Below, one piece after another: positions 1 to 64,000 of a DNA stretch of 64,000 nt. The notes under the pieces were generated by a model. It did no database searches and was not told the DNA's origin. It saw only the letters and a list, made by a program, of their open reading frames with translations. Both the position numbers and the translations under genes were made by a program. Within the stretch, counting starts at the first letter, position 1. Every line of letters begins with the position of its first letter. This stretch comes from an uncultured Verrucomicrobiae bacterium (GTDB lineage Bacteria > Verrucomicrobiota > Verrucomicrobiia > Chthoniobacterales > JAFAMB01): contig CAVXLD010000003.1 of assembly GCA_963762565.1 (NCBI GenBank), positions 736,001-800,000 on the forward strand. The letters run 5' to 3'.

Positions 1-1002
1 CACTACGGCACGACGCGAATTTACGGCATCCGCTACGGATACGAAGGCTTGGTGCCGCGCTTCGGGCATGTGCCGTTGACGCTTCGGCCCGAATCCGTTT
101 CTACCATCCACACTTTCGGCGGCACGGTTTTGGGCAGTTCACGAGGCCCCCAAGATGTCGCTGAGATGGTTGATCATTTGGAGGAGCTGGACGTCGATAT
201 CCTGTTCGTCATCGGCGGCGACGGTACGCTACGGGGTGCAGCCGCCATCAATGCCGAACTTCGCCGGCGCGGCCTGCCTAAGAGCGTGATCGGGATCCCG
301 AAGACGATCGATAACGATATCATGTATATCGACAAGAGTTTCGGCTTCGAGACTGCATTTGCGGAGGCGGTGAAAGCCGTGACCGCCGCCTATGTGGAGG
401 CGATCGGAGCGGTGAACGGGATCGGGTTGGTTAAGCTCATGGGGCGTCATTCCGGGTTCATTGGTTGTTTTGCCACCTTGGCGGCTCAACATGTTAATTT
501 CTGTCTGATTCCAGAGGTGCCCTTTGAGTTAGAAGGCAGCCGTGGCCTGTTGGAAACGCTCCGGCATCGCATCGCCCAACGCAAACACGCCGTGATCGTA
601 GTGGCGGAAGGAGCCGGGCAAGATTTGATGCAAGTCGGCAATGAAACGGATGCATCCGGCAATATACGCTTAGGCGACATCGGCCTGTTCCTGAAGGAGA
701 AGGTCAGCCAATTTTTTGCGGATCGCCGGATGGAGATAAACCTGAAATACGTCGACCCGAGTTACCTGATCAGAAGTGTGCCCGCCTCGGCGCAAGACAA
801 CGTCTATTGCACCCGGTTGGCTCAAGCGGCTGTCCATGCGGGAATGAGCGGGCGAACGAATATGTTAGTAGGGAGATGGCACGGATCATTCGTTCACATT
901 CCATTTGATCTCGTTACCCATGGCCGGCGCCGAGTTGAGCCCGAAGGGGATCTCTGGCTTTCTGTTCTCGAAACAACCGGTCAGCCTGCCAGGATGAGGT
1001 AG
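1..1002 (+). CDS. pfkA: 6-phosphofructokinase (ATP/PPi-dependent family), 5' partial
   Basis: Frame is open from base 1 (HYGTTRIYGIRYGYEGL); motifs GGTVLGSSRG, IGGDGT, PKTIDND, MGRHSG. Confidence 0.92.
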   Translation, partial: HYGTTRIYGIRYGYEGLVPRFGHVPLTLRPESVSTIHTFGGTVLGSSRGPQDVAEMVDHLEELDVDILFVIGGDGTLRGAAAINAELRRRGLPKSVIGIPKTIDNDIMYIDKSFGFETAFAEAVKAVTAAYVEAIGAVNGIGLVKLMGRHSGFIGCFATLAAQHVNFCLIPEVPFELEGSRGLLETLRHRIAQRKHAVIVVAEGAGQDLMQVGNETDASGNIRLGDIGLFLKEKVSQFFADRRMEINLKYVDPSYLIRSVPASAQDNVYCTRLAQAAVHAGMSGRTNMLVGRWHGSFVHIPFDLVTHGRRRVEPEGDLWLSVLETTGQPARMR

Positions 1003-1029
1003 CGAGCGGAGCTCGCTTAGGCTCGCTCC

Positions 1030-1213
1030 GAGGAGCTGGGATCTAGAATCTAGGAGCTAGGAGAGTGTGCGAGGATTGCATGGCATACCCCGGGGGCACT
1101 CATGGCGCTCGGTGCGGCGAACAAATGGGACTGATAGGACCTATGGGACCAATGTGGGTGGGGCCGAGACGCTCTCCTAGCTCCTAGCTCCTAGCTCCTA
1201 GCTCCTAGCTCCT
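1030..1213. repeat. Inverted 7-mer arrays (TAGGAGC ... GCTCCTA) flanking a core
   Basis: GGAGCTAG-like copies at ~1030-1062 and 5+ tandem CTCCTAG at 1174-1213; same arrays at 5372-5404/5656-5668, 17840-17871 and 30440-30472. Confidence 0.8.
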
Positions 1214-1987
1214 CGAAACAAGCATCAGGCGAGTCGCAGCGGTCATCATTCTCAGAAAATAGATCAGATAAGCCAGGAAACAGACGAATTGCAGGATGGC
1301 TGGCAGCACGACCCACTCTGGCCAACGCGCGCCTGCCTCAAAGCAAAACCAGGCGGCGCCGGCATGAAACGCGATCAGTGCGGGTACGAGGCAAAAAATG
1401 TTAAGATTTTGGTCTTTGCGCACCAGAACCATCAATCGTTCCAGCCCGCGACCGGCTACGTCCTTTGTGCGCCTGGAAATCAATCTCTGATCCAGGATGA
1501 ACAGAAACCATACGACGATTGAAAAGCAGGTGAGTGTTCCGTACCAGGCAACAGAATTGCCGAGCTGGCCAAATGCGACGGCCTCCAAGAAGGCGGCGCC
1601 GAAGTAGAAAAAGTTGTGCGTAAAATCCAGGGGCCAACGAATCAATGTCAGAGTGTGGCCGACCGATCTGGACCAAAACAGAAGGATTAAGAGGAGGCCG
1701 TTCGCGATGCATGGCACATCCTGAATCCGGCCATGATGCAACGCGCTGATCGCATTCTCGCAAAGAAAGGAAAGGGCGACGCCTTGGATGATGCTGGTTA
1801 GCGTCAGTTCAATGTTGATGATCAAGCTGTCGAGCTGGGGACGATCACCGATCAAGGATTCGAGTCGGGGGGGATTCGGAGGTCCAGACAAGGTGAACCT
1901 AAGATAGCCGCTTTGGCTTTCTTCCGCCAGGACGGGACTCGCCTTAGGCTCGTTCCGAACGAGCAAATCGCAAATCGCAGATAGCAA
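1205..1987 (-). CDS. Hypothetical integral membrane protein
   Basis: About 6 hydrophobic segments; true start uncertain, probably downstream of 1987. Confidence 0.65.
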   Translation of the reverse strand: MLSAICDLLVRNEPKASPVLAEESQSGYLRFTLSGPPNPPRLESLIGDRPQLDSLIINIELTLTSIIQGVALSFLCENAISALHHGRIQDVPCIANGLLLILLFWSRSVGHTLTLIRWPLDFTHNFFYFGAAFLEAVAFGQLGNSVAWYGTLTCFSIVVWFLFILDQRLISRRTKDVAGRGLERLMVLVRKDQNLNIFCLVPALIAFHAGAAWFCFEAGARWPEWVVLPAILQFVCFLAYLIYFLRMMTAATRLMLVSRS

Positions 1988-2055
1988 ATAGCAAGTACGG
2001 AGACGCTGGGCAGCTGGACATATTTGCTATCCGCTATCTGCTATTTGCTCCAAGC

Positions 2056-2180
2056 TGGGGAGGGATCGCGTCCCCGCGATCCGTGTTCTCGAAGTCGCTC
2101 GCGTGTAGCGGCCCGGGATACAAATCGCGTCCTAGCGCCTAAAACATTTTCGCGGCGCGCGAGGACGCGCGCCCTCCCCA
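2056..2180. repeat. Palindromic repeat family C (GGGAGGGATCGCGTCC ... GGACGCGCGCCCTCCC)
   Basis: Terminal inverted repeats; relatives at 19992-20118, 21745-21988 and 38719-38919. Confidence 0.8.
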
Positions 2181-2542
2181 CCCTGGGAACCGGCCGTCCC
2201 CCTCCGCGTTGGCACGCTCCTTGCACGCGTTCACCCACCTATAGGGCCGTTCCGGTTAATTGGTAAACGTTCTGCCCCGTAAGACCGTCGATAGGTTCAA
2301 AGACTCTAATGTTCCCCCGAACAGATAGGAGAACATATGAGTAGAATTGGAAGTACGGATGGACTGAGCATTATTGCTCGTTACACAAGTGTGGTCGCGA
2401 TCGCGATCACCTCCACAGCGGGATCGCTGCCAAACAACGTCTCAGAAGACGACCTGCGCAGCGATCAGATTGCCATGGAACAGCGGGGGGCAGAAGAGGT
2501 GATTCGTGATTGGTGATTGGTGATTGGTCGGGTGCCGATGGC

Positions 2543-2757
2543 TGGTGGGGCGAGGCTCCCGAATGACCGGGCCCCTTCAGCAGGGAAATCGATCCACACC
2601 AATTGACTCGCGCGATTAGATCGAAAAACGTGCCGAGCCGTGACCCATCGCCAGACCGCGGCTCGGCGCGCATTTTGGCCTAAGAGCACCCTGTTTCATG
2701 GCGCGCATCATATCCTTCGCTTACCAGTCGAGGCCATTCGGGAGCCTCGCCCCACCA
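2543..2757. repeat. Palindromic repeat family D (TGGTGGGGCGAGGCTCCCG ... CGGGAGCCTCGCCCCACCA)
   Basis: About 20-bp terminal inverted repeats flanked by GGTGATT/AATCACC arrays; second copy 5423-5637, partial copies ~30490 and ~39210. Confidence 0.82.
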
Positions 2758-2852
2758 AATTAGGGCGCTAGCCCCACCAATCACTAATCACTAGTCACCA
2801 ATCACATCTTTCGGCCTCTTTACGTCTCCACCGCTTTGCATGACACTCCTGC

Positions 2853-3791
2853 ATGGCATCTGCGCAGTTTCCGGATGAACAGAGTGACATGGGCGAGTTT
2901 GAGCGCCAGGAGGACGCGTTTCGCGACTGGGTTACAGCGGACGGAAGTTCTGGGTATCCGGCAGTCGCCGGCCGCTATCACCTTTACGTATCGTTGGCGT
3001 GTCCGTGGGCCAGTCGCATCATCATCGTCAGGCACCTCAAACGGCTTGAAAAGATCATTGGGATGACGGTGGTCGACCCGATCCGCGATGATCGCGGTTG
3101 GGCTTTCCGCGAGGGCCCGGGCCACACGGCGGATCCGATCAATGGATTCAAATTTCTGAGCGAAGCCTATTCGCTGACTAAGCCGGACTACGACGGCCGA
3201 GTAACGGTGCCGGTTCTGTGGGATAGGGAGAAGAAACTGATCGTCAGTAATTCCGATGACGATCTGATGCGGATGTTTAACTCAGCCTTCGATAACCTGG
3301 GCGCTGCCAGCCTCGATCTCTACCCGGAGGAACACCGGAAGGAAATCGACCAGTTGAATGAATTGATCTATGAGACGGTCAACAATGGCGTTTACCGGGC
3401 CGGATTTGCTACCTCCCAAAGCGCGTACGAAAAATCGGTCATACGGCTGTTTGAGACACTCGACCTGCTGGAGGAACGGCTTTCCCAAAGACGATTTCTC
3501 TTCGGGAACACCCCGTTAGAGACCGATTGGCGGCTGTTTGTAAGCCTGGTGCGATTCGATGCCGTCTACCACGGACATTTTAAATGTAATTTACGTAGAA
3601 TCGTCGATTACAAGAACTTGTTCAGCTACTTACGTGACTTGTATCAACAACCAGGAATCGCTGAAACCGTTAATTTCGACCACATCAAGCGGCATTACTA
3701 CTACACCCACGACGACATCAATCCCACCCGGATTGTACCCCTCGGACCGATCCAGGATTTGGGGGCGCCGCATGGAAGGCGCCGAGTGTGA
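2853..3791 (+). CDS. yqjG: Glutathionyl-hydroquinone reductase (GST Xi class)
   Basis: YHLYVSLACPWASR, GRVTVPVLWD, NNGVYRAGFA, RFDAVYHGHFKCN. Confidence 0.93.
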   Translation: MASAQFPDEQSDMGEFERQEDAFRDWVTADGSSGYPAVAGRYHLYVSLACPWASRIIIVRHLKRLEKIIGMTVVDPIRDDRGWAFREGPGHTADPINGFKFLSEAYSLTKPDYDGRVTVPVLWDREKKLIVSNSDDDLMRMFNSAFDNLGAASLDLYPEEHRKEIDQLNELIYETVNNGVYRAGFATSQSAYEKSVIRLFETLDLLEERLSQRRFLFGNTPLETDWRLFVSLVRFDAVYHGHFKCNLRRIVDYKNLFSYLRDLYQQPGIAETVNFDHIKRHYYYTHDDINPTRIVPLGPIQDLGAPHGRRRV

Positions 3792-4076
3792 CTGGAGGGG
3801 AGCCGCTTTGGCGCGTCCGGTAAAAAACCGGCGGATTCTTCCCAGAGCGAGCCCAACCGGAAAACATGAAAGCAGGCGGCTCCCGGGAGCGTCTCAACGT
3901 GCAGAAGTTCTGCAGTGGTGCTAGTCAATGCCTTTAGGCAACAGAACGAGGGATCATAGCGTCGCGCTGGAGACATTCCCGGGAGCCGCCTGCTATCGTG
4001 CACACCTTGGCCGCACGGGCGTAAATACCAAATATCGTCGGGTCCTATACAAAACTCCAAAGCGGCTCCCCTCCAG
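3792..4076. mobile_element. MITE-like palindromic element family A (CTGGAGGGGAGCCGCTTTG ... CAAAGCGGCTCCCCTCCAG)
   Basis: Terminal inverted repeats plus internal CAGGCGGCTCCCGGG/CCCGGGAGCCGCCTG pair; 7 copies in window; no coding capacity. Confidence 0.75.
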
Positions 4077-4147
4077 AAATTTGCCGTTTGCTTTTCCCGG
4101 ACCCTGGCACTAGGAACCTCGCTTTGAAATCTTGGGTTTTTAATAAG

Positions 4148-5371
4148 ATGGTTGGCTCCTACACCTTGGGACAAGAGACCCAACAAGAACCGTCGCGCCT
4201 TTCGCCGAGGTTGTCCTTACCCGCCTCTTTCGGCTCGGTTGCGGTGGTGGATCAGGTTGGTCGAGAGGACCAGCCGGCCTTCGAGTTTGGATTTCGCCGC
4301 TATGCTCTCGATCACCGCTACTACGAGATCACTCGATCGGCCCTGGGAGAACAGTTTGAACACCTTTTTCTGCTGCTGAAGGATGCCAGCGGGACGACCA
4401 GAGCGGTGCAGCCGTTTCTGTTGGTGCGCCAGGACTTGGTGGTAGGGACACCGGCCTTCGTTCGCCGCTCGGCGGAGTTGGTCCGGAGGCTTTTACCATC
4501 CTTTCTAAAGCTGCCCATGATCATGGTTGGTTGTTCAGCCGGAGAAGGAGACGTCGCCTGTGATACGGTCTCAGGCGAGATCGGCTGGACGGTGAATGGC
4601 CTCAAAGAGGTTTTGCCCCAGGTGAGCAGATCGCTCGGAGCCTGGATGATTGTTTTCAAAGACTATCCGAAGAGTTACCGTCCATTTCTAGATTTGATGG
4701 TTACGGGTGGATTTACCCGGGTACCGAGCATGCCGGCCACCGGTATGGAACTGAGTTTTCGCAATTTTGAGGAGTACCTCAGCTCCAGACTTAGTCACGC
4801 TATGCGGAAGAACCTGCGCCGTAAGTTCCGCAAGAGCGCCAGCGGACCAGCAATCCAATTTGAAGTGGTCACTGACATCACACCTTACGTCGAGGAAGTC
4901 TTACCGCTTTACCGGGGCGTTTACGATCGCGCTGCTCAGAAATTCGAAGAACTGAACGCGAATTACTTGTCGGAATTGGGCAAGAGAATGCCGGATCGTT
5001 GCCGGTTTCTGATTTGGCGGATAGAAGGCCGGATCGTGGCTTTCGCCTCCTGCATCGTCCATGACGGCGTCCTACGCGACAACTATATCGGACTGGACTA
5101 TACCGTGGCGCTCGACCGGCACCTTTATTTTGTCACGTGGCGAGATACCGTGATTTGGGCAATGGAAAATGGGATTCGCTACTATCACAGTGCACCACTC
5201 AACTACGATCCCAAGTTGCATTTTCGAATGGACCTCGAGCCATTGGATCTCTATGTCCGGGCAACCAGTTCGTTGTTCAATCCAATTCTCCGGCGCTTGC
5301 TCCCGATTCTTGAACCGACGCGTTATGATCCGGTTATAAAGAACTTTTCGAACGCAAACGAGCTCTGGTGA
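4148..5371 (+). CDS. GNAT/FemAB-like acyltransferase
   Basis: FEEYLSSRLSHAMRKNLRRK, YIGLDY and NYDPKL motifs typical of FemAB-like GNATs; start taken at ATG 4148. Confidence 0.75.
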   Translation: MVGSYTLGQETQQEPSRLSPRLSLPASFGSVAVVDQVGREDQPAFEFGFRRYALDHRYYEITRSALGEQFEHLFLLLKDASGTTRAVQPFLLVRQDLVVGTPAFVRRSAELVRRLLPSFLKLPMIMVGCSAGEGDVACDTVSGEIGWTVNGLKEVLPQVSRSLGAWMIVFKDYPKSYRPFLDLMVTGGFTRVPSMPATGMELSFRNFEEYLSSRLSHAMRKNLRRKFRKSASGPAIQFEVVTDITPYVEEVLPLYRGVYDRAAQKFEELNANYLSELGKRMPDRCRFLIWRIEGRIVAFASCIVHDGVLRDNYIGLDYTVALDRHLYFVTWRDTVIWAMENGIRYYHSAPLNYDPKLHFRMDLEPLDLYVRATSSLFNPILRRLLPILEPTRYDPVIKNFSNANELW

Positions 5372-5422
5372 GGAGCTAGGAGGTAGAATCTAGGAGCTAG
5401 GAGGCTGTGCGCAGCAGCAAAC

Positions 5423-5637
5423 TTGGTGGGGCGAGGCTCCCGCACGTTCTTGTCGGCAATTCAGGGGACTGCAACTTTGAACTGAATTTTGCTGCGTTTG
5501 GCCGTTGTGCGCGCCGAGCCGTGGACCCAGCGCTGGACCACGGCTCGGCGGGCCTGTCGCTCTAGCAGCACGATGGACGTTAGAAAAGTCTGCTGCCCGC
5601 GAATCCGTTGGATTATTCGGGAGCCTCGCCCCACCAA
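5423..5637. repeat. Palindromic repeat family D copy
   Basis: TTGGTGGGGCGAGGCTCCCG ... CGGGAGCCTCGCCCCACCAA. Confidence 0.8.
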
Positions 5638-5712
5638 TTTTCTATCGCGCACACCCTCCTAGCTCCTTCCTCCCGTTGACGGCGTTTCTGCACCTGTGGC
5701 AGAATCGCGCCC

Positions 5713-6219
5713 GTGCTGCCTAAGAAGTTTCTGTTTGTTGCTATCGGCCTGGCGCTTGTTCTGGCCGGCTGTGAGACGGCGCCCCCGTACTCTTATCAAT
5801 ACAATCCTGCCTACACGGCCTACGTGGAAGGATCTTTAGCCAACCCGCCAGCAAAAGCGCCAGCGATTGTGCGACAGGCAATCGCAGCGGGAAATGAGTT
5901 GATCGGTAAACCGTACCGGTACGGAGGTGGTCATAGAACATTCTACGATAACGGCTATGATTGTTCCGGCGCGGTTTCGTATGTTCTCCATGCGATCGGC
6001 CGGCTGGAGACACCGACCCCTTCCCAAGTTTTTCGTGGATACGGAGACCACGGCGCTGGGCGGTGGGTCACGATCTACGCAGGCAGGGGGCACGTTTTTC
6101 TAGTGATCGCCGGCCTACGTTTTGACACGGGCTACGGTGATCATACCCACGGGCCACGCTGGCAGACCCGGTCCCGGCCCGCTAATGGATATGTACTTCG
6201 ACATCCGCCTGGGCTGTGA
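5713..6219 (+). CDS. NlpC/P60 family peptidoglycan hydrolase lipoprotein
   Basis: Lipobox LAGC; PYRYGGG, YDCSGAVS and GHVFL. Confidence 0.88.
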   Translation: MLPKKFLFVAIGLALVLAGCETAPPYSYQYNPAYTAYVEGSLANPPAKAPAIVRQAIAAGNELIGKPYRYGGGHRTFYDNGYDCSGAVSYVLHAIGRLETPTPSQVFRGYGDHGAGRWVTIYAGRGHVFLVIAGLRFDTGYGDHTHGPRWQTRSRPANGYVLRHPPGL

Positions 6220-6450
6220 CGGGTGAGAAGTGATTGGTGAGAGGTGAGAGGGATGCGTGGGGAAGCACAAAGCGTGTTGAAGTGGTGCGGGGGTGAAAGG
6301 TGAAAAGTGAAAGGTAACAGCAGGTCACCGAACCGCCTTTACCCATTTTGTACCGATTCCACACAGCAGAATGGTCTTGGCGTAGCCTGAGCATTCTGCG
6401 ATAGCATCCAACGCTTACAAAAGCGTATGCTTTTGGGAGCGTTGGATGCT

Positions 6451-8211
6451 ATGGGCGTCGATGTATTCATAAGTTACGCGATTGCGGATAAGCTCACGGC
6501 AGATGCTGCCTGTGCGGCCTTGGAATCTGCGGGGATCCGTTGTTGGATTGCACCTCGCGATGTTCTGCCGGGAATGGACTACGCAGAAGCGATCATTGAA
6601 GCACTTGAGAAATGCCGCGGGATGCTCCTGATTTTTTCCTCGAACGCAAATCGCTCGAACCAAGTGAAGCGCGAAGTTGAGCGAGCGGTACATCATGGTA
6701 TCCCGATCATCCCTTTTCGTATCGAAGATGTGCCGCCAGCCCGAGCTCTGGAATATTATATCAGCTCACCGCATTGGCTCGATGCTCTTACGCCGCCGCT
6801 GGAGCAACATCTGAAGCAGCTCGCCTCCACCATTCAGATTTTGCTGGATCGGGCGAGCAGCCAGAGCAGTCAAGCGCCGGCAGGTCGCCGCGAGGAAAGG
6901 CTCGTTAGCCGCGTCTCTCAGCCGGCGGGCCCTGGCGCGCAAACCCCGAGCTCTGGCGCGCAAACCCCGAGCTCTGGCGGGACACAGTCCGGCTCGACAG
7001 GGGCCGCTCCGCAGAGCGGTTTTCCTGCTCATCCCAGCAGCGTCCCTGGAACGGTTGGGGGAGTGCCGCCTCCGGCGAAGCGAAAAGCTCCGGTGGCAGT
7101 GATCATCGTAATCGCGGTCCTGGCCTTTCTGGTGATCGCGTTCGTTTGTTTTGGGTTAGTTGCAGCGTATGTCGTCAGCCAAGGCCTAAAAAGAGAACAT
7201 GTAGCTGTACAGGTGCCCAGCCCAACCGCATTCTCGCCTTCACCCAAACCGCAACCTACTGAGACCTCGACTCCGACGGATGCAACCAGTGCCTTAGCAG
7301 CGGGTCAGACGCATGAAACGCAAGGCGACTACCAGACTGCAGTCAGTGATTACTCCGTGGCTATTCAACTGGATCCAAGCAATGCTGAATCCTATAGCAA
7401 ACGCGGCAACTGCTATAAGAATCTCGGGCAGTACGATCAAGCGCTAAGCGACTACAATACGGCGATCCGTTTGCGGCCGGATAATCCTGACTATTACAAT
7501 GACCGCGGAATCGTGCTTTGGAAGACGAAGCAGTACGACAACGCCATCGCAGACTACAACCAGGCGTTACACCTGAACGGCAACGTTTCCCGGGCCTATA
7601 ATAATCGGGGACTAGCCTATTACGACAAGGGCAATGTTCAGCAAGCGCTGAGCGACTATGACGCTGCCATGAAGGCAGACCCGCAGTTTGCCGATCCTTA
7701 CTACAATCGCGGCCTGCTGCATTATTACTCCAAGGAATACGATCCGGCGATTTCTGATTTCTCGGCCGCGATCGAACGCGAGCAGAGATACGCCAACGCT
7801 TATTACATGCGCGCACTTTGCTATCAGACCTTAGGAAACTATAAAAAAGCCATCAGCGACTATTCCTATGCGATCGATATCAACGACAATTTCTTGGATG
7901 CTTATAACAACCGGGGTTTGTGCTATGACGATTTAAAGGATGTCGATCACGCGATGTCTGACTATAACGAAGCGATCCGGAGAGACCAGAGTTACATGCT
8001 GGCGTACTATAACCGAGGCATCGCTCTGTCCGAGAAAGGAAAGCCTGAGGACGCCATTAACGACTTTAACGAAGCGATCCGTCTCAATCCGAACTACGGC
8101 CGGGCATACTATAACCGGGCAACGGCTTACCAGAAACTGGGGCAGGGGGATAAGGCCAAGGCCGATTTCGCCGAAGCGCGTCGCCTAGGAGTAACGGGCG
8201 GTAATCGGTGA
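6451..8211 (+). CDS. TIR domain / transmembrane / TPR-repeat protein
   Basis: N-terminal DVFISY..CWIAPRD..SNQVKREV (TIR_2 type), Pro/Ser linker, one TM helix, about 9 TPRs (AYNNRG ... A.SDY..AI); alternative start 6427. Confidence 0.9.
   Translation: MGVDVFISYAIADKLTADAACAALESAGIRCWIAPRDVLPGMDYAEAIIEALEKCRGMLLIFSSNANRSNQVKREVERAVHHGIPIIPFRIEDVPPARALEYYISSPHWLDALTPPLEQHLKQLASTIQILLDRASSQSSQAPAGRREERLVSRVSQPAGPGAQTPSSGAQTPSSGGTQSGSTGAAPQSGFPAHPSSVPGTVGGVPPPAKRKAPVAVIIVIAVLAFLVIAFVCFGLVAAYVVSQGLKREHVAVQVPSPTAFSPSPKPQPTETSTPTDATSALAAGQTHETQGDYQTAVSDYSVAIQLDPSNAESYSKRGNCYKNLGQYDQALSDYNTAIRLRPDNPDYYNDRGIVLWKTKQYDNAIADYNQALHLNGNVSRAYNNRGLAYYDKGNVQQALSDYDAAMKADPQFADPYYNRGLLHYYSKEYDPAISDFSAAIEREQRYANAYYMRALCYQTLGNYKKAISDYSYAIDINDNFLDAYNNRGLCYDDLKDVDHAMSDYNEAIRRDQSYMLAYYNRGIALSEKGKPEDAINDFNEAIRLNPNYGRAYYNRATAYQKLGQGDKAKADFAEARRLGVTGGNR
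6932..6979 (+). repeat. In-frame 21-bp tandem duplication (GAQTPSS x2)
   Basis: CTGGCGCGCAAACCCCGAGCT twice plus a partial copy. Confidence 0.9.
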
Positions 8212-8382
8212 GCCAAACTTGTTCGTGCGGCATCCCAGGCAGTAAACGGCCAGGCTACTATCATATGGTCCCTCCGGGCTGCCTTTTTTGGCGTGTGTTT
8301 GTAGGCGCTATCCTGTATAAGTGAAAGCTTGGCTGCAGGAGGTTGGCACTAGCAGGATTTAACCAGCGAAGCTCCTACTACC

Positions 8383-9192
8383 GTGGAATCAATTTCAGTC
8401 CGAAGCGTACAGGCTTTGATGAGCAGCCTGGAAATGATCCACGGCGCGGAGGACTTAAAGCAATTCCCGGGCGTCGTGTTTAACGCGCTTGGCCACTTGA
8501 TCGAGGGCAGCCTTTTTTCATTGGACACATTCAACGTCAAGACAGGGGAAGTGATTAGTGCGACGAGCGACAATGTCCCAATCTCTTGCGAGATAAAGAA
8601 ACGGATTGTGGAATTGGTTCCGACGAATCCGGTCATCCCGATTGCGCTGAATGGCGCCAAAGGCGCGATCAGGCTCACCGATTGTATCAGTCAACGCCAG
8701 TTTGAACAGACCGCCCTTTACTTAGACGTTTTTAGACCGCTCCAAATACGCCACCAAACGGTGGTCACGCTTGACATCCCTGGGCATATCGCCGGGGTCA
8801 CCGTAAACCGGGACAAAGATTTCACCGACGAAGAAGCGCTCCTGCTAAGCTTGGCCGCCCCACATTTGGCTCTGGCCCATCGGAACCTTCAACGCATAGA
8901 AGCGATGAGAATCGCCGCAGATGAGGTCGTTCCGGGCCCCCAGGATCTCGAGCGGATTGGACTAACTCCGCGAGAGGCCGAAGTGTTACACTGGGTGATA
9001 AAAGGAAAACAGGACGGGGTCATTGCCACTATCCTAAGAATCAGCGTTCGAACCGTTCACCAGCACATCGCCCGCATCCTTCGAAAGCTCCAATCTGAGA
9101 CCCGCGGATCAGCAGGCTATGAGGCAATGGTCAAATTCAAGGGGCTACAGAATTGTTCCCTGAGCGGCATCGGTGAACCAGTGGCAGATTAG
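8383..9192 (+). CDS. LuxR-family HTH transcriptional regulator with GAF-like sensor
   Basis: C-terminal LTPREAEVLHWV..GK...IA..L.IS.RTV..H. Confidence 0.88.
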   Translation: MESISVRSVQALMSSLEMIHGAEDLKQFPGVVFNALGHLIEGSLFSLDTFNVKTGEVISATSDNVPISCEIKKRIVELVPTNPVIPIALNGAKGAIRLTDCISQRQFEQTALYLDVFRPLQIRHQTVVTLDIPGHIAGVTVNRDKDFTDEEALLLSLAAPHLALAHRNLQRIEAMRIAADEVVPGPQDLERIGLTPREAEVLHWVIKGKQDGVIATILRISVRTVHQHIARILRKLQSETRGSAGYEAMVKFKGLQNCSLSGIGEPVAD

Positions 9193-9271
9193 GCTGTTTG
9201 CTCCTAATCCTACGAACAAAGGCACAAGAGACGCACGCCGTTGTCCGGTACCGAAGCGCTAGGTTTTCGGC

Positions 9272-9432
9272 ATCGTCCTCGTGCTCGTGCTCGCCCTCGT
9301 GCTCGAAAAAACGGCTCCAACGCCATCTCGTGCGCAGACTCCGACGACAAAAACGAAACCCGGCGGACCTAGTCCTGGATCGCGACATATCTTGTCTGTC
9401 GCCTTTCGAGCACGAGCACGAGCACGAGGATG
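9272..9432. repeat. Repeat family F (CTCGTCCTCGTGCTCG ... CGAGCACGAGGA) inverted arms
   Basis: Related arms at 22948-23155, 46080-46470, 47945-48066 and 52243-52405. Confidence 0.75.
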
Positions 9433-9469
9433 AGGGTGAGAAGATCTCCGCGCGATCGACTTTGCGTTC

Positions 9470-11473
9470 TTAAGCGCGCTTCGCCTTTTCGCTACCTCTT
9501 GCGACATGGGTCGCGATTTCAGTTGCCCGTGAACCCTGAGTAGCCAGGTAAAGGCTATATAGCAAGCCGCAGTTGGGTAACAGCTCCTCCATCGTTCCTT
9601 GTTCCACGACGGATCCCTTGTCGATTACTACGAAGTAATCGCAGAATTGTAACAGCCAGTTCACGTCGTGGTCGACTACCATGACGGTTTTCCCGTTCGT
9701 GGCGTCTCGGAGTTTGTCGATCAGTAAAAATTTCTCCTCGTTATCCATCCCAACGGTCGGTTCGTCGAGCAAGAGGAACGTAGGGTCCCGGAGCAGACAA
9801 CGGGTTAAGGCTAGTAATTTTTTCTGTCCGCCAGACAAAGCGCGTGCGGCGGCAAGCTCGGTATCCAAGGTGATTGCGGGACGTTTCGTGGACAGGATAT
9901 CCCAGATGCCGGTCCTCCGGCAGAGCGCGATAAGCTCGTCATCTGTGGCCTCGGGTTTCGGCATACGCAAGTTATCACGCAGGCTGCCATAGAAGAACAC
10001 CGGGAACTGCGACATCATCACCGCATGTTGGCGGATGCTATCGAAGGTGAATTCAGTCGACGGATGGCCACCCAGCAAAATCTGACCCGACTGCGGATCA
10101 TAGAACCGAAGGAGCAGTTTAAAAAACGTTGTTTTGCCTTGGCCCATTTTCGCAACGAACCCGGTCCGCCTCCCAGGGGGTATCCGGAAGGTCAAGCCAG
10201 TAAAAACCGGATTAGCGTTCGGTTGATACGAAAAAGCCAGATCTCGCACTTCTATGGTCGGCTCGAGTGTGGCCGGTGCGATTGTGCCCGGCCGCTCCTC
10301 GGATCCGGTCTTGCGTTTAAGGACGGATTCAACGCGTTCAATGCTACCAAGACCGTTAAAAAGCATAACCATGCTTCCGGACAACGCGTTGATTGGGTTC
10401 ACCATCAGTGGCGCCAAGAGCAGGATAGTTAAAACATTGCCGATGGGCGCGGTCCCGTATGACTGAACCGCGAGCCATAGGCCTAGACCGAGAAGAATAA
10501 TTTGGACGACCAGGGTTGGCGTCTGGTTCAGGATGTTGATCGCGCTAACGGAGGTCTGTTGGCGGAGCTTGGCCCTTAGTGATTCTTCAAGAGTACTCTT
10601 ATACTTGGATGAAAAGAGCTTCTCAGATCGCATCGCCTGGATTTCTTCAGGAGACAATACTGCGCCGGTGACTAGACTGGAGAGTGCGGCCAAGGCTTGC
10701 TGAACTTCCCGGCCGGCGCCGGACAACTTTTCACCGAGCCTTCCCATCAGCCAGGGAGCAGCCAGAGCCAACAGAACAATCAGGATCAGGACCGCAGCTG
10801 TGGGCACTCTGGTACCTAAAAGGTCGATCCAGCCCGATAGCTTACTAAAGTTGTAGGCCATCTGGCCGGTGGTGATAACCAAAAGCAGCACTTGTATCAC
10901 TGGATCAACCAAGATTTGGCGAAGCGTCATCTGGGTCTCGACTGCCAGCGTGTTGACGATCGTGGCTAATTCTCCGCCGCTGTATTCAAAGAAGAACTCG
11001 GGAGATTGACCGAGAACCCGATCAAACACTTGGCTCCGCAGATAGTTCGACATCGTGATATCCATTCTGGTCCCTATCCACTTTGCCGGGATACCCAGAA
11101 CCACTCCAAGGATCGCAAACAGGATCCATAGGAAATAGCCAAGAACTACGTCGCTGCTTTGCTCTTGTTGCCGTCCTTGGGCGGATTCGACGCTTGGAGT
11201 CTGCCCAGTTCCGGCTGGGCCAGGCCCTGTCGTTACTGAACCAGCGTTCTCCCTTTTATCTCTGGCAGCGCCTTGGCGGTCTTGCCAATTAGCGACCTGC
11301 TGGAGGTGGCTGGTTACTTCACCTAGAAATTGAGTAGCGGCGTTCCCAACCAACGAGCTTGCGAGCGATACGACGACGTATAACAGAGCCAACGGCCGGC
11401 AAACGCCGAGGAGTCGCCAACTCCATAACCAGAGTTTGGCCCATTCGATCCGCTGAACAGGTTTGGCAGCCAT
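9470..11473 (-). CDS. ABC exporter, fused permease/ATPase (no C39 peptidase domain)
   Basis: About 6 TM helices; Walker A AKMGQGKTT, signature LSGGQ, Walker B LLLDE, H-loop VDHD. Confidence 0.9.
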   Translation of the reverse strand: MAAKPVQRIEWAKLWLWSWRLLGVCRPLALLYVVVSLASSLVGNAATQFLGEVTSHLQQVANWQDRQGAARDKRENAGSVTTGPGPAGTGQTPSVESAQGRQQEQSSDVVLGYFLWILFAILGVVLGIPAKWIGTRMDITMSNYLRSQVFDRVLGQSPEFFFEYSGGELATIVNTLAVETQMTLRQILVDPVIQVLLLVITTGQMAYNFSKLSGWIDLLGTRVPTAAVLILIVLLALAAPWLMGRLGEKLSGAGREVQQALAALSSLVTGAVLSPEEIQAMRSEKLFSSKYKSTLEESLRAKLRQQTSVSAINILNQTPTLVVQIILLGLGLWLAVQSYGTAPIGNVLTILLLAPLMVNPINALSGSMVMLFNGLGSIERVESVLKRKTGSEERPGTIAPATLEPTIEVRDLAFSYQPNANPVFTGLTFRIPPGRRTGFVAKMGQGKTTFFKLLLRFYDPQSGQILLGGHPSTEFTFDSIRQHAVMMSQFPVFFYGSLRDNLRMPKPEATDDELIALCRRTGIWDILSTKRPAITLDTELAAARALSGGQKKLLALTRCLLRDPTFLLLDEPTVGMDNEEKFLLIDKLRDATNGKTVMVVDHDVNWLLQFCDYFVVIDKGSVVEQGTMEELLPNCGLLYSLYLATQGSRATEIATHVARGSEKAKRA

Positions 11474-11599
11474 CTATTCCCGTTGGACGATTTGTTCGGC
11501 CCAGCACGAGAAATTCAATTGTGGCGAATTGGAGGATGTCTCTCTGCAGATTCAAGCCCCAATGTTTGGGGGGAACTCACCAGGCGCTTCGTTCTCGCC

Positions 11600-11750
11600 C
11601 TCGTCTTTCCGACTTCGCCAACGTCCCAGTTGTGGAGCGCGCCTCGCTTGCGAGGCCGACTTCCAGCGGTTGGCAATTTATAGACCATGGGCTTCGTCGG
11701 ACACGCTGTCCTCGAATCCGGCCGCGCGGAGTGTTGGAGTACTGCGCCAA
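11600..11750. repeat. Composite repeat carrying a family B arm
   Basis: Closely similar to 44965-45110 (CCGACTTCGCCA..GTGGAGCGCGCCTCGCTTGCGAGGCCG..GGCTTCGTCGGAC.. GCTGTCCTCGAATCCGG). Confidence 0.8.
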
Positions 11751-11797
11751 GTCCGAAAAGCACTCGCGTAGCGGGTTGGAGATGCTGATGGACGAGA

Positions 11798-12034
11798 TCA
11801 GGAAACAACCTGGTACGTACCCTGGCATTGACCGCAGGTGAACCATTCGCCTTCGTAGTCGAGCGATATGATTCGATTAGTGCCGCAGTGCGGACAGGCT
11901 ACAAAAATAAGAACGGACCGGCCCTCAACCTCTGTGCCGGCCTCCGATGCTGCTCTTTCTTTGCCCTGTTTGGTCGGGTCGAGATCGCCCTCTGTCTTTT
12001 TGGTTTGACGCTCTTGTTTCAGTGATTCAGCCAT
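11798..12034 (-). CDS. Small protein: charged leader, EVEGR motif, CxxC...CxxC Zn-ribbon-like C-terminus
   Basis: 78 aa from ATG 12034; CPHC and CGQC; co-oriented between cyclase and ABC exporter. Confidence 0.7.
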   Translation of the reverse strand: MAESLKQERQTKKTEGDLDPTKQGKERAASEAGTEVEGRSVLIFVACPHCGTNRIISLDYEGEWFTCGQCQGTYQVVS

Positions 12035-12154
12035 TTGAATTATCTTTCTATTTGTTTTTGCCCGCCGATACCAGCAGGCATCCATCGATATGACGGCAGA
12101 ACGACTTTTATTTGCAAACTAATTTGTCATTCGGTGCGGCCGATTGGGCGAGAC

Positions 12155-12360
12155 TTGGAGGGGAGCCGCTTTGTAGCTTGGCAGTTCTGTCGGGTGCCAG
12201 CAGGCGGCTCCCGGGAAATGCCCACCGTTAGCCATGGATCAACGACGGCTCGTTTCGATTTGGAACCCGCTGACGGAACTGCTTAGCTCTAGGAACGTTC
12301 CCGGGAGCCGCTTGCTGCCAACCTACAGAGTTGCCAAGTTACAAAGCGGCTCCCCTCCAG
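12155..12360. mobile_element. MITE-like family A copy
   Basis: TGGAGGGGAGCCGCTTTG ... CAAAGCGGCTCCCCTCCA with the internal palindrome pair. Confidence 0.75.
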
Positions 12361-12411
12361 GCCTTTGGCATGCAGCGCCGCTGTCTCATTGGGACAACAG
12401 TACGCTTGCTC

Positions 12412-14460
12412 CTATGGCTCTGCGACCTCGGTATCCGCACCGTCTGTAATCGGTGAGCTCAATCGGAAGAGGGGATAGCGACCGTAGTTTTTGGCGAAAT
12501 CAATCTGGCCAAGATAGTCGAACCCGAACCGGCGGCGCTTATCCCGCCTCTGGCTATCGATAATAACGTAAGAAACGAACGCTTCGGTTGCCCAGACCTC
12601 GCCCTCGCGAACAATCGGCTCGATACGGGCAGCGTGGCTGACGTGCGATCCGGTGAAAGAGATTTGGCGAATGACCGGGTCAAGGCAAAGGATCACCGGA
12701 CCGGTATGGAGACTGATCCTGAGGTTGAGCGGAGCGGTTAACAGTCGCCGCCAACCTCCTTGCTTCAGCATCTCCAGCAGCCGCAGAGCGACGTCCCCTG
12801 CCGCCACCGGTTCATCGAAAACGAAGTAGATGGCATCACCCCAGGTGTTGGTCAGTACCGGGCGAGGTGGTTCCGAAATCAGCGAGGAAATCATTCCCAG
12901 AAATTCAGGAGCGAAGTGCTTGATCTGGTCTTCAGGGATCTTGCTGTAACCGACAACATCAGCAAACAGAAGTGTCTTTATCGTCTGCTGGCCTTCACTG
13001 ACCGTGATTTCTCCAAATGAAATCCGGTCTAACTTCTCATTCTTTGTTTTAGCAGCCGTGATCTTTTCCAGATCGACTACATCGACCGCATGGCCTCTTG
13101 ACGTCCAAAAGTCCACAAAACTGGAAGTGCCGCCTAGACCGTCTCCACGCCGGCCGTCCCAGACCGCCATCGGCCGCACATCCGAGGCCAGTTTATCAGA
13201 CCGGAACAGGGCCATCCCGTTCATGCAGTTGTTGCAGTAGACATAACCGAGATTCCCGCTAGGAGCGCCTTGTTGAGAAAGGAAGGTGACGGAAGTGGCC
13301 TCCTCGAGGGCCCGATCGAATCGCCGTTCCCATACCTGGCCACCGATCAATACGCTGGTCTGCTTAAACTCTTCTTTTCGCCAAGGAAGAACCACCTGAA
13401 TATCGGCATCTCGGGCTAACATTGCTTCGATGAAAAGCAGATCCGAACCACATGCCGCGGACGAGATCCCGATCTGGGCGTCAAGCGAATCGAGAGTCAG
13501 GCGTATCTGTTCTTCGACGGCCTCCACGTATTGGGCTGGGAAACGAGGCACTTCACGGCCCGGTGCATCAACCATGTGACCGGAGAAAATGATGACACCC
13601 GGGACACGGAAGATCCTTTTGAGCGCGCCGAAGTCCCAATCCAGCGATTCGCAGATTCGGTTGGCTTGTTTGCTAGTCGAGCTTAAATCGCCCCAGCCCC
13701 GCTTTTGGTGCATTAGCAGCGAATATTTTTGGTAATACTCAAAAGTTGGTTGAGTAATCTCTCCCACATCAGCGCTTAGCACTAACTCAGCCTCGGCCAT
13801 TGATGCCAGGGCCCAGTAGTCATCCGGGTTAGAAGCCAGCGATTCGAGGCAGAGTTGTTTCACTTCTCCGGCCAATCTACGAGCGGCTGCCCGGTCGTTC
13901 AGCCAGAGTGACAAGGTACAGGCGTTTATGGCAGGATAGTATTCTCCATTCACCGCGTAAGCCTGCAAATAGCAGGCTCGCGATCGGGCCAGAAACTTCT
14001 CCCGAGCTGGCCCCGGAAATTTGGCCAGATCTTTGTAAGTCCGTCCCAGTGCGCTTAACGATTTATCGTCCTCGGCACGGATCGCTAACAGATCTCGCAG
14101 GATCTTTTGAGCTTCTCGAATCGAGCCTAGCCGCGACAGGGCGATCGCTTGTTCGCGCGCCAGATCGATTTGTTGGTTTTTTACTATCTCCGGAAATTTC
14201 TGGCGAAACGCAGTCTCCAGGCTCTCGCTGCCCTCGCTCGCGATTTCCAAGGCGATCAGATTCTCGCCTAGCTGGGTTGCGGCTTTCGCTAAGCGAGTAT
14301 AGACCGAGCTATCCTTGCTGAACGGGAGTCTGTCGTCAGAGTCATCGCCCTGCTGATATTGCGCCACCAGTCGTGGAAACCATTCAAAACGCGCGTACCA
14401 AAACCGGCGAATTCCGCGAACGGACTTCAGCGCGGGCATTAGCTCGTCCAGAATAGGCAT
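12412..14460 (-). CDS. TPR-sensor (DUF4071/TRAF-binding-like) + SLOG-like + class III nucleotidyl cyclase
   Basis: LGRTYKD, YYPAINA and DYWALASMAE (TPR-S/DUF4071-like); FSGHMVD and SSAACGSDLLF (SLOG-like); LFADVVGYS, NTWGDA, RISLHTGPV and AARIE (cyclase). Confidence 0.85.
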   Translation of the reverse strand: MPILDELMPALKSVRGIRRFWYARFEWFPRLVAQYQQGDDSDDRLPFSKDSSVYTRLAKAATQLGENLIALEIASEGSESLETAFRQKFPEIVKNQQIDLAREQAIALSRLGSIREAQKILRDLLAIRAEDDKSLSALGRTYKDLAKFPGPAREKFLARSRACYLQAYAVNGEYYPAINACTLSLWLNDRAAARRLAGEVKQLCLESLASNPDDYWALASMAEAELVLSADVGEITQPTFEYYQKYSLLMHQKRGWGDLSSTSKQANRICESLDWDFGALKRIFRVPGVIIFSGHMVDAPGREVPRFPAQYVEAVEEQIRLTLDSLDAQIGISSAACGSDLLFIEAMLARDADIQVVLPWRKEEFKQTSVLIGGQVWERRFDRALEEATSVTFLSQQGAPSGNLGYVYCNNCMNGMALFRSDKLASDVRPMAVWDGRRGDGLGGTSSFVDFWTSRGHAVDVVDLEKITAAKTKNEKLDRISFGEITVSEGQQTIKTLLFADVVGYSKIPEDQIKHFAPEFLGMISSLISEPPRPVLTNTWGDAIYFVFDEPVAAGDVALRLLEMLKQGGWRRLLTAPLNLRISLHTGPVILCLDPVIRQISFTGSHVSHAARIEPIVREGEVWATEAFVSYVIIDSQRRDKRRRFGFDYLGQIDFAKNYGRYPLFRLSSPITDGADTEVAEP

Positions 14461-14499
14461 CTACCGCCCGATCATCGCGTGTCGCCGCCTCGGTTGCAA

Positions 14500-14818
14500 G
14501 AAAGGCGAGAGGGAGGCGAAAAGGCGAGAGGGCGAGAGGGAGGCGAAAGGGCGAGTGGGCGAAAGGGCGAAAGGGCGCAGACCGGTGCGGCGTGTCGGCG
14601 TGCGGGTTCCCGGGGGGCGTTGGGCCCTGCTATTAGATGGGACTTATAGGACTTATATGACCTATAGGACCAGCCCCTCATCAGTCCTATAGGTCCTATA
14701 GGTCGTATAGGTCCCATCCGATCGCGGAGCCCAGGGCCTCTCCCGAACCCGCGCGGCGCTATGCCCTTTCGGCCGCTTCGCCCTTTTCGCCCACACGCCC
14801 TTTCGCCGTTTCGCCTCT
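14500..14818. repeat. Inverted GGCGAAA/GGCGAGA arrays around a GGACCTATAG palindromic core
   Basis: Left arm 14503-14575, right arm TTTCGCC 14765-14815; core GGGACTTATAGGAC ... GTCCTATAGGTCCC. Confidence 0.75.
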
Positions 14819-14819
14819 T

Positions 14820-15995
14820 CTAGCTGCCGTCTACCGCGAACTTCTCCCGGATTGCCGTGATCAAAAAGCTGTCCTGGTTGCGAACCAAATGGGCCCGAAA
14901 ATAACAGACGCCGCTCACGACCTTTCCCTGATTCCGCACGGTAAAAGAGACTTTGAAATTAACTTCATAGGAACCTCCCCGATCCGTAACATTGATCATC
15001 GGCACGCCTAACAATTCATATCGGCGCGAGGGCCACTTTTGATCGTAGTCCTGCAGTTCCCGGTAAATCGACTCATGGGTGCATTGTCCGTTTTCGAAAT
15101 AGTCGCAAGGTGAGGCGTAGTATTCGGTTTGACTCTCGTCCGAGCTGCTTTCACCGGCTCGAACAAACTCCGTGATGAATCGAGCCAGGGAGCCCGTTCC
15201 CTCACTTTCTGCATAGGTAGACCGGCTGGTTTCAGTTTGATCCGCGACAATCAGCACGGTTGAGCCTTTGGCGGATTGAAACACCTGCTGATCGGTGAGC
15301 ACTTCTTGCCGGCTAGAGGGCGTGAAATTAGGAATGATCTTGCGAAGCAGCACTTGAGCTTCATTAATCGGAATAGCGAAGTTAATCCGCTCCGGTAGCG
15401 TTCCGTTTTCTTTTGCGTACTGGAGGGAGTTGATTTTGGCCACAACGATTCCCACCACCTCTCCGTGATTGTTAAGCAGTGGTCCGCCGCTGTTACCCGG
15501 GTTAACATTAGCGTCGATCTGGAATAAGTGTGCGCCGCTGGTACGGCCTTCTCTGACGGCGTTAACCTTGCCATCGGACGCCGACAAAGCCGTTCCGAGC
15601 TCGCCTGGTAACGGATATCCTAACACGATAATGGAATCGAGAACCTGGACCGCCTCGGAGGAGGCAATAGGCAAAGCCGTCAAATTACGCAGCGATACTT
15701 GAAGGATAGCAAGATCGTTTTCCTGGTCGCTTGCAGCCACCCGCGCAGAGATAGCCTCACGTCCAGGAACCGTGACGCTAATTCGGGTCGCATCCTTGAT
15801 GACGTGGTAGTTCGTCAAGATGTAGCCGTTCTGTTGAATCACGAAACCACTGCCGCACATCGCCGCCGCCGCGGCTGAGCCCAGCCTGAAACAAAGAAAA
15901 ATAGCCAAAACCAGCGTTATCCAGGAAAGATACCGCCAGGACAACGGCCGCCCTTCAGCCCCCATCGGCGTGGAGATAATAGAGTCGGTGCGCAT
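14820..15995 (-). CDS. Exported trypsin-like (S1C) serine protease with C-terminal NTF2-like domain
   Basis: Signal/TM segment; GSGFVI, LTNYHVI, DLAIL, PGNSGGPL. Confidence 0.88.
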   Translation of the reverse strand: MRTDSIISTPMGAEGRPLSWRYLSWITLVLAIFLCFRLGSAAAAAMCGSGFVIQQNGYILTNYHVIKDATRISVTVPGREAISARVAASDQENDLAILQVSLRNLTALPIASSEAVQVLDSIIVLGYPLPGELGTALSASDGKVNAVREGRTSGAHLFQIDANVNPGNSGGPLLNNHGEVVGIVVAKINSLQYAKENGTLPERINFAIPINEAQVLLRKIIPNFTPSSRQEVLTDQQVFQSAKGSTVLIVADQTETSRSTYAESEGTGSLARFITEFVRAGESSSDESQTEYYASPCDYFENGQCTHESIYRELQDYDQKWPSRRYELLGVPMINVTDRGGSYEVNFKVSFTVRNQGKVVSGVCYFRAHLVRNQDSFLITAIREKFAVDGS

Positions 15996-16065
15996 AGGAA
16001 AATTGGTTCAACAATGGCTCGGTCTTTATCGGAAAGACGCCGCGGTAGTCGGCGATTGCAGGGAT

Positions 16066-16272
16066 CCGTGGAGCGCGCCTCGCTTGCGAGGCCGTGGTAA
16101 GCAGGGTTGAATGCGTGGCAGGCCTGAGCTCTAACTTCGCTCTGCAGTGCGCGATAGGCGGCCATGCCGCTTTCGGGCCAACAGAACCACAACAGAGCGT
16201 TGACTACCGTGGGCGGCCCGAGCGTTACCCCTTTGTTCACCACGGCCTCGCAAGCGAGGCAGCGCTCCACGG
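16066..16272. repeat. Palindromic repeat family B (CGTGGAGCG.GCCTCGCTTGCGAGGCCG ... CGGCCTCGCAAGCGAGGCA.CGCTCCACG)
   Basis: About 35-bp inverted arms; full copy at 42259-42447, single arms at ~11633, 39036-39128, ~44994 and 51683-51712. Confidence 0.85.
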
Positions 16273-16281
16273 GCGCCGATC

Positions 16282-17079
16282 CTATCGTTCCCGCCCGTTG
16301 CCGGCGTTTCCAGCCAGTTCCCACGGTTTGGCTAACTGGTGAAGCAACGACTTCGCTTGGAGTGGCACAAGATCTGGGTAAACCGAAAGGATCCGGGCCA
16401 GCAAGGCGGCTCCATGTGGCGCAGCAAAGCTGCTGCCGTGCATCCTACGTCGCTTACCGCCCTTCCATGCCGCCTCAAAGCCGGTGCCGCGAGCCACAAA
16501 CTCGACCAGGTTTCCTGGTCGATAGTAAAAATCTTCTTTGTCCTTCAGTTCACCGTAATTGAAGGTAATTACCGAAGGGAAATAGCCGGGCCATTCGGGC
16601 CTGGAGTAATCATAATTATTGCAAGCCGCTACCACGTGAACGCCCTTCAAATAGGCCAGATCAATCCAAGCTTTGTATCGATGGATATGCTCCGCCACTC
16701 CGCAACCAAAGCTGCAATTAAGAATTTTGTAGTCGTGGTCCAACGCCAGATTCACGCCCTCGGAGATTACATCCGTGCGAGAGGCATTGTTCTCGTTTAG
16801 TACCCGGAAGCTACCGATCGCCGCCTCGGGCGCTAGCGAACGGATAATAGCTGCCACCGCCGTTCCGTGCCCAAATAGATCGGTGCCGTCCCCAGACCGA
16901 ACCACTATCTGTAAGTCGCTCCCGACCACATGAATGTCGTCCGTCAATTGCAGCCCATTTAAGTCCGGGTGAGTGACCTCGATTCCGGAATCGATCACTG
17001 CAATCTTGATATCTTTACCGGTTCCAGTCGTTAGAGCATCACGAGCCTGCTCGACCGTGATCCAAGAACTGGTCTTCAT
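16282..17079 (-). CDS. S8 (subtilisin-like) serine peptidase, catalytic domain only
   Basis: Triad IAVIDSG, GHGTAVA, GSSFAAP; no signal peptide or prodomain visible. Confidence 0.9.
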   Translation of the reverse strand: MKTSSWITVEQARDALTTGTGKDIKIAVIDSGIEVTHPDLNGLQLTDDIHVVGSDLQIVVRSGDGTDLFGHGTAVAAIIRSLAPEAAIGSFRVLNENNASRTDVISEGVNLALDHDYKILNCSFGCGVAEHIHRYKAWIDLAYLKGVHVVAACNNYDYSRPEWPGYFPSVITFNYGELKDKEDFYYRPGNLVEFVARGTGFEAAWKGGKRRRMHGSSFAAPHGAALLARILSVYPDLVPLQAKSLLHQLAKPWELAGNAGNGRER

Positions 17080-17699
17080 CAGTTTGCTTCCCAGCCGATG
17101 CCGGTGCGCAGAAGTCGATAATTGACGAGATCGGTAAGAACCAAGGCGGCCCTTTTGACTGTATCAAGATTACCCATGGTAAAGCCGGGAGGTGAACCAG
17201 CGACCGGTACCGAGCGCCCGTCCTCCTGCCGGACATTGATCAGTTGGACACAGGAAACCACCCCTCGGCAGGCGTTCAAAATGTAAAACGGCACGACAAT
17301 CATGGCGTAGGTCGTAACTCGGAGTTTCTGATCCAGCAGACCGCTGTGAAGTTCATGCCGGTAAACTTCGTTCTCGGCGAACCCCTGTTCACTAATAAAC
17401 GAGGTGCTCACGATCCCCGCGTTCAGCGGTTGCTTGAACCCGACAATGTTTGTGGCGTTCGGACCGGAATTGTACGCAATCACGAGGTGTTCTCGTGCCT
17501 GATCGAGGATCCAGAGACTACCTTCATCGGCGTTGACCGCCGCGAACACGTCGCGCAGCACATTTCCCGTTCGAAAATCGAGTAGGCTGCCGAAATTCTC
17601 TGGGGTAATCAGATCCGCCATTCTCTGCAGACGTTCTGTTAACGGCGCACGGAGCGGTGCGAATCGCTCGTCGGGCAGGAAGTTCAGGCGAGTAGACAT
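17079..17699 (-). CDS. Stand-alone GAF domain protein
   Basis: ADEGSLWILD, PLNAGIV, MIVVPF..GVVSCV; TGATG overlap with S8 gene; start taken at ATG 17699 because the longer ORF runs through repeats. Confidence 0.8.
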   Translation of the reverse strand: MSTRLNFLPDERFAPLRAPLTERLQRMADLITPENFGSLLDFRTGNVLRDVFAAVNADEGSLWILDQAREHLVIAYNSGPNATNIVGFKQPLNAGIVSTSFISEQGFAENEVYRHELHSGLLDQKLRVTTYAMIVVPFYILNACRGVVSCVQLINVRQEDGRSVPVAGSPPGFTMGNLDTVKRAALVLTDLVNYRLLRTGIGWEAN

Positions 17700-17938
17700 A
17701 CCGAACCGGTGAGAGGTGATTGGTGAGAAGTGATTGGTTACGCGCTGCGTTTCCTCTATGAGTACACCGGTTGGGGCCACTACGTCCACTCAGTCCACTG
17801 AGGTCCACTTCGTCCACTAGCCGACCACGCCCGCTCGCCTCCTAGCCTTCTAGATCCTAACTCCTAGCTCCTTCTTCTGCCATTTTCCATAGACTTTCTT
17901 GTCAGCATCGCTAATATCCTGCCCCGTTCAGTTTCGGT

Positions 17939-18637
17939 ATGGCGAACCAAGACGATTTGACTGTCGCCCAGGCAGCGCTGCGCGGCGACTCAGCGGCTGT
18001 CAGTGCGGTCCTCGACGAGTTACCTTACGCTTTGGGTGTACTCCTCTCGAAATGTACCGACTCGGATTCTGAAGAAAAATCGCGCGAGATTATTGATGAT
18101 TTGCCCGGCGACCTTCTAGCTGGGGTCGACCGTGATGGCAAAACCATCAAGCTGTTAGAGATGTACCAAGGCCGCGCTTCCTTGCGGTCATGGATTACGG
18201 TTGTAGCTCTCTCTCGCTTGAAAAGCTGGTGGCGAGGTCCGGGCTATCGGAAGCGTGAGAGAGGAGTTGAGCCGCACCAGGATCAAGGCACGTTATCGGG
18301 TAACGGAAGCGATCGACCCGCTGAAGAGCCCCACAATGCCTCGGATGTGCTCGCTCTTTTGGCCGATGCCTTAACCGATAGCTTGCGAAGTCTAACCCCG
18401 AGGGAATCGGTCTGTCTCCGGTTGGTTTATTTACACAGCGTTGAGCAGCAACGTCTCGCCAGAATGTTGGGGTGTCACGCCGCTACCATCAGCCGCGACC
18501 TTGACCAAACCAAACTTGCCATTAAGCGGCGGCTAATTTGGAATCTTAAATTGCTTGATCCTTTCTTAGAGATTACTTGGGAAGATTGCGTGAGGCTTTG
18601 TGCGTCAGAATCGATCTCGATTTTTGACAGCTTTTGA
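17939..18637 (+). CDS. ECF-type RNA polymerase sigma-70 factor
   Basis: Region 2 (A..GD..A, YQGRASLRSWI) and region 4 (LTPRE..CLRLVY...QQRLARMLGCHAATISRDL). Confidence 0.85.
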   Translation: MANQDDLTVAQAALRGDSAAVSAVLDELPYALGVLLSKCTDSDSEEKSREIIDDLPGDLLAGVDRDGKTIKLLEMYQGRASLRSWITVVALSRLKSWWRGPGYRKRERGVEPHQDQGTLSGNGSDRPAEEPHNASDVLALLADALTDSLRSLTPRESVCLRLVYLHSVEQQRLARMLGCHAATISRDLDQTKLAIKRRLIWNLKLLDPFLEITWEDCVRLCASESISIFDSF

Positions 18638-18664
18638 ACCTGCAAAGCAGGCCAAAATTTGGAC

Positions 18665-18892
18665 ATGGACGAAGTAGATCAGTTCAGGGCTGTGATGGGT
18701 TTCCTGGAACGGTTTGAGACCGAAGTGAGCGGTCGATCGGCTGAGTCGCTTGGCGCCGAAATGGAGGCAAAAATTCGCGGTCTAGCAGCTGGCACCCTCG
18801 ATGACAGTGAACGTGAACAGGTGCTGGAGGAGGTCTCCCGGAACCGAGCCGGCCTGGAATTGCTGGCTTCGTGCCTTCAGCGCGAGCATTAA
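18665..18892 (+). CDS. Small anti-sigma-domain-like protein, paralog 1
   Basis: 75 aa; QFRAVMGFLERFETEVSGR and LAAGTLDDSEREQVL; paralogous to 19381 and 19765 ORFs. Confidence 0.78.
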   Translation: MDEVDQFRAVMGFLERFETEVSGRSAESLGAEMEAKIRGLAAGTLDDSEREQVLEEVSRNRAGLELLASCLQREH

Positions 18893-18896
18893 GTCG

Positions 18897-19274
18897 TCCT
18901 CGTCCTCGATTTGAGCGGTTGGTGCGTTGATGCGATGCGCGGCTGCCCACCGCCTGGAGGGGAGCCGCTTTGGCATTCATCTCTCCGCCCTCGCGAATTT
19001 CCTCTCAACACTAATCGGGCCGAAGCGTGCAAAAACAGGCGGCTCCCGGGAACCACCCAACGGTTTGCAACTCTACGGCCGGGTTGTAAACGAATCGGAG
19101 CCACGGGTAAATCATCACGCTGGGTTATTCGCGGGAGCCGCCTGTTGCGAGATTCTTTCGTCGGATTGAGCGCTGGAACAAATATCGCGAGGTCGCCGCG
19201 TGCATGCCAAAGCGGCTCCCCTCCGGGCGGTGGGCGATCGCACAACGCACCAACCGCTCGAAAATCGAGGACGA
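18897..19274. mobile_element. MITE-like family A copy with extended inverted flanks, inserted between paralogs 1 and 2
   Basis: GAGCGGTTGGTGCGTTG ... CAACGCACCAACCGCTC outer arms; internal sequence closely similar to copies at 54131 and 63760. Confidence 0.8.
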
Positions 19275-19380
19275 AAACCGACGGCCCGCTCCTCGCGCCC
19301 CTGCAAATTTCCTGCAATCGAAGCCCGACCTGCAGTCCTTCCAAAGGGAACGAATAATTGTTCCCCAAGGGAAAAATGTA

Positions 19381-19638
19381 ATGAATGTACTTGGCACGTC
19401 TCAGGATTTTGAAGAATTTGGCGCGCTGCTCCACTTTTCGGATGACGCGTCTGAAGAGGTATTTGGCCGAATGGCCGACGATATTTCGGCTGAAGCCGAC
19501 GACCGGTTAAGGGCGCTCGCCAGCGGAAAGCTAGGTCCTAAAGAGCGAAGTTACCTGCTCGAAGAACTAGTTGGTAGCCCCGAATTGCTTAGGCGATTGG
19601 CGGAACACCTCCGAGGTCAACTGTCGAACGAGCATTAG
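19381..19638 (+). CDS. Small anti-sigma-domain-like protein, paralog 2
   Basis: 85 aa from ATG 19381; EEVFGR and RLRALASGKLGPKERSYLLEEL..SPELLRRLA. Confidence 0.75.
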   Translation: MNVLGTSQDFEEFGALLHFSDDASEEVFGRMADDISAEADDRLRALASGKLGPKERSYLLEELVGSPELLRRLAEHLRGQLSNEH

Positions 19639-19764
19639 CGATCCAGCCCGCACTTTGTCCGGCAAGCGAATTCGTGCAACTGGGCTTTCGATCGAGCGTC
19701 TTTTCACCGGACCGCACTGGCAGTGCTACTACTAAGCGGAGTCTGAGCGGCCAAGATTAATACG

Positions 19765-19986
19765 ATGACAGAAGAACAACAATTTCGAGCCGTACTTGGT
19801 TTCCTCGGCAGATTCGGAGCCGAGGTCTCAGGCCGGATCGCGCTGGATCCCGACTTCGACGACCGGCTACGGTTATTGGCTGATGGCTCGTTCGCTCGAG
19901 ACCAAAAAGCTCTGGATGATATCATAGCCGTCACCGCCGGGGACCCGGAGGCGCTAAGCCGATTGGCGGATTATCTGCGGCGATAA
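19765..19986 (+). CDS. Small anti-sigma-domain-like protein, paralog 3
   Basis: 73 aa; QFRAVLGFLGRFGAEVSGR and RLRLLADG ... DPEALSRLADYL. Confidence 0.78.
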   Translation: MTEEQQFRAVLGFLGRFGAEVSGRIALDPDFDDRLRLLADGSFARDQKALDDIIAVTAGDPEALSRLADYLRR

Positions 19987-19991
19987 TAGGC

Positions 19992-20118
19992 CCGGGGAGG
20001 GATCGCGTCCCCGCGATCCGCTGTTATCGAAGCCCAGGACATATTGTGACCACGGACGAAAGTATGCCCTTAGGTGGTGGCAAATCCTCGCGGCGCGCGG
20101 GGACGCGCGCCCTCCCGG
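19992..20118. repeat. Palindromic repeat family C copy
   Basis: GGGAGGGATCGCGTCCCCGCGATCC ... GGGGACGCGCGCCCTCCC. Confidence 0.8.
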
Positions 20119-20173
20119 CGATGGGCCGCACTCGACGCATTACCTTAGGCTCTCATGAGTCGCAGCTTCGCGG

Positions 20174-21121
20174 CTAGTCCCCATGAACGACACTCCAGAT
20201 GGTATTCAAGGCATTTCCCTCTAGTCGGTTGTTGACGTAGCAGAAGAGGGGTTTCCCATCTTCCTGCGGGAGATCAAAAATTAGGCGGCGAGCTGAGCTC
20301 CGCGCGTCTTCGTTTACTTCACGGGTTTCCCGATAAGGGCTAAAAAGCTGAACTGCCCTTTCGTAGGGCCTTCCCCGGCGCAAAAGGAATCGGGCCACCC
20401 TGAAATCGGCGGTGAAAATTTTACGGCGTTTAAGCTGTTCGCTGACTTCCGGCATATATGCCCATTGGCTTAAAACATGAGCAACGCCATGCTTGGCCAA
20501 TACCTCCAAATAAGCATCAGTTAAGAATTTTTCGGTTCGGATTTCGACCGAATAGGGCCAACCTGGCGGCAAGGCTTGCAAGAATTTATCCAGCTGGACG
20601 AGGAATTCATCGACACCCTTGAAATCGCCGGGACGAAACTCAGCAAATTCGAAGATCAAAGATCCAATCTGCTCGCGATACGGCTCCAGCAGCCGAAGGA
20701 ACGAATTGTAAAAGAGCTCGGCATTCAGGAAATTTGGATTGAGCTGACCCCGGCGATCGCCGAAACGCAGCAGTTTAGGAAACCGTAAAAAAGTGATTTC
20801 ATCGGTGACCTTCCAGGTGAACTTAAAACTGGGCGGAACCTGACCGACGAGTTTTTCCAAATAACGTTCGTCCGGAAAGCGATAGTAGCCGGCATCGACG
20901 CAGACACTTGGGAAGTATTGGCTGTATTCGTTCAGACATTCCTGTTCGAACCTGGTTTTCGAGAACCGGGAACGGTTCTCATAGTTGGCGCGGTCGTACA
21001 GCATTCCCAGCCAGCCTTCGTATTTCCAAGAGGATGTGCCGACATAGATTTGCGCTTCTGCCAAGGCCTTCAGGCGGCTGGCCATCCGATCCCGATCGAA
21101 GGCCGCGAACAGATCAAGCAT
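20174..21121 (-). CDS. DUF72 family protein
   Basis: YVGTSSWKY, VCVDAGYY, FKFTWK, VEIR, YVNN; start at ATG 21121 because the extension runs through GTCCACT repeats. Confidence 0.88.
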   Translation of the reverse strand: MLDLFAAFDRDRMASRLKALAEAQIYVGTSSWKYEGWLGMLYDRANYENRSRFSKTRFEQECLNEYSQYFPSVCVDAGYYRFPDERYLEKLVGQVPPSFKFTWKVTDEITFLRFPKLLRFGDRRGQLNPNFLNAELFYNSFLRLLEPYREQIGSLIFEFAEFRPGDFKGVDEFLVQLDKFLQALPPGWPYSVEIRTEKFLTDAYLEVLAKHGVAHVLSQWAYMPEVSEQLKRRKIFTADFRVARFLLRRGRPYERAVQLFSPYRETREVNEDARSSARRLIFDLPQEDGKPLFCYVNNRLEGNALNTIWSVVHGD

Positions 21122-21475
21122 GGTGGTACGGTGGACAACCGGGCCAGCGCCGTCAACGAGCGGAAGTGGGGCACTAGTGGACGGAGTAGACACAGTGTGG
21201 ACGTAGTGGACATGGTGGCAGCCGGTCCTGGGTAGCCCGCAACGGAGCGTGTCCACTACGTCTACTTTGTCCACTGAGTCCACTCCGTCCACTGGCGCTG
21301 CTTACCGCTTACTGCTTACCGCTTACTGCTTACTGCTTACTGGCATGCGCACCGCTCATCGATATCTTTAGTGCAGCGAGTCCAATGCAAGGTTACACGT
21401 AACCAATATCTGGCTGATTCGTCATTCTTCGTGAATAAGCCATCTGGCTGAATCGTCATTCTCCGTGAACACGCT

Positions 21476-21736
21476 ATGAAAAAATTGGTTCTAATTCTTG
21501 GGCTGGTATTCGCCGTAAACCTGGTTGCGCAGGTGCCTGCGAAAGCAGGTTGGTGGATCGGTTTCCCCATACCTTTGCCAGTTCCGGTACCCGTCTGGTA
21601 CGGTCCGGGTCCGGGTTGGGTGGGGCCAGGTTACTACGCTGGCGGCTATTATTGGGGACCCGGTGGCTATCGTTACTACGGGCATCCTTACTGGCGTGGC
21701 CGGTACTGGGCGCATGGCCGCTGGTACTGGAGGTAA
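21476..21736 (+). CDS. Small secreted Gly/Tyr/Trp/Pro-rich protein
   Basis: Signal peptide MKKLVLILG...AKA then GYY/GYW/GRYW repeats. Confidence 0.78.
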   Translation: MKKLVLILGLVFAVNLVAQVPAKAGWWIGFPIPLPVPVPVWYGPGPGWVGPGYYAGGYYWGPGGYRYYGHPYWRGRYWAHGRWYWR

Positions 21737-21744
21737 GGGGCAGT

Positions 21745-21988
21745 CCGGGAGGGATCGCTGCCTGTCCGACATAGCCGTTCGTTGCGCGCTTCCTCTTCCC
21801 AGGGCTGGCGACGTCGGATCCTCGCGATCCGGATTGTTACCGAGGCCGAGGACGTGTTCTGATCGCGGACAAAATACACCTTAGGGTTGTGGCACGTCTT
21901 CGCGGCGCGCGGGGATCTGACGTCGCCCCGTTGGGAGAAAAATCGATCGGATGCCTTAGGCTATGTCGGACAGGCAGCGCGCCCTCCC
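21745..21988. repeat. Palindromic repeat family C variant
   Basis: GGGAGGGATCGCTGCCTGTCCGACATAGCC ... GGCTATGTCGGACAGGCAGCGCGCCCTCCC. Confidence 0.8.
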
Positions 21989-22072
21989 TGGTTTCGCACG
22001 CTGCGACTACGCCGGCTTCAATACTCCGTTACTCCATTACTCCAGCGCTTCGCCACTCCAACGCTCCTTCCC

Positions 22073-22885
22073 TCACAGCGTCTGAGCCAAAAACCCGCCG
22101 TCGACTCGTAGATCGATTCCGGTGACAAAGCCACTGGCTGCTGAGCTGGCCAAAAAGATGACCGCTCCGGCCAACTCGTCTGGCTCACCAAACCGTTTCA
22201 TCGGGGTGTGATTCATGATCGCCTGACCTCTCTCGGTCGGTGTACCGTTTTCATTGAAAAGTAGACGCCGATTTTGTTCGCCCGGGAAAAATCCGGGCGT
22301 AACGGAGTTTACTCGCACACCATACGGAGCCCATTCACGAGCCAGGAATTGCGTCATGTTAACCAGGGCCGCCTTGGCTGCCGCGTACGCGACCACCCGC
22401 GACAAAGGAATATGGGCCGCGATACTAGCGATATTGATGATACTTCCATGGCCAGCCGCTTGCATAGCGGCTCCAAATTCCTGACAAGGTAGAAAAGCTC
22501 CCGCGGTCAAATTGAGATCAAAACTGGCGCGCCAATCTTCTGCTGGAATCTGTTCGAAGGGCAGATCTTTGGTCACAGTGACCTTAGGATCGTTTCCTCC
22601 CGCGGCGTTTACCAGTATGGTCGGCGCGCCCCATTGATCGATAATCTTTTCTTTTGCGGCCTTTAACGAATTTCGGTCCGACGCGTCCGCGAGAAAAAAA
22701 TCTGCCGTGCCGCCATTCTCTCGGATTGCTCTAACCCTGGCTTGACCGCGTTCCGTGTTCCGCCCAAGCACAGCCACGCTGGCGCCAGCTCCGGCTAAGG
22801 CTTGGCTCATGGCTCCGCCGAGAACGCCCGTCGCCCCGATAACCACTCCCACCTGGCCGGTAAGATCAAACAAATCCTTTTTCAT
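22073..22885 (-). CDS. SDR oxidoreductase (gluconate 5-/mannonate dehydrogenase-like)
   Basis: GATGVLG, NAAGGN, YAAAK, PGFFP. Confidence 0.88.
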   Translation of the reverse strand: MKKDLFDLTGQVGVVIGATGVLGGAMSQALAGAGASVAVLGRNTERGQARVRAIRENGGTADFFLADASDRNSLKAAKEKIIDQWGAPTILVNAAGGNDPKVTVTKDLPFEQIPAEDWRASFDLNLTAGAFLPCQEFGAAMQAAGHGSIINIASIAAHIPLSRVVAYAAAKAALVNMTQFLAREWAPYGVRVNSVTPGFFPGEQNRRLLFNENGTPTERGQAIMNHTPMKRFGEPDELAGAVIFLASSAASGFVTGIDLRVDGGFLAQTL

Positions 22886-22947
22886 GCTCCTTCAGTGGAT
22901 CACGTTCGCAGGCAAGAAGCTAGCGAGGGAACGAGCCTTGCCCCAAC

Positions 22948-23155
22948 TCGTGCTCGAAGCCCCTCGCGATCGTTCTCGTTCTCGTCGTCGTCCGCGTCCT
23001 CGAGCATTCCCAGCGCGTTCCCGCTTCCCGGGATGGTTACCTACCCAGCGCGATAGAATCATCAGTTGTTCCGCGCACTGGGCTAGGTACAGCGCATCGA
23101 ATCGAGGACGAGGACGACGACGAGAACGAGGACGATTGTCGGGGGCTTTGCGCAC
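22948..23155. repeat. Repeat family F copy between divergent SDR genes
   Basis: ATCGTTCTCGTTCTCGTCGTCGTCC ... GGACGACGACGAGAACGAGGACGAT. Confidence 0.78.
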
Positions 23156-23263
23156 GAGCACGATTTTATGAGCGGTCTTCGGTTTCGGCACCTTTCTATT
23201 TGCCAAAACCCGGTAAGCGGTTAGAGGCTTTCGCAGCGGAAGGACTTCAATCTACAAACGCTT

Positions 23264-24031
23264 ATGAAACTCGAAGGAAAAACGGTGGTCATCACCGGGG
23301 GAGGCCAGGGTATTGGCCAAGGGATCGCTTATCGGCTAGCCGATGAAGGTGCAGGTATCGTTATCGACTATGTTGGGAACCCGCAACCGGCGAAGGAGAC
23401 CGTCGCTAAGATTCAGGAAAAAGGCCGCAAAGGATTAGCCGTGGAGGCCGACATTTCATCGGTCGACCAGATTCATGGCCTGATGAAGCAAGCGATCGAC
23501 TACTTTGGCGCCGTGGACGTGCTGATCAACAACGCTGGCGTGGAAAAGCATGCTTCGATCTGGGAAGCGTCCGAGCGCGATTATGATCTGGTTTTGGGGA
23601 TCAATTTGAAAGGCGCCTACTTTGCCAGCCAGGCCTTTGTTCAGCACCGCATGGCAGTGAAAAAGCCGGGCAAAATCATCAACGTTAGCTCGGTGCACGA
23701 AGATCTGCCGTTTCCGCATTTCACTTCCTATTGCGCCAGCAAAGGCGGAATGAAAATGATGATGCGCAATCTATCGATCGAACTAGCGCCTTACGGAATT
23801 ACCGTCAATAACATCGCTCCGGGCGCGATCGAGACGCCGATTAATACCGCCCTCCTAAATGATCCGCCTAAGCTGAAGGCGCTGCTGGACAACATTCCGC
23901 TCGGCCGGCTAGGGCAGGTCGGCGACGTCGCAGGTGTGGCAGCTTTTCTGGCCTCGTCGGACGCAGATTATATTACCGGCACCACCATTGTCATCGACGG
24001 CGGCCTAACCTGGAACTATAGCGAGCAATGA
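23264..24031 (+). CDS. gdh: Glucose 1-dehydrogenase-like SDR
   Basis: TGGGQGIG, INNAG, SSVHE..PFP, YCASKGG, PGAIETPIN. Confidence 0.85.
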   Translation: MKLEGKTVVITGGGQGIGQGIAYRLADEGAGIVIDYVGNPQPAKETVAKIQEKGRKGLAVEADISSVDQIHGLMKQAIDYFGAVDVLINNAGVEKHASIWEASERDYDLVLGINLKGAYFASQAFVQHRMAVKKPGKIINVSSVHEDLPFPHFTSYCASKGGMKMMMRNLSIELAPYGITVNNIAPGAIETPINTALLNDPPKLKALLDNIPLGRLGQVGDVAGVAAFLASSDADYITGTTIVIDGGLTWNYSEQ

Positions 24032-24098
24032 CAAAGGTTGCCGAGGCCCCAGTCGGTATCGGCTATCGGCTATCGGCTATTGGCTATTCGCGAAGCGC

Positions 24099-24491
24099 AT
24101 GGATCTCATCAGTCCGCATCCCTCGCAACAAACGGCGGATTTATTGGCTTCATTTCTTTCCGGTAAAGGAATGAAGATTTTTGCGCGGATCGATCAAGCG
24201 GCCGAGGCTGCGGCCGTTGGGATGACGCTGCGGCCCACCATCCTGCTTCTGTTTGGGAACCCAAAGGCGGGAACGCCGTTGATGGAACAATACCCAGAGC
24301 TCGCTCTGGAACTTCCTCTGAAAGCGTTGATTTGGGAAGAGGCCGGTAAAGTCCATGTGACCTTCACCGGTCCGGACGAATTGCGTGAACGGTATCACTT
24401 ACCCTTCACGCCATTCGAGGCGTTACCGGGGCTGCTCAAGAGCGCGCTGGGGGTGGCGGCTGCGCCGCGAGAGGTGATTGGTGATTGGTGA
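24099..24491 (+). CDS. DUF302 family protein
   Basis: IFARIDQ, LLFGNPKAGTPLM, LELPLKALIWE. Confidence 0.85.
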   Translation: MDLISPHPSQQTADLLASFLSGKGMKIFARIDQAAEAAAVGMTLRPTILLLFGNPKAGTPLMEQYPELALELPLKALIWEEAGKVHVTFTGPDELRERYHLPFTPFEALPGLLKSALGVAAAPREVIGDW

Positions 24492-24500
24492 GAAGTGATT

Positions 24501-24768
24501 GGTTGTCCCGTAGGGACTAGCAGATCGTAACCTCGCAATTTATTGCCAGGAGGAATCCGCCACCGGAATCGTCCCGGAGGGTACGGTCTGAGTGTTTAAC
24601 CTTAGCGGCTTCGTTCGCTGCGCCTTTAGTCATTTCGTGGCTGCGAATGTTTGGTGACAAATCCGGACTCATGCCGCGAATCACACCGTACCCTACGGGA
24701 CGGATCTTCGGACGCCTTTCCCTGGCAACAAATTGCAGGCTACGATCACTAGTCCCTACGGGACAACC
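24501..24768. repeat. REP-like palindromic element family E (GTCCCGTAGGGAC ... GTCCCTACGGGAC)
   Basis: Inverted arms with internal hairpin CCGTACCCTACGGGACGG; flanked by GGTGATT/AATCACC arrays; relatives at 46167-46395 and 62477-62672. Confidence 0.8.
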
Positions 24769-24810
24769 AATCACCAATCACTATTCACCAATCACTTCTC
24801 ACAGCCCAGC

Positions 24811-26205
24811 TCAAATCTCCCACGTTAGCGCTGTCTCGGCCCGCTCGAGGGAAACAAGCTGAGGACGCGTAGCGTGGCGAACTGCGTGCATGCCGCCCAT
24901 CACGTTACTCAGGCGCTCGAACCCTTCGGCTTCCAGTAGACTTGCTGCGATTGAACTTCGGTAGCCGCTCCCGCACAGAATGACCAGGGGCGCGTTGTGG
25001 GCAAAGCTACCCGACCGCTGTGAAAGTCGCGGCAACGGGATGTTCACAGAGCCTTCCACATGGTCCTGGGTCCATTCCGGGACCGACCTGACATCGAGCA
25101 CCATCGGTCGTTGACCGCTTTCCAATCGCTCAACAAAATCTCGAGCGCCAATCTGCGTAATCTGCAGGGTTTCGCCTAAATCATCTGCGGGAACAAAACC
25201 CAGGATCTGATCAAACCCGATCCTAGACAGTTCAAGCCGGGCGCGTTTTACCTCCGATTCATAGTCTGCCACTAATAAGATTGGCAGGTCTGGGCTAACA
25301 AAAAAGCCGCACCAAACGGCGAAAGAAGGACTGGCGATCCCAATATTCAAACTGCCGGCAACATGCGCATCACCAAACAAAGCCGGGGCCCGTAGATCCA
25401 GGACCGTAGCGCCCTCCTGTCTTAATGCGTCGAATTCGGATATTTCCAGGCGCTTGACTTCAGCAAGCTCGGAAAAGGGTGGGGCGCCGTGCAGATTAAT
25501 CGTTACCGAACGGCTGAAATAAGGAGGACGATCCGGCAAGTTGTTAATCATGGCATCGACGAATTGCTGTTGGTCGTTGAACTGGAGAGCCCAGTTGGTT
25601 GCCATCTCTGCGCCGATGGTAGTGAATGGCGCCGATGAAATCTGGCGGCCGCACAAGGACCCAGCGCCGTGTGCAGGATAAACCTTCACATCAGCCGGAA
25701 GCTTTAACAGTTTGTTGAAGAGCGAATCGTAAAGCAAAGTGGCGAGCTCAGTCGCGGGAAGCTCGCGATCGCGTAGATCGGGCCGGCCAACATCGCCCGA
25801 GAACAGCGTGTCGCCTGTGAACACCGCGATCGCACGGCCGTCTTCGGATACGCAAAGGCAGACGCTATCCGGTGAGTGACCGGGCGTGGCCAAAACCGCG
25901 ATCTCAAGCGAACCCACATGGAAACGGTCACCTTCTTTGAGATCCTGATGCGGGAACGTCGCAGGCGCTTTTTCCGAGATAAAAATCGGCGCCCCGGTCC
26001 GCGCCGCCAATTCTGCGTGCCCAGCCACGAAATCTGCATGCGGATGCGTTAGAAAGATGCCTTTCAGTGACAACTTATTCTGGGCCAGATAGTCCAAGTA
26101 ACCATCCACCCTCCGCTCCGGATCAATGACAATCGCTTCGTTGTGCGACGTCACAACGTAAGACGCATGCGCCAGTCCAGAAACAAAGAATCGTTCAACG
26201 TGCAT
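24811..26205 (-). CDS. MBL-fold hydrolase with rhodanese domains (persulfide dioxygenase/sulfurtransferase type)
   Basis: THPHADF, TPGHS, TGDTLF.GDVGRPDL, PAHGAGSLCG, CGSGYRS. Confidence 0.9.
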   Translation of the reverse strand: MHVERFFVSGLAHASYVVTSHNEAIVIDPERRVDGYLDYLAQNKLSLKGIFLTHPHADFVAGHAELAARTGAPIFISEKAPATFPHQDLKEGDRFHVGSLEIAVLATPGHSPDSVCLCVSEDGRAIAVFTGDTLFSGDVGRPDLRDRELPATELATLLYDSLFNKLLKLPADVKVYPAHGAGSLCGRQISSAPFTTIGAEMATNWALQFNDQQQFVDAMINNLPDRPPYFSRSVTINLHGAPPFSELAEVKRLEISEFDALRQEGATVLDLRAPALFGDAHVAGSLNIGIASPSFAVWCGFFVSPDLPILLVADYESEVKRARLELSRIGFDQILGFVPADDLGETLQITQIGARDFVERLESGQRPMVLDVRSVPEWTQDHVEGSVNIPLPRLSQRSGSFAHNAPLVILCGSGYRSSIAASLLEAEGFERLSNVMGGMHAVRHATRPQLVSLERAETALTWEI

Positions 26206-26484
26206 ACTCTAAAGGTGAGAAGTGAGAGGTGAGAGGTGAGAAGTGATCGGTTGGAGAGCTTCAAAGGACACACGAGCGGCAGACTTTGGCGACCCAGTCA
26301 CATCCATAACCTCGAATATGCCTTATATGCCTCAGATGCGCCATACGGCGCAAGAACCGATCAGCCCCCATCGGTCATATAGGTCCTATCGGTCCCATAA
26401 GTCCTATCCATGCCAACCCGAGCGACACCACCAACTGGTAAACGACCCACCCCGCAACGGCTAAACCCCCCGAAACCCCAAACT

Positions 26485-26754
26485 CTACGGACGCCTTCGC
26501 GGTGGATCAACCGTGGGAAAACTCTGGATCCGTCGTTTTGGTGAGATCACCTTCAAACAACGGAAGAAGAGATAAAAGCCGCCGAAAAGAAACGCCAGGA
26601 TGATAAACAGCAGCAAGAAAGTCCGGGGTGTACTCGTTTCACCGTACATGAGGCCAGCGGCCACACTGGCTGTTCCCAAACAGAAGATGCTACCTATCCC
26701 ATTTGCTAGCAGTAGCCCACACTTGCGAAGAAAACTAAGATAGACCGAAGCCAA
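26485..26754 (-). CDS. Hypothetical small membrane protein
   Basis: Two hydrophobic segments; fills an intergenic gap. Confidence 0.45.
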   Translation of the reverse strand: MASVYLSFLRKCGLLLANGIGSIFCLGTASVAAGLMYGETSTPRTFLLLFIILAFLFGGFYLFFRCLKVISPKRRIQSFPTVDPPRRRP

Positions 26755-26940
26755 TTTTCACTAATAATACGGCGTTAACAGATGGGTAGCAACCGGTGGT
26801 TCACAGGCAGCTCCGGAGGAGCGAAATCTTTATAGGACTATTGGTGTCTTCTTCAGACCGTCTCCAGGTTTTCCGTTTTCCAGATACAGATGCCTGGTTA
26901 GGCTAATCCGGTTCGTAACCAACATTCCCCTTCGCTAGCG

Positions 26941-27813
26941 ATGAAAAACATGCGTAACACCCCGATCTCAGTCAAAGCCGGCCATCTTGAATTCCTGAAA
27001 CTAAATACCAAACGATATGACTGGCGCGATGCCTATCACTACATCTTGACGTTAACCTGGCCGCAGTTCGCGGCCTTGATCCTCGGCATCTATGTCTTGG
27101 TCAACCTCGTATTTGCGGTTTTGTATTGGGCCGGCCCAAAAAGCGTCGCCGAGTTACCTCCCGGGTCACTCACCGACGCTTTCTTCTTCAGTGTTGAGAC
27201 CTTGGCGACGGTCGGTTATGGCCATATGTATCCAGACAGCCTATACGGTCACATCATCGCCACAGTCGAGATCATGATCGGTATGTTCGGTATGGCAGTC
27301 GTCACCGGCTTGATTTTTGTAAGATTTTCGCGGCCAACCGCCCGGATCCTTTTCAGCAAGTTTGCCGTGATTGGGCCGTTTGACGGTGTACCCACATTGA
27401 TGCTCCGGGTCGCAAACCTCCGGCATCACGCCATGGTGGAAGCCGAGTTTCGAGTGATATTGGTGCGAAGCGAGCCGACAAAAGAAGATCCCGATGTCCG
27501 CCGGTTTCATACTTTGAAACTCGATTTCGATCGGCTCATTGCCTTTCCCGCTGCCTTAACGATCCGCCACCAGATTACCGAACAGAGCCCCCTCTATGGA
27601 ATGACCGCGGAGGACCTAAAAAAGAGCGACAGCCGCATCCTGGCATCCATTGTGTGCGTCGACACCGTGATCCCGGCCCCGATCCAAAGCCAGATTGACT
27701 ACCCTCATGATGAGATTCTATGGAACCGCCGGTTCGTCGAGATCTACGCCGAGCACGGCGACGGCCGGTTCTCCGTTGACTACGGCCGATTTCACGACAC
27801 AGAAGAAGCGTGA
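26941..27813 (+). CDS. Inward-rectifier potassium channel (KirBac type)
   Basis: FFFSVETLATVGYG filter, RFSRP, PTLMLRVAN. Confidence 0.93.
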   Translation: MKNMRNTPISVKAGHLEFLKLNTKRYDWRDAYHYILTLTWPQFAALILGIYVLVNLVFAVLYWAGPKSVAELPPGSLTDAFFFSVETLATVGYGHMYPDSLYGHIIATVEIMIGMFGMAVVTGLIFVRFSRPTARILFSKFAVIGPFDGVPTLMLRVANLRHHAMVEAEFRVILVRSEPTKEDPDVRRFHTLKLDFDRLIAFPAALTIRHQITEQSPLYGMTAEDLKKSDSRILASIVCVDTVIPAPIQSQIDYPHDEILWNRRFVEIYAEHGDGRFSVDYGRFHDTEEA

Positions 27814-27859
27814 GGGGGTTGCGGTTAGCAGTTAGCAGTTAGCAGTCGCCACTTCGTCC

Positions 27860-27920
27860 TATAAGTCCCATTGGTCCTATAGAGCCTGTCGCGCCGTAGG
27901 CTTGGCGAAGGCGGATCCCA
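27860..27920. repeat. Repeat family H (GTCGCGCCGTAGGCTTGGCGAAGGCGGATCCCA)
   Basis: Near-identical copies at 29169-29202 and 30680-30713, each preceded by TATAAGTCCCAT-like units. Confidence 0.82.
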
Positions 27921-28009
27921 TTTGTGCCACCCCGAGCAACGCCCACCAACCGACAAACGAACCATCACCCGGCGTCTAACCGCTAACCGCTAACCGCTCA
28001 CCCCAAACC

Positions 28010-28246
28010 ATGACACCACTCATCTGGGGACAGGGCATCGAGCCCGAGGCAGTCAACCAAATGCTCGAAGCTTGCCGGTTACCGGTCTCACTAGCCGGCG
28101 CACTAATGCCGGATGCACATATCGGCTACGGCTTACCGATCGGCGGTGTGTTAGCCACCGATAACAGCGTGATCCCGTACGGCGTCGGGGTGGATATCGC
28201 CTGCCGGATGAAGATGTGTCCCACCGGCGACCGAGCCGAAGACTGA
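28010..28246 (+). pseudogene. rtcB: Truncated RtcB-family RNA ligase fragment
   Basis: MPDAHIGYGLPIGGV and GVGVDIACRM, then a stop after 78 aa; no continuation nearby. Confidence 0.82.
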
Positions 28247-28418
28247 GCGGGGGGGCAGACGTTGGGTGGTGGCCAGCTCGGTGGTTGGCGGCGGTCGCTA
28301 GTGATGGCACAGACAGGCCTCTATGGGACTAATGGGACTTATATGACACGGCGTTGACAGCCGTACTCGCTAACTGCAAATGGCAAACTGGTAACAGCAA
28401 ACCTCGACCCCCTCGACT

Positions 28419-29063
28419 ATGAACCTCATTTACTACTACGACGTTTGTTCAATGTGGTGCGCCATGGGCGACGAAGTGCTCGTCGCCATCAGCAAGCGCC
28501 ACGGCTCTCGAGTACCGATCGTCCGAAAAATTGCATTGATTAACGACGGTAAGCCAATGGCTGCCGGTCTCGAACAAGAGAAATGGTACTACGACCGGTG
28601 TGACTTTGTCACCGGGCGTCGATTCAATCACAACTGGATCGAGAAACCCGGACAAACAACCTGGGTCCCAAATGCCGTTATCCAGGCTGCCGAACGTCTC
28701 GGTCACGGTGATGCCGTGAGAGAGATCCTCAAGACCGAAGGATTGATGGAGGGCAAGCCAATTCTACGTCTGGAGGTTGCGCTAGAGCTCGCCGCAAAGG
28801 CAACCGGTATCAGCTCATCCGAGCTGGCAAGCGCGGTCAACGACGACAAAACCGCCGACGCCATAAAAGCCGGCACCGCCGAATTCAGCCTGTTACCAGC
28901 CAACCAACGCCCAACCTTTCTCCTCCGCAGCAACATCGAAGACACCGCGCTGCTAAGCGGTATTTACCGCCCCGAACCTATCTTCGCTGCGATCGAAGCC
29001 ATGATCTCAGACGAGGACGCCTACGAGCGCTTCCGAGCCAGCTACCCGCCAATACCGGAGTGA
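28419..29063 (+). CDS. DsbA/FrnE-like thioredoxin-fold protein
   Basis: YYYDVCSMWC N-terminus and cis-Pro loop RPTF. Confidence 0.72.
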   Translation: MNLIYYYDVCSMWCAMGDEVLVAISKRHGSRVPIVRKIALINDGKPMAAGLEQEKWYYDRCDFVTGRRFNHNWIEKPGQTTWVPNAVIQAAERLGHGDAVREILKTEGLMEGKPILRLEVALELAAKATGISSSELASAVNDDKTADAIKAGTAEFSLLPANQRPTFLLRSNIEDTALLSGIYRPEPIFAAIEAMISDEDAYERFRASYPPIPE

Positions 29064-29269
29064 CCGTTCGCGGTTCGCGGTTCACGGTTCGCCGTTGGCT
29101 GTTGAGTCGCGATTCGTTTCCTGTTGAGAAGACGCGTCATATAAGTCCCATTAGTCCTATAAGGGCCCGTCGCGCCGTAGGCTGGGCGAAGGCGGATCCC
29201 ATCCGAGCCACCCGATGACCCACCAATGACCGACGACCGACCCACCACCCATCGCTAGCCCCCACCACC

Positions 29270-30448
29270 GTGAACCGCAAACGCCATCCCGGACGCCATT
29301 TTCTCCAAATCCCAGGACCGACCAATGTCCCTGATCGGGTACTCCGCGCCATTGATCGTCCCACGATTGATCACCGTAGCCAGGATTTTGCCCAGCTTGG
29401 TCATGACTGTCTGGAGGGCATGAAAAGAATATTCCAGACCTCGCTGGGCCAAGTTTTCATCTTTCCATCAAGCGGAACTGGCGCCTGGGAAGCCGCCATC
29501 GTTAACACCTTATCACCCGGCGATCGGGTGCTGATGTTCGAGACCGGCCATTTCGGAACGCTCTGGCGAAAGCTGGCGGCGAACTTCGGTGTGACCGTCG
29601 ACTTTGTCCCGGGCGATTGGCGCCACGGCGTATCGCCCGAAGCAGTTGAAACCAAGCTCCGCGACGATGTCCACCAAGAGATCAAGGCGGTGATGTGCGT
29701 CCATAACGAAACCTCGACCGGCGTTACCAGCCAGATTGCGGAGGTACGACAAGCCATGGACCGAGCCGGTCATCCGGCGTTGCTCATGGTAGATACAATT
29801 TCCTCACTTGGGAGCATCGATTACCGGCATGACGAATGGCGGGTTGACGTCGGTATCGGCGGTTCTCAGAAAGGGTTGATGTTGCCGCCGGGACTCGGCT
29901 TTAACGCAGTTAGTCAAAAGGCGCTGGAAGCGTCTGGCGCCGCCCGGTTACCGCGTTCGTTTTGGTCCTGGACAGAAATGGTTGAGCCAAACAAACAGGG
30001 CTTTTTCCCCTATACCCCAGCGACCAACCTGTTATTCGGGCTGCGTGAAGCCATCTCAATGTTGCTGGATGAGGAGGGCCTGGACTCAGTATTTAAGCGT
30101 CATCAGAGGCATGCTGAAGCGACCCGATCTGCGGTCAACGCTTGGGGACTCGAGTTGGTGTGTGCTGATCCGCGCGAATACAGCAGTTCTTTGACCGCCA
30201 TCTTTTTGCCGGACGGCTTTGATGAAGCCGCCTTTCGCGGTTTAGTCCTCGATAAATTCAATCTGTCGTTGGGTTCCGGCCTTGGAAAACTTAAAGGCCG
30301 AGCATTCCGAATCGGTCACCTTGGCGATTTCAACGATCTGATGTTGTGCGGCGCCTTGTGCGGCGTCGAGATAGGTCTGTCCCTTTTCGGTGTCCCCTTC
30401 AAAAAAGGCGGCGTCGACGCCGCCATGGAATTCTTGGAGAGGAGCTAG
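29270..30448 (+). CDS. sgaA: Serine-glyoxylate aminotransferase (class V PLP enzyme)
   Basis: HFLQIPGPTNVP, VHNETSTG, DTISSL, GSQKGLMLPPG, FRIGHLG. Confidence 0.9.
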   Translation: MNRKRHPGRHFLQIPGPTNVPDRVLRAIDRPTIDHRSQDFAQLGHDCLEGMKRIFQTSLGQVFIFPSSGTGAWEAAIVNTLSPGDRVLMFETGHFGTLWRKLAANFGVTVDFVPGDWRHGVSPEAVETKLRDDVHQEIKAVMCVHNETSTGVTSQIAEVRQAMDRAGHPALLMVDTISSLGSIDYRHDEWRVDVGIGGSQKGLMLPPGLGFNAVSQKALEASGAARLPRSFWSWTEMVEPNKQGFFPYTPATNLLFGLREAISMLLDEEGLDSVFKRHQRHAEATRSAVNAWGLELVCADPREYSSSLTAIFLPDGFDEAAFRGLVLDKFNLSLGSGLGKLKGRAFRIGHLGDFNDLMLCGALCGVEIGLSLFGVPFKKGGVDAAMEFLERS

Positions 30449-30822
30449 GAGCGAGAATCTAGGAGCTAGGAGGATGGATCCGGCATATTTGGTAGGGCGA
30501 GGCTCCCTCTGCCACCAAGAGTAGATCGCAACGGGAATAGGTGCCTGTTGAGGTTTCGGTCGCAATACCTGAGAAGCGGCCGAGCCTGAGGTTAGCCGCC
30601 TAACAATCGGACAGGATTCGTGCGTCCTATAGGCATTATTACGTACTATCCTATAGGTCCCATAAGTCGTATAGAGCCTGTCGCGCCGTAGGCTTGGCGA
30701 AGGCGGATCCCATCCCATGCAAATTACAAGAAAATTCATTGTCCCACGGCGTGCTTTCACTTAGAAAGTTTAGAGAGGTACAAGCGGTGAATACCAGGCA
30801 AAGTAAGGAACAGCCGGCAGGG

Positions 30823-31557
30823 ATGCAGTTCCATACCACTCGCTGGGACTTAGTGCTTCGGTCTGGCGATGTTACATCGCCCCTGCATGAACAGTCTTTG
30901 TCCGAGTTCTGTTCTCGTTATTGGTATCCGCTCTATCACTTCGCCCGGTACAAAGGTTTTAACGATGAAGATGCCCAGGACCTGACCCAAGGTTTCTTCC
31001 TGCATTTGCTGGATAAAGAGAGTCTGAAACACGCCGACCCCAACCGTGGCCGGTTCCGTTCTTTCTTGCTGGCCTCATTTCAGAACCATATCTCCGCGCT
31101 ACGACACCGGGCCGGAGCAGCAAAACGGGGTGGAGGAAATGCGTTAGTGCCGCTCGATGCCCAGGAAACGAACGAACGCGACCAGATTGAGCCGAAGGAT
31201 AACCTAACCGCCGAAGTTTTTTTCGATGCGCAATGGGCGCAATTGTTACTCGAGCGAGCCATGGTCCGGCTCGGCGAAGAATACCGGCAGGTCGGTAAAA
31301 CCGCCCAGTTCGATCGGCTTCGCGGTTATCTTGATCTAACAGGAGAGCATCTGAACGAGAGCTATGAGGGGGTGGCAAACGAGCTAGGGTTAACGGTCGC
31401 CGGAGTTAAAACCCTGGTATTCCGGATGCGGAAGCGCTACTCGGCGTTGCTGCGCGACGAAGTATCCCAGACTTTACTTGATCCTGGGGATATCGACGCG
31501 GAAATCCACGCTCTCTATCAGGCGCTCCTGGTGACCGAAGGACGGCGATTGAAATGA
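30823..31557 (+). CDS. ECF sigma factor (PVC kinase-associated type)
   Basis: FHTTRWDLV, YWYPLY, DAQDLTQGFF, GRFRSFLL; ATGA overlap with kinase; start uncertain. Confidence 0.88.
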   Translation: MQFHTTRWDLVLRSGDVTSPLHEQSLSEFCSRYWYPLYHFARYKGFNDEDAQDLTQGFFLHLLDKESLKHADPNRGRFRSFLLASFQNHISALRHRAGAAKRGGGNALVPLDAQETNERDQIEPKDNLTAEVFFDAQWAQLLLERAMVRLGEEYRQVGKTAQFDRLRGYLDLTGEHLNESYEGVANELGLTVAGVKTLVFRMRKRYSALLRDEVSQTLLDPGDIDAEIHALYQALLVTEGRRLK

Positions 31558-34435
31558 ACGCCGGTGATGAGCCGGAACCGGACGAGCCAAAGAACCAGCC
31601 GCCGCCAAAACCCGAGCCTGGTTTATCTCGCCGTAGTCCCGCGGACGCGGGAGAGGCGGATTTGTCACCCGGTGGTCCCGCGAACGCCGGAGAAGCGTCG
31701 TCTGCCTCCGGCGCGACCCAAGGGTTACCGCCCGATCAACCCCTGCCGCCGGGAGCCGAAATGCTTCGCCGGGCAAGCGGCAGTTCACTGGATTCCTTTT
31801 CGGATGAGGGCTCAGATCTCAGTCTGTTAACCGCCGAACAATTTCAACGGCGATACGCCCATTTCGAAGTTGAGATCGGAGCCGACGGTAAGCCGGTGGA
31901 GCTCGGCCGGGGAGCTATGGGGATCACATACAAAGCTTCGGACACAACCTTACGGCGGCAGGTGGCTTTGAAAGTGATTTCCAGCCGGTTGCTCCATAAC
32001 GAATCGCTTAAGAACCGGTTCTTGCGGGAAGCCCGCGCCGCCGCATCGTTGCGGCACCCGTACGTCGCCTCGATCTACTATCTTGGGTCGACTGAGGCCT
32101 CCTATTTCTACGCGATGGAGTTAATCGAGGGACAAACCCTCGACGCATATATCACCCAGCATGGACCGCTCGACGCTAAGTTAGCGCTAGAGATCACCAT
32201 CCAGATTACTTCCGCGCTGGCCGCCGCTCATCAGGCTGGGCTCGTTCATCGCGACATCAAACCTGCCAACATTATCCTGACTCGGGACAGCCACGGCCAG
32301 ATAACCGCGAAAGTCATCGATTTCGGGTTAGTCAAGTTGACCACTGGCGACGTTGAAGACTCGTCTGCTTCGGAGCCTGGGATTTTCTTGGGAACCCCCA
32401 GGTATGCTAGTCCCGAACAGATCAGCTGCGGGGCGGTTGATATCCGCTCGGATCTATACTCGGTTGGGGTAACCTTGTGGCAGATGTTGACTAAATCGGC
32501 GCCGTTCATCGGAACGCCTTCGGAAGTAGCCGCTCAACACTTGCAAGCGCCCTTGCCGATCAGCAAATTAAAATACTTCCCCCAGCCAGTGGTGGCGTTG
32601 CTAACGCACGTACTGGAGAAAGACCCGAAAGACCGGCCGCAAACGCCGGATGATCTTGTTGGCAATACTCCGAGCAACGCAGCGGAATCTCACAGCTCCA
32701 AAATCGCTGACATCCGCGAGTGCCGGTCCGATCCGAGCCCGATTCTACGTAGGCAAGGTAGGGTATGTCATCGGCGCAGCGGCCTCATTGTAGCTGCCGC
32801 GTTAGCCTCTTATTTTTATTTTTATCGAGGCGCGCCCGCTCCCGAGATGACCGGAAGATCCGTCGCAATCTTGCCGTTTGATAACGTCGGCGGAGATAAA
32901 CAGAACGATTATCTAAGCGACGGCTTAACTACCGAGGTGATTTTCGAGCTATCTAAAATGGCCAGTCTTCGGGTTATCTCGCGAGACTCCGTCCTGGGAT
33001 ACAAAGCTACGCCGGGAATTCCTAGGAAGTCGCTGCAAGAGATCGGAAAGGAACTAAACGTCGATACCGTCCTAGAGAGCAGCATCCAACGGTTGAATGA
33101 TCAAATCAAAATCATCGCCGTGCTCTATGACGCAAAAGCAATAAGCGGATTTGGGGTGCCGCCTACAACCGGGAAATGAAGGATCTATTCGCAATTCAGA
33201 CCGATGTAGCTGAAAATCTGGCTGCCGCCCTGCAGGTACGGCTGACGGCACTGGAGCGCGATCAAATCCAGCGGAAGCCAACGGAGAATTTCACCGCTTA
33301 TGACCTGTATCTTCAGGCTCAAGCTTACTACGGGCTTCGCCACAAAGACGACAATGAGAAAGCGATAGACCTTTTCCGCCAGGCCTTGGAATTGGATTCA
33401 AACTTCGCCCAGAGCTACGCAGGATTAGCGAGCGCCTACATCGATCGATATGTTCGATTTGGTCAGGAAGCGTTTTGGGTGGATTCGGCCATTGATGAAT
33501 GCAAAAAGGCAATATCGATAGACCAGAATCAGGCGTACTCGTGCGTGGTGCTCTCAGGGCCCTGGTTGAAGAACTTGTTTGACCAGGCAACCGAGGCGGT
33601 AAATCAAGCTTTGCGGTTGGCGCCGAACAACAGCGAGGTCAATTTCAGAGCCGGTAGCTTGATGTTAAATTCGGCGGTAAGCCCGGAAGCTTACGCCTTA
33701 CTGCGAAAAGCTTATTCTCTTGATCCCAACGATCCTCGGAAAGCGTATTTGTTGGCTTATATCTGCGCTATCATCGGAGAAGACGACTTGCGCGAGAAAT
33801 GGATGCAAAAAACGATCCAGCTCGAAAGCGATCCCGACCGACGCAAACTACTAGAATGTGAACGGCTGGTTCAAAGACGCGAATACCAAACGGCGTATGA
33901 GGCGTTGAAAAACCTACCCGACCAGCTAGTCGCCTACGGTCCGTCCGCTCTGGATTTACGAATCGAATGCGCAGAACGTTTGGGCGATTGGGCATCCGTG
34001 ATTCAGGGGGTACAGGCGAAAGCCGCCACCGATCTCTCGTCCCAGTTCCATCTGACTCTTACCTATCAATTATCGGGAAATATTACCAAGGCCAGTTCCG
34101 AGGCAACGACACTGCAGACGCGAGCGAAGGCAGTTCTCAGCATCCATCCCACTGATCGCGACGCGAAATATTATCTCGCTTTCAGCGACCGTCTCCTGGG
34201 GCGCAACAATGAAGCGAGCGAGATCTTGCGCCAGCTTTTCCCTGTATCAATCATCCCGTCACCGAATGCGCTGAGCTTATTGCGCGATGATCCTTCCCTG
34301 GATGTTTTTAAGCAAGATGACAGCTTTAAGGAATTGGTGGCGGGGGATGAAAGAGGGACAACGAAACCCGAACTCGTATTGTTGAGATCGAAAAAAACTC
34401 TCGCTAGTGAGACGTTGGCCCGTCGTATTTTTTAA
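31554..34435 (+). CDS. Ser/Thr protein kinase with TM, TolB_N-like and TPR domains, apparently frameshifted
   Basis: LGRGAMG, VALK, HRDIKPAN, DFG; SVAILPF..DYLSDGLT; continues as DLFAIQ in the 33176 frame; shifts near 32660-32770 and ~33140. Confidence 0.82.
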
Positions 34436-34542
34436 GTCCGCGATAGCGAGTATGGAAACTGTTGATGCACTACGAGAGATCAACTGCTGCATTGAAACTT
34501 CTGACGAGATTTGGTTTATATATTTTTTGAAACGCAACTGTC

Positions 34543-35196
34543 ATGCCTGGCCCATCATTTACAAAATCAAAAAAGGGCGGAGGAGTGCTACCGCTCGGTA
34601 AACGAAACCTTGAAGATCTCGCTACCAAGTTCCTCCCGAATGCTTATCCGACATTCCATAAGCTGGTGACCGACCGGGTCACGCATAGGCCCACCTCAGT
34701 AGCGGTATACGGGATTACTGCAACCAAGACAGGTTCTGATCCCCGATTATCAACACCGTTAGCGCAACTTACACTTGGGGACGTCATCGGACTCTTAGAT
34801 CAATTCAGTTTCCAGATCGATACCTATCTAAGTGGAACTAAGATAAAGGGCGATTCTTATGTGTTGAAAGGTGAATCCCCGAATCCGGGTGAGGCATTGG
34901 CGAACAAGCGCTCATTTACTACCAAGTTAAGCCAACTAAGCTTGCTCAATATTGTCGAATTGCTACCTCAAGCGACATTCTCTTTGAATTCCAAATCATA
35001 CATCATCTCGGGTGGAGTCGAGAACGATGTAGAAGATGAGGCGATAAAGAATTCTCATCTGAAGACCCCGGTTGCCACGCTGACTCCGAAATACCTTCTC
35101 ATACTAACTCGTTTCTTCCGATTTACGAGCATGCCTGCTAACCCTGGGCACGGGACGACTGGCATAGTTGCGTTCAACAAAGTTTTTGGCGAATAG
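34543..35196 (+). CDS. Hypothetical protein with three internal repeats
   Basis: LSTPLAQLTLGDV / FTTKLSQLSLLNI / LKTPVATLTPKYL; visibly AT-richer than its neighbours. Confidence 0.65.
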   Translation: MPGPSFTKSKKGGGVLPLGKRNLEDLATKFLPNAYPTFHKLVTDRVTHRPTSVAVYGITATKTGSDPRLSTPLAQLTLGDVIGLLDQFSFQIDTYLSGTKIKGDSYVLKGESPNPGEALANKRSFTTKLSQLSLLNIVELLPQATFSLNSKSYIISGGVENDVEDEAIKNSHLKTPVATLTPKYLLILTRFFRFTSMPANPGHGTTGIVAFNKVFGE

Positions 35197-35202
35197 CTGC
35201 GC

Positions 35203-35940
35203 TTGATTCTATTAATTAGCCGCACGCAAGACGCTTTGTGCATCGACTTAGCCAGAGGGCTGCAAGAGTGCGGATGCCGGGTGCAAGTGATACCGGAGCT
35301 ATTTCTCAGTCCGGCGGAACTGTCCTGGTGGCTAGGCTCTGAAAGGGGGGCAACCAGCTACCGGTCGCAATCGGGAGAGATGATTTCCGATCAGGATATT
35401 TCTGGCGTTATTTTGCAAAGGAATCCATTCATGCAGGACGATGGGCAGGGGCTTAACGAAGATGTGTATGTCTATGCCGAAAAGGAAGCTGCTCTGCTCG
35501 GTTGGGTATGGGGATTAAGCTGCCCCGTCATAAACCGTTACCCTCCCGAGCTGTGGTTTGAGCCGATCGAATCATTGGAATTTTGGCGCGGGCGGGTAAG
35601 CGTTTCGGACTGGAATTGATAGCCGTGGGGGCCGAGCAAACGGCTTCCTGCTATTCGGTTGCCGTAATCGGTTCACGGGTTATCTGGGACCAAGGCGCCG
35701 CAGAGGCTAGAATGCACGAACGGTCCTCTAATTAAATTCACCAAATCGCTTGGTCTGGCTATCTCGTGCCGGATTACGGATTCCTTGGGTAAGCCGAAGA
35801 TTTCAGGAGTAGAGCCATTCCCGACGTACGATGGGTTCTGCGTGCCAAGCCGGCGGGAGATCGTTACTGAACTGATCCGTTTGATTACTGCGTCCAAAAG
35901 GGAAGTCTCCTCGCGTACCGCAGCCGACTCATGGTTTTAG
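35203..35940 (+). CDS. Degenerate ATP-grasp-like protein, frameshifted
   Basis: YVYAEKEAALLGW..LSCPVINR; continues in another frame to TAG 35940 (ISGVEPFP), overlapping the next ATG. Confidence 0.6.
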
Positions 35941-36861
35941 TGTGTGGCGACCCATCCGAGCCGGTGACTGCATTCCTTTGCTGCAGGCTGGCGCTGCTCA
36001 AGATTGATTATCACGTATTGGACCTTGGCAAATTTCCGGGAGAATCTGCTTTAGAGTGGATTTGGGCCGATGGCCGGCCTTCCGGGTCAATATCGACCAA
36101 GGATTGGAAGATCGAGTTAGCACAGCTTAGCGGTGTCTATTTTCGAAGCGTCGACGTCGATGAATTGGACGCAGCAGGAGAGACAACGAAACCAACTGGC
36201 GGAGCCTACCCTCGGCCTGAGTTCAACTTGCCGCCATGCTGAACAGCCTCCCGTGCCGAGTCGTCAATCGGCCTGGGGCAACCTACTCAAATCGCAGCAA
36301 ACCTTATCAGGCCCTGATAATTCGCCAATTCGATTTCAATATTTCGCGAACCCTGATCACCAATGATCCTGAAAGCGCCCGAAATTTCTACGACGGATGC
36401 GATGGGAAGGTGATCTTTAAATCCATTGGCGGTCTAAGTTCGATGGTGCGGCTGATGAACAAGGAAGATCTCGAACGCTTGGCGCTCGTGGAGAACTGTC
36501 CGACCCAGTTTCAGGAATATATTCCCGGCGACAATATTCGGGTGCACGTCATCGGCGAGCCGGGCCTGTTTCCGGTCCGGATCCAGTGTGATGCTGTCGA
36601 CTACCGGTATGCGGGACAGGAGGGCTATGCCCGGACCATGGTTCCCACCAACCTTCCTGCGGGCGTCCAGAACAATTGCGTCAGACTCGCGAAAAAAGTC
36701 TTGGACTCGCCATGGCCGGAATCGATCTGAAAGAAACGCCGGCTGGTGAGTATTATTGTTTCGAGGTCAACACTTCTCCGGCCTTCCCGTTTTACGAGTC
36801 GCCGGTCCGACCAACCGTGGCAGATGCTCTAGCGGAATTTCTTGCTGGCAGGAACACTTAA
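35931..36861 (+). CDS. RimK-like ATP-grasp ligase, frameshifted in three pieces
   Basis: VVNRP..SNRSKPYQ, VIFKSIGG, FQEYIPG.NIRVHV, VDYR, GIDLK..YYCFEVNTSPAF. Confidence 0.8.
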
Positions 36862-37248
36862 GGAAGTCAGCGCCCGGCCAGGTTTTAAAAACGAAAAACG
36901 CGAGGCTCAGAATCCTTTTCTGAAACCGCGTCTCCAAAAATCATTAATACTGAAACGGGACACCCTCCAATCCACTCGGTGCGGAAGTCCCAACATAGCG
37001 AGCCAGCGCGGGGATGACCCGCAACCAAAACGTAGCCGAATGGCAAAACAGGCCGCTCGGGTCGGAACCGCCCGAGCGGCCACGCTTCGCGAATAGCCAA
37101 TAGCCGATAGCCAATGGTTCTTCGGCGATGGTTTTAGAGGTTCCGAGCGAATCGAAAGGGAAGACCCAGCCATTGAAATGTTGCCAGGCCGCTCTTCGTC
37201 GGTTGGCTATCGGCTATCGGCTATTGGCTATTGGCTATGCGCGTAGCG

Positions 37249-37611
37249 CTAGAATGGCTTATACAGCGCGAGCCATGCTCCTAGCCCCACGAGCACGGCC
37301 AGGTACACCAGCATGGATACTTGGAACCGGGCGAAACGGCGGACCAAAACCGCGGAAGCGCCCGCCAACAACCAGATGATCACCTTGCCCCAGACCCAAC
37401 CCGGTAGGTTCTTGCCGATCCCGAGTTGGATCAACATGATGAATCCGGTAATTAAGAGGAGAATCAGTCCAATGCCGTGCGAGATGGCAAAGATCCGCCG
37501 GGTAGTAGAAGGACCCGGGGAAACCGCATTATAAGCAAGCGCCCCAGCCAACCCCATAAAGGTTAAGGCTAAGGCGATCAGGTGGAAAACTTTCAGGGTT
37601 AGATAGGACAT
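37249..37611 (-). CDS. Small four-TM membrane protein (SirB2-like)
   Basis: YLTLKVFHL, HGIGLILLLITGF, PGWVWGK. Confidence 0.75.
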   Translation of the reverse strand: MSYLTLKVFHLIALALTFMGLAGALAYNAVSPGPSTTRRIFAISHGIGLILLLITGFIMLIQLGIGKNLPGWVWGKVIIWLLAGASAVLVRRFARFQVSMLVYLAVLVGLGAWLALYKPF

Positions 37612-37642
37612 GCGGCGAACTCGCCTGAAGCTCGTTCGCCGA

Positions 37643-37736
37643 ATGACAAATGACAAATGGCAGATGACAAATGGACGATGCGCTGGGTCGCATCTGCGTT
37701 TCCGAATCTGTCATTTGTCATCTGTCATCTGTCATT
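37643..37736. repeat. Inverted TGACAAA / TTTGTCA heptamer arrays
   Basis: ATGACAAATGACAAATGGCAGATGACAAA ... TTTGTCATCTGTCATCTGTCATT. Confidence 0.8.
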
Positions 37737-37857
37737 CCGCCGGCAGCCGCTGATGGGTCAGCAGACAGAATGTGGTCCGTTATCATCCGGCCTGTGCTGC
37801 TGCACTGTCGGCGGCCGCTTGCTTTTACCGAGCCCGACCTGAATGCTGTAAACGCTT

Positions 37858-38664
37858 ATGGATGCTCAACCGATCACTGTTGTCGATGCATTTACCAATG
37901 TCCCGTTCGCCGGAAATCCAGCTGCGGTTTGTGTTCTTAAACAGGAACAATCAGCGGACTGGATGCAATCGGTTGCCAAAGAAATGAACCTTTCAGAAAC
38001 GGCGTTTCTGCTTTCTGAGGGCGACCATATTTATCGTCTTCGTTGGTTTACGCCGAAGGTAGAAGTGAAACTGTGTGGACACGCCACGTTAGCTTCGGCG
38101 CATGTTTTATGGGAGGAAGGTCAGGCAGTCAGCTCTAAGCCTATTCATTTCGAGACCTTGAGCGGGCGACTAACCGCCGAACAGAAGGAGGCAGGTTGGA
38201 TTGCTATGAATTTTCCTTCCCGATTTGTGAGCGACTCGGATGCTCCGCCCGAAGTCCGTCAAGGCTTGGGGGCTGAACCATTATTTGCGGCTAAATATGA
38301 TTCCGGGTACCTGGTAGAGCTCGCTAACAAAGAAGTTTTGCTAGGGATCAAGCCAGATTTTGCCCGGTTAGTCCAAAGCGGGTGCGGCCGCCTCATCGTG
38401 ACTACCCAGGCGCAACCCGGTGACGAATACGATTTCTTTTCCCGGTTCTTTGCCCCGGATGCAGGGATCGATGAAGACCCGGTAACAGGTTCCGCCCATT
38501 GTGTGCTCGGACCGTACTGGGCAACGAAGCTGGGTAAGACCGAACTCCGAGCGTTCCAATGTTCCGAACGGGGTGGGGAACTGCGCTTGTCGGTTCAAGG
38601 CGATCGGACCGTTTTGCAAGGACGCGCTGTGACCGTGTTGAAAGGGCAGTTGTTGGCAAGGTAA
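37858..38664 (+). CDS. PhzF-family isomerase/epimerase
   Basis: VDAFT..PFAGNPAAV, NLSETAF, LCGHATLA, EDPVTGSAH. Confidence 0.93.
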   Translation: MDAQPITVVDAFTNVPFAGNPAAVCVLKQEQSADWMQSVAKEMNLSETAFLLSEGDHIYRLRWFTPKVEVKLCGHATLASAHVLWEEGQAVSSKPIHFETLSGRLTAEQKEAGWIAMNFPSRFVSDSDAPPEVRQGLGAEPLFAAKYDSGYLVELANKEVLLGIKPDFARLVQSGCGRLIVTTQAQPGDEYDFFSRFFAPDAGIDEDPVTGSAHCVLGPYWATKLGKTELRAFQCSERGGELRLSVQGDRTVLQGRAVTVLKGQLLAR

Positions 38665-38718
38665 CGGCGAATGGGCGATTGGGCGCACCGGCGAACCGGC
38701 GAAGGGGCGATCGAAGAT

Positions 38719-38919
38719 GGGGAGGGATCGCGTCCTCGCGATCCGTGGTTCGAGGAGGCGCGCGTCGTCTGAGCCCAGGACGTTTCAAGATCTAACGGCC
38801 TGGAATCGTGGTTGGGTCGTTACCCAGTCATACGGCGTCGAATCGGTCTAATCTCGCCATATCCCGGACACACCTGTCGCTCCGCAAATAACGGATCGCG
38901 GGGACGCGATCCCTCCCGG
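38719..38919. repeat. Palindromic repeat family C copy
   Basis: GGGAGGGATCGCGTCCTCGCGATCCGT ... ACGGATCGCGGGGACGCGATCCCTCCC. Confidence 0.8.
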
Positions 38920-39035
38920 CCTTCGGCCCAATCCCACACACATAAGCAACGCACCTGTCGGCTTTTGAACAGCGTTGCGCAAAAAACGCGACAGCGGACG
39001 GCAGAACGCCTCTTTGCGTATTCACCGCTCCCGGA

Positions 39036-39128
39036 GGTGGCGACCCCTTCGGCCTCGCAAGCGAGGCAGCGCTCCACGGGTGGCGACCCCTTCGGTCTCG
39101 CAAGCGAGGCAGCGCTCCACGGGTGGCG
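39036..39128. repeat. Tandem 43-bp duplication of a family B arm
   Basis: GGTGGCGACCCCTTCGG(C/T)CTCGCAAGCGAGGCAGCGCTCCACG x2. Confidence 0.88.
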
Positions 39129-39282
39129 CCCCTCGGCTCGGCAGTCTTCTGGCACAACGAACCAATAGGCGCAATAGACTAGCGGCTCTGCGACACTTTT
39201 TAGGCCGTTCCGGAGCCTCGCCCCACCAAAGTACGCCTCGGCGCGGCACGCATCCCGCTGTAAGCCGTCTCTTTCGCCAGTT

Positions 39283-40498
39283 TATGAATTTAGCTGACCT
39301 AAGACGTACGGGACATTGGCCCACTTTGTTGTCTGCTTTTCTTTATTTTGATCTGAGTTTCATGGTTTGGACGGTCCTCGGTCCGTTGGCGGCGCAAATT
39401 GGAGAATACCTCAAATTATCGCCTGGACCAGAAAGGGTTGATGGTCGCAGATCCCGATCTTGGCCGGCGCGGTCTTGCGGATCTTGCTCGGTTTGCTGGT
39501 GGACCGGATCGGCGCCAAGAACACCGGGATCCTGGCTCAACTCATTGTGATCGCCGGTCTTCTCCTGGCGTGGGCGATCGGGCTGAATTCATTTCCAGCG
39601 GCTCTCGCGCTCGGTGCAATCTTAGGTTTTGCCGGCGCAAGTTTCGCAGTCGCCTTACCGCAAGCTGGACGTTGGTACCCGCCCAATCTTCAAGGGTTCG
39701 TGCTGGTTTGGCTGGAGCCAGCAACATCGGGGTGGTGCTCGACAGCTTGCTTGCTCCTCGATTAGCGACCGCCTACGGCTGGCGAACAGTGTTTGGGCTA
39801 GCCGTGATCCCGGCGGTGGTTGTTTTGGTGATTTATGTGTTGGTCTCGCGCGGGAGTTCCGCGGACCGGAGCTCCGCCCAGACGGTTAACCGATTATCTT
39901 GTCCTTGTTACGTGATCAGGACGCGCATTGGTTCTGCTTTTATTATACGGTTAGTTTCGGCGGTTTTGTTGGGCTCGCCAGTTCGTACGTCCTCATCTTT
40001 AAGGATGAATTCGCGATTTCTCCGGTGAGTGCCGGCGACCTGGCCGCCGTCTGCACCTTTGCCGGTGCTGTCCTACGGCCAATCGGCGGTGGAACTGCCG
40101 ACCGGTTCGGCGGTATCCGGGTTCTCCATTGGTTTTATTTCGGGGCAGCCTTGTTCCTGATATTGAGTATACTTGTCTAGCCAGATCGCGACGAAACTGC
40201 TGTTCTTTCACCGCTGCATCTGGAGCTCTGGGAATGGCTAATGGAGCAGTGGTTCAGCTGCTTCCTCAACGTTTCGGGAAAGAAATCGGCTTGATGGCCC
40301 GGCCTCGTTGGCGCAGGCGGCGGAGTCGGCGGTTTTTATCTGGCGAGCTCACTTGGTTATTCCAAAGCCGTGACTGGCTCGTTCACGCTCGGGTTCTTAA
40401 TTTTTCCGGCTCTATGTCTGGTTGCATTGGGCGCTCTCGGCCTGGTGAAAGTTCGTTGGCGTGACGCGTGGGGAGCCATGGCTGATGCGCGGATATAG
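39283..40498 (+). CDS. narK: Nitrate/nitrite MFS transporter (NarK/NasA type), multiple frameshifts
   Basis: GHWPTLLSAFLYFDLSFMVW, GFAGASFAVALP, FYYTVSFGGFVG and LGMANGAV in different frames. Confidence 0.82.
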
Positions 40499-40597
40499 GG
40501 GCCTCTTTCGTCCTCGTGCTCGGGGACGCAGGGCGCCTGGGAAAAATGTAGCGCGGAGTAAATGGAAAGGTGAGTGGAGTAACGGAGTGGTGGAGTA

Positions 40598-42218
40598 ATG
40601 GGGGAACTGGCAAAATCAACGATCACCGCAAAGCAGCTGATTGAAGAGGCTCTCGCCGAACAGCGGCTTTTCACGCCGGTAGCTGAGTTTAGTCGCAGGC
40701 ATCCAAAACGCTGGCGAGGGGGATTCAGTTAGTCTCAGTATCAAGATCTGATCCCGCTTTCCGCACCTGGTGCAGGGCGAACAATACGCGTTTACGGTAG
40801 ATCTTGATTCTTGCTCAGGTTGTAAAGCGTGTGTGAGCGCTTGCCATAGCCTGAACAGGCTGATGATGAACCTGGCGCGACGTCGGACTCCTCTTCGGCT
40901 CAACCGTTGACGGGTCGGTGCTACAGACAATCACCGCTGCCTGCCATCATTGTCTGGAGCCCGCTTGCCAACTCGGGTGCCCGGTGAAATGCTTATGATA
41001 AGGACCCAGTAACCGGCATTGTGCGGCACTTGGATGATCAATGTATCGGTTGCCAATATTGCATCTTCAAATGCCCGTATGATGTACCCGAATATTCGCC
41101 GGCGCGCGGCATTGTGCGGAAGTGCGATATGTGCCATCAACGGCTTGGCGTTGGGGAGGCTCCGGCTTGCGTGCAAGCCTGTCCCACTCATGCGATCCGA
41201 ATCACCAAGGTGAGTCGGGCTGAGGTCCTGGCGCAGTCACCCAGTCCACTCGTGCCTGGCGCCACTGACTCTGGGTACACCAAACCCACAACGCGTTACC
41301 TGCGACAAACACCGTTACCCGCCGCTTTGGAGACTCCTCCTGAGCGCTCCATTAGACGCGAGCACGCACACCTGCCTTTAGTGGCGATGTTATGTCTTAC
41401 CCAATGGTCCCTCGGCTGTTTCGTTGTTTTCCTCATCCTAAATCTACGAACGGCGGGAGCGCGTCCGCCTCGAGCCAGCTCACCGCCGCCTCTTTGTTGA
41501 CCGTGACCGGTGTGTTTACCCTTCTTGCCGGAATCGGGGCCAGCTTATTTCACTTAGGCCGGCCGTTTCAGGCCTGGAAAGCGTTTCTAGGTTTTCGGAC
41601 TTCGTGGTTAAGCCGCGAAATTGTGATGTTTGGTGTTTACGCATTTGCGTGCCTGGTATGGAACGTTTGGTTCTTGCGAGCTGCTCTCGGGTGTTTCACC
41701 GCGGTTGATCACGCTATGCTCACCACATTGATCGTTCTCGGTGCGGTCGCTGTTTATTGCTCGATCATGGTGTATGTCGATACCCGCCGCGCTTTTTGGC
41801 GCTGGGCGTTGACTGCTCCGAAATTCGCTGGGACCGCGATATTACTCGGTCTAGGGGCCGGATTTCTTTTTGTGATCGAGATGCGGTAATTGCGACCGGG
41901 TTGATGGCGGTATCGTTGCTCAAACTCGTTTTCGAAGCCGGGTTCCTCCTGATTCATGCCCGGAGCACCGATCGGAGCCCAAACAAACGGAGCGCCTCGG
42001 TCATGCTGCGGGCTTGTAGCCCAACCGTAATCTGGCGTTTCATCTTTGGAGTACTCGGCGGCGTTGTTATTCCGATGCTCGCACTAGGCGCTACACTTCC
42101 TCTCAATGTAAAATTGGTTGCGTTCTGTCTGTGTCTTTCCGGAGAAATTTTAGAGCGCGTTCTATTTTTTGAAGCGGTAGTCCCCGATCACATGCCAGGC
42201 ATATCGCTACGCGAATAG
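40598..42218 (+). CDS. 4Fe-4S dicluster (DmsB-like) fused to DmsC-type membrane anchor, frameshifted
   Basis: [50 protein letters not shown]. Confidence 0.8.
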
Positions 42219-42258
42219 CCAATAGCCAATAGCCGATAGCCAAAATGGGGTCGCCACG

Positions 42259-42447
42259 CGTGGAGCGTTGCCTCGCTTGCGAGGCCGTGGTGAGCAGGGC
42301 TGAGGACGAGGCACTCCAATAGACGGGCTTCGCTCTCTCGTGCGTATAAACGGCCTGAACTGCGATACAGAGCGCTGACAACAATTGGGTATCCATCACG
42401 ATATTCCTTGTTCACCATCGGCCTCGCAAGCGAGGCAACGCTCCACG
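42259..42447. repeat. Palindromic repeat family B copy flanked by CAATAGC/GCTATTG arrays
   Basis: About 35-bp inverted arms. Confidence 0.85.
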
Positions 42448-42541
42448 GGCCGCGGCCCATTTGGCTATTGGCTATCGGCTATGCGCGCAGCGCGCAGCGC
42501 CCGGTACGCGACCTGCTGATTACTAATCCAAGTAGTTAGGG

Positions 42542-44950
42542 ATGAACGTAAGACCTCTATTAAATCGTGCGGCTAGTTTTCTGCGTCGCTGGGACGGCCG
42601 ATTGACCCAGGAGCTGGTGCTGCATCCGAGCGAGTTCGGGTTAGGCAAGGTGCCCGCCCGGTTGCAACCGGACGATGTGACGTCAATGATCTGTGGGTTC
42701 TGTTCCACGGGATGTTCCCTCAATCTTCATCTGAAGAAAGGGCAAGCCGTTAATGTGACACCGGACCGCGATTATCCGGTCAACTTGGGCATGGCTTGTC
42801 CTAAAGGTTGGGAAGCGTTGACGCCGCTGAGCGCGCATGACCGGGCGACGAAGCCGCTGCTCCGCGGGAAGCAGGGAGATTTAGAGCCGGTCGATTGGGA
42901 TACTGCCCTTCAAGTATTCACCCTTCGGTTCAAAGCGATCATGGAACAGCACGGACCGGAATCAGTCGCTTTTATCAGTACCGGCCAAATTGTTTCCGAA
43001 GAAATGGCGCTCTTGGGTGCACTGGCCAAGTTCGGCATGGGGATGGTTCACGGTGACGGTAACACCCGCCAATGCATGGCCACAGCGGTTACGGCTTATA
43101 AAGAATCTTTTGGTTTCGATGCGCCTCCCTACACCTATCAGGACCTTGAAGAATCTGATGTGATCGTCTTGGTCGGCTCAAATCTTTGCATCGCCCACCC
43201 GATCCTTTGGCAGCGGATTTGCCGGAATCGTCATAACCCAGAAATCATTGTGATTGATCCGCGGGCCACCGAGACGGCGCTGGCCGCCACTCAGCATTAC
43301 GCGATTAAGCCAAAGTCTGATCTTCTGCTCTTTTACGCGTTAGCGAATCGATTCATGAAACGAGGATGGCTAAAGCGCGAGTTTATTAAGGCGCACACTG
43401 AAGGGTTTGCCGAGTTCGCGGACTACGTCACCCAAATTTCTCCGGAGCGGGTTTTACCCAAGATCGGTTTGACCACTGCCGAGTTTGCTTGCCTGGCTGA
43501 TACCATTCATCGAGGCCGTCGCGTGTCGTTTTGGTGGACCATGGGCGTGAACCAGGGCCACGAGGCAACCCGGACCGCGCAGGCCATCATCAATCTCGCG
43601 TTAATGACCGGTAACATCGGGCGGCCCGGGACCGGAGCGAACTCGATTACCGGCCAATGCAACGCGATGGGGTCACGGCTATTCAGCAACACCACTAACC
43701 TGTTGGGCGGCCATGATTTTGCCGATCCGGTCCATCGAGACAAGGTCGCTCATATTTTGCACATCAGGCCTGAGTTAATCCCGACCCGGAACAGCCTGGC
43801 CTACGACCAGATTTTGCAGGGTGTGGCTGACGGCAAAATCAAAGGGCTATGGATCATTGCCACAAATCCCGGCCATTCCTGGATCCATCAGAAGAGTTTT
43901 CACGAAGCCGCCAAACAACTCGATTTCTGCGTGGTGCAAGACATGTATCACACCACGGAGACGGCTCAGGTGGCGCACCTGCTATTACCCGCGGCTGGGT
44001 GGGGGGAGAAAGAGGGCACCTTTATCAATTCAGAACGGCGAATCGGGTTAGTAAAAAAAGTCTCACGGGCGCCCGGCGAAGCACTCGCTGATTTCCATAT
44101 TTTCAAGTTGATCGCCCAATATTGGGGCTGCGGTGATCTGTTCCGGCGCTGGACCTCTCCAGAAGCAGTCTTTCAGATCATCAAAGAGGTAACCCGAGGC
44201 CAACCCTGCGATATCACCGGAATCGAAAATTACCACATGATCGAAGCCGCCGGCGGCATCCAATGGCCGTACCCGGAGAACAACGTGCGCCAGACTTCGC
44301 CCGGTCGTTTGAAACTCCCGGAGGCTACGTCTGGCAAACCGGCGACAACGCCAGCTTGGAGGGGAGCCGCTTTAGCACGTGCGAAACGATCTCGTGAACT
44401 TAGTTCCAACGCTGACCCGGCCGGAAACCCCGATCAACAAGCGGCTCCCGGGAACGGCCCGGCGAAAAGCAATTCTATCGGCTCTCCCCAAGTCCCTAAC
44501 CAACGCCGTCTGTTCGAGGATGGCCGATTTTTTCATCGCGATGGCCGGGCCCGTTTCCGATTTGATCAGCCAACGCGCGCACCGGAATTGCCGGATTCCG
44601 AATACCCGTTCTACCTTTTAACCGGACGAGGAACCTCGGCTCAATGGCATACCCAATCGCGAACCGCTAAATCAGCTGTTCTACGCAAGCTATATCCCGA
44701 CCAGATCTATATCGAGATCAATCCTGACGACGCCAAACAATTAGGGACAGAAACCGGCGAACTGGTCCAGGTCAGTTCCCGGCGCGGCCAATTGGAAGCA
44801 GTGGCCTTTGTTACGGGCACGGTCGCACCGGGGCAGGTCTTCATCCCGATGCACTACGTAGCGACTAACCAACTGACCTTCCCAGCATTCGATCCCTGGT
44901 CACGCCAACCCTCCTATAAATCAGCCGCGGTGAAAATAGCTAGGTGCTAG
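42542..44950 (+). CDS. nasA: Assimilatory-type nitrate reductase catalytic subunit (molybdopterin), with internal insertion
   Basis: CGFCSTGC...[44 protein letters not shown]. Confidence 0.9.
44356..44455. mobile_element. Half family A element inserted in frame inside nasA
   Basis: TGGAGGGGAGCCGCTTTAG ... CAAGCGGCTCCCGGGAAC. Confidence 0.8.
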
Positions 44951-44964
44951 GCACCCGGCACTTC

Positions 44965-45110
44965 GTTCTTCCGACTTCGCCAATGTTCTGGTTGTGGAGC
45001 GCGCCTCGCTTGCGAGGCCGACTTCGAGCGGTTGGCAACATAGAGCGTGGGCTTCGTCGGACAAGCTGTCCTCGAATCCGGTCGCGCGGAGTGCTGGAGT
45101 ATTGCGCCGG
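44965..45110. repeat. Composite repeat, sibling of 11600-11750
   Basis: Shared blocks over about 150 bp. Confidence 0.8.
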
Positions 45111-45129
45111 CCAGGGATGGAGATTTGGT

Positions 45130-45543
45130 CTAGCCGACGGTCCCATCCTTTCGGCGGTGCAAGGAAAACCTGTTCCCTTCACTGTCTTCGCATTGAGACA
45201 CGTAACAGACCGGGCCTTCGATCGTTGGTACATGGACTTTCCCACCGAATTGAGTCACGCGTTGCGTGGATGCTTCGACATCCTCGACCGAAATCATTGC
45301 TCCGCCACACTCTCGCCAGGGAAAAGAACTAGATAGACCCAGCCCGAAGGTTTGACCGGTCGGTAGCGTATATTCAACTCCTTGCCATTCGCCGGCCTCG
45401 TTGACGAACGTTGGCTGAAAACCGAGTCCTTGCTCGTAAAACCTTCTCCCTCGAGCGAGGTCCTTGACCATGTAGTAGACCGCGTCAATGCCGCGGGGGG
45501 AAGAAATCGGCGCAGATGTAGTGTCCACGCCCAAAAAAAGCAT
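45130..45543 (-). CDS. VOC/glyoxalase family protein
   Basis: VKDLARGRRFYEQGLG, ISVEDV, DSEGN.F.L. Confidence 0.85.
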   Translation of the reverse strand: MLFLGVDTTSAPISSPRGIDAVYYMVKDLARGRRFYEQGLGFQPTFVNEAGEWQGVEYTLPTGQTFGLGLSSSFPWRECGGAMISVEDVEASTQRVTQFGGKVHVPTIEGPVCYVSQCEDSEGNRFSLHRRKDGTVG

Positions 45544-45663
45544 AGATCCGGTGGCTGGCTACAAGGTTTAATGAAATCGCCGTATTATTTCGATCCTCAA
45601 AGAAGAAGAGTTAGCAATCACTTGTAAAACGCCAAAAAATTTGGTTTCTATTCCCGCATTCGA

Positions 45664-46065
45664 ATGGGAAAAATCGCTCGACGCCCGTTCAATCCAAAGA
45701 AAGAAGTCTCCGTCCTGGCCTGGATCGAAGATGACCAAGGAGGTGTCCTATTCGTTCGGCAAGCGTTAGGCCGAAGGCATTGGACACTGCCCGGTGGGAA
45801 AGTCAAACAAAGCGAATCACTTAAATCAGCTCTCTCGCGGGAGGTGCGCGAGGAAACCGGCCTGGCTGTAGCCACCTGTTCTTACCGGCAAATGTACGAC
45901 CGTCCAAAACGTGGCGCGATCACCATCCTTTTCCGAGTAATGGTTAAACGCCACGCAACCCGGTTGCTCTTTCCCACGCAAGAAATCGCCGACCTTGCAT
46001 TTTTCCGCCATCTCCCGGTACCCGCTACTCCATCTGCCAGATTCTTTTGGAAATCGGAACGCTAA
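45664..46065 (+). CDS. NUDIX hydrolase
   Basis: WTLPGGKVKQSES...ALSREVREETGL Nudix box. Confidence 0.9.
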   Translation: MGKIARRPFNPKKEVSVLAWIEDDQGGVLFVRQALGRRHWTLPGGKVKQSESLKSALSREVREETGLAVATCSYRQMYDRPKRGAITILFRVMVKRHATRLLFPTQEIADLAFFRHLPVPATPSARFFWKSER

Positions 46066-46079
46066 AACGCCCCGTGAGG

Positions 46080-46470
46080 GCTTCGTTCTCGTTCTCGTCG
46101 TCGTCCTTCCGCCTTCGCCGACTCCTTGGGGTGGCTTCGATTTTGCGGACAGGGCTCAGGGAGGTTTTTGTCCCGAAGGGACTACAGGACTCAGCCTGGG
46201 GTTTTAACCCCAGGAATACGTTCAAAAACGATCCGCCCTGAAGGGGCGGCAGAAAGTTGGGACCGGCGGCTTGTTTGGTTAGCGTCTTAACTATCTGAGG
46301 AACCGATTCTACCGCCCTCTTCAGGGCGGCGCCTTATTCTACCGACACCTGGGGTTAAAACCCCAGGCTAAGTCCTATAGTCCCTTCGGGACAAAGAGCT
46401 GACAGCTGTCCACAAAATCGAAGCCACTCCGCTCGAACGGATTCAAGGACGAGGACGAGCACGAAGCGCC
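46080..46470. repeat. Nested repeat: family F arms around a family E REP-like element
   Basis: GTCCCGAAGGGAC..CCTGGGGTTTTAACCCCAGG..CCGCCCTGAAGGGGCGG and mirror image to GTCCCTTCGGGAC (46167-46395). Confidence 0.82.
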
Positions 46471-46583
46471 CTGATGAGGAACAACCTATTCATCGCGATA
46501 TTGCCAAGAAAGACGCACCCAGATACCATCGCGCGGTAGGGACCCTGCGAAGTCGCGGGTGGCTTCCGATGACCTTTCTATAA

Positions 46584-47030
46584 ATGAACAGTTGCTTAGT
46601 GCGAACCGTTCTCCGGACGAGGCGGTTGATTCCACTTCTTATCCTATCCGGACTCTTGTCCAGTTGTGGCGTGGGTTGGGAGAGCTACGTATACCTCCGC
46701 CACAATCCGAGCGTTCCGCCCAACGCGGTGGTTGCTGTTGTCGGCAAAATAAAAGGCGTATCGATTGTCAGTCCTCCTGCTAAAAAGTTGCCTCCAGACA
46801 CCGTTCTCAACAGTGTTCAGGTTAAGCGAGGAGACATCGTTGCCGTCGTTATGTTTCCGACGCGAGCTGGCTTGAAGAACCGCTTATCGTCAATCGTTAT
46901 TGGCACCCAAACGCAATCCGCCGACGGCAAGACCTTCGTGTCAGATCTCGCCGCCAAGCTGCAAGCGAGGTTTGGGGACCCCGCTCGTAAACCGGAGATC
47001 GCCCGATCGGTCAAAGATCATGGCCAGTAG
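46584..47030 (+). CDS. Hypothetical lipoprotein
   Basis: Basic N-terminus, hydrophobic stretch, lipobox LSSC. Confidence 0.6.
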   Translation: MNSCLVRTVLRTRRLIPLLILSGLLSSCGVGWESYVYLRHNPSVPPNAVVAVVGKIKGVSIVSPPAKKLPPDTVLNSVQVKRGDIVAVVMFPTRAGLKNRLSSIVIGTQTQSADGKTFVSDLAAKLQARFGDPARKPEIARSVKDHGQ

Positions 47031-47291
47031 TTGAACAGCGAGAAGGCGCCCAGGAGGGTGGCGCGGAAAGTAATCAGTAGGTCAGTAATCAGTGCGGAAA
47101 CGAAGGAAAACGAGCCCGCAGCGGCAGCCGTGAGGCGATTCGGGCAGCGCGTCTGGTTTCATATAGGTCCCATAGAGCCTGTCTGTTCCACCTCCCACGA
47201 TTAGTTCTGCCCCCGAGCTCTGCCACCACCCACCGCGAAACCGCCTCACCGATACCCTAGACACCAGCCGCGCCTGGACTACGATCTCTAA

Positions 47292-47867
47292 ATGATTCGC
47301 CAGGCGCTCCCCGACGACGCACCGGACGCCCTACCCTTGATCCTAGAAGCGATCGGATCGATCGCGTATGTTCTGGCCGGAACAAAGGTTCTGGCTGAGG
47401 CCATGTCGATTCTTGAGCGATTCTTTGAAGAGGAAGGGAATCGTGTCAGTCACCAAAACGCGTTGGTCATAGAAGAATCGAAACCGAACGTGGGAGGCCC
47501 GCGGATACTCGGTGTCGCCATCAGTTATGATGGGTCCGTGGCCAGGGAACTGGACGAACCCTTGGAAAGAGCCGCCCAGCTACAGTCCGGCTCTTCCGAC
47601 TATAAAATCCCGACTGAAGCCGAACCGGATGAGTTTTATTTGGATACCGTTAGCGTGAATCGCAATTGCCAAGGACGAGGAATTGGCCGGCAATTGATCG
47701 AAGCCGTGTGCGAGCGGGGACGTCAAGTCGGCCGCAAACGCATCGGCCTCCTTGTCGACGTAACCAATCCCGATGCCAAACGGTTGTACGAACGGCTGCA
47801 ATTCCGCGTAAACAAACGCAGAGAACTCGCCGGAGAAGAATACTTCCACATGATCCGCGACCTGTAG
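47292..47867 (+). CDS. GNAT acetyltransferase
   Basis: FYLDTVSV..CQGRGIGRQLI, NPDAKRLYERL. Confidence 0.9.
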   Translation: MIRQALPDDAPDALPLILEAIGSIAYVLAGTKVLAEAMSILERFFEEEGNRVSHQNALVIEESKPNVGGPRILGVAISYDGSVARELDEPLERAAQLQSGSSDYKIPTEAEPDEFYLDTVSVNRNCQGRGIGRQLIEAVCERGRQVGRKRIGLLVDVTNPDAKRLYERLQFRVNKRRELAGEEYFHMIRDL

Positions 47868-48276
47868 GATTGGCGCAGGGCCACAGCCTAGACAGGCTGC
47901 CGTGCCCGATTGGATTCCACACAGAAGCAGAGCCGCAACCAAATCGTGCTCGTGCTCGATAGGGAGCGTTCACCCGAAGCGCCTCGATCAAGTGTAAGAG
48001 CCTTGTCATGAGTAAGTACCTTCTGTGTAACCTCTACCCGCGCCAAATTCTCGGAGTACGAGCACGAAAAAATCCATAGATTTACCCGGGCAACTTTCTT
48101 CGATGGCTCTAATCTGCGTCCATCTGCGTTAATCTGCGGTTAGGTTTTCACTAGACGAGAACCAAGCGCCTAGTGACTCAAAACCCCTCAACTGTGGAAT
48201 TGCAGGACGAGCCATTTTGGCGGAGAGTACCCGTGGGTATGTGTAGGGATACGGATCCAATTAAAGGAGTCCTTCT

Positions 48277-48676
48277 ATGAAAGTGAAAGCTCTGTTTTTC
48301 TCGTTGTGTGTCGCGTTAACGCTCTTGTTTCTGCCCGCGCCTAGCTTTGCCTCTGGTGGTTGGCACGGAGGCGGTGGCGGTTGGCATGGAGGCGGCGGCT
48401 GGCACGGCGGTGGGTGGCATGGTGGTGGTTGGGGTGGCCGCGTTGGCGTGGGGGCTGGTATGGAGGCCGGTGGTATGGCGGCGGTTGGGGTTACCCGGGA
48501 TACTGGGGGGGTGGTTATTATCCTTATTATTGGGGCTATGGCTATCCTTATTGGGGCTGGGGCGGTGGTTACTGGGGCGGCGGTTGGGGCGGCTGGCGCG
48601 GGGGTTACTGGCGTGGCGGGTTCCATGGCGGCGGGTTTCACGGCGGCGGGTTCACGGCGGCGGTCACGGGCACTAA
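48277..48676 (+). CDS. Secreted Gly/Trp/Tyr/His-rich low-complexity protein, apparently frameshifted
   Basis: AAGGAG RBS, signal peptide, GGWHGG repeats; continues as GGYW/GGFHGG in other frames (shifts ~48441 and ~48650). Confidence 0.72.
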
Positions 48677-48982
48677 GAATCGGCAAGCTGGAGGATTTTA
48701 CACAAGGTCACGAAGGCAGACTGCTTGGAGTAGAAGAAAAGCTAAGCTTCGACAATGGACTGAGCTGGCCGAATGCCCTGAGCTCAGCCAAAACGTCAAC
48801 AGACCTGAAAGAGTCTTAGCCGCCAGCTGGGAAGTCGGCGGATCTAACCTCCGTTTCCTCTGTTAGCTCCTGTTTAAAGGTTTTGTCTTCGTGTCCTCTC
48901 CGCCGACATCGCCTTGGCGATGTCTGCTTGCGGCCTTCTGGGTTAAGTCCGTAACGGCTCGCTAAAGACTTGGCCCCGACCC

Positions 48983-49399
48983 TCACTTCCTCTCGCGCTC
49001 CATTGCCGCGTCAGTCATTATCACTAGCAAGTGATGTTCAAAGGAATAGCGTGCACTGACTCCCGACGCGTTGTGCCAACTGTTGACAGGCCAGCCGGAT
49101 CCAACCCATTGACCTGGCGCATTCTCCTGCATCAGCGCCTTGAGTTCGTCATCAAAGAGATCGGCGCCTTTGTCGTAGCTAATTTCGTCCACTCTGCCGT
49201 CATAAAAATGGATGAGAATTCTGAAGCCGCCCTTGTTGAACAGCTGATAAACCCTTCCGTTCTCGGCGGTCAGCGTTTTCAGGCAACGACCATAGCGCTT
49301 GAGTACTTGGTCTAGGGTTTCGTCAATTCCGGCCCCTGAGGAATGGCAAAGGACCAGCCAGACAATTGCCGTCAAAAGCCAGGCCACGAAAGCTCTCAT
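48983..49399 (-). CDS. Hypothetical exported protein
   Basis: Signal peptide; ATGA-type overlap with upstream ORF. Confidence 0.6.
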   Translation of the reverse strand: MRAFVAWLLTAIVWLVLCHSSGAGIDETLDQVLKRYGRCLKTLTAENGRVYQLFNKGGFRILIHFYDGRVDEISYDKGADLFDDELKALMQENAPGQWVGSGWPVNSWHNASGVSARYSFEHHLLVIMTDAAMERERK

Positions 49400-49678
49400 C
49401 GATTCGGATCAGGGCTTTCACGGCTGCCGTCTCCTTCAAACTCTAAGTCAGATTCTTTTTGAGGCTCGCGGATCGTAAGGGCTCGGCAAGTGAAATAGAT
49501 CGCGATGATCAACGCGATCGTGGCAGCCCCAAGTGAGAACCAGGCAACGAGCCTCGATATCGCGCCAGTCTGGTCGCCTGCTGTGAGAGGGTCAGAAAGC
49601 CAGCCTAATCCCACCATCACGATGCAGACGATTCCCGTAATGAAAGCCCTTAAAACAAATGCATTCTTGGTAGCCATG
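49396..49678 (-). CDS. Hypothetical two-TM membrane protein
   Basis: From MATKNAF; two hydrophobic helices, charged tail. Confidence 0.55.
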
Positions 49679-49792
49679 AGCGCCACGGGCGAGTCTCGTT
49701 TCCTTGGGCGCGTCTTACCATAAGGGTCACGTCTGAAAGGACAATGAAAACCTAACCGCAGAGGGTATTTCAATCTTGAGCCTAGACGGTCG

Positions 49793-50002
49793 TCACACTC
49801 TAGTCTGCTTTTCAATCGCTGACCTGAGGCTATCCAGGGCTTCGTTCTGAAGGATCAATATTTCTAACAGCCTCCGCAGCAATGTTCGGGTGTCTTCGTC
49901 CGGAACATTCGGGACGTGTGCCAAGACCTGAACACTGGTGATAATCTCGTGAGCATTGGCGATCGAACTAGCGGCCGCAGCCAAGTCTGAATTTTCAGGC
50001 AT
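49793..50002 (-). CDS. Hypothetical small protein
   Basis: 69-aa helical-looking ORF, co-oriented with neighbours. Confidence 0.4.
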   Translation of the reverse strand: MPENSDLAAAASSIANAHEIITSVQVLAHVPNVPDEDTRTLLRRLLEILILQNEALDSLRSAIEKQTRV

Positions 50003-50369
50003 GGTGGCAAATGTGGTCTCAAGCTTCTCAACGGACTATCTCAAACTTTAGACATTCAAAAAAACAGAAACAGATTGTGTTGACATGTCCAATCTGCAGA
50101 TACGTCCCATGGCCAACCCCCGTCTATTGGATGTTCGTCGAAAAGGGAAAACCGAATGATGCTGGGGAATAAAACGCGTATCCCTCGGTCTGCAACGTTG
50201 AGGAGTAAGTCAGTACCCCAACCAGCCACAAACCGGAACCGACCCTTGATGATTCCCATGATCTCGATCGTGACGACGATAGATCGGTGGTCAACGCAAT
50301 TTTCAGCCTCATACAGATGAGAGGTGCGCTACGGCACGCCCAACCCAGAAAACCACAGTACAAACAATT

Positions 50370-51479
50370 ATGTCAGAGTTTATCGGAACCATGCGGTTCA
50401 TTATGAAGTTCAATACGCAGGTTTGTAGGACTGCAGTCCCCGCTTGCGTCGGCCTAGTTCTTCTCATGGTCTCGGCGCTGGCTCACGCGCAATATCACCT
50501 TACGAATTTAGTTTCGAATCAAATCGATGAGAATGCCCCGAACACCGATCCACTGCTGGTTAACGCTTGGGGATTAGCCCGGGGCGCGAAATCGCCTTGG
50601 TGGGTCAGCGATAACCTCTCGGGATGGTCAACTCTCTACAATGGAAGCGGAACACCACAGGGGCTTAGGGTTTTGATTCCCACCGCCGGAAACGGACCGG
50701 CCTCGCCGACCGGCCTAAATGGCCCTGGCACACCGACGGGACTCGTTTTCAACGGATCGCAGACGGATTTCCAGATCCAGGGCAACGCCTCGGCTTTCAT
50801 TTTTGCGACCCTGGACGGCACGGTCAGCGCCTGGGCACCGGGCGTGAACGCCAACCAATCGATCATCGCGGTGGACAACTCGGCCAACAAAGCCATGTAC
50901 ACGGGCTTGGCCATCACTAGCAATCCCTCGGGGAACTTCCTCTACGCGGCGGACAACACCAACAATCATATAGATATGTTCGACGGCACCTTTACGCTGG
51001 TGAAGTCGTTTGGCGATCCGAGCATCCCATCGAAATACTCGGTATTTGGCATCCAGGACATCAATGGCCTGGTTTACGTCACCTATGCTGTACCGAACGT
51101 GGGTGCCAACGGTTTCGTCGACGTCTTCAACGAGGATGGTAGCCTCGTGAAGACATTGATACACGGACTGCCGCTAAATCAGCCCTGGGGCATTGCCCTC
51201 GCTCCTGGCAATTTTGGGCCGCTGAGCAATCTTCTGCTGGTTTCAAACAACTCCATCAAAGGCACCATCAACGGGTTCAGCCCTAAAACCGGGGAGTTTC
51301 TGGGTACGATACTGGACGAGCACGGGAACAAGATTGTCTTCAACCAAGCCTGGGCAATTGCCTTCGGTGGCGGAAACTCAGCCAATGGAGCACGAAACGA
51401 ACTGTTCGTCACCGTAGGCCCGGGTATTGCAGGACAAAACGAAAACGCCGGTACCTTTGCATCAATCGTCTTCCCATGA
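50370..51479 (+). CDS. TIGR03118-family exported protein
   Basis: YHLTNLVSN, DPLLVNAWGL, WWVSDN..G.STLY, PTGLVFN, FIFATLDGTVSAW, LNQPWG; start may be 50402. Confidence 0.85.
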   Translation: MSEFIGTMRFIMKFNTQVCRTAVPACVGLVLLMVSALAHAQYHLTNLVSNQIDENAPNTDPLLVNAWGLARGAKSPWWVSDNLSGWSTLYNGSGTPQGLRVLIPTAGNGPASPTGLNGPGTPTGLVFNGSQTDFQIQGNASAFIFATLDGTVSAWAPGVNANQSIIAVDNSANKAMYTGLAITSNPSGNFLYAADNTNNHIDMFDGTFTLVKSFGDPSIPSKYSVFGIQDINGLVYVTYAVPNVGANGFVDVFNEDGSLVKTLIHGLPLNQPWGIALAPGNFGPLSNLLLVSNNSIKGTINGFSPKTGEFLGTILDEHGNKIVFNQAWAIAFGGGNSANGARNELFVTVGPGIAGQNENAGTFASIVFP

Positions 51480-51761
51480 ACATAATGACGAGGGTGGCCC
51501 GAAATAGGCGTTTCATCAGTTAAAAGCTCTACCTTGCTTTGTAACGCCCGACCGTTTCGTTCGGCGACGCCAACGAATCGCAATCAGCATCGGAAATGCA
51601 CTCAATGGAACCGGTGAGGCAGGCCGCCGACCCGGTTCCAGTTTCTGACTTTTCTAGTTCAGGGCTAAACGGCTCCGACCGATCGGCCTCGCAAGCGAGG
51701 CAGCGCTCCACGGCTCTGTTCCCGGCGATGACGGCGTTCCCGGCGCTGCCGGCGTTAAAAA

Positions 51762-51834
51762 TGGCTAGGGGCGGAATCGAACCGCCGACACGAGGATTTT
51801 CAGTCCTCTGCTCTGCCAACTGAGCTACCTAGCC
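51762..51834 (-). tRNA. tRNA-Phe (GAA), CCA not encoded
   Basis: GGCTAGGTAGCTCAGTTGGCAGAGCAGAGGACTGAAAATCCTCGTGTCGGCGGTTCGATTCCGCCCCTAGCCA folds as a cloverleaf. Confidence 0.96.
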
Positions 51835-51928
51835 GTTGACGGGGAGCGGGCAATATGAGTCACCCCAACCACGACGCAAGCGAAAATTGGCCGTGGCCAC
51901 TACTCTGGCCTCTGGTGTCCTGAAATGG

Positions 51929-52114
51929 CTAGGCTCGGGCGGTCTCGACCTGGTCGATGACTCCGGCGTGACATCCAACGATTAATTCAATCGGACGACA
52001 ACAGACCTGGCAGTCTTCGATCGTCGCATACCCTCCAGCTGAGGTGTCCACAAACGCGGTGAATATAGCTCCACAGTAAGGGCAGACCACCTCGACATCT
52101 TCTTCGAGGTTCAT
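51929..52114 (-). CDS. CPXCG-motif cysteine-rich protein
   Basis: VCPYCG ... EDCQVCCRPI. Confidence 0.88.
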   Translation of the reverse strand: MNLEEDVEVVCPYCGAIFTAFVDTSAGGYATIEDCQVCCRPIELIVGCHAGVIDQVETARA

Positions 52115-52437
52115 GAGAACAAAGTTTAACGCCAAGTGGGCAGCGGATCTACAGTAAAAGAGGGTGTAACGGAATATTTTTAAGTTGGACCGCTAGCCCA
52201 ACGCTAACACGCTCAATCCTCGTGAACCAAGTTCCCTGGCAATCGTCCTCGTGCTCATGCTCGTCCTCGTGCTCGAAAGTTCACCCAGCGCGTGCCACCT
52301 CAGCGGGCGTTGGTCTACCCAGCGCGATCGAATCAACACTTATTCGGCAGCGCTGGGCTATGGCAGAGCGGATCGAATCGAGCACGAGGACGAGCACGAG
52401 CACGATTGCCGCGGGCGTTGGTTGCGCTGGGTCGCTA

Positions 52438-54024
52438 TTATCCCCCCAGCGCTGTGAGAATCTTGGAGCCGTCAGGGCTTCCAAGACCCGTCGTGGCGTC
52501 CCAACCCGGCCCAGCGCTAAACGCGCCGTTATTCCCTGACACAATATCATTAAACGCGGACGGATTTTGGTACAGAGCAGCATTCACATACCCGACCCGC
52601 GATTTGTTTTGTTGCATCAACGCCTGATTAATCCGGGCGAAAAGCCCTGCATAAAGCGGCGCCACGGCGCTGGTTCCACCGAATATGTTCGAACTCCCGT
52701 CAATGATGACTTGATAACCGGTGACGGGGTCGGCATCGGCGGCAACATCGGGTACCCCGCGGCCTCCTCCGGAGGTGGTCGGGGCAGGGACATTCACCGA
52801 ATCCTGGTAGGACGGTTTCGGGAAATAATCGCTCACACCGCCACCCGTCGCCCCTTCGCCGCTGGCCGTCTCATTCCAAACGACCTCTGACGTAATCGTG
52901 TTTGTGGTGACATCGGCTTCCAGAGTGGTGCCGCCACACCCGACCACATACGGAGACGAAGCCGGGAAATCGACATGATTCTGGCCGTCCGTTTCACCGT
53001 CGGAAGACCCGCTATCACCCGCTGCCACAAAAACCGTTTTCCCCATGGTGCCGGCATCTTGGAAAGCCTGGTTGAAACTCGTAAACGCCTGAGTGGTCCA
53101 AGTCGATTCCGGACCGCCCCAGCTGATCGAGATCAGGGTTACGGTGGAATCGTTTACCGCGGTCGTGACTGCGTCGATAAAGCCTTGATCGGTGTTGGGC
53201 GCAAAGAACACTTTGATGGCGGCTCCGGGCGCAATCGAACCGGCAACTTCAATATCGAGTTCCACCTCGCCGTCCGGCCCGTCAGCACTTCCTGTAGGAC
53301 TGTTGGTGGCTCCATCGATCGACACCGCAGTTACCGTTGGCGCCGGACTGACGCCCAGCTGCTGGAAATAATTTGTGAGATCAGTCTGGTTATAGCCGCC
53401 GCCGAGCTCAATGATTCCGATCGTCTCACCCTGCCCGGTAAATCCGCCGGGAAAATCGTAAACCGCTGCCAGTTGCAGCGGAGTATAAGTCACGGCCGTA
53501 ACAGCTCCTGGAGCAGCCGTCTTTTTGCTGAGGACCCGAAAATGGGCCTGCGCTTGGGGCCGGTTATCGAGTCCGAAGACACCGGTGATGATGTTCGCAA
53601 AGCTGTTCGGGATCCTGATGGTCCCTTGCCGGAGCCGGTAAACACCACCGGCATAGCGGTAGTGCTGGAGATTCACGCCAAATGCTTCGTTCATACGCGC
53701 CGCAGTCCCCGATAAAGTCACGGAACGGCGTCCGAGATCGTGACCGATGATCTGAAGTTGCTGGCTATCCCCATAATTCGTTACGGCCTCAACATCGGCC
53801 GGATCGGCGCCGAATTTGTGCGCGAATTGTTGCGGCGTTAGATAGGTATGGCTCCCCGGTCCGGAGATTTGGTCGACATATTCTTGTAACCCGCTGGGAT
53901 CTTTGGAACGGAGATAGACCGTGACTTGGATCTGGGTATCGGCCGGGCAGGGGCCGACCAATTCTGCGTTTGGAGGGAGTTGGCGCTCGGAACCAGGCAA
54001 TGAGAAACCTTCTGAGTCCTTCAT
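52438..54024 (-). CDS. Kumamolisin-like S53 (sedolisin) peptidase with prodomain
   Basis: GLDNRPQA, IIELGGG, EVELDIE, SISWG, AAGDSG, GGTSAVAP, GWDATTGLGSP. Confidence 0.93.
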   Translation of the reverse strand: MKDSEGFSLPGSERQLPPNAELVGPCPADTQIQVTVYLRSKDPSGLQEYVDQISGPGSHTYLTPQQFAHKFGADPADVEAVTNYGDSQQLQIIGHDLGRRSVTLSGTAARMNEAFGVNLQHYRYAGGVYRLRQGTIRIPNSFANIITGVFGLDNRPQAQAHFRVLSKKTAAPGAVTAVTYTPLQLAAVYDFPGGFTGQGETIGIIELGGGYNQTDLTNYFQQLGVSPAPTVTAVSIDGATNSPTGSADGPDGEVELDIEVAGSIAPGAAIKVFFAPNTDQGFIDAVTTAVNDSTVTLISISWGGPESTWTTQAFTSFNQAFQDAGTMGKTVFVAAGDSGSSDGETDGQNHVDFPASSPYVVGCGGTTLEADVTTNTITSEVVWNETASGEGATGGGVSDYFPKPSYQDSVNVPAPTTSGGGRGVPDVAADADPVTGYQVIIDGSSNIFGGTSAVAPLYAGLFARINQALMQQNKSRVGYVNAALYQNPSAFNDIVSGNNGAFSAGPGWDATTGLGSPDGSKILTALGG

Positions 54025-54130
54025 ACGATGAGTGTTCGCCGAGGGATCGCGTCCGGCAAGTTCGAAGGTCGTGCGGGCTGGCTTTAATCGTCCTCGTCGT
54101 CGTCCTTGAGAGGGGGCGCGTTGATGCCTG

Positions 54131-54403
54131 GCGCCTGAAGGGGAGCCGCTTTGGTGTTAATCTCTCCGCCCTCGCAAATTTCGTCTCAACGCTGACTCCA
54201 ACCGAAAGGTGCAAAAACAGGCGGCTCCCGGGAACAACCCAACAGTTCACAGCTCTACGACCCTGTCCAAACGAGCCCCGGTAAATCGTCGCCCTGGGTT
54301 ATTCGCGGGAGCCGCCTGTTGCAACGTTTCGTGGTTGGATTGAGCGCTGAAACAAATATCGCGAGGCGGTCTGCCACGCGGCAAAACGGCTCCCCTCCAG
54401 GCG
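54131..54403. mobile_element. MITE-like family A copy
   Basis: Internal sequence closely similar to 18954-19226. Confidence 0.8.
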
Positions 54404-54469
54404 TTGGGAGAACGACGACGATATGCCTGCAGCGCCACGCCGACACGCCGACACGCCGATACGCCCCAA

Positions 54470-55012
54470 CTATCCCGCTCGATAATGCAGACTAACCGCC
54501 CGATAAACATCGGTGTTTCGCTCTGCCGAATAGAAGAAGAGCTGAATACTGCTGCCTGGTTGTTGCCATTGATAACCAACCAGTGTCTCCATCACGTCAC
54601 CTTCCGGTTTCTTATCTCGGGCGAGAACAGTTGGCGGGCCATACTTAGCTTCCAGTTTCTGCCGGGCGCTGTTCAGAAAATCTTCATAGGCAACCAGATC
54701 CCATTCCGGTCGCTGATATTGGAGCTCCACTTCCACCAAGGTCTTTTCGGTCCCGAAATAAATGATGGTGCGTTTGAGACTGGGTTGGAGCAGACCTTCT
54801 ACCGTCCAGGCGTCCCGGCCCTGGATCACCTCCCGGTTCACAATGTGAGCCTCGGCTCTGCTGATGGTCGTCTCGAGTTGTTTTTCGGATTCACCCCAAT
54901 GAAAACCAAAAGGCGGGGTTATCTGTTCGGGGATAACATTCTGAGCCGAACTCGATTCAATCCCAGCGAACCAGATTAACGCGACTATCCATCCAGCAAT
55001 CCTCTTCAACAT
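54470..55012 (-). CDS. Hypothetical exported protein
   Basis: Signal peptide MLKRIAGWIVALIWFAG..SA; PPFGFHWG. Confidence 0.7.
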   Translation of the reverse strand: MLKRIAGWIVALIWFAGIESSSAQNVIPEQITPPFGFHWGESEKQLETTISRAEAHIVNREVIQGRDAWTVEGLLQPSLKRTIIYFGTEKTLVEVELQYQRPEWDLVAYEDFLNSARQKLEAKYGPPTVLARDKKPEGDVMETLVGYQWQQPGSSIQLFFYSAERNTDVYRAVSLHYRAG

Positions 55013-55243
55013 ATAGAACCGCTTCTGACAAAGCACCCTGCATCGCTTACCAATTTCGCCTCCTATTCCGTGATCAGAGTAGACAGCGTAAAAAGCGCCG
55101 TTGACGGTAGGTTGAAAATGTCGAACCGTCGAGGCGTTTTCAACCGCAAACCGCGAATAAAACTCGAACCGCAGCCCCTAAATCCTCCGGGGTGAAATGG
55201 ACGCAGATTGGAGACTGATCCGCAGATTACAGAGCAGATTAAA

Positions 55244-55482
55244 TATCCGCAGATTTCGCAGATTACGCAGATTACGGCTGGCGGTCGATTAACGCCGGAG
55301 GTCGATAGAAACCCTCACGGTAGCGGCTCGGTTTCCGTCAACAACTGATGTGACTTGACCCCAGAGTGAAATCCACGGAGGACTCAACCTATGGTTGATC
55401 CTCGGTGTTGCTACCGGGATAACCGTTGCATCGCGCAGCACCGTAGTCGAAGCCTAAGACGAAATCTGCGTAATCTGCGGAT
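55244..55482. repeat. Repeat family G (ATCCGCAGATTACGCAGATT ... AATCTGCGTAATCTGCGGAT)
   Basis: Copies at 58466-58710 and 61726-61969 with related interiors. Confidence 0.82.
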
Positions 55483-55537
55483 GTTTAATCTTCTTCAATC
55501 TGCGGTTCGTCGCGAAATTGTCCTTTTGAGAGTTCAG

Positions 55538-55635
55538 TTGGAGGGGAGCCGCTTTACCGCGTCCCTCAAGACCTGACGCTATTTCTTCTATGGCATGTCT
55601 TGCCGAAACGGGTGAGAACAGGCGGCTCCCCTCCG
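55538..55635. mobile_element. Short family A element
   Basis: GGAGGGGAGCCGC ... GCGGCTCCCCTCC. Confidence 0.7.
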
Positions 55636-55761
55636 GCGGAACTCCTTGAACTCCTAGTACTCCCCGACTCCGCAAAGCCTACGTCGCGGCGGGCCTTGAA
55701 CTCCTTAATTAACAATTTGCTTGGATTATGGCAGCGTAGCGGCGGTAATCGATAAACCACC

Positions 55762-56511
55762 ATGTTCAAGCGACTAGGAAATTTGATCAAGGGCTTCTTC
55801 GGTTTGTTTGTTAGCGGCTTGGAGAAGCAGAACCCTGAGGCGCTTTTAGAGCTCGAAAGGGAAAACCTGCGCAAACAGATTGCTCAATATAACCAAGGAC
55901 TAGCCGCGCATGCCGGGCTTTGCGAAAGGTTGATTACTCAGGTCAGAAAGTTAGAGACCGAAGAAAGGGAATTGCGCGCCAAGACTACCGCCATGCTGCG
56001 AGCCAATAGCCGGGACGCAGCCGGTCAACTCGCCCTCCGGTTACAAACCATTCAAAGGGAGTTGGGTGAAAACCATAAGCAATTGGAGCAGGCGGAAAAG
56101 ACCTATCAAGAGCTGATTCGAGCCCGAGACGTGGCGGTGAAGAATGCTCAGACGAAAATCGAGGCGCTCCGGTTCAGCCTGGATGACCTCAAGATAAAGA
56201 AGGCGACCGCCGAGCTCACCCAGATGGCTTCCGGGATGGTGACGCAGATCGGTGGAGCAGGGGACACTTTGGATCGCCTCCACCAGATGGTCGAAGAAGA
56301 AAGAGAGGTTGCCGCGGGTAAAGCAAGAGTCGCCCGGGATTCCTTGGACACAACGGGTTTGCATTTGAAAGAGGCAGAGCAAAAGGCATTGGAAGAACAA
56401 GCACTAGCCGACTTCGCAGCCAGCGAGGGTATCGCCTTTCAACCCACCCAGCAGCCCCCCGAGAAAACCGACGAAGGCGGCAGCAAAACCATGGGCCCGG
56501 TCTCGCAGTGA
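55762..56511 (+). CDS. pspA: PspA/IM30 (Vipp1/ESCRT-III-like) family protein
   Basis: Amphipathic MFKRLGNLIKGFFG helix, E.PE.LL motif, long coiled coil. Confidence 0.82.
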   Translation: MFKRLGNLIKGFFGLFVSGLEKQNPEALLELERENLRKQIAQYNQGLAAHAGLCERLITQVRKLETEERELRAKTTAMLRANSRDAAGQLALRLQTIQRELGENHKQLEQAEKTYQELIRARDVAVKNAQTKIEALRFSLDDLKIKKATAELTQMASGMVTQIGGAGDTLDRLHQMVEEEREVAAGKARVARDSLDTTGLHLKEAEQKALEEQALADFAASEGIAFQPTQQPPEKTDEGGSKTMGPVSQ

Positions 56512-56706
56512 GCTTTAGCGTTCGGCGTTTGGCGTTCGCCGTTTGGCGTTCGGCGTTTGGCGTTTGGGGTTCGGCGTTTGGCGTGGCCCGGTCGTGCGAC
56601 ACCCGCGTCCTACATATAAGTCCTATCAGTCCCATAGGTCCTATCCGTGCCACGCCACAACCAGCCGCTTGATCCCCGATCACCACCACAATAAGCGACC
56701 ATCCTA

Positions 56707-58365
56707 ATGAGTTATCGTAGAGAGACATTGCCGGACTGGGCGAAAGAGATGGTGGCCCTTTATGAAAGTGATGCTGCCAGCCAGTTCATTCTCCACGGCA
56801 ATATCCATGACCGTTTTCTGTTAGGCACCACCGATGGAACCTCTTCCGGAGCACTTTTGGATTTCCTCAAAGAGGTCTTGATGCCGCAGTTCGACGTCAT
56901 CCTGCTCTACGATCTGGGGAACGGTCTCCGGGTCGACCGAGGAGGGGAAAAGTTCAAGGAATGGCCTCCCATGCAGATGAACGCAGAACTACCCCGGGCG
57001 CCGCGACCGGCGGTCGAATTGATTACCCGGTTCCTACGGTACTGCGCAAATTTGGCCAGATTGAATCGGGGCGATATCTCGGTCGGCGCCATGGTGGAAT
57101 CGGCTCATCTGGTGGCTCCGGCGGTGCCCGGTGTGCTCAATTATGATTTAAACGCGCTCGCCTTGCTTTTCCGGGAATGGGCCAGTAGCGAGTTCTTTCG
57201 AGGCCAAGCCATCGTGAGCTGTCTATTAACCGAGAACCTGAACGATCTGCATCCAATCGTGGTAAATAATCCGCGGGTCGCGAAAATCAAAATTCCGTTT
57301 CCATCCACCAAGGATCTGGAAGTCGCAATCGCACTGGCTCGAGAGAAGTTTTCGCTAGCGTTAGGCCCGTTCAATGAGCATCCGGAACGGCTGGCGCAAG
57401 GGCTCACCGGGATCACCATGAACGGCTTGGATCGTCTCCTATTGGTCAGGCAATACAAGAAGGAACCATTAGACGAGCAGGATGTCGTCGAGCAGAAACG
57501 GATCATTGTTGAAGAAGAATGTCAGGGGTTAATCGAGTTCATCGCCCCGCGGCGTACCTTGAACAATCTATACGGCCAAGAGAAATTGAAACAAATTCTG
57601 CGCCAGGATCTCGACCTCTGGAAGGTAGGCGATCTGCGAGCGATCCCGATGGGATACCTGATCTGTGGTCCGGTCGGTACGGGAAAGACGTACTTGGTAG
57701 AATGTCTGGCCGGTGAAGCCGGCGTGCCCGTGGTTAAGATCAAGAACTTTCGCGACCGCTGGGTGGGGAGCACGGAAGGAAATCTGGAAAAGATTTTTCG
57801 TCTGCTGCAAGCGTTGGACCGTTGTTACGTGTTCATTGATGAAGCCGACCAGGCGTTGGGTAAACGCGAGACAGGCGGACAAGATGCCGGCTTATCCGGT
57901 AGAATTTATTCCATGATGGCGGCCGAGATGAGCCGTCCGGAAAACCGCGGCCGCTTAGTCTGGATCTTGGCTTCGAGCCGGCCGGACTTGATCGAGGTCG
58001 ATCTAAAGCGACCGGGCCGGATCGACCTGAAAATTCCGATCTTTCCAACAGTGACACCGGAAGAAGGTTACCTGCTACTTAGCTCGCTAGCGAAACGCTA
58101 CGAACTTGAGCTCGCTCCGAGTTATGAAGGCATATCGGTGCCGGATCTGCTTACCCCCGGGGCAGCGGAGTCAATCATGGTGAAAGTTTATCGGCTTGTG
58201 CAAACCACCAAAGCGCCCGTCATGGAAGCGTTAAGGAAATGCCTTACCGAATACCAGAGCCCGGTTCTTCCCGACGTTATGGATGCCCAGATCCGTCTCG
58301 CGATCCAAGAAACCTCTGACATGGAGTTCGTCCCGCAGAAGATCCGTGAGCGCTTCGCCCGATGA
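56707..58365 (+). CDS. AAA+ ATPase (classic clade, one intact module plus degenerate N-terminal module)
   Basis: GPVGTGKT, pore loop RWVG, FIDEAD, SRH LKRPGRID. Confidence 0.9.
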   Translation: MSYRRETLPDWAKEMVALYESDAASQFILHGNIHDRFLLGTTDGTSSGALLDFLKEVLMPQFDVILLYDLGNGLRVDRGGEKFKEWPPMQMNAELPRAPRPAVELITRFLRYCANLARLNRGDISVGAMVESAHLVAPAVPGVLNYDLNALALLFREWASSEFFRGQAIVSCLLTENLNDLHPIVVNNPRVAKIKIPFPSTKDLEVAIALAREKFSLALGPFNEHPERLAQGLTGITMNGLDRLLLVRQYKKEPLDEQDVVEQKRIIVEEECQGLIEFIAPRRTLNNLYGQEKLKQILRQDLDLWKVGDLRAIPMGYLICGPVGTGKTYLVECLAGEAGVPVVKIKNFRDRWVGSTEGNLEKIFRLLQALDRCYVFIDEADQALGKRETGGQDAGLSGRIYSMMAAEMSRPENRGRLVWILASSRPDLIEVDLKRPGRIDLKIPIFPTVTPEEGYLLLSSLAKRYELELAPSYEGISVPDLLTPGAAESIMVKVYRLVQTTKAPVMEALRKCLTEYQSPVLPDVMDAQIRLAIQETSDMEFVPQKIRERFAR

Positions 58366-58465
58366 AGACAGAAATTCACTACAGAGACACAGAGGACACA
58401 AAGAATGAGGCCTAACCGCAGATGGACGCAGACATGAAGTGATCCGCGGATTAGGAAGAAGATTA

Positions 58466-58710
58466 AATATCCGCAGATTACGCAGATTACGCAGATTTCG
58501 TTCTGGCGCTTCGATTACGGCGCTGCGCGATGCAAGCCGTTGTGGCGGTAACAATGTCGAGGACCAACCATGGGTTTGACCCATCCGTAGATTTTGGCCT
58601 GGGTTCAAGTCGCACCAGTTATGGATGGAACCGTGCCGCTACCTTGGGGTCGCCATCCGCCCCTGGCGTCAATCGACCGCCAACCGAAAATCTGCGTAAT
58701 CTGCGGATAT
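58466..58710. repeat. Repeat family G copy
   Basis: ATATCCGCAGATTACGCAGATT ... AATCTGCGTAATCTGCGGATAT. Confidence 0.82.
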
Positions 58711-58810
58711 TTACTCTTCTGCATGATCTGCGGACCATCGAAAGTCGCGTTTTTGTTCGTTAATCTGCGGTTGAGATTTGGTTCTGATTCGTGTCAATTC
58801 GCGTCCATTC

Positions 58811-60100
58811 GTGGTGAATAATCCCCGGCGAGCGGCTTTCATTGTTTTCGGCCTTTGGTTGGCGGTGATCCTCGGGGTGACGATGCGGGGGCTGGTTGCG
58901 CCGCATCAGAACTCGGTGTTCTTGGTTTTCAGGGACGCGGGCCGTGCTTGGCTAGCGGGGCAGCCGCTGTATTCGCATGTCGGTAAATATCTTTATAGCC
59001 CGCTGGCTGCTGCATTGTTTTCGCCTTTTGCGTTGATCCCCGATGGGGCCGCCTCCGCTCTTTGGCGCTTAGTCACCGGCTTGGCGTATCTGATCGCGGT
59101 CGTCTGCTGGTTCCTCCGATACACCGTGTCGTGCTCCCGACTTCGCCAGCCAATCGAGTTGGAAGCCAATGGGCCAAAGGCTTCGTCGGGCAAGCTGTTC
59201 TCGTCGTCGTCCTCGTCCTCGATCTGGTCCTCGTCCTCGGTTTACCCTGCCGTCCTCGCTCTCGCGCTTCTCCTCCCATTATCCATCGGAAACCTGAACA
59301 ATGGCCAAGCAAGCCCGTTGATTATCGCCCTGTTGATTTGCGGATGCCTGGCGGCGTTAGATGAACGTTGGACCTTAACGGCGGCTTGTATTTCAATCGC
59401 TGCCTTCTTCAAGATCTATCCGTTAGCCATCGGCCTACTAGTAGCGGTGATTGAGCCCCGGAAACTCGGTTGGCGGCTGGTACTGGGAATCCTGATCCTT
59501 GGCATCCTTTCCCTAGTGTTGCAGCGGCCTGATTATGTGATCAATCAATACGGCGATTGGTGGCGTAGCTTAGGAGCAGACCAGCGCCGGATCTCAACCG
59601 AGCTAGGTTCATGGCGAGATGCTTGGTTGTTGCTCCGGATCGCCCACGTACCGATCACGGTCGGCGCCTACGCAGTGTTACAAGCGGCTACCGCGATAGC
59701 GGCTGCCGTCTTTTGCTGGTGGCGATCAAAGGTCTGGAATCGAGCCGCAGTGATTTGGAGCGCGTTCAGTGTCGGTTGCCTTTGGATCACCCTATTCGGC
59801 CCTTCCACCGAGCTGGCGACTTATATCTTTTTAGCGCCGGCCGTGGCGTTTGCTTGCGCCCAAACGCTATTGCCTGTGATGCAAAAGCGACAGCCCTTCG
59901 GTTGGTTTCAATTCCTTCCCCTGGCCGCTTATGGGTTGCTTCTTTTGGCGGAAGCGTTGAATGCTTGGGTCCCTGTGATTCGACAGAATAACTATCTCCA
60001 CGCCATTCAACCCGTCGCGGCATTGCTTTTCTTGGGGTTCACTCCTTGTTGGAACCCGCTGAAGTCTGAGCCATCGAACACTAGCGTGTCCTCACAGTAA
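58811..60100 (+). CDS. Glycosyltransferase family 87 (DUF2029) membrane protein
   Basis: PLY..YLYSP..A.LFSPF, NGQAS, FFKIYP; start uncertain. Confidence 0.8.
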   Translation: MVNNPRRAAFIVFGLWLAVILGVTMRGLVAPHQNSVFLVFRDAGRAWLAGQPLYSHVGKYLYSPLAAALFSPFALIPDGAASALWRLVTGLAYLIAVVCWFLRYTVSCSRLRQPIELEANGPKASSGKLFSSSSSSSIWSSSSVYPAVLALALLLPLSIGNLNNGQASPLIIALLICGCLAALDERWTLTAACISIAAFFKIYPLAIGLLVAVIEPRKLGWRLVLGILILGILSLVLQRPDYVINQYGDWWRSLGADQRRISTELGSWRDAWLLLRIAHVPITVGAYAVLQAATAIAAAVFCWWRSKVWNRAAVIWSAFSVGCLWITLFGPSTELATYIFLAPAVAFACAQTLLPVMQKRQPFGWFQFLPLAAYGLLLLAEALNAWVPVIRQNNYLHAIQPVAALLFLGFTPCWNPLKSEPSNTSVSSQ

Positions 60101-61713
60101 TGAGCCCTTCGACGCGCTTTCAGCTTGCTCAGGGCAGGCCCGCCTGGTTCCAAAATCGCTACCTGATTCTGACAGTGGTTCTTCTGACTGTGACCCTGTA
60201 CCGTCTCTGGTACTCCACCCAGCTGGAGCTCGTTGGGGATGAAGCTTATTATTGGCTGTGGTCGCGTCGCCTTGATCTGGCTTACTTAGATAAAGGGCCG
60301 GTAATCGCCTGGTTCATCGCTGCCGGAACCGCGTTGTTCGGTCAGACTGCTTTTGGGGTCAGATTTTTTGCGGTGATTCTTTCCACTGCGACCGGGATCG
60401 GCCTCTTTCTGTTGGCCCGGCGTTTGTTCTCGGACCGGGTCGGGTTCTGGACGCTCCTGTTAGCGGGTCTGTCACCGATGTTTGCGGCGGGATCGATTCT
60501 CATGACCATCGACACTCCGCTCATCTGTTTTTGGACGTTTGCTGCATTCGCTTTCTGGTGGGCTAAAGGTTCAACCCGGTTGCTGCCCTGGATCGTGACC
60601 GGGATTTTGGTCGGGCTCAGTACGCTCTCTAAGTATACCGGCGCCATTGAATTGATTTCGTTCGCGTTCTTTTGCCTCTGGTATGGTCCCAGCCGGAAAC
60701 AACTCCTGAACGGCCGTTTTCTGGTAATGCTCTTGGTCGTGGGCCTTTGTCTAGTCCCCGTGATTTATTGGAACTGGGAACACCAATGGCCGACGCTCCG
60801 GTTTCTGACGCATCGGGGTGCTTTAGATGAGAAGGCGCATTTCCGTCCGTTGGACGTCTTGGTTTTTTTGGGAGGACAAGCAGGGGTCATCTCCCCGGCC
60901 ATTTTTATTGCACTCGTTGTGGTTCTGTTCTGGCCAAGCTTGAAAACGACGGATGACGAAGGTCAGACCAGATTCTTGCTCGCACTTTTTCTGCCTTTGT
61001 TTCTGCTCTATTTCTTTCTCAGTTTTCAAAAGGCTAGTCAGGCGAACTGGCCCGCTGCCGCCTACGTTGCCGGCTTTATTTTTCTGGCGGCAAAATGGGA
61101 TAGACTAATGAAGCAGGTTCGCTGGGCGAGGTGGTTAGCGATCGCCGGCTTAGCGATCGCACTGATCGAGACCGTTGGCTTGCAGGAGACTCGATGGTTG
61201 AACCTGCCCCCAGGCAAAGATCCCCTCGACCGAGCTCGGGGAGCACGCGATCTCGCCGCTCAAGTTTCTGCTATAGAAACAGAGACTGGCATAAAGGTAG
61301 TGATTGCTAACGCCTATATGACCGCGTCGTTACTCTCATTCTATCTGCCGGGCCAACCGGACACCTACATGCCCTTGTCCAGTGCGCCTTACAACCAGCT
61401 GATCCTTTGGCCAACTTATCGTGAGGAACATCCGCACGAAGACGCCATCTTCATTTCCGAAACGAATCGAGTTCCCACTTCGTTAAAGGACGATTTTCCA
61501 AAGATAGAAGCTGGGAAGGTATTGACCATCACGCAAGATGGCCGAACCATCCGAAAGTTGTATGCGTTTGTGTGCCGGCGTGACGATCAGCACAAAGACA
61601 CAGAGACAAATCTTAACCGCGAATACACGCGAATGGAAACCAAGAGAGAAAAGACTAACCGCAGATGCACGCAGATTGACGCAGATCAGATTACGGACAG
61701 GTCCGCAGACTAA
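60100..61713 (+). CDS. Glycosyltransferase family 39 (ArnT/PMT-like)
   Basis: DEAYYW.WS..L...Y.DKGP, FGVR, DTPL, LSKY; TAATG overlap with GT87. Confidence 0.88.
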   Translation: MSPSTRFQLAQGRPAWFQNRYLILTVVLLTVTLYRLWYSTQLELVGDEAYYWLWSRRLDLAYLDKGPVIAWFIAAGTALFGQTAFGVRFFAVILSTATGIGLFLLARRLFSDRVGFWTLLLAGLSPMFAAGSILMTIDTPLICFWTFAAFAFWWAKGSTRLLPWIVTGILVGLSTLSKYTGAIELISFAFFCLWYGPSRKQLLNGRFLVMLLVVGLCLVPVIYWNWEHQWPTLRFLTHRGALDEKAHFRPLDVLVFLGGQAGVISPAIFIALVVVLFWPSLKTTDDEGQTRFLLALFLPLFLLYFFLSFQKASQANWPAAAYVAGFIFLAAKWDRLMKQVRWARWLAIAGLAIALIETVGLQETRWLNLPPGKDPLDRARGARDLAAQVSAIETETGIKVVIANAYMTASLLSFYLPGQPDTYMPLSSAPYNQLILWPTYREEHPHEDAIFISETNRVPTSLKDDFPKIEAGKVLTITQDGRTIRKLYAFVCRRDDQHKDTETNLNREYTRMETKREKTNRRCTQIDADQITDRSAD

Positions 61714-61725
61714 AGTAAGAGCTTA

Positions 61726-61969
61726 AATATCCGCAGATTACACAGATTACGCAGATTACGGTTGGCGGTCGATTCATGTCGGGGACTAAGCAGCTTTTTG
61801 GGGCGCGGGTACGACCCCCAGCGGTGCTGGATGTCACCTGCCCATGACTCAAATCTGTGGATGGTTTAAGCCTGGGTTTGTTATTGGAAACCGCTAGTGG
61901 TTCAGCGGCATCTATCGGTCTACGTCGTAGTCGAAGGCCAGCGCGAAATCTGTGTAATCTGCGGATATT
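61726..61969. repeat. Repeat family G copy
   Basis: AATATCCGCAGATTACACAGATT ... AATCTGTGTAATCTGCGGATATT. Confidence 0.82.
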
Positions 61970-62069
61970 TTGATCTTCTACTTAGTCTGCGGACCTGTGC
62001 ATGATCTGCGTTAATTTAACCCCGGAGAATCTCCGGGCTGCGGTTCGTCTTCCGTCTTTCGCCCTTTCG

Positions 62070-62220
62070 CTATTGAGCTGGAAAAATTTTGATCACTGAC
62101 ACCGTGTTGTCGCTAGTGTTAGTCACGTATGCTTTCACTCCGTTGTGAGACATTGCCACGGCCACGGGCTGGTTCCCGACCGTGATTGGATTTCCGACGG
62201 GCGCACCGGTCGATGTGTCC
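62070..62220 (-). pseudogene. Remnant YVTN beta-propeller repeat
   Basis: PITVGNQPVAVAMSHNGVKAYVTNTSDNTVSVI, a single terminal repeat with no upstream repeats. Confidence 0.65.
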
Positions 62221-62476
62221 CCTTTGGCGTCAAGGTTTAAGAGACGAAACCGGTTACAACGCCAATCTTCCGAGTCCATGGTCCGTAGGTCCTGGGCGAG
62301 TAGATAGAGGATCGGGAAAGGTAGTGACAAGCAAAATCACGGCCGCGTGAATCTAGTTCGTTAGAGACTACTATCAAAAATAATGGACGTTAACGGGTTA
62401 CGATGCTCGCAAAAATTATGTCGTAAACATCGGCAGTTCCGCCGGCCACAGAATGGCTAACAAAAACCAGCCGCTC

Positions 62477-62672
62477 TTGTCCCGTAGGATCGAATGATGG
62501 TAGCGACTCGACCGAGCTCGCCGAAAGTCCTGGCAATTTATTGCCGAGAACCGGCCGAACAACGGATTCGTCCCATTAGGGTACGGCGTGATCGATTCGC
62601 AATATTCATTCCTGTTGTCGTGGGTGAAGACCAATCGCGACGTCACGAATCATACCGTTCCCTACGGGACAA
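62477..62672. repeat. REP-like family E copy
   Basis: TTGTCCCGTAGG ... CCTACGGGACAA; interior resembles the reverse complement of 24501-24768. Confidence 0.75.
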
Positions 62673-62709
62673 AGGCGCTTCGCGCCTACTCGCCGCATCG
62701 CCCTTTCGC

Positions 62710-63639
62710 CTACACCGTTTTCCTATGCAAAACCGACTTTGCTAATATCATTTTGCCGAGCAGTTCGGTCTGCGGAAGATAGAGGGGCGGTTGCAGCGAC
62801 GCTGCCAACCGAGCAATCTCAAGATTCAAAGACTCAATTTCGGTCTGTCTGCCATTCTTGATGTCCTGAAGAGTTGATATCAACTGCTTCGATCCGGTGC
62901 TGATGACCATGATCTGCTGCATGACCTCAGCTTCGCTGAGACCAACGTTCAACCGGTCCGTCAGCATGATGCACTCCTTCACTACCCGCTGGGCCAGATC
63001 AGCCGTTTCTTGATCCCGAACAAAAACGCCGTTGTCCACCTCGAGCAGGGGACAGATGGAATTGAATACCGAGTTGATAACCGCTTTCTTCCAAATCTGC
63101 TTTTGGATATCTGCGTCCGCCCGAAACGGGAATGCGTTGGTATTCAACTGTTCGACACATTTGACTAGCTCGGCTTCTGTTCCTTCGATCACGCCGATGG
63201 GCGATGCGGTGATGGGGCGAAACGAAAACTGAAATTCAAAGGTAGGCTGGGTCGTTACATAAAGCACGCAGCGGTAGACAGCCGTGAACCCGGCATCGAG
63301 GAACGGTCGCTCGACCCCAACACCATTTTGCATAATCACTAACGGGCCGGTTGCGTTTCGTTCTTTGAGGGCAAGCGCTAGCGCTTGGTTAGTATAGGAC
63401 TTAGTCGTGATCACCAAGGTTCCATCGAGATGGGTAAGCTTAGCTAACGAGATGGTCTCGATTGGAGTGGTCACCTGGTCAGTCCCACCTTGGACCATTA
63501 CGTTGACGATGCTCTGCGGCACATCATTCCTACTGGTTCGCACCGCCACGACGGTCCTGCCCGCATGCGTTAGGTAAGCAGCCAACGGGAATCCGACTGC
63601 CCCTGCACCCAGTATATAAATGGTTTTCTTAATATCCAT
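62710..63639 (-). CDS. panE: Ketopantoate reductase family protein
   Basis: ILGAGAVG, TTKSY, MQNGVG, WKKAVIN, STLQD..GRQTEIESLN. Confidence 0.85.
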   Translation of the reverse strand: MDIKKTIYILGAGAVGFPLAAYLTHAGRTVVAVRTSRNDVPQSIVNVMVQGGTDQVTTPIETISLAKLTHLDGTLVITTKSYTNQALALALKERNATGPLVIMQNGVGVERPFLDAGFTAVYRCVLYVTTQPTFEFQFSFRPITASPIGVIEGTEAELVKCVEQLNTNAFPFRADADIQKQIWKKAVINSVFNSICPLLEVDNGVFVRDQETADLAQRVVKECIMLTDRLNVGLSEAEVMQQIMVISTGSKQLISTLQDIKNGRQTEIESLNLEIARLAASLQPPLYLPQTELLGKMILAKSVLHRKTV

Positions 63640-63759
63640 GACTTAGCGAATCCAAGCCCGAGATGGTGCGTTGCGCAAGGCTACGAAGACTTAAAACCCA
63701 ACCGCAGATTGACGCAGATTGAATTTGCAGGCGCGATGCGATGTGCGACTGGCCAGTGC

Positions 63760-64000
63760 CTGGAGGGGAGCCGCTTTGGCGTGCGTCGCTCCGCCCTAGC
63801 GAATTTTGTCTGAATTCTGATCCGGCCGAAACAGGCGACAAGAGGCGGCTCCCGGGATAGACCCAACGGTTCGCTGCTCTACCGCCGAGTTATAAACGGA
63901 TCGGGCCTTGGGTCAATCCTCGCTCTGGGTTATTCGCGGGAGCCGCTTGTTGCAAAATTTTTCGGTCGGATTGAGCGCTGGAATAAATATCGTGAGGTCG
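63760..64000. mobile_element. MITE-like family A copy (cut by window end)
   Basis: CTGGAGGGGAGCCGCTTTGGC ... GGGTTATTCGCGGGAGCCGC ... GGATTGAGCGCTGGAA. Confidence 0.78.

Follow-up and report, generated by a model that had tools for sequence, protein, structure and literature searches.

The window analysed here is a stretch of 64,000 nucleotides, and the ten genes listed for the locus in a first-pass annotation were found at the coordinates given there. The host is a Verrucomicrobium from soil. On the minus strand lie an ABC exporter with fused transmembrane and ATPase domains and no C39 peptidase domain (9470..11473; ABC_membrane and ABC_tran matches in Pfam), a 78-aa Zn-ribbon precursor-like peptide (11798..12034; the longest ORF reaches 12085, and 12034 is the likely true start), a 682-aa protein of TPR-S sensor repeats, a SLOG-like domain and a class III nucleotide cyclase domain (12412..14460), a membrane-anchored trypsin/HtrA-like serine protease with no PDZ domain and with a C-terminal domain of unknown family (14820..15995), a small cytoplasmic S8 (subtilisin-family) protease of 265 aa (16282..17079) and a stand-alone GAF-domain protein of 206 aa (17079..17699; longest ORF to 17789, likely true start 17699), whose stop overlaps the S8 start. 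Divergent from these genes, the plus strand carries an ECF-type sigma factor of 232 aa (17939..18637) and three paralogous microproteins (mp): mp1, anti-sigma-like, 77 aa (18659..18892; no Pfam family), mp2, about 85 aa (~19381..19638; the longest ORF starts at 19204), and mp3, 73 aa (19765..19986). In congeners the orthologs of mp2 have 86 aa. Most loci have just one mp gene, and mp1 is its ortholog by position.

In the window, matches above the Pfam cut-offs are those to ABC, TPR-S (8.1e-13), Trypsin_2 (5.7e-34) and Peptidase_S8 (2.5e-21). The cyclase domain is below its cut-off in the window (18.3 vs. 21.9) and above it in an ortholog (33.9); it matches 3et6 (E 2.5e-6), and it retains the Arg and the two metal-binding Asp, with Ser in place of the catalytic Asn. 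The C-terminal 161 aa of the trypsin-like protease have no significant match in Pfam. Folding confirmed the GAF and SLOG labels of the first-pass annotation. The SLOG region has no Pfam match; for the model of this domain in the middle of the protein (pLDDT 82.4), the top structural matches are YpsA, ShosA, Moco carrier protein and DprA, and its fold is SLOG-like. The window GAF protein also has no match in Pfam; its model (pLDDT 90.6) has as best PDB matches the cNMP-binding GAF domains 1mc0, 5w10 and 1ykd, and its homologs are 206 aa long, some of them with PF13185 or PF01590. For S8, neither a signal peptide nor a propeptide was seen.

The sigma factor scores 45.7 against TIGR02937 (cut-off 42.9), its Sigma70_r4 matches stay below cut-off, and an ortholog passes Sigma70_r2. 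For the mp proteins, no significant match to any anti-sigma family was found in Pfam or among PDB sequences; zf-HC2 matches appear in 6 of 27 family members, all sub-threshold (best E 0.0039), and there is an Atlas lead at 0.80. On the basis of gene context and these weak zf-HC2 hints, mp is most likely the anti-sigma factor of the ECF sigma factor. A shared ECF-type promoter motif was looked for and none was found.

We compared 80 related loci, nearly all of them from Verrucomicrobiota. GAF-S8 is present in 78 loci, mp in 63 and ECF in 56; the ECF gene adjoins mp in 55 loci and S8 adjoins GAF in 75. Generally, the order is ECF>mp>GAF>S8, and the mp stop overlaps the GAF start. Where the GAF-S8 locus is without mp, a motif-bearing mp lies elsewhere in the genome beside an ECF gene in all five genomes tested (L109-L113). 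Chthoniobacter flavus Ellin428 carries S8 and GAF in locus L100. A sample of 201 genomes from the order, in which relatives are not independent observations, splits into 31 genomes with both families, 3 with GAF only, 7 with mp only and 160 with neither, and presence within families is patchy (e.g. 10–11 of 23 genomes in the family of the window). The constant core consists of an ECF sigma factor, an mp some 75 aa long, the GAF protein and cytoplasmic S8; the co-conservation that had been proposed from one locus holds for ECF, the EVxG[RH] microprotein, GAF and S8. The rest of that gene string does not belong to the core: Zn-ribbon genes are found in 10 of 80 loci, the rare trypsin-like protease in 6, and a cyclase-gene ortholog within 10 kb of GAF-S8 in 27 (24 of 51 among loci where both flanks reach 5 kb or more).

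The Zn-ribbon peptide consists of a hydrophilic 39-aa leader ending in EVEGR, followed by a 39-aa CxxC...CxxC core. Such genes are tandem and diverging, in 2–4 copies. ABC genes occur in 17 of 80 loci; of the 10 loci with Zn-ribbon peptides, 9 have an ABC gene next to them. In NCBIfam the exporter comes closest to exporters of bacteriocins and of type I secretion, in each case below cut-off. No ABC ortholog turned up in the regions retrieved for congener loci L022, L023, L024 and L028, although those of L022 and L028 hit contig ends first; L023 contains a peptide without the ABC gene and L024 contains neither. In L056, the place of mp directly upstream of GAF-S8 is taken by a Zn-ribbon peptide. 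Pfam showed no modification enzyme in the window locus. Zn-ribbon and ABC genes are an occasional add-on outside the core.

Four short motifs had been read in small proteins on both arms of the locus, and all translate as described: EVEGR in the Zn-ribbon peptide (11918-11932), EVSGR in mp1 (18722-18736), EVFGR in mp2 (19456-19470) and EVSGR in mp3 (19822-19836). The three mp copies of the window are paralogs and so were counted as one family, not as three independent observations. Among 10,532 ORFs (~1.23 million residues) of the 80 loci, there are 85 sites with strict EV.G[RH]; 52 of them belong to one or other of the small-protein families (mp, 40 of 64; Zn-ribbon, 12 of 17), and none lies in S8, GAF, ECF or ABC proteins. 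Outside both families the background is ~2.7e-5 per residue, which gives an expectation of ~0.002 sites per protein of Zn-ribbon peptide size, and the enrichment in the small-protein families is more than chance. Among 438 mp representatives (at most 50% identity), the 150 best have motif columns with E in 130, V in 134, G in 144 and R in 121 plus H in 23, the last position being R or H in 144 of these 150 distant sequences. In the Zn-ribbon family, [ED][VA]x[GA][RH] stands ahead of the first CxxC in 68 of 68 clusters. Judged by sequence, EVxG[RH] is the top-conserved feature of both families alike. Where both families occur, 6 loci share G as the P2 residue and 4 loci of one clade have A in one family and A/P in the other, and this co-variation counts as one evolutionary event.

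A model of the GAF, S8 and mp1 complex gave an ipSAE of 0.77 (runs 0.75, 0.77 and 0.82), while the best of three controls gave 0.00; 84% or more of the contacts are common to the runs, and the partner has a pLDDT of 61 or higher. Of 157 solved complexes 116 reach this ipSAE mark, as do 2 of 215 mismatched pairs, a calibration that is only roughly valid here because custom alignments and three chains were used. In the model, mp1 residues 21–30 lie in the active-site cleft of S8 and touch D30, H71, 94–105, 123–128, 152–157 and 212–218. V23 pairs with S8 residues 94, 99, 100, 102, 105 and 124–126 and sits in an S4-like pocket, R26 pairs with the catalytic S217, N155 and residue 152, and mp residues 64–71 make further contacts with S8. 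No contact of mp with GAF is confident in this model. The arginine placed against Ser217 implies a cut after R/H, and S8 is thus predicted to cut mp with R at P1. Among 27 S8 sequences, D30, H71 and S217 are invariant, N155 is kept in at least 90% and D157, in the stretch touching R26, is invariant, which fits a basic P1 residue. As modelled, the mp pose is the canonical subtilisin substrate/inhibitor pose, which the model may know from solved subtilisin complexes, and it fits a substrate and a standard-mechanism inhibitor equally.

We consider it somewhat better than an even bet that the locus is a protease-gated signalling module with a four-gene core, in which S8 is translationally coupled to GAF. 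At rest, as gene context suggests, mp would hold the sigma factor. A ligand bound by GAF would switch on or unmask S8; the ligand may be a nucleotide from the neighbouring TPR-S/SLOG/cyclase sensor, a path from cyclase through GAF to S8 activation that is purely our conjecture. Motif conservation and the docking model suggest that S8 recognises E(P5)-V(P4)-x-G/A(P2)-R/H(P1), and it would cut after P1, so that mp would come apart into an N-terminal helix and a C-terminal helical domain and release the sigma factor. In genomes with the add-on, S8 would also strip the leader from the Zn-ribbon peptides bearing the same tag, and the ABC transporter would export the 39-aa core, which we infer because of the analogy with LanP/LanT and gene adjacency. 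If true, this is an undescribed route to switch on a sigma factor via S8 cutting a shared tag. Of the interpretation first offered for the locus, co-conservation, motif conservation, the layout of the S8 site and the active-site model stand, while the Zn-ribbon peptide and ABC exporter drop out of the core.

The best surviving alternative keeps this mechanism and only specifies a role, namely an anti-phage or conflict system in which the TPR-S/SLOG/cyclase protein detects an invader and the GAF-S8 effector triggers sigma-driven defence or dormancy, as in CalpL-CalpT-CalpS. TPR-S is a 'sensor' repeat in Pfam, the distribution within families is patchy, and conflict-type neighbours recur: the window encodes a TIR-TM-TPR protein, L033 both TPR-CHAT and a SLOG-like protein on its own, L047 a SLOG-like protein with SLATT_1, and L073 TPR-CHAT. 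However, PADLOC models match only at generic family level, most 'TIR-TPR' profile matches in the other loci are to TPR proteins that lack TIR, and several Chthoniobacter GAF-S8 loci adjoin lpxC-fabZ-like and lpxA-like genes (named from sequence only), so that we regard a defence role as possible but rather doubtful.

It is unlikely that mp is instead an inhibitor or chaperone of S8 acting through the EVxG[RH] loop, with Zn-ribbon peptides or another protein as substrates and partner switching of mp between S8 and sigma as the link to transcription. A dedicated protease inhibitor should adjoin an ECF gene far less often than mp does (55 of 80), and the natural reading of the same tag at the leader/core boundary of Zn-ribbon peptides is cleavage. 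The modelled pose is common to substrates and Laskowski-type inhibitors, and the additional contacts of mp 64–71, an S8 without its own propeptide and the genome-wide co-encoding of mp with GAF-S8 (both in 31 genomes of the order sample, GAF only in 3) would suit an inhibitor.

We give equally little credence to the window locus being mainly a bacteriocin or signalling-peptide cluster, with a Zn-ribbon product, S8 as leader peptidase and the ABC exporter, in which ECF and mp are ordinary regulators and the TPR/SLOG/cyclase and trypsin-like proteins are unrelated. The tandem arrangement of Zn-ribbon genes beside an ABC exporter (9 of 10 loci), the LanP-type layout of the leader motif and the exporter without its own peptidase domain all speak for it, but peptide and ABC genes are absent from 70 of 80 GAF-S8 loci while mp and ECF travel with GAF-S8, the tag on mp is left unexplained, no modification enzyme was found in the locus, and two congeners are without the ABC gene. 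Quite improbable is a motif that is no protease site at all (a structural turn or sigma contact in mp, and in the Zn-ribbon family convergent or meant for another reader such as GAF or the ABC exporter), because, although GAF and S8 are equally constant neighbours, an ABC gene is lacking in most mp loci, it is S8 rather than GAF on which the model places the motif (all controls 0.00), and the P5/P4/P1 layout matches known S8 leader sites.

Literature searches found no paper describing the protease-gated module, in agreement with the first-pass statement that this is no named system. Its closest analogues are CalpL-CalpT-CalpS and LanP/LanT, and it is a member of neither. Like ECF factors paired with class I (zf-HC2/ZAS) anti-sigma factors, it has a small gene directly downstream of ECF, with weak zf-HC2 hints; unlike those anti-sigmas, mp is soluble, has ~75 aa and matches no model at threshold, and a cytoplasmic S8 is proposed in place of the site-1/site-2 membrane proteases of ECF/ZAS regulated proteolysis. 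Undetected soluble anti-sigma variants probably exist, according to a published account (PMC7826278).

CalpL-CalpT-CalpS is a type III CRISPR SAVED-Lon protease with an anti-sigma factor and with a sigma factor of the ECF-like kind (bioRxiv 10.1101/2024.05.08.593097). Both systems have clustered genes, and their logic agrees, as predicted here: a cytoplasmic protease coupled to a sensor cleaves a soluble anti-sigma factor, which sets an ECF-type sigma factor free. The protease there is Lon with a fused SAVED domain and the signal source is Cas10, whereas here they would be S8 with a separate GAF protein and the TPR-S/SLOG/cyclase protein, and a second tagged substrate family with an exporter is sometimes attached here. 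No sequence relationship of mp to the CalpL-CalpT-CalpS anti-sigma was found, and mp is presumably by far the smaller protein of the two. Craspase is likewise a signal-activated cytoplasmic protease tied to an ECF sigma factor, in which Csx29 reportedly cleaves Csx30, affecting the sigma factor. It consists of Cas7-11 with the TPR-CHAT protease Csx29 (PMC10028731). This protease is a caspase-like CHAT enzyme activated by RNA binding, and the system has neither GAF nor S8.

The likeness to LanP/LanT lies in an S8 peptidase with an ABC exporter without a peptidase domain and in tandem small precursor genes. The NisP site is (A/G-5)(A-4)x2(R-1) and that of the cytoplasmic ElxP is (D/E-5)(L/V-4)x2(Q-1), and EVxG[RH] shares the (D/E-5)(L/V-4)x2(P1) layout with such lanthipeptide S8 leader peptidase sites (PMC10885120); a cytoplasmic location is also predicted for S8 here. 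Unlike class I lanthipeptide systems as described there, no LanB/LanC or other modification enzymes were found in the locus. Unlike LanP/LanT in the same account, a Zn-ribbon of the CxxC...CxxC type forms the core here, the protease is partnered by GAF, and the same tag is also carried by a non-exported regulator-like protein.

Ten genes lie within 9470-19986 of the window, in two divergent arms of six minus-strand and four plus-strand genes. The minus arm encodes an ABC exporter (9470-11473; supported by Pfam and NCBIfam), a Zn-ribbon small protein (ORF 11798-12085; 78 aa when counted from the Met at 12034 that its orthologs use as start), a 682-aa protein with TPR-S, SLOG-like and cyclase domains (12412-14460; TPR-S label from Pfam/NCBIfam), a membrane-anchored trypsin-like protease (14820-15995; Trypsin_2), a 265-aa S8 protease (16282-17079; S8 label supported by Pfam/NCBIfam), and a GAF protein (17079-17699; longest ORF to 17789) whose stop codon overlaps the S8 start. 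The plus arm contains an ECF-type sigma factor (17939-18637; ECF label from Pfam/NCBIfam) and three paralogous microproteins, mp1 (18659-18892), mp2 (about 19381-19638) and mp3 (19765-19986). The four EVxGR motifs reported by the first-pass annotation lie exactly where it placed them, at 11918-11932 (EVEGR), 18722-18736 (EVSGR), 19456-19470 (EVFGR) and 19822-19836 (EVSGR). PADLOC models gave only generic protease and ABC family matches on the locus proteins, and nothing significant was found in Pfam for the SLOG-like domain, the C-terminal domain of the trypsin-like protease or the N-terminal region of the ABC exporter. The latter region comprises 114 residues without a Pfam match, including a Q/G/S/T-rich insert of ~55 residues (about 55-110; window 10900-11330, minus strand) after the first hydrophobic segment.

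Several other features were observed in and around the locus. The intergenic gaps at 12151-12364, 18926-19254, 14589-14765, 16077-16260 and 9264-9442 contain palindromes that are large and imperfect (arms 27-82 nt); the first two have sequence in common, and the palindromes therefore look like a dispersed REP- or MITE-like family inserted between genes. A TIR-transmembrane-TPR protein (6427-8211, plus strand) and a LuxR/GerE-type regulator (8383-9192, plus strand) adjoin the locus, and two congeners (L023 and L024) have them in this position, which loci at greater distance do not. The idea that a TIR protein recurs beside the module was rejected: the profile of the window TIR-TM-TPR protein hit 17 loci, and none of the six matches scanned with Pfam has a TIR domain (two kinase-TPR, one OmpR-TPR, two FecR-TPR-TonB-like and one TPR-CHAT). 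An 86-aa ORF (21476-21736, plus strand) begins like a signal peptide and continues into a segment in which G, Y, W and P are very abundant. Among 20 listed sequencing runs that contain part of the window, none is an RNA run.

In a first survey, the GAF protein was found in 15 of 61 related genomes, and the S8 gene comes directly after it in all 16 regions taken. A scan of one genome per species with the GAF alignment as query yielded 117 relatives, from which 80 loci were kept, nearly all from Verrucomicrobiota by record titles (Chthoniobacterales, Limisphaerales, Pedosphaera and others; one is titled Methylomirabilota). Cultured Chthoniobacter flavus Ellin428 has the core of the module (L100). 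Using profile searches over all ORFs of the 80 loci, we detected S8 in 78 (adjoining GAF in 75), mp in 63, ECF in 56 (adjoining mp in 55), the TPR-S/SLOG/cyclase protein in 27, strong ABC matches in 17, Zn-ribbon peptides in 10 (17 genes; beside ABC in 9 loci) and the trypsin-like protease in 6. Of these loci, 51 have flanks of 5 kb or more on each side; S8 is present in all 51, mp and ECF in 41 each, and the cyclase protein in 24. The neighbourhood analysis that the first-pass annotation had proposed thus bears out a part of its locus: ECF, mp, GAF and S8 travel together, while ABC, Zn-ribbon and trypsin-like genes are rarely present. The core consists of ECF-mp and GAF-S8, often with the cyclase protein nearby, and the ABC, Zn-ribbon and trypsin-like genes are add-ons. 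Even within the genus of the window, the L023 region has a Zn-ribbon gene without ABC, and the L024 region has neither.

The commonest gene order is ECF>mp>GAF>S8, in which the end of mp falls inside the GAF start codon region; in a second arrangement, GAF>S8 is followed by <mp and ECF>. Several of the 17 loci that lack mp are cut by contig ends, and for five mp-less loci with full flanks, searches of the whole genomes recovered a motif-bearing mp elsewhere, beside an ECF gene, in every case (L109-L113). An earlier indication that ECF and mp are confined to two genera was rejected as an artefact of short flanks and BLAST sensitivity, which the profile searches corrected. Among 201 genomes of the order (one sample, in which relatives are not independent), 31 contain both mp and GAF, 3 only GAF, 7 only mp and 160 neither; the mismatches come mostly from one genus with divergent, weakly scoring copies or from fragmented assemblies. 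In an even sample of the phylum, mp occurs in only 2 of 301 genomes, indicating that the module is limited to a part of the phylum and patchy within families.

The EVxG[RH] tag is the best-conserved element of the mp family. An alignment of 67 mp rows from the window and related loci has E in 56, V in 64, G in 59 and R/H/K in 64 at the motif positions. A profile search of 1.84 billion representatives retrieved 438 proteins at E <=0.001 (215 at <=1e-10), all of them small, and in the best 150 of the 438 the columns hold E in 130 (D in 15), V in 134 (A in 10), G in 144, and R in 121 plus H in 23. The Zn-ribbon family has no resemblance to mp beyond the motif. In each of the 18 Zn-ribbon sequences taken from the window and the loci, [ED][VA]x[GA][RH] precedes the first CxxC by about ten residues, and the same is true of 68 of 68 Zn-ribbon clusters from 5.8 billion proteins. 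The strict pattern EV.G[RH] occurs at 85 sites in 10,532 ORFs, of which 52 are in these two small-protein families and none in S8, GAF, ECF or ABC proteins. Three more findings link the two families. In the loci with both families, position P2 of the tag is G in both (6 loci) or A versus A/P (4 loci of one clade), and this co-variation is one event. Beside the ABC gene, Zn-ribbon genes form tandem sets of 2-4 diverging copies, resembling precursor peptide arrays. A 58-aa Zn-ribbon peptide with EAGGR (L056:9756-9932) lies directly upstream of GAF-S8, in the usual place of mp, and this locus has no mp or ECF gene within 10 kb.

GAF-S8 is the sole partner present with both tagged families. In S8, the catalytic triad D30/H71/S217 is invariant, N155 is conserved and D157 is invariant, and reading of the sequence revealed no signal peptide or propeptide. 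Two S8 leader peptidases are described in a review on RiPP leader peptidases (PMC10885120), with the recognition motifs (A/G-5)(A-4)x2(R-1) for NisP and (D/E-5)(L/V-4)x2(Q-1) for the cytoplasmic ElxP, and E-V-x-G-R/H has the same layout as these motifs.

A complex of GAF, S8 and mp1 was modelled, with a 27-row alignment from the same loci for each chain. The ipSAE score is 0.77 (runs 0.75, 0.77 and 0.82), and the highest of three controls reaches 0.00. At least 84% of contacts are common to the runs, and the partner pLDDT is at least 61. In calibration, 116 of 157 solved complexes and 2 of 215 mismatches reach this mark, a guide that is only rough for custom alignments and three chains. Residues 21-30 of mp1 run along S8 residues 30-31, 71, 94-105, 123-128, 152-157 and 212-218 in the model, in which V23 pairs with 94/99/100/102/105/124-126, and G25 and R26 pair with S217, N155 and 152. 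No confident contacts between mp and GAF are listed for it. This modelled placement is the canonical P4-to-P1 pose of subtilisin and would put the cut after R26 (EVSGR|S). Because many subtilisin complexes have been solved, the model may have learned this pose from them, and the pose would fit a substrate and an inhibitor alike.

Using Pfam, NCBIfam, PADLOC and PDB sequences, no match at threshold was found for mp, and the mp profile retrieved no anti-sigma factor among PDB sequences (best E 0.015, protein A). Below threshold, zf-HC2 is detected in 6 of 27 mp members (best E 0.0039), and an Atlas lead (0.80) connects mp with a cluster in which 41% of members have zf-HC2. The conserved pattern of mp is F-A-x-G-x-[CL]...E-R...L-L...P...L-A, and in our reading this pattern and the small helical character of the protein resemble anti-sigma N-terminal domains. 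Given its position right after ECF, the helical pattern, the sub-threshold zf-HC2 matches and the Atlas lead, we regard mp as a putative anti-sigma factor. Three paralogs are present in the genus of the window and one in most loci. An orphan mp-like ORF in the same genome (contig C7:483363-483860, plus strand) matches the family only in its C-terminal half (E about 1e-6); as both the N-terminal helix and the EVxG[RH] tag are missing, the ORF looks like a form that has already been cut.

The neighbouring sigma factor scores 45.7 against TIGR02937 (cut-off 42.9). Its region 4 is under the cut-off in the window, and in the ortholog of L033, which represents the commonest locus type, sigma region 2 is above the cut-off. 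A search for an ECF promoter motif in 34 non-redundant upstream regions, using 5-mer/spacer/4-mer pairs and k-mers, revealed no shared motif, the best pair being present in 7 sequences versus 5-6 in shuffles. Alignment of the GAF-ECF intergenic region from five congeners contains a conserved block ~45-65 nt upstream of the ECF start.

On the sensor side, the GAF protein has no Pfam match, and its model has a GAF fold (pLDDT 90.6) whose best structural matches are cNMP-binding GAF domains, namely PDE2A 1mc0 (Foldseek E 4e-9), Lcd1 with cAMP 5w10 and CyaB2 1ykd. The NKFDE-type signature comprises residues that bind cAMP or cGMP in GAF domains, and no obvious NKFDE pattern was seen among the invariant residues of the GAF family on sequence reading. 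The middle domain of the 682-aa protein, also without a Pfam match, was modelled with pLDDT 82.4, and its best PDB matches are YpsA 2nx2 (TM 0.70 on target), ShosA, the Moco carrier protein and DprA, all of which we take to be SLOG-type folds; as modelled, the domain has a Rossmann-like SLOG fold. Alignment of the cyclase domain with a soluble guanylyl cyclase (3et6, E 2.5e-6) shows both metal-binding Asp and the Arg kept, and the transition-state (catalytic) Asn is replaced by Ser, which we also read in the cyclase ortholog of L033.

The surroundings of the sensor genes vary among loci. In L033, the genes after S8 encode, in this order, a His-rich CobW_C-domain protein and the TPR-S/SLOG/cyclase protein, and the opposite strand has a 1077-aa TPR-CHAT protease together with a stand-alone SLOG-like protein (features at 11474-12568, 14523-15209 and 15595-18828 of that locus). 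Two sensor variants were also seen. In one, a SLOG-like domain is joined to the 2TM effector domain SLATT_1 (L047:17110-18591), and in the other, a TPR-S/SLOG/cyclase protein carries a RyR domain at its C terminus (L102:6006-8804).

We lean towards a reading in which S8 controls the ECF sigma factor by recognising the tag that both families carry. A cut by S8 in the putative anti-sigma factor mp would free the sigma factor, and in genomes with the add-on the same protease would mature the Zn-ribbon peptides for ABC export. The computed results are linkage, motif conservation, the folds, a catalytic apparatus that is intact and docking that passes its controls. Beyond these, the mechanism would require cleavage, a sigma factor that is sequestered and then released, an S8 under the control of GAF, a ligand with a source, and export of the 39-aa Zn-ribbon core. 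We are doubtful of the wider proposal of a GAF-gated cytoplasmic subtilase that recognises one tag on two unrelated small-protein families, in which a nucleotide or small-molecule signal frees the ECF sigma factor and at the same time matures the Zn-ribbon peptides for ABC export. The full chain including a cyclase-derived ligand is similarly speculative.

To our knowledge, release of an ECF sigma factor by a signal-responsive protease has so far been known from CRISPR-linked systems (CalpL-CalpT-CalpS, or CalpLTS, and Craspase) and from membrane proteolysis cascades. The module would add a free-standing chromosomal version made from other parts (GAF and S8) and spread through soil Verrucomicrobiota, with 438 mp representatives at <=50% identity and mp plus GAF in 31 of 201 genomes of the order. 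If the wider proposal is true, it would be a second-messenger to protease to sigma pathway, putatively outside CRISPR; its protease would be the first under GAF control and also the first leader peptidase common to a regulator and its cargo. One tag on the regulator and on exported Zn-ribbon peptides suggests a simple coupling of gene expression to peptide maturation. Moreover, the module offers an exact, testable predicted cleavage site, and since cultured C. flavus Ellin428 has the core, the predictions are open to bench testing. A further prediction from the module is that miniature soluble anti-sigma factors form a family missed by current models; undetected soluble anti-sigma variants were expected in a passage of the ECF classification paper (PMC7826278).

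The module is real and conserved, and a description of it was not found in the literature searched on TPR-S/SLOG and conflict systems, on ECF/subtilisin/GAF in Verrucomicrobia and on subtilase/anti-sigma/second messenger. Passages of two eLife conflict-system papers and of the ECF classification paper do not mention it, and their supplements may list such neighbourhoods. In ECF pairs with class I (zf-HC2) anti-sigma factors, the partner is recognised as an anti-sigma domain; mp has zf-HC2 matches below threshold. The proposed logic is closest to CalpLTS (bioRxiv 10.1101/2024.05.08.593097) and Craspase, and the protease, tag and exporter part to LanP/LanT (PMC10885120), the S8 leader peptidase and ABC exporter of class I lanthipeptides. 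CalpLTS, which is associated with a type III CRISPR-Cas locus, likewise encodes an ECF-like sigma factor with the protease and its target (here predicted); its protease is a SAVED-Lon protein activated by cA4, whereas the present one is a Peptidase_S8 with a separate GAF-fold sensor, and its cleavage of the anti-sigma factor has as counterpart here a docking model (0.77 versus 0.00, with the motif at the catalytic Ser). The likeness to class I lanthipeptides lies in an S8 protease with an intact triad and a leader ending in a (-5)(-4 hydrophobic)x2(-1) motif. Lanthipeptide clusters of this class have LanB and LanC; no LanB dehydratase, LanC cyclase or other modification enzyme is among the Pfam/NCBIfam matches of the ten locus proteins, and none of the locus proteins matches Lon or SAVED in Pfam or PADLOC. 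Since SAVED-Lon and LanB/LanC are absent, the module is a member of neither group, and it would work like CalpLTS in its regulatory logic and like LanP/LanT in its handling of tagged peptides.
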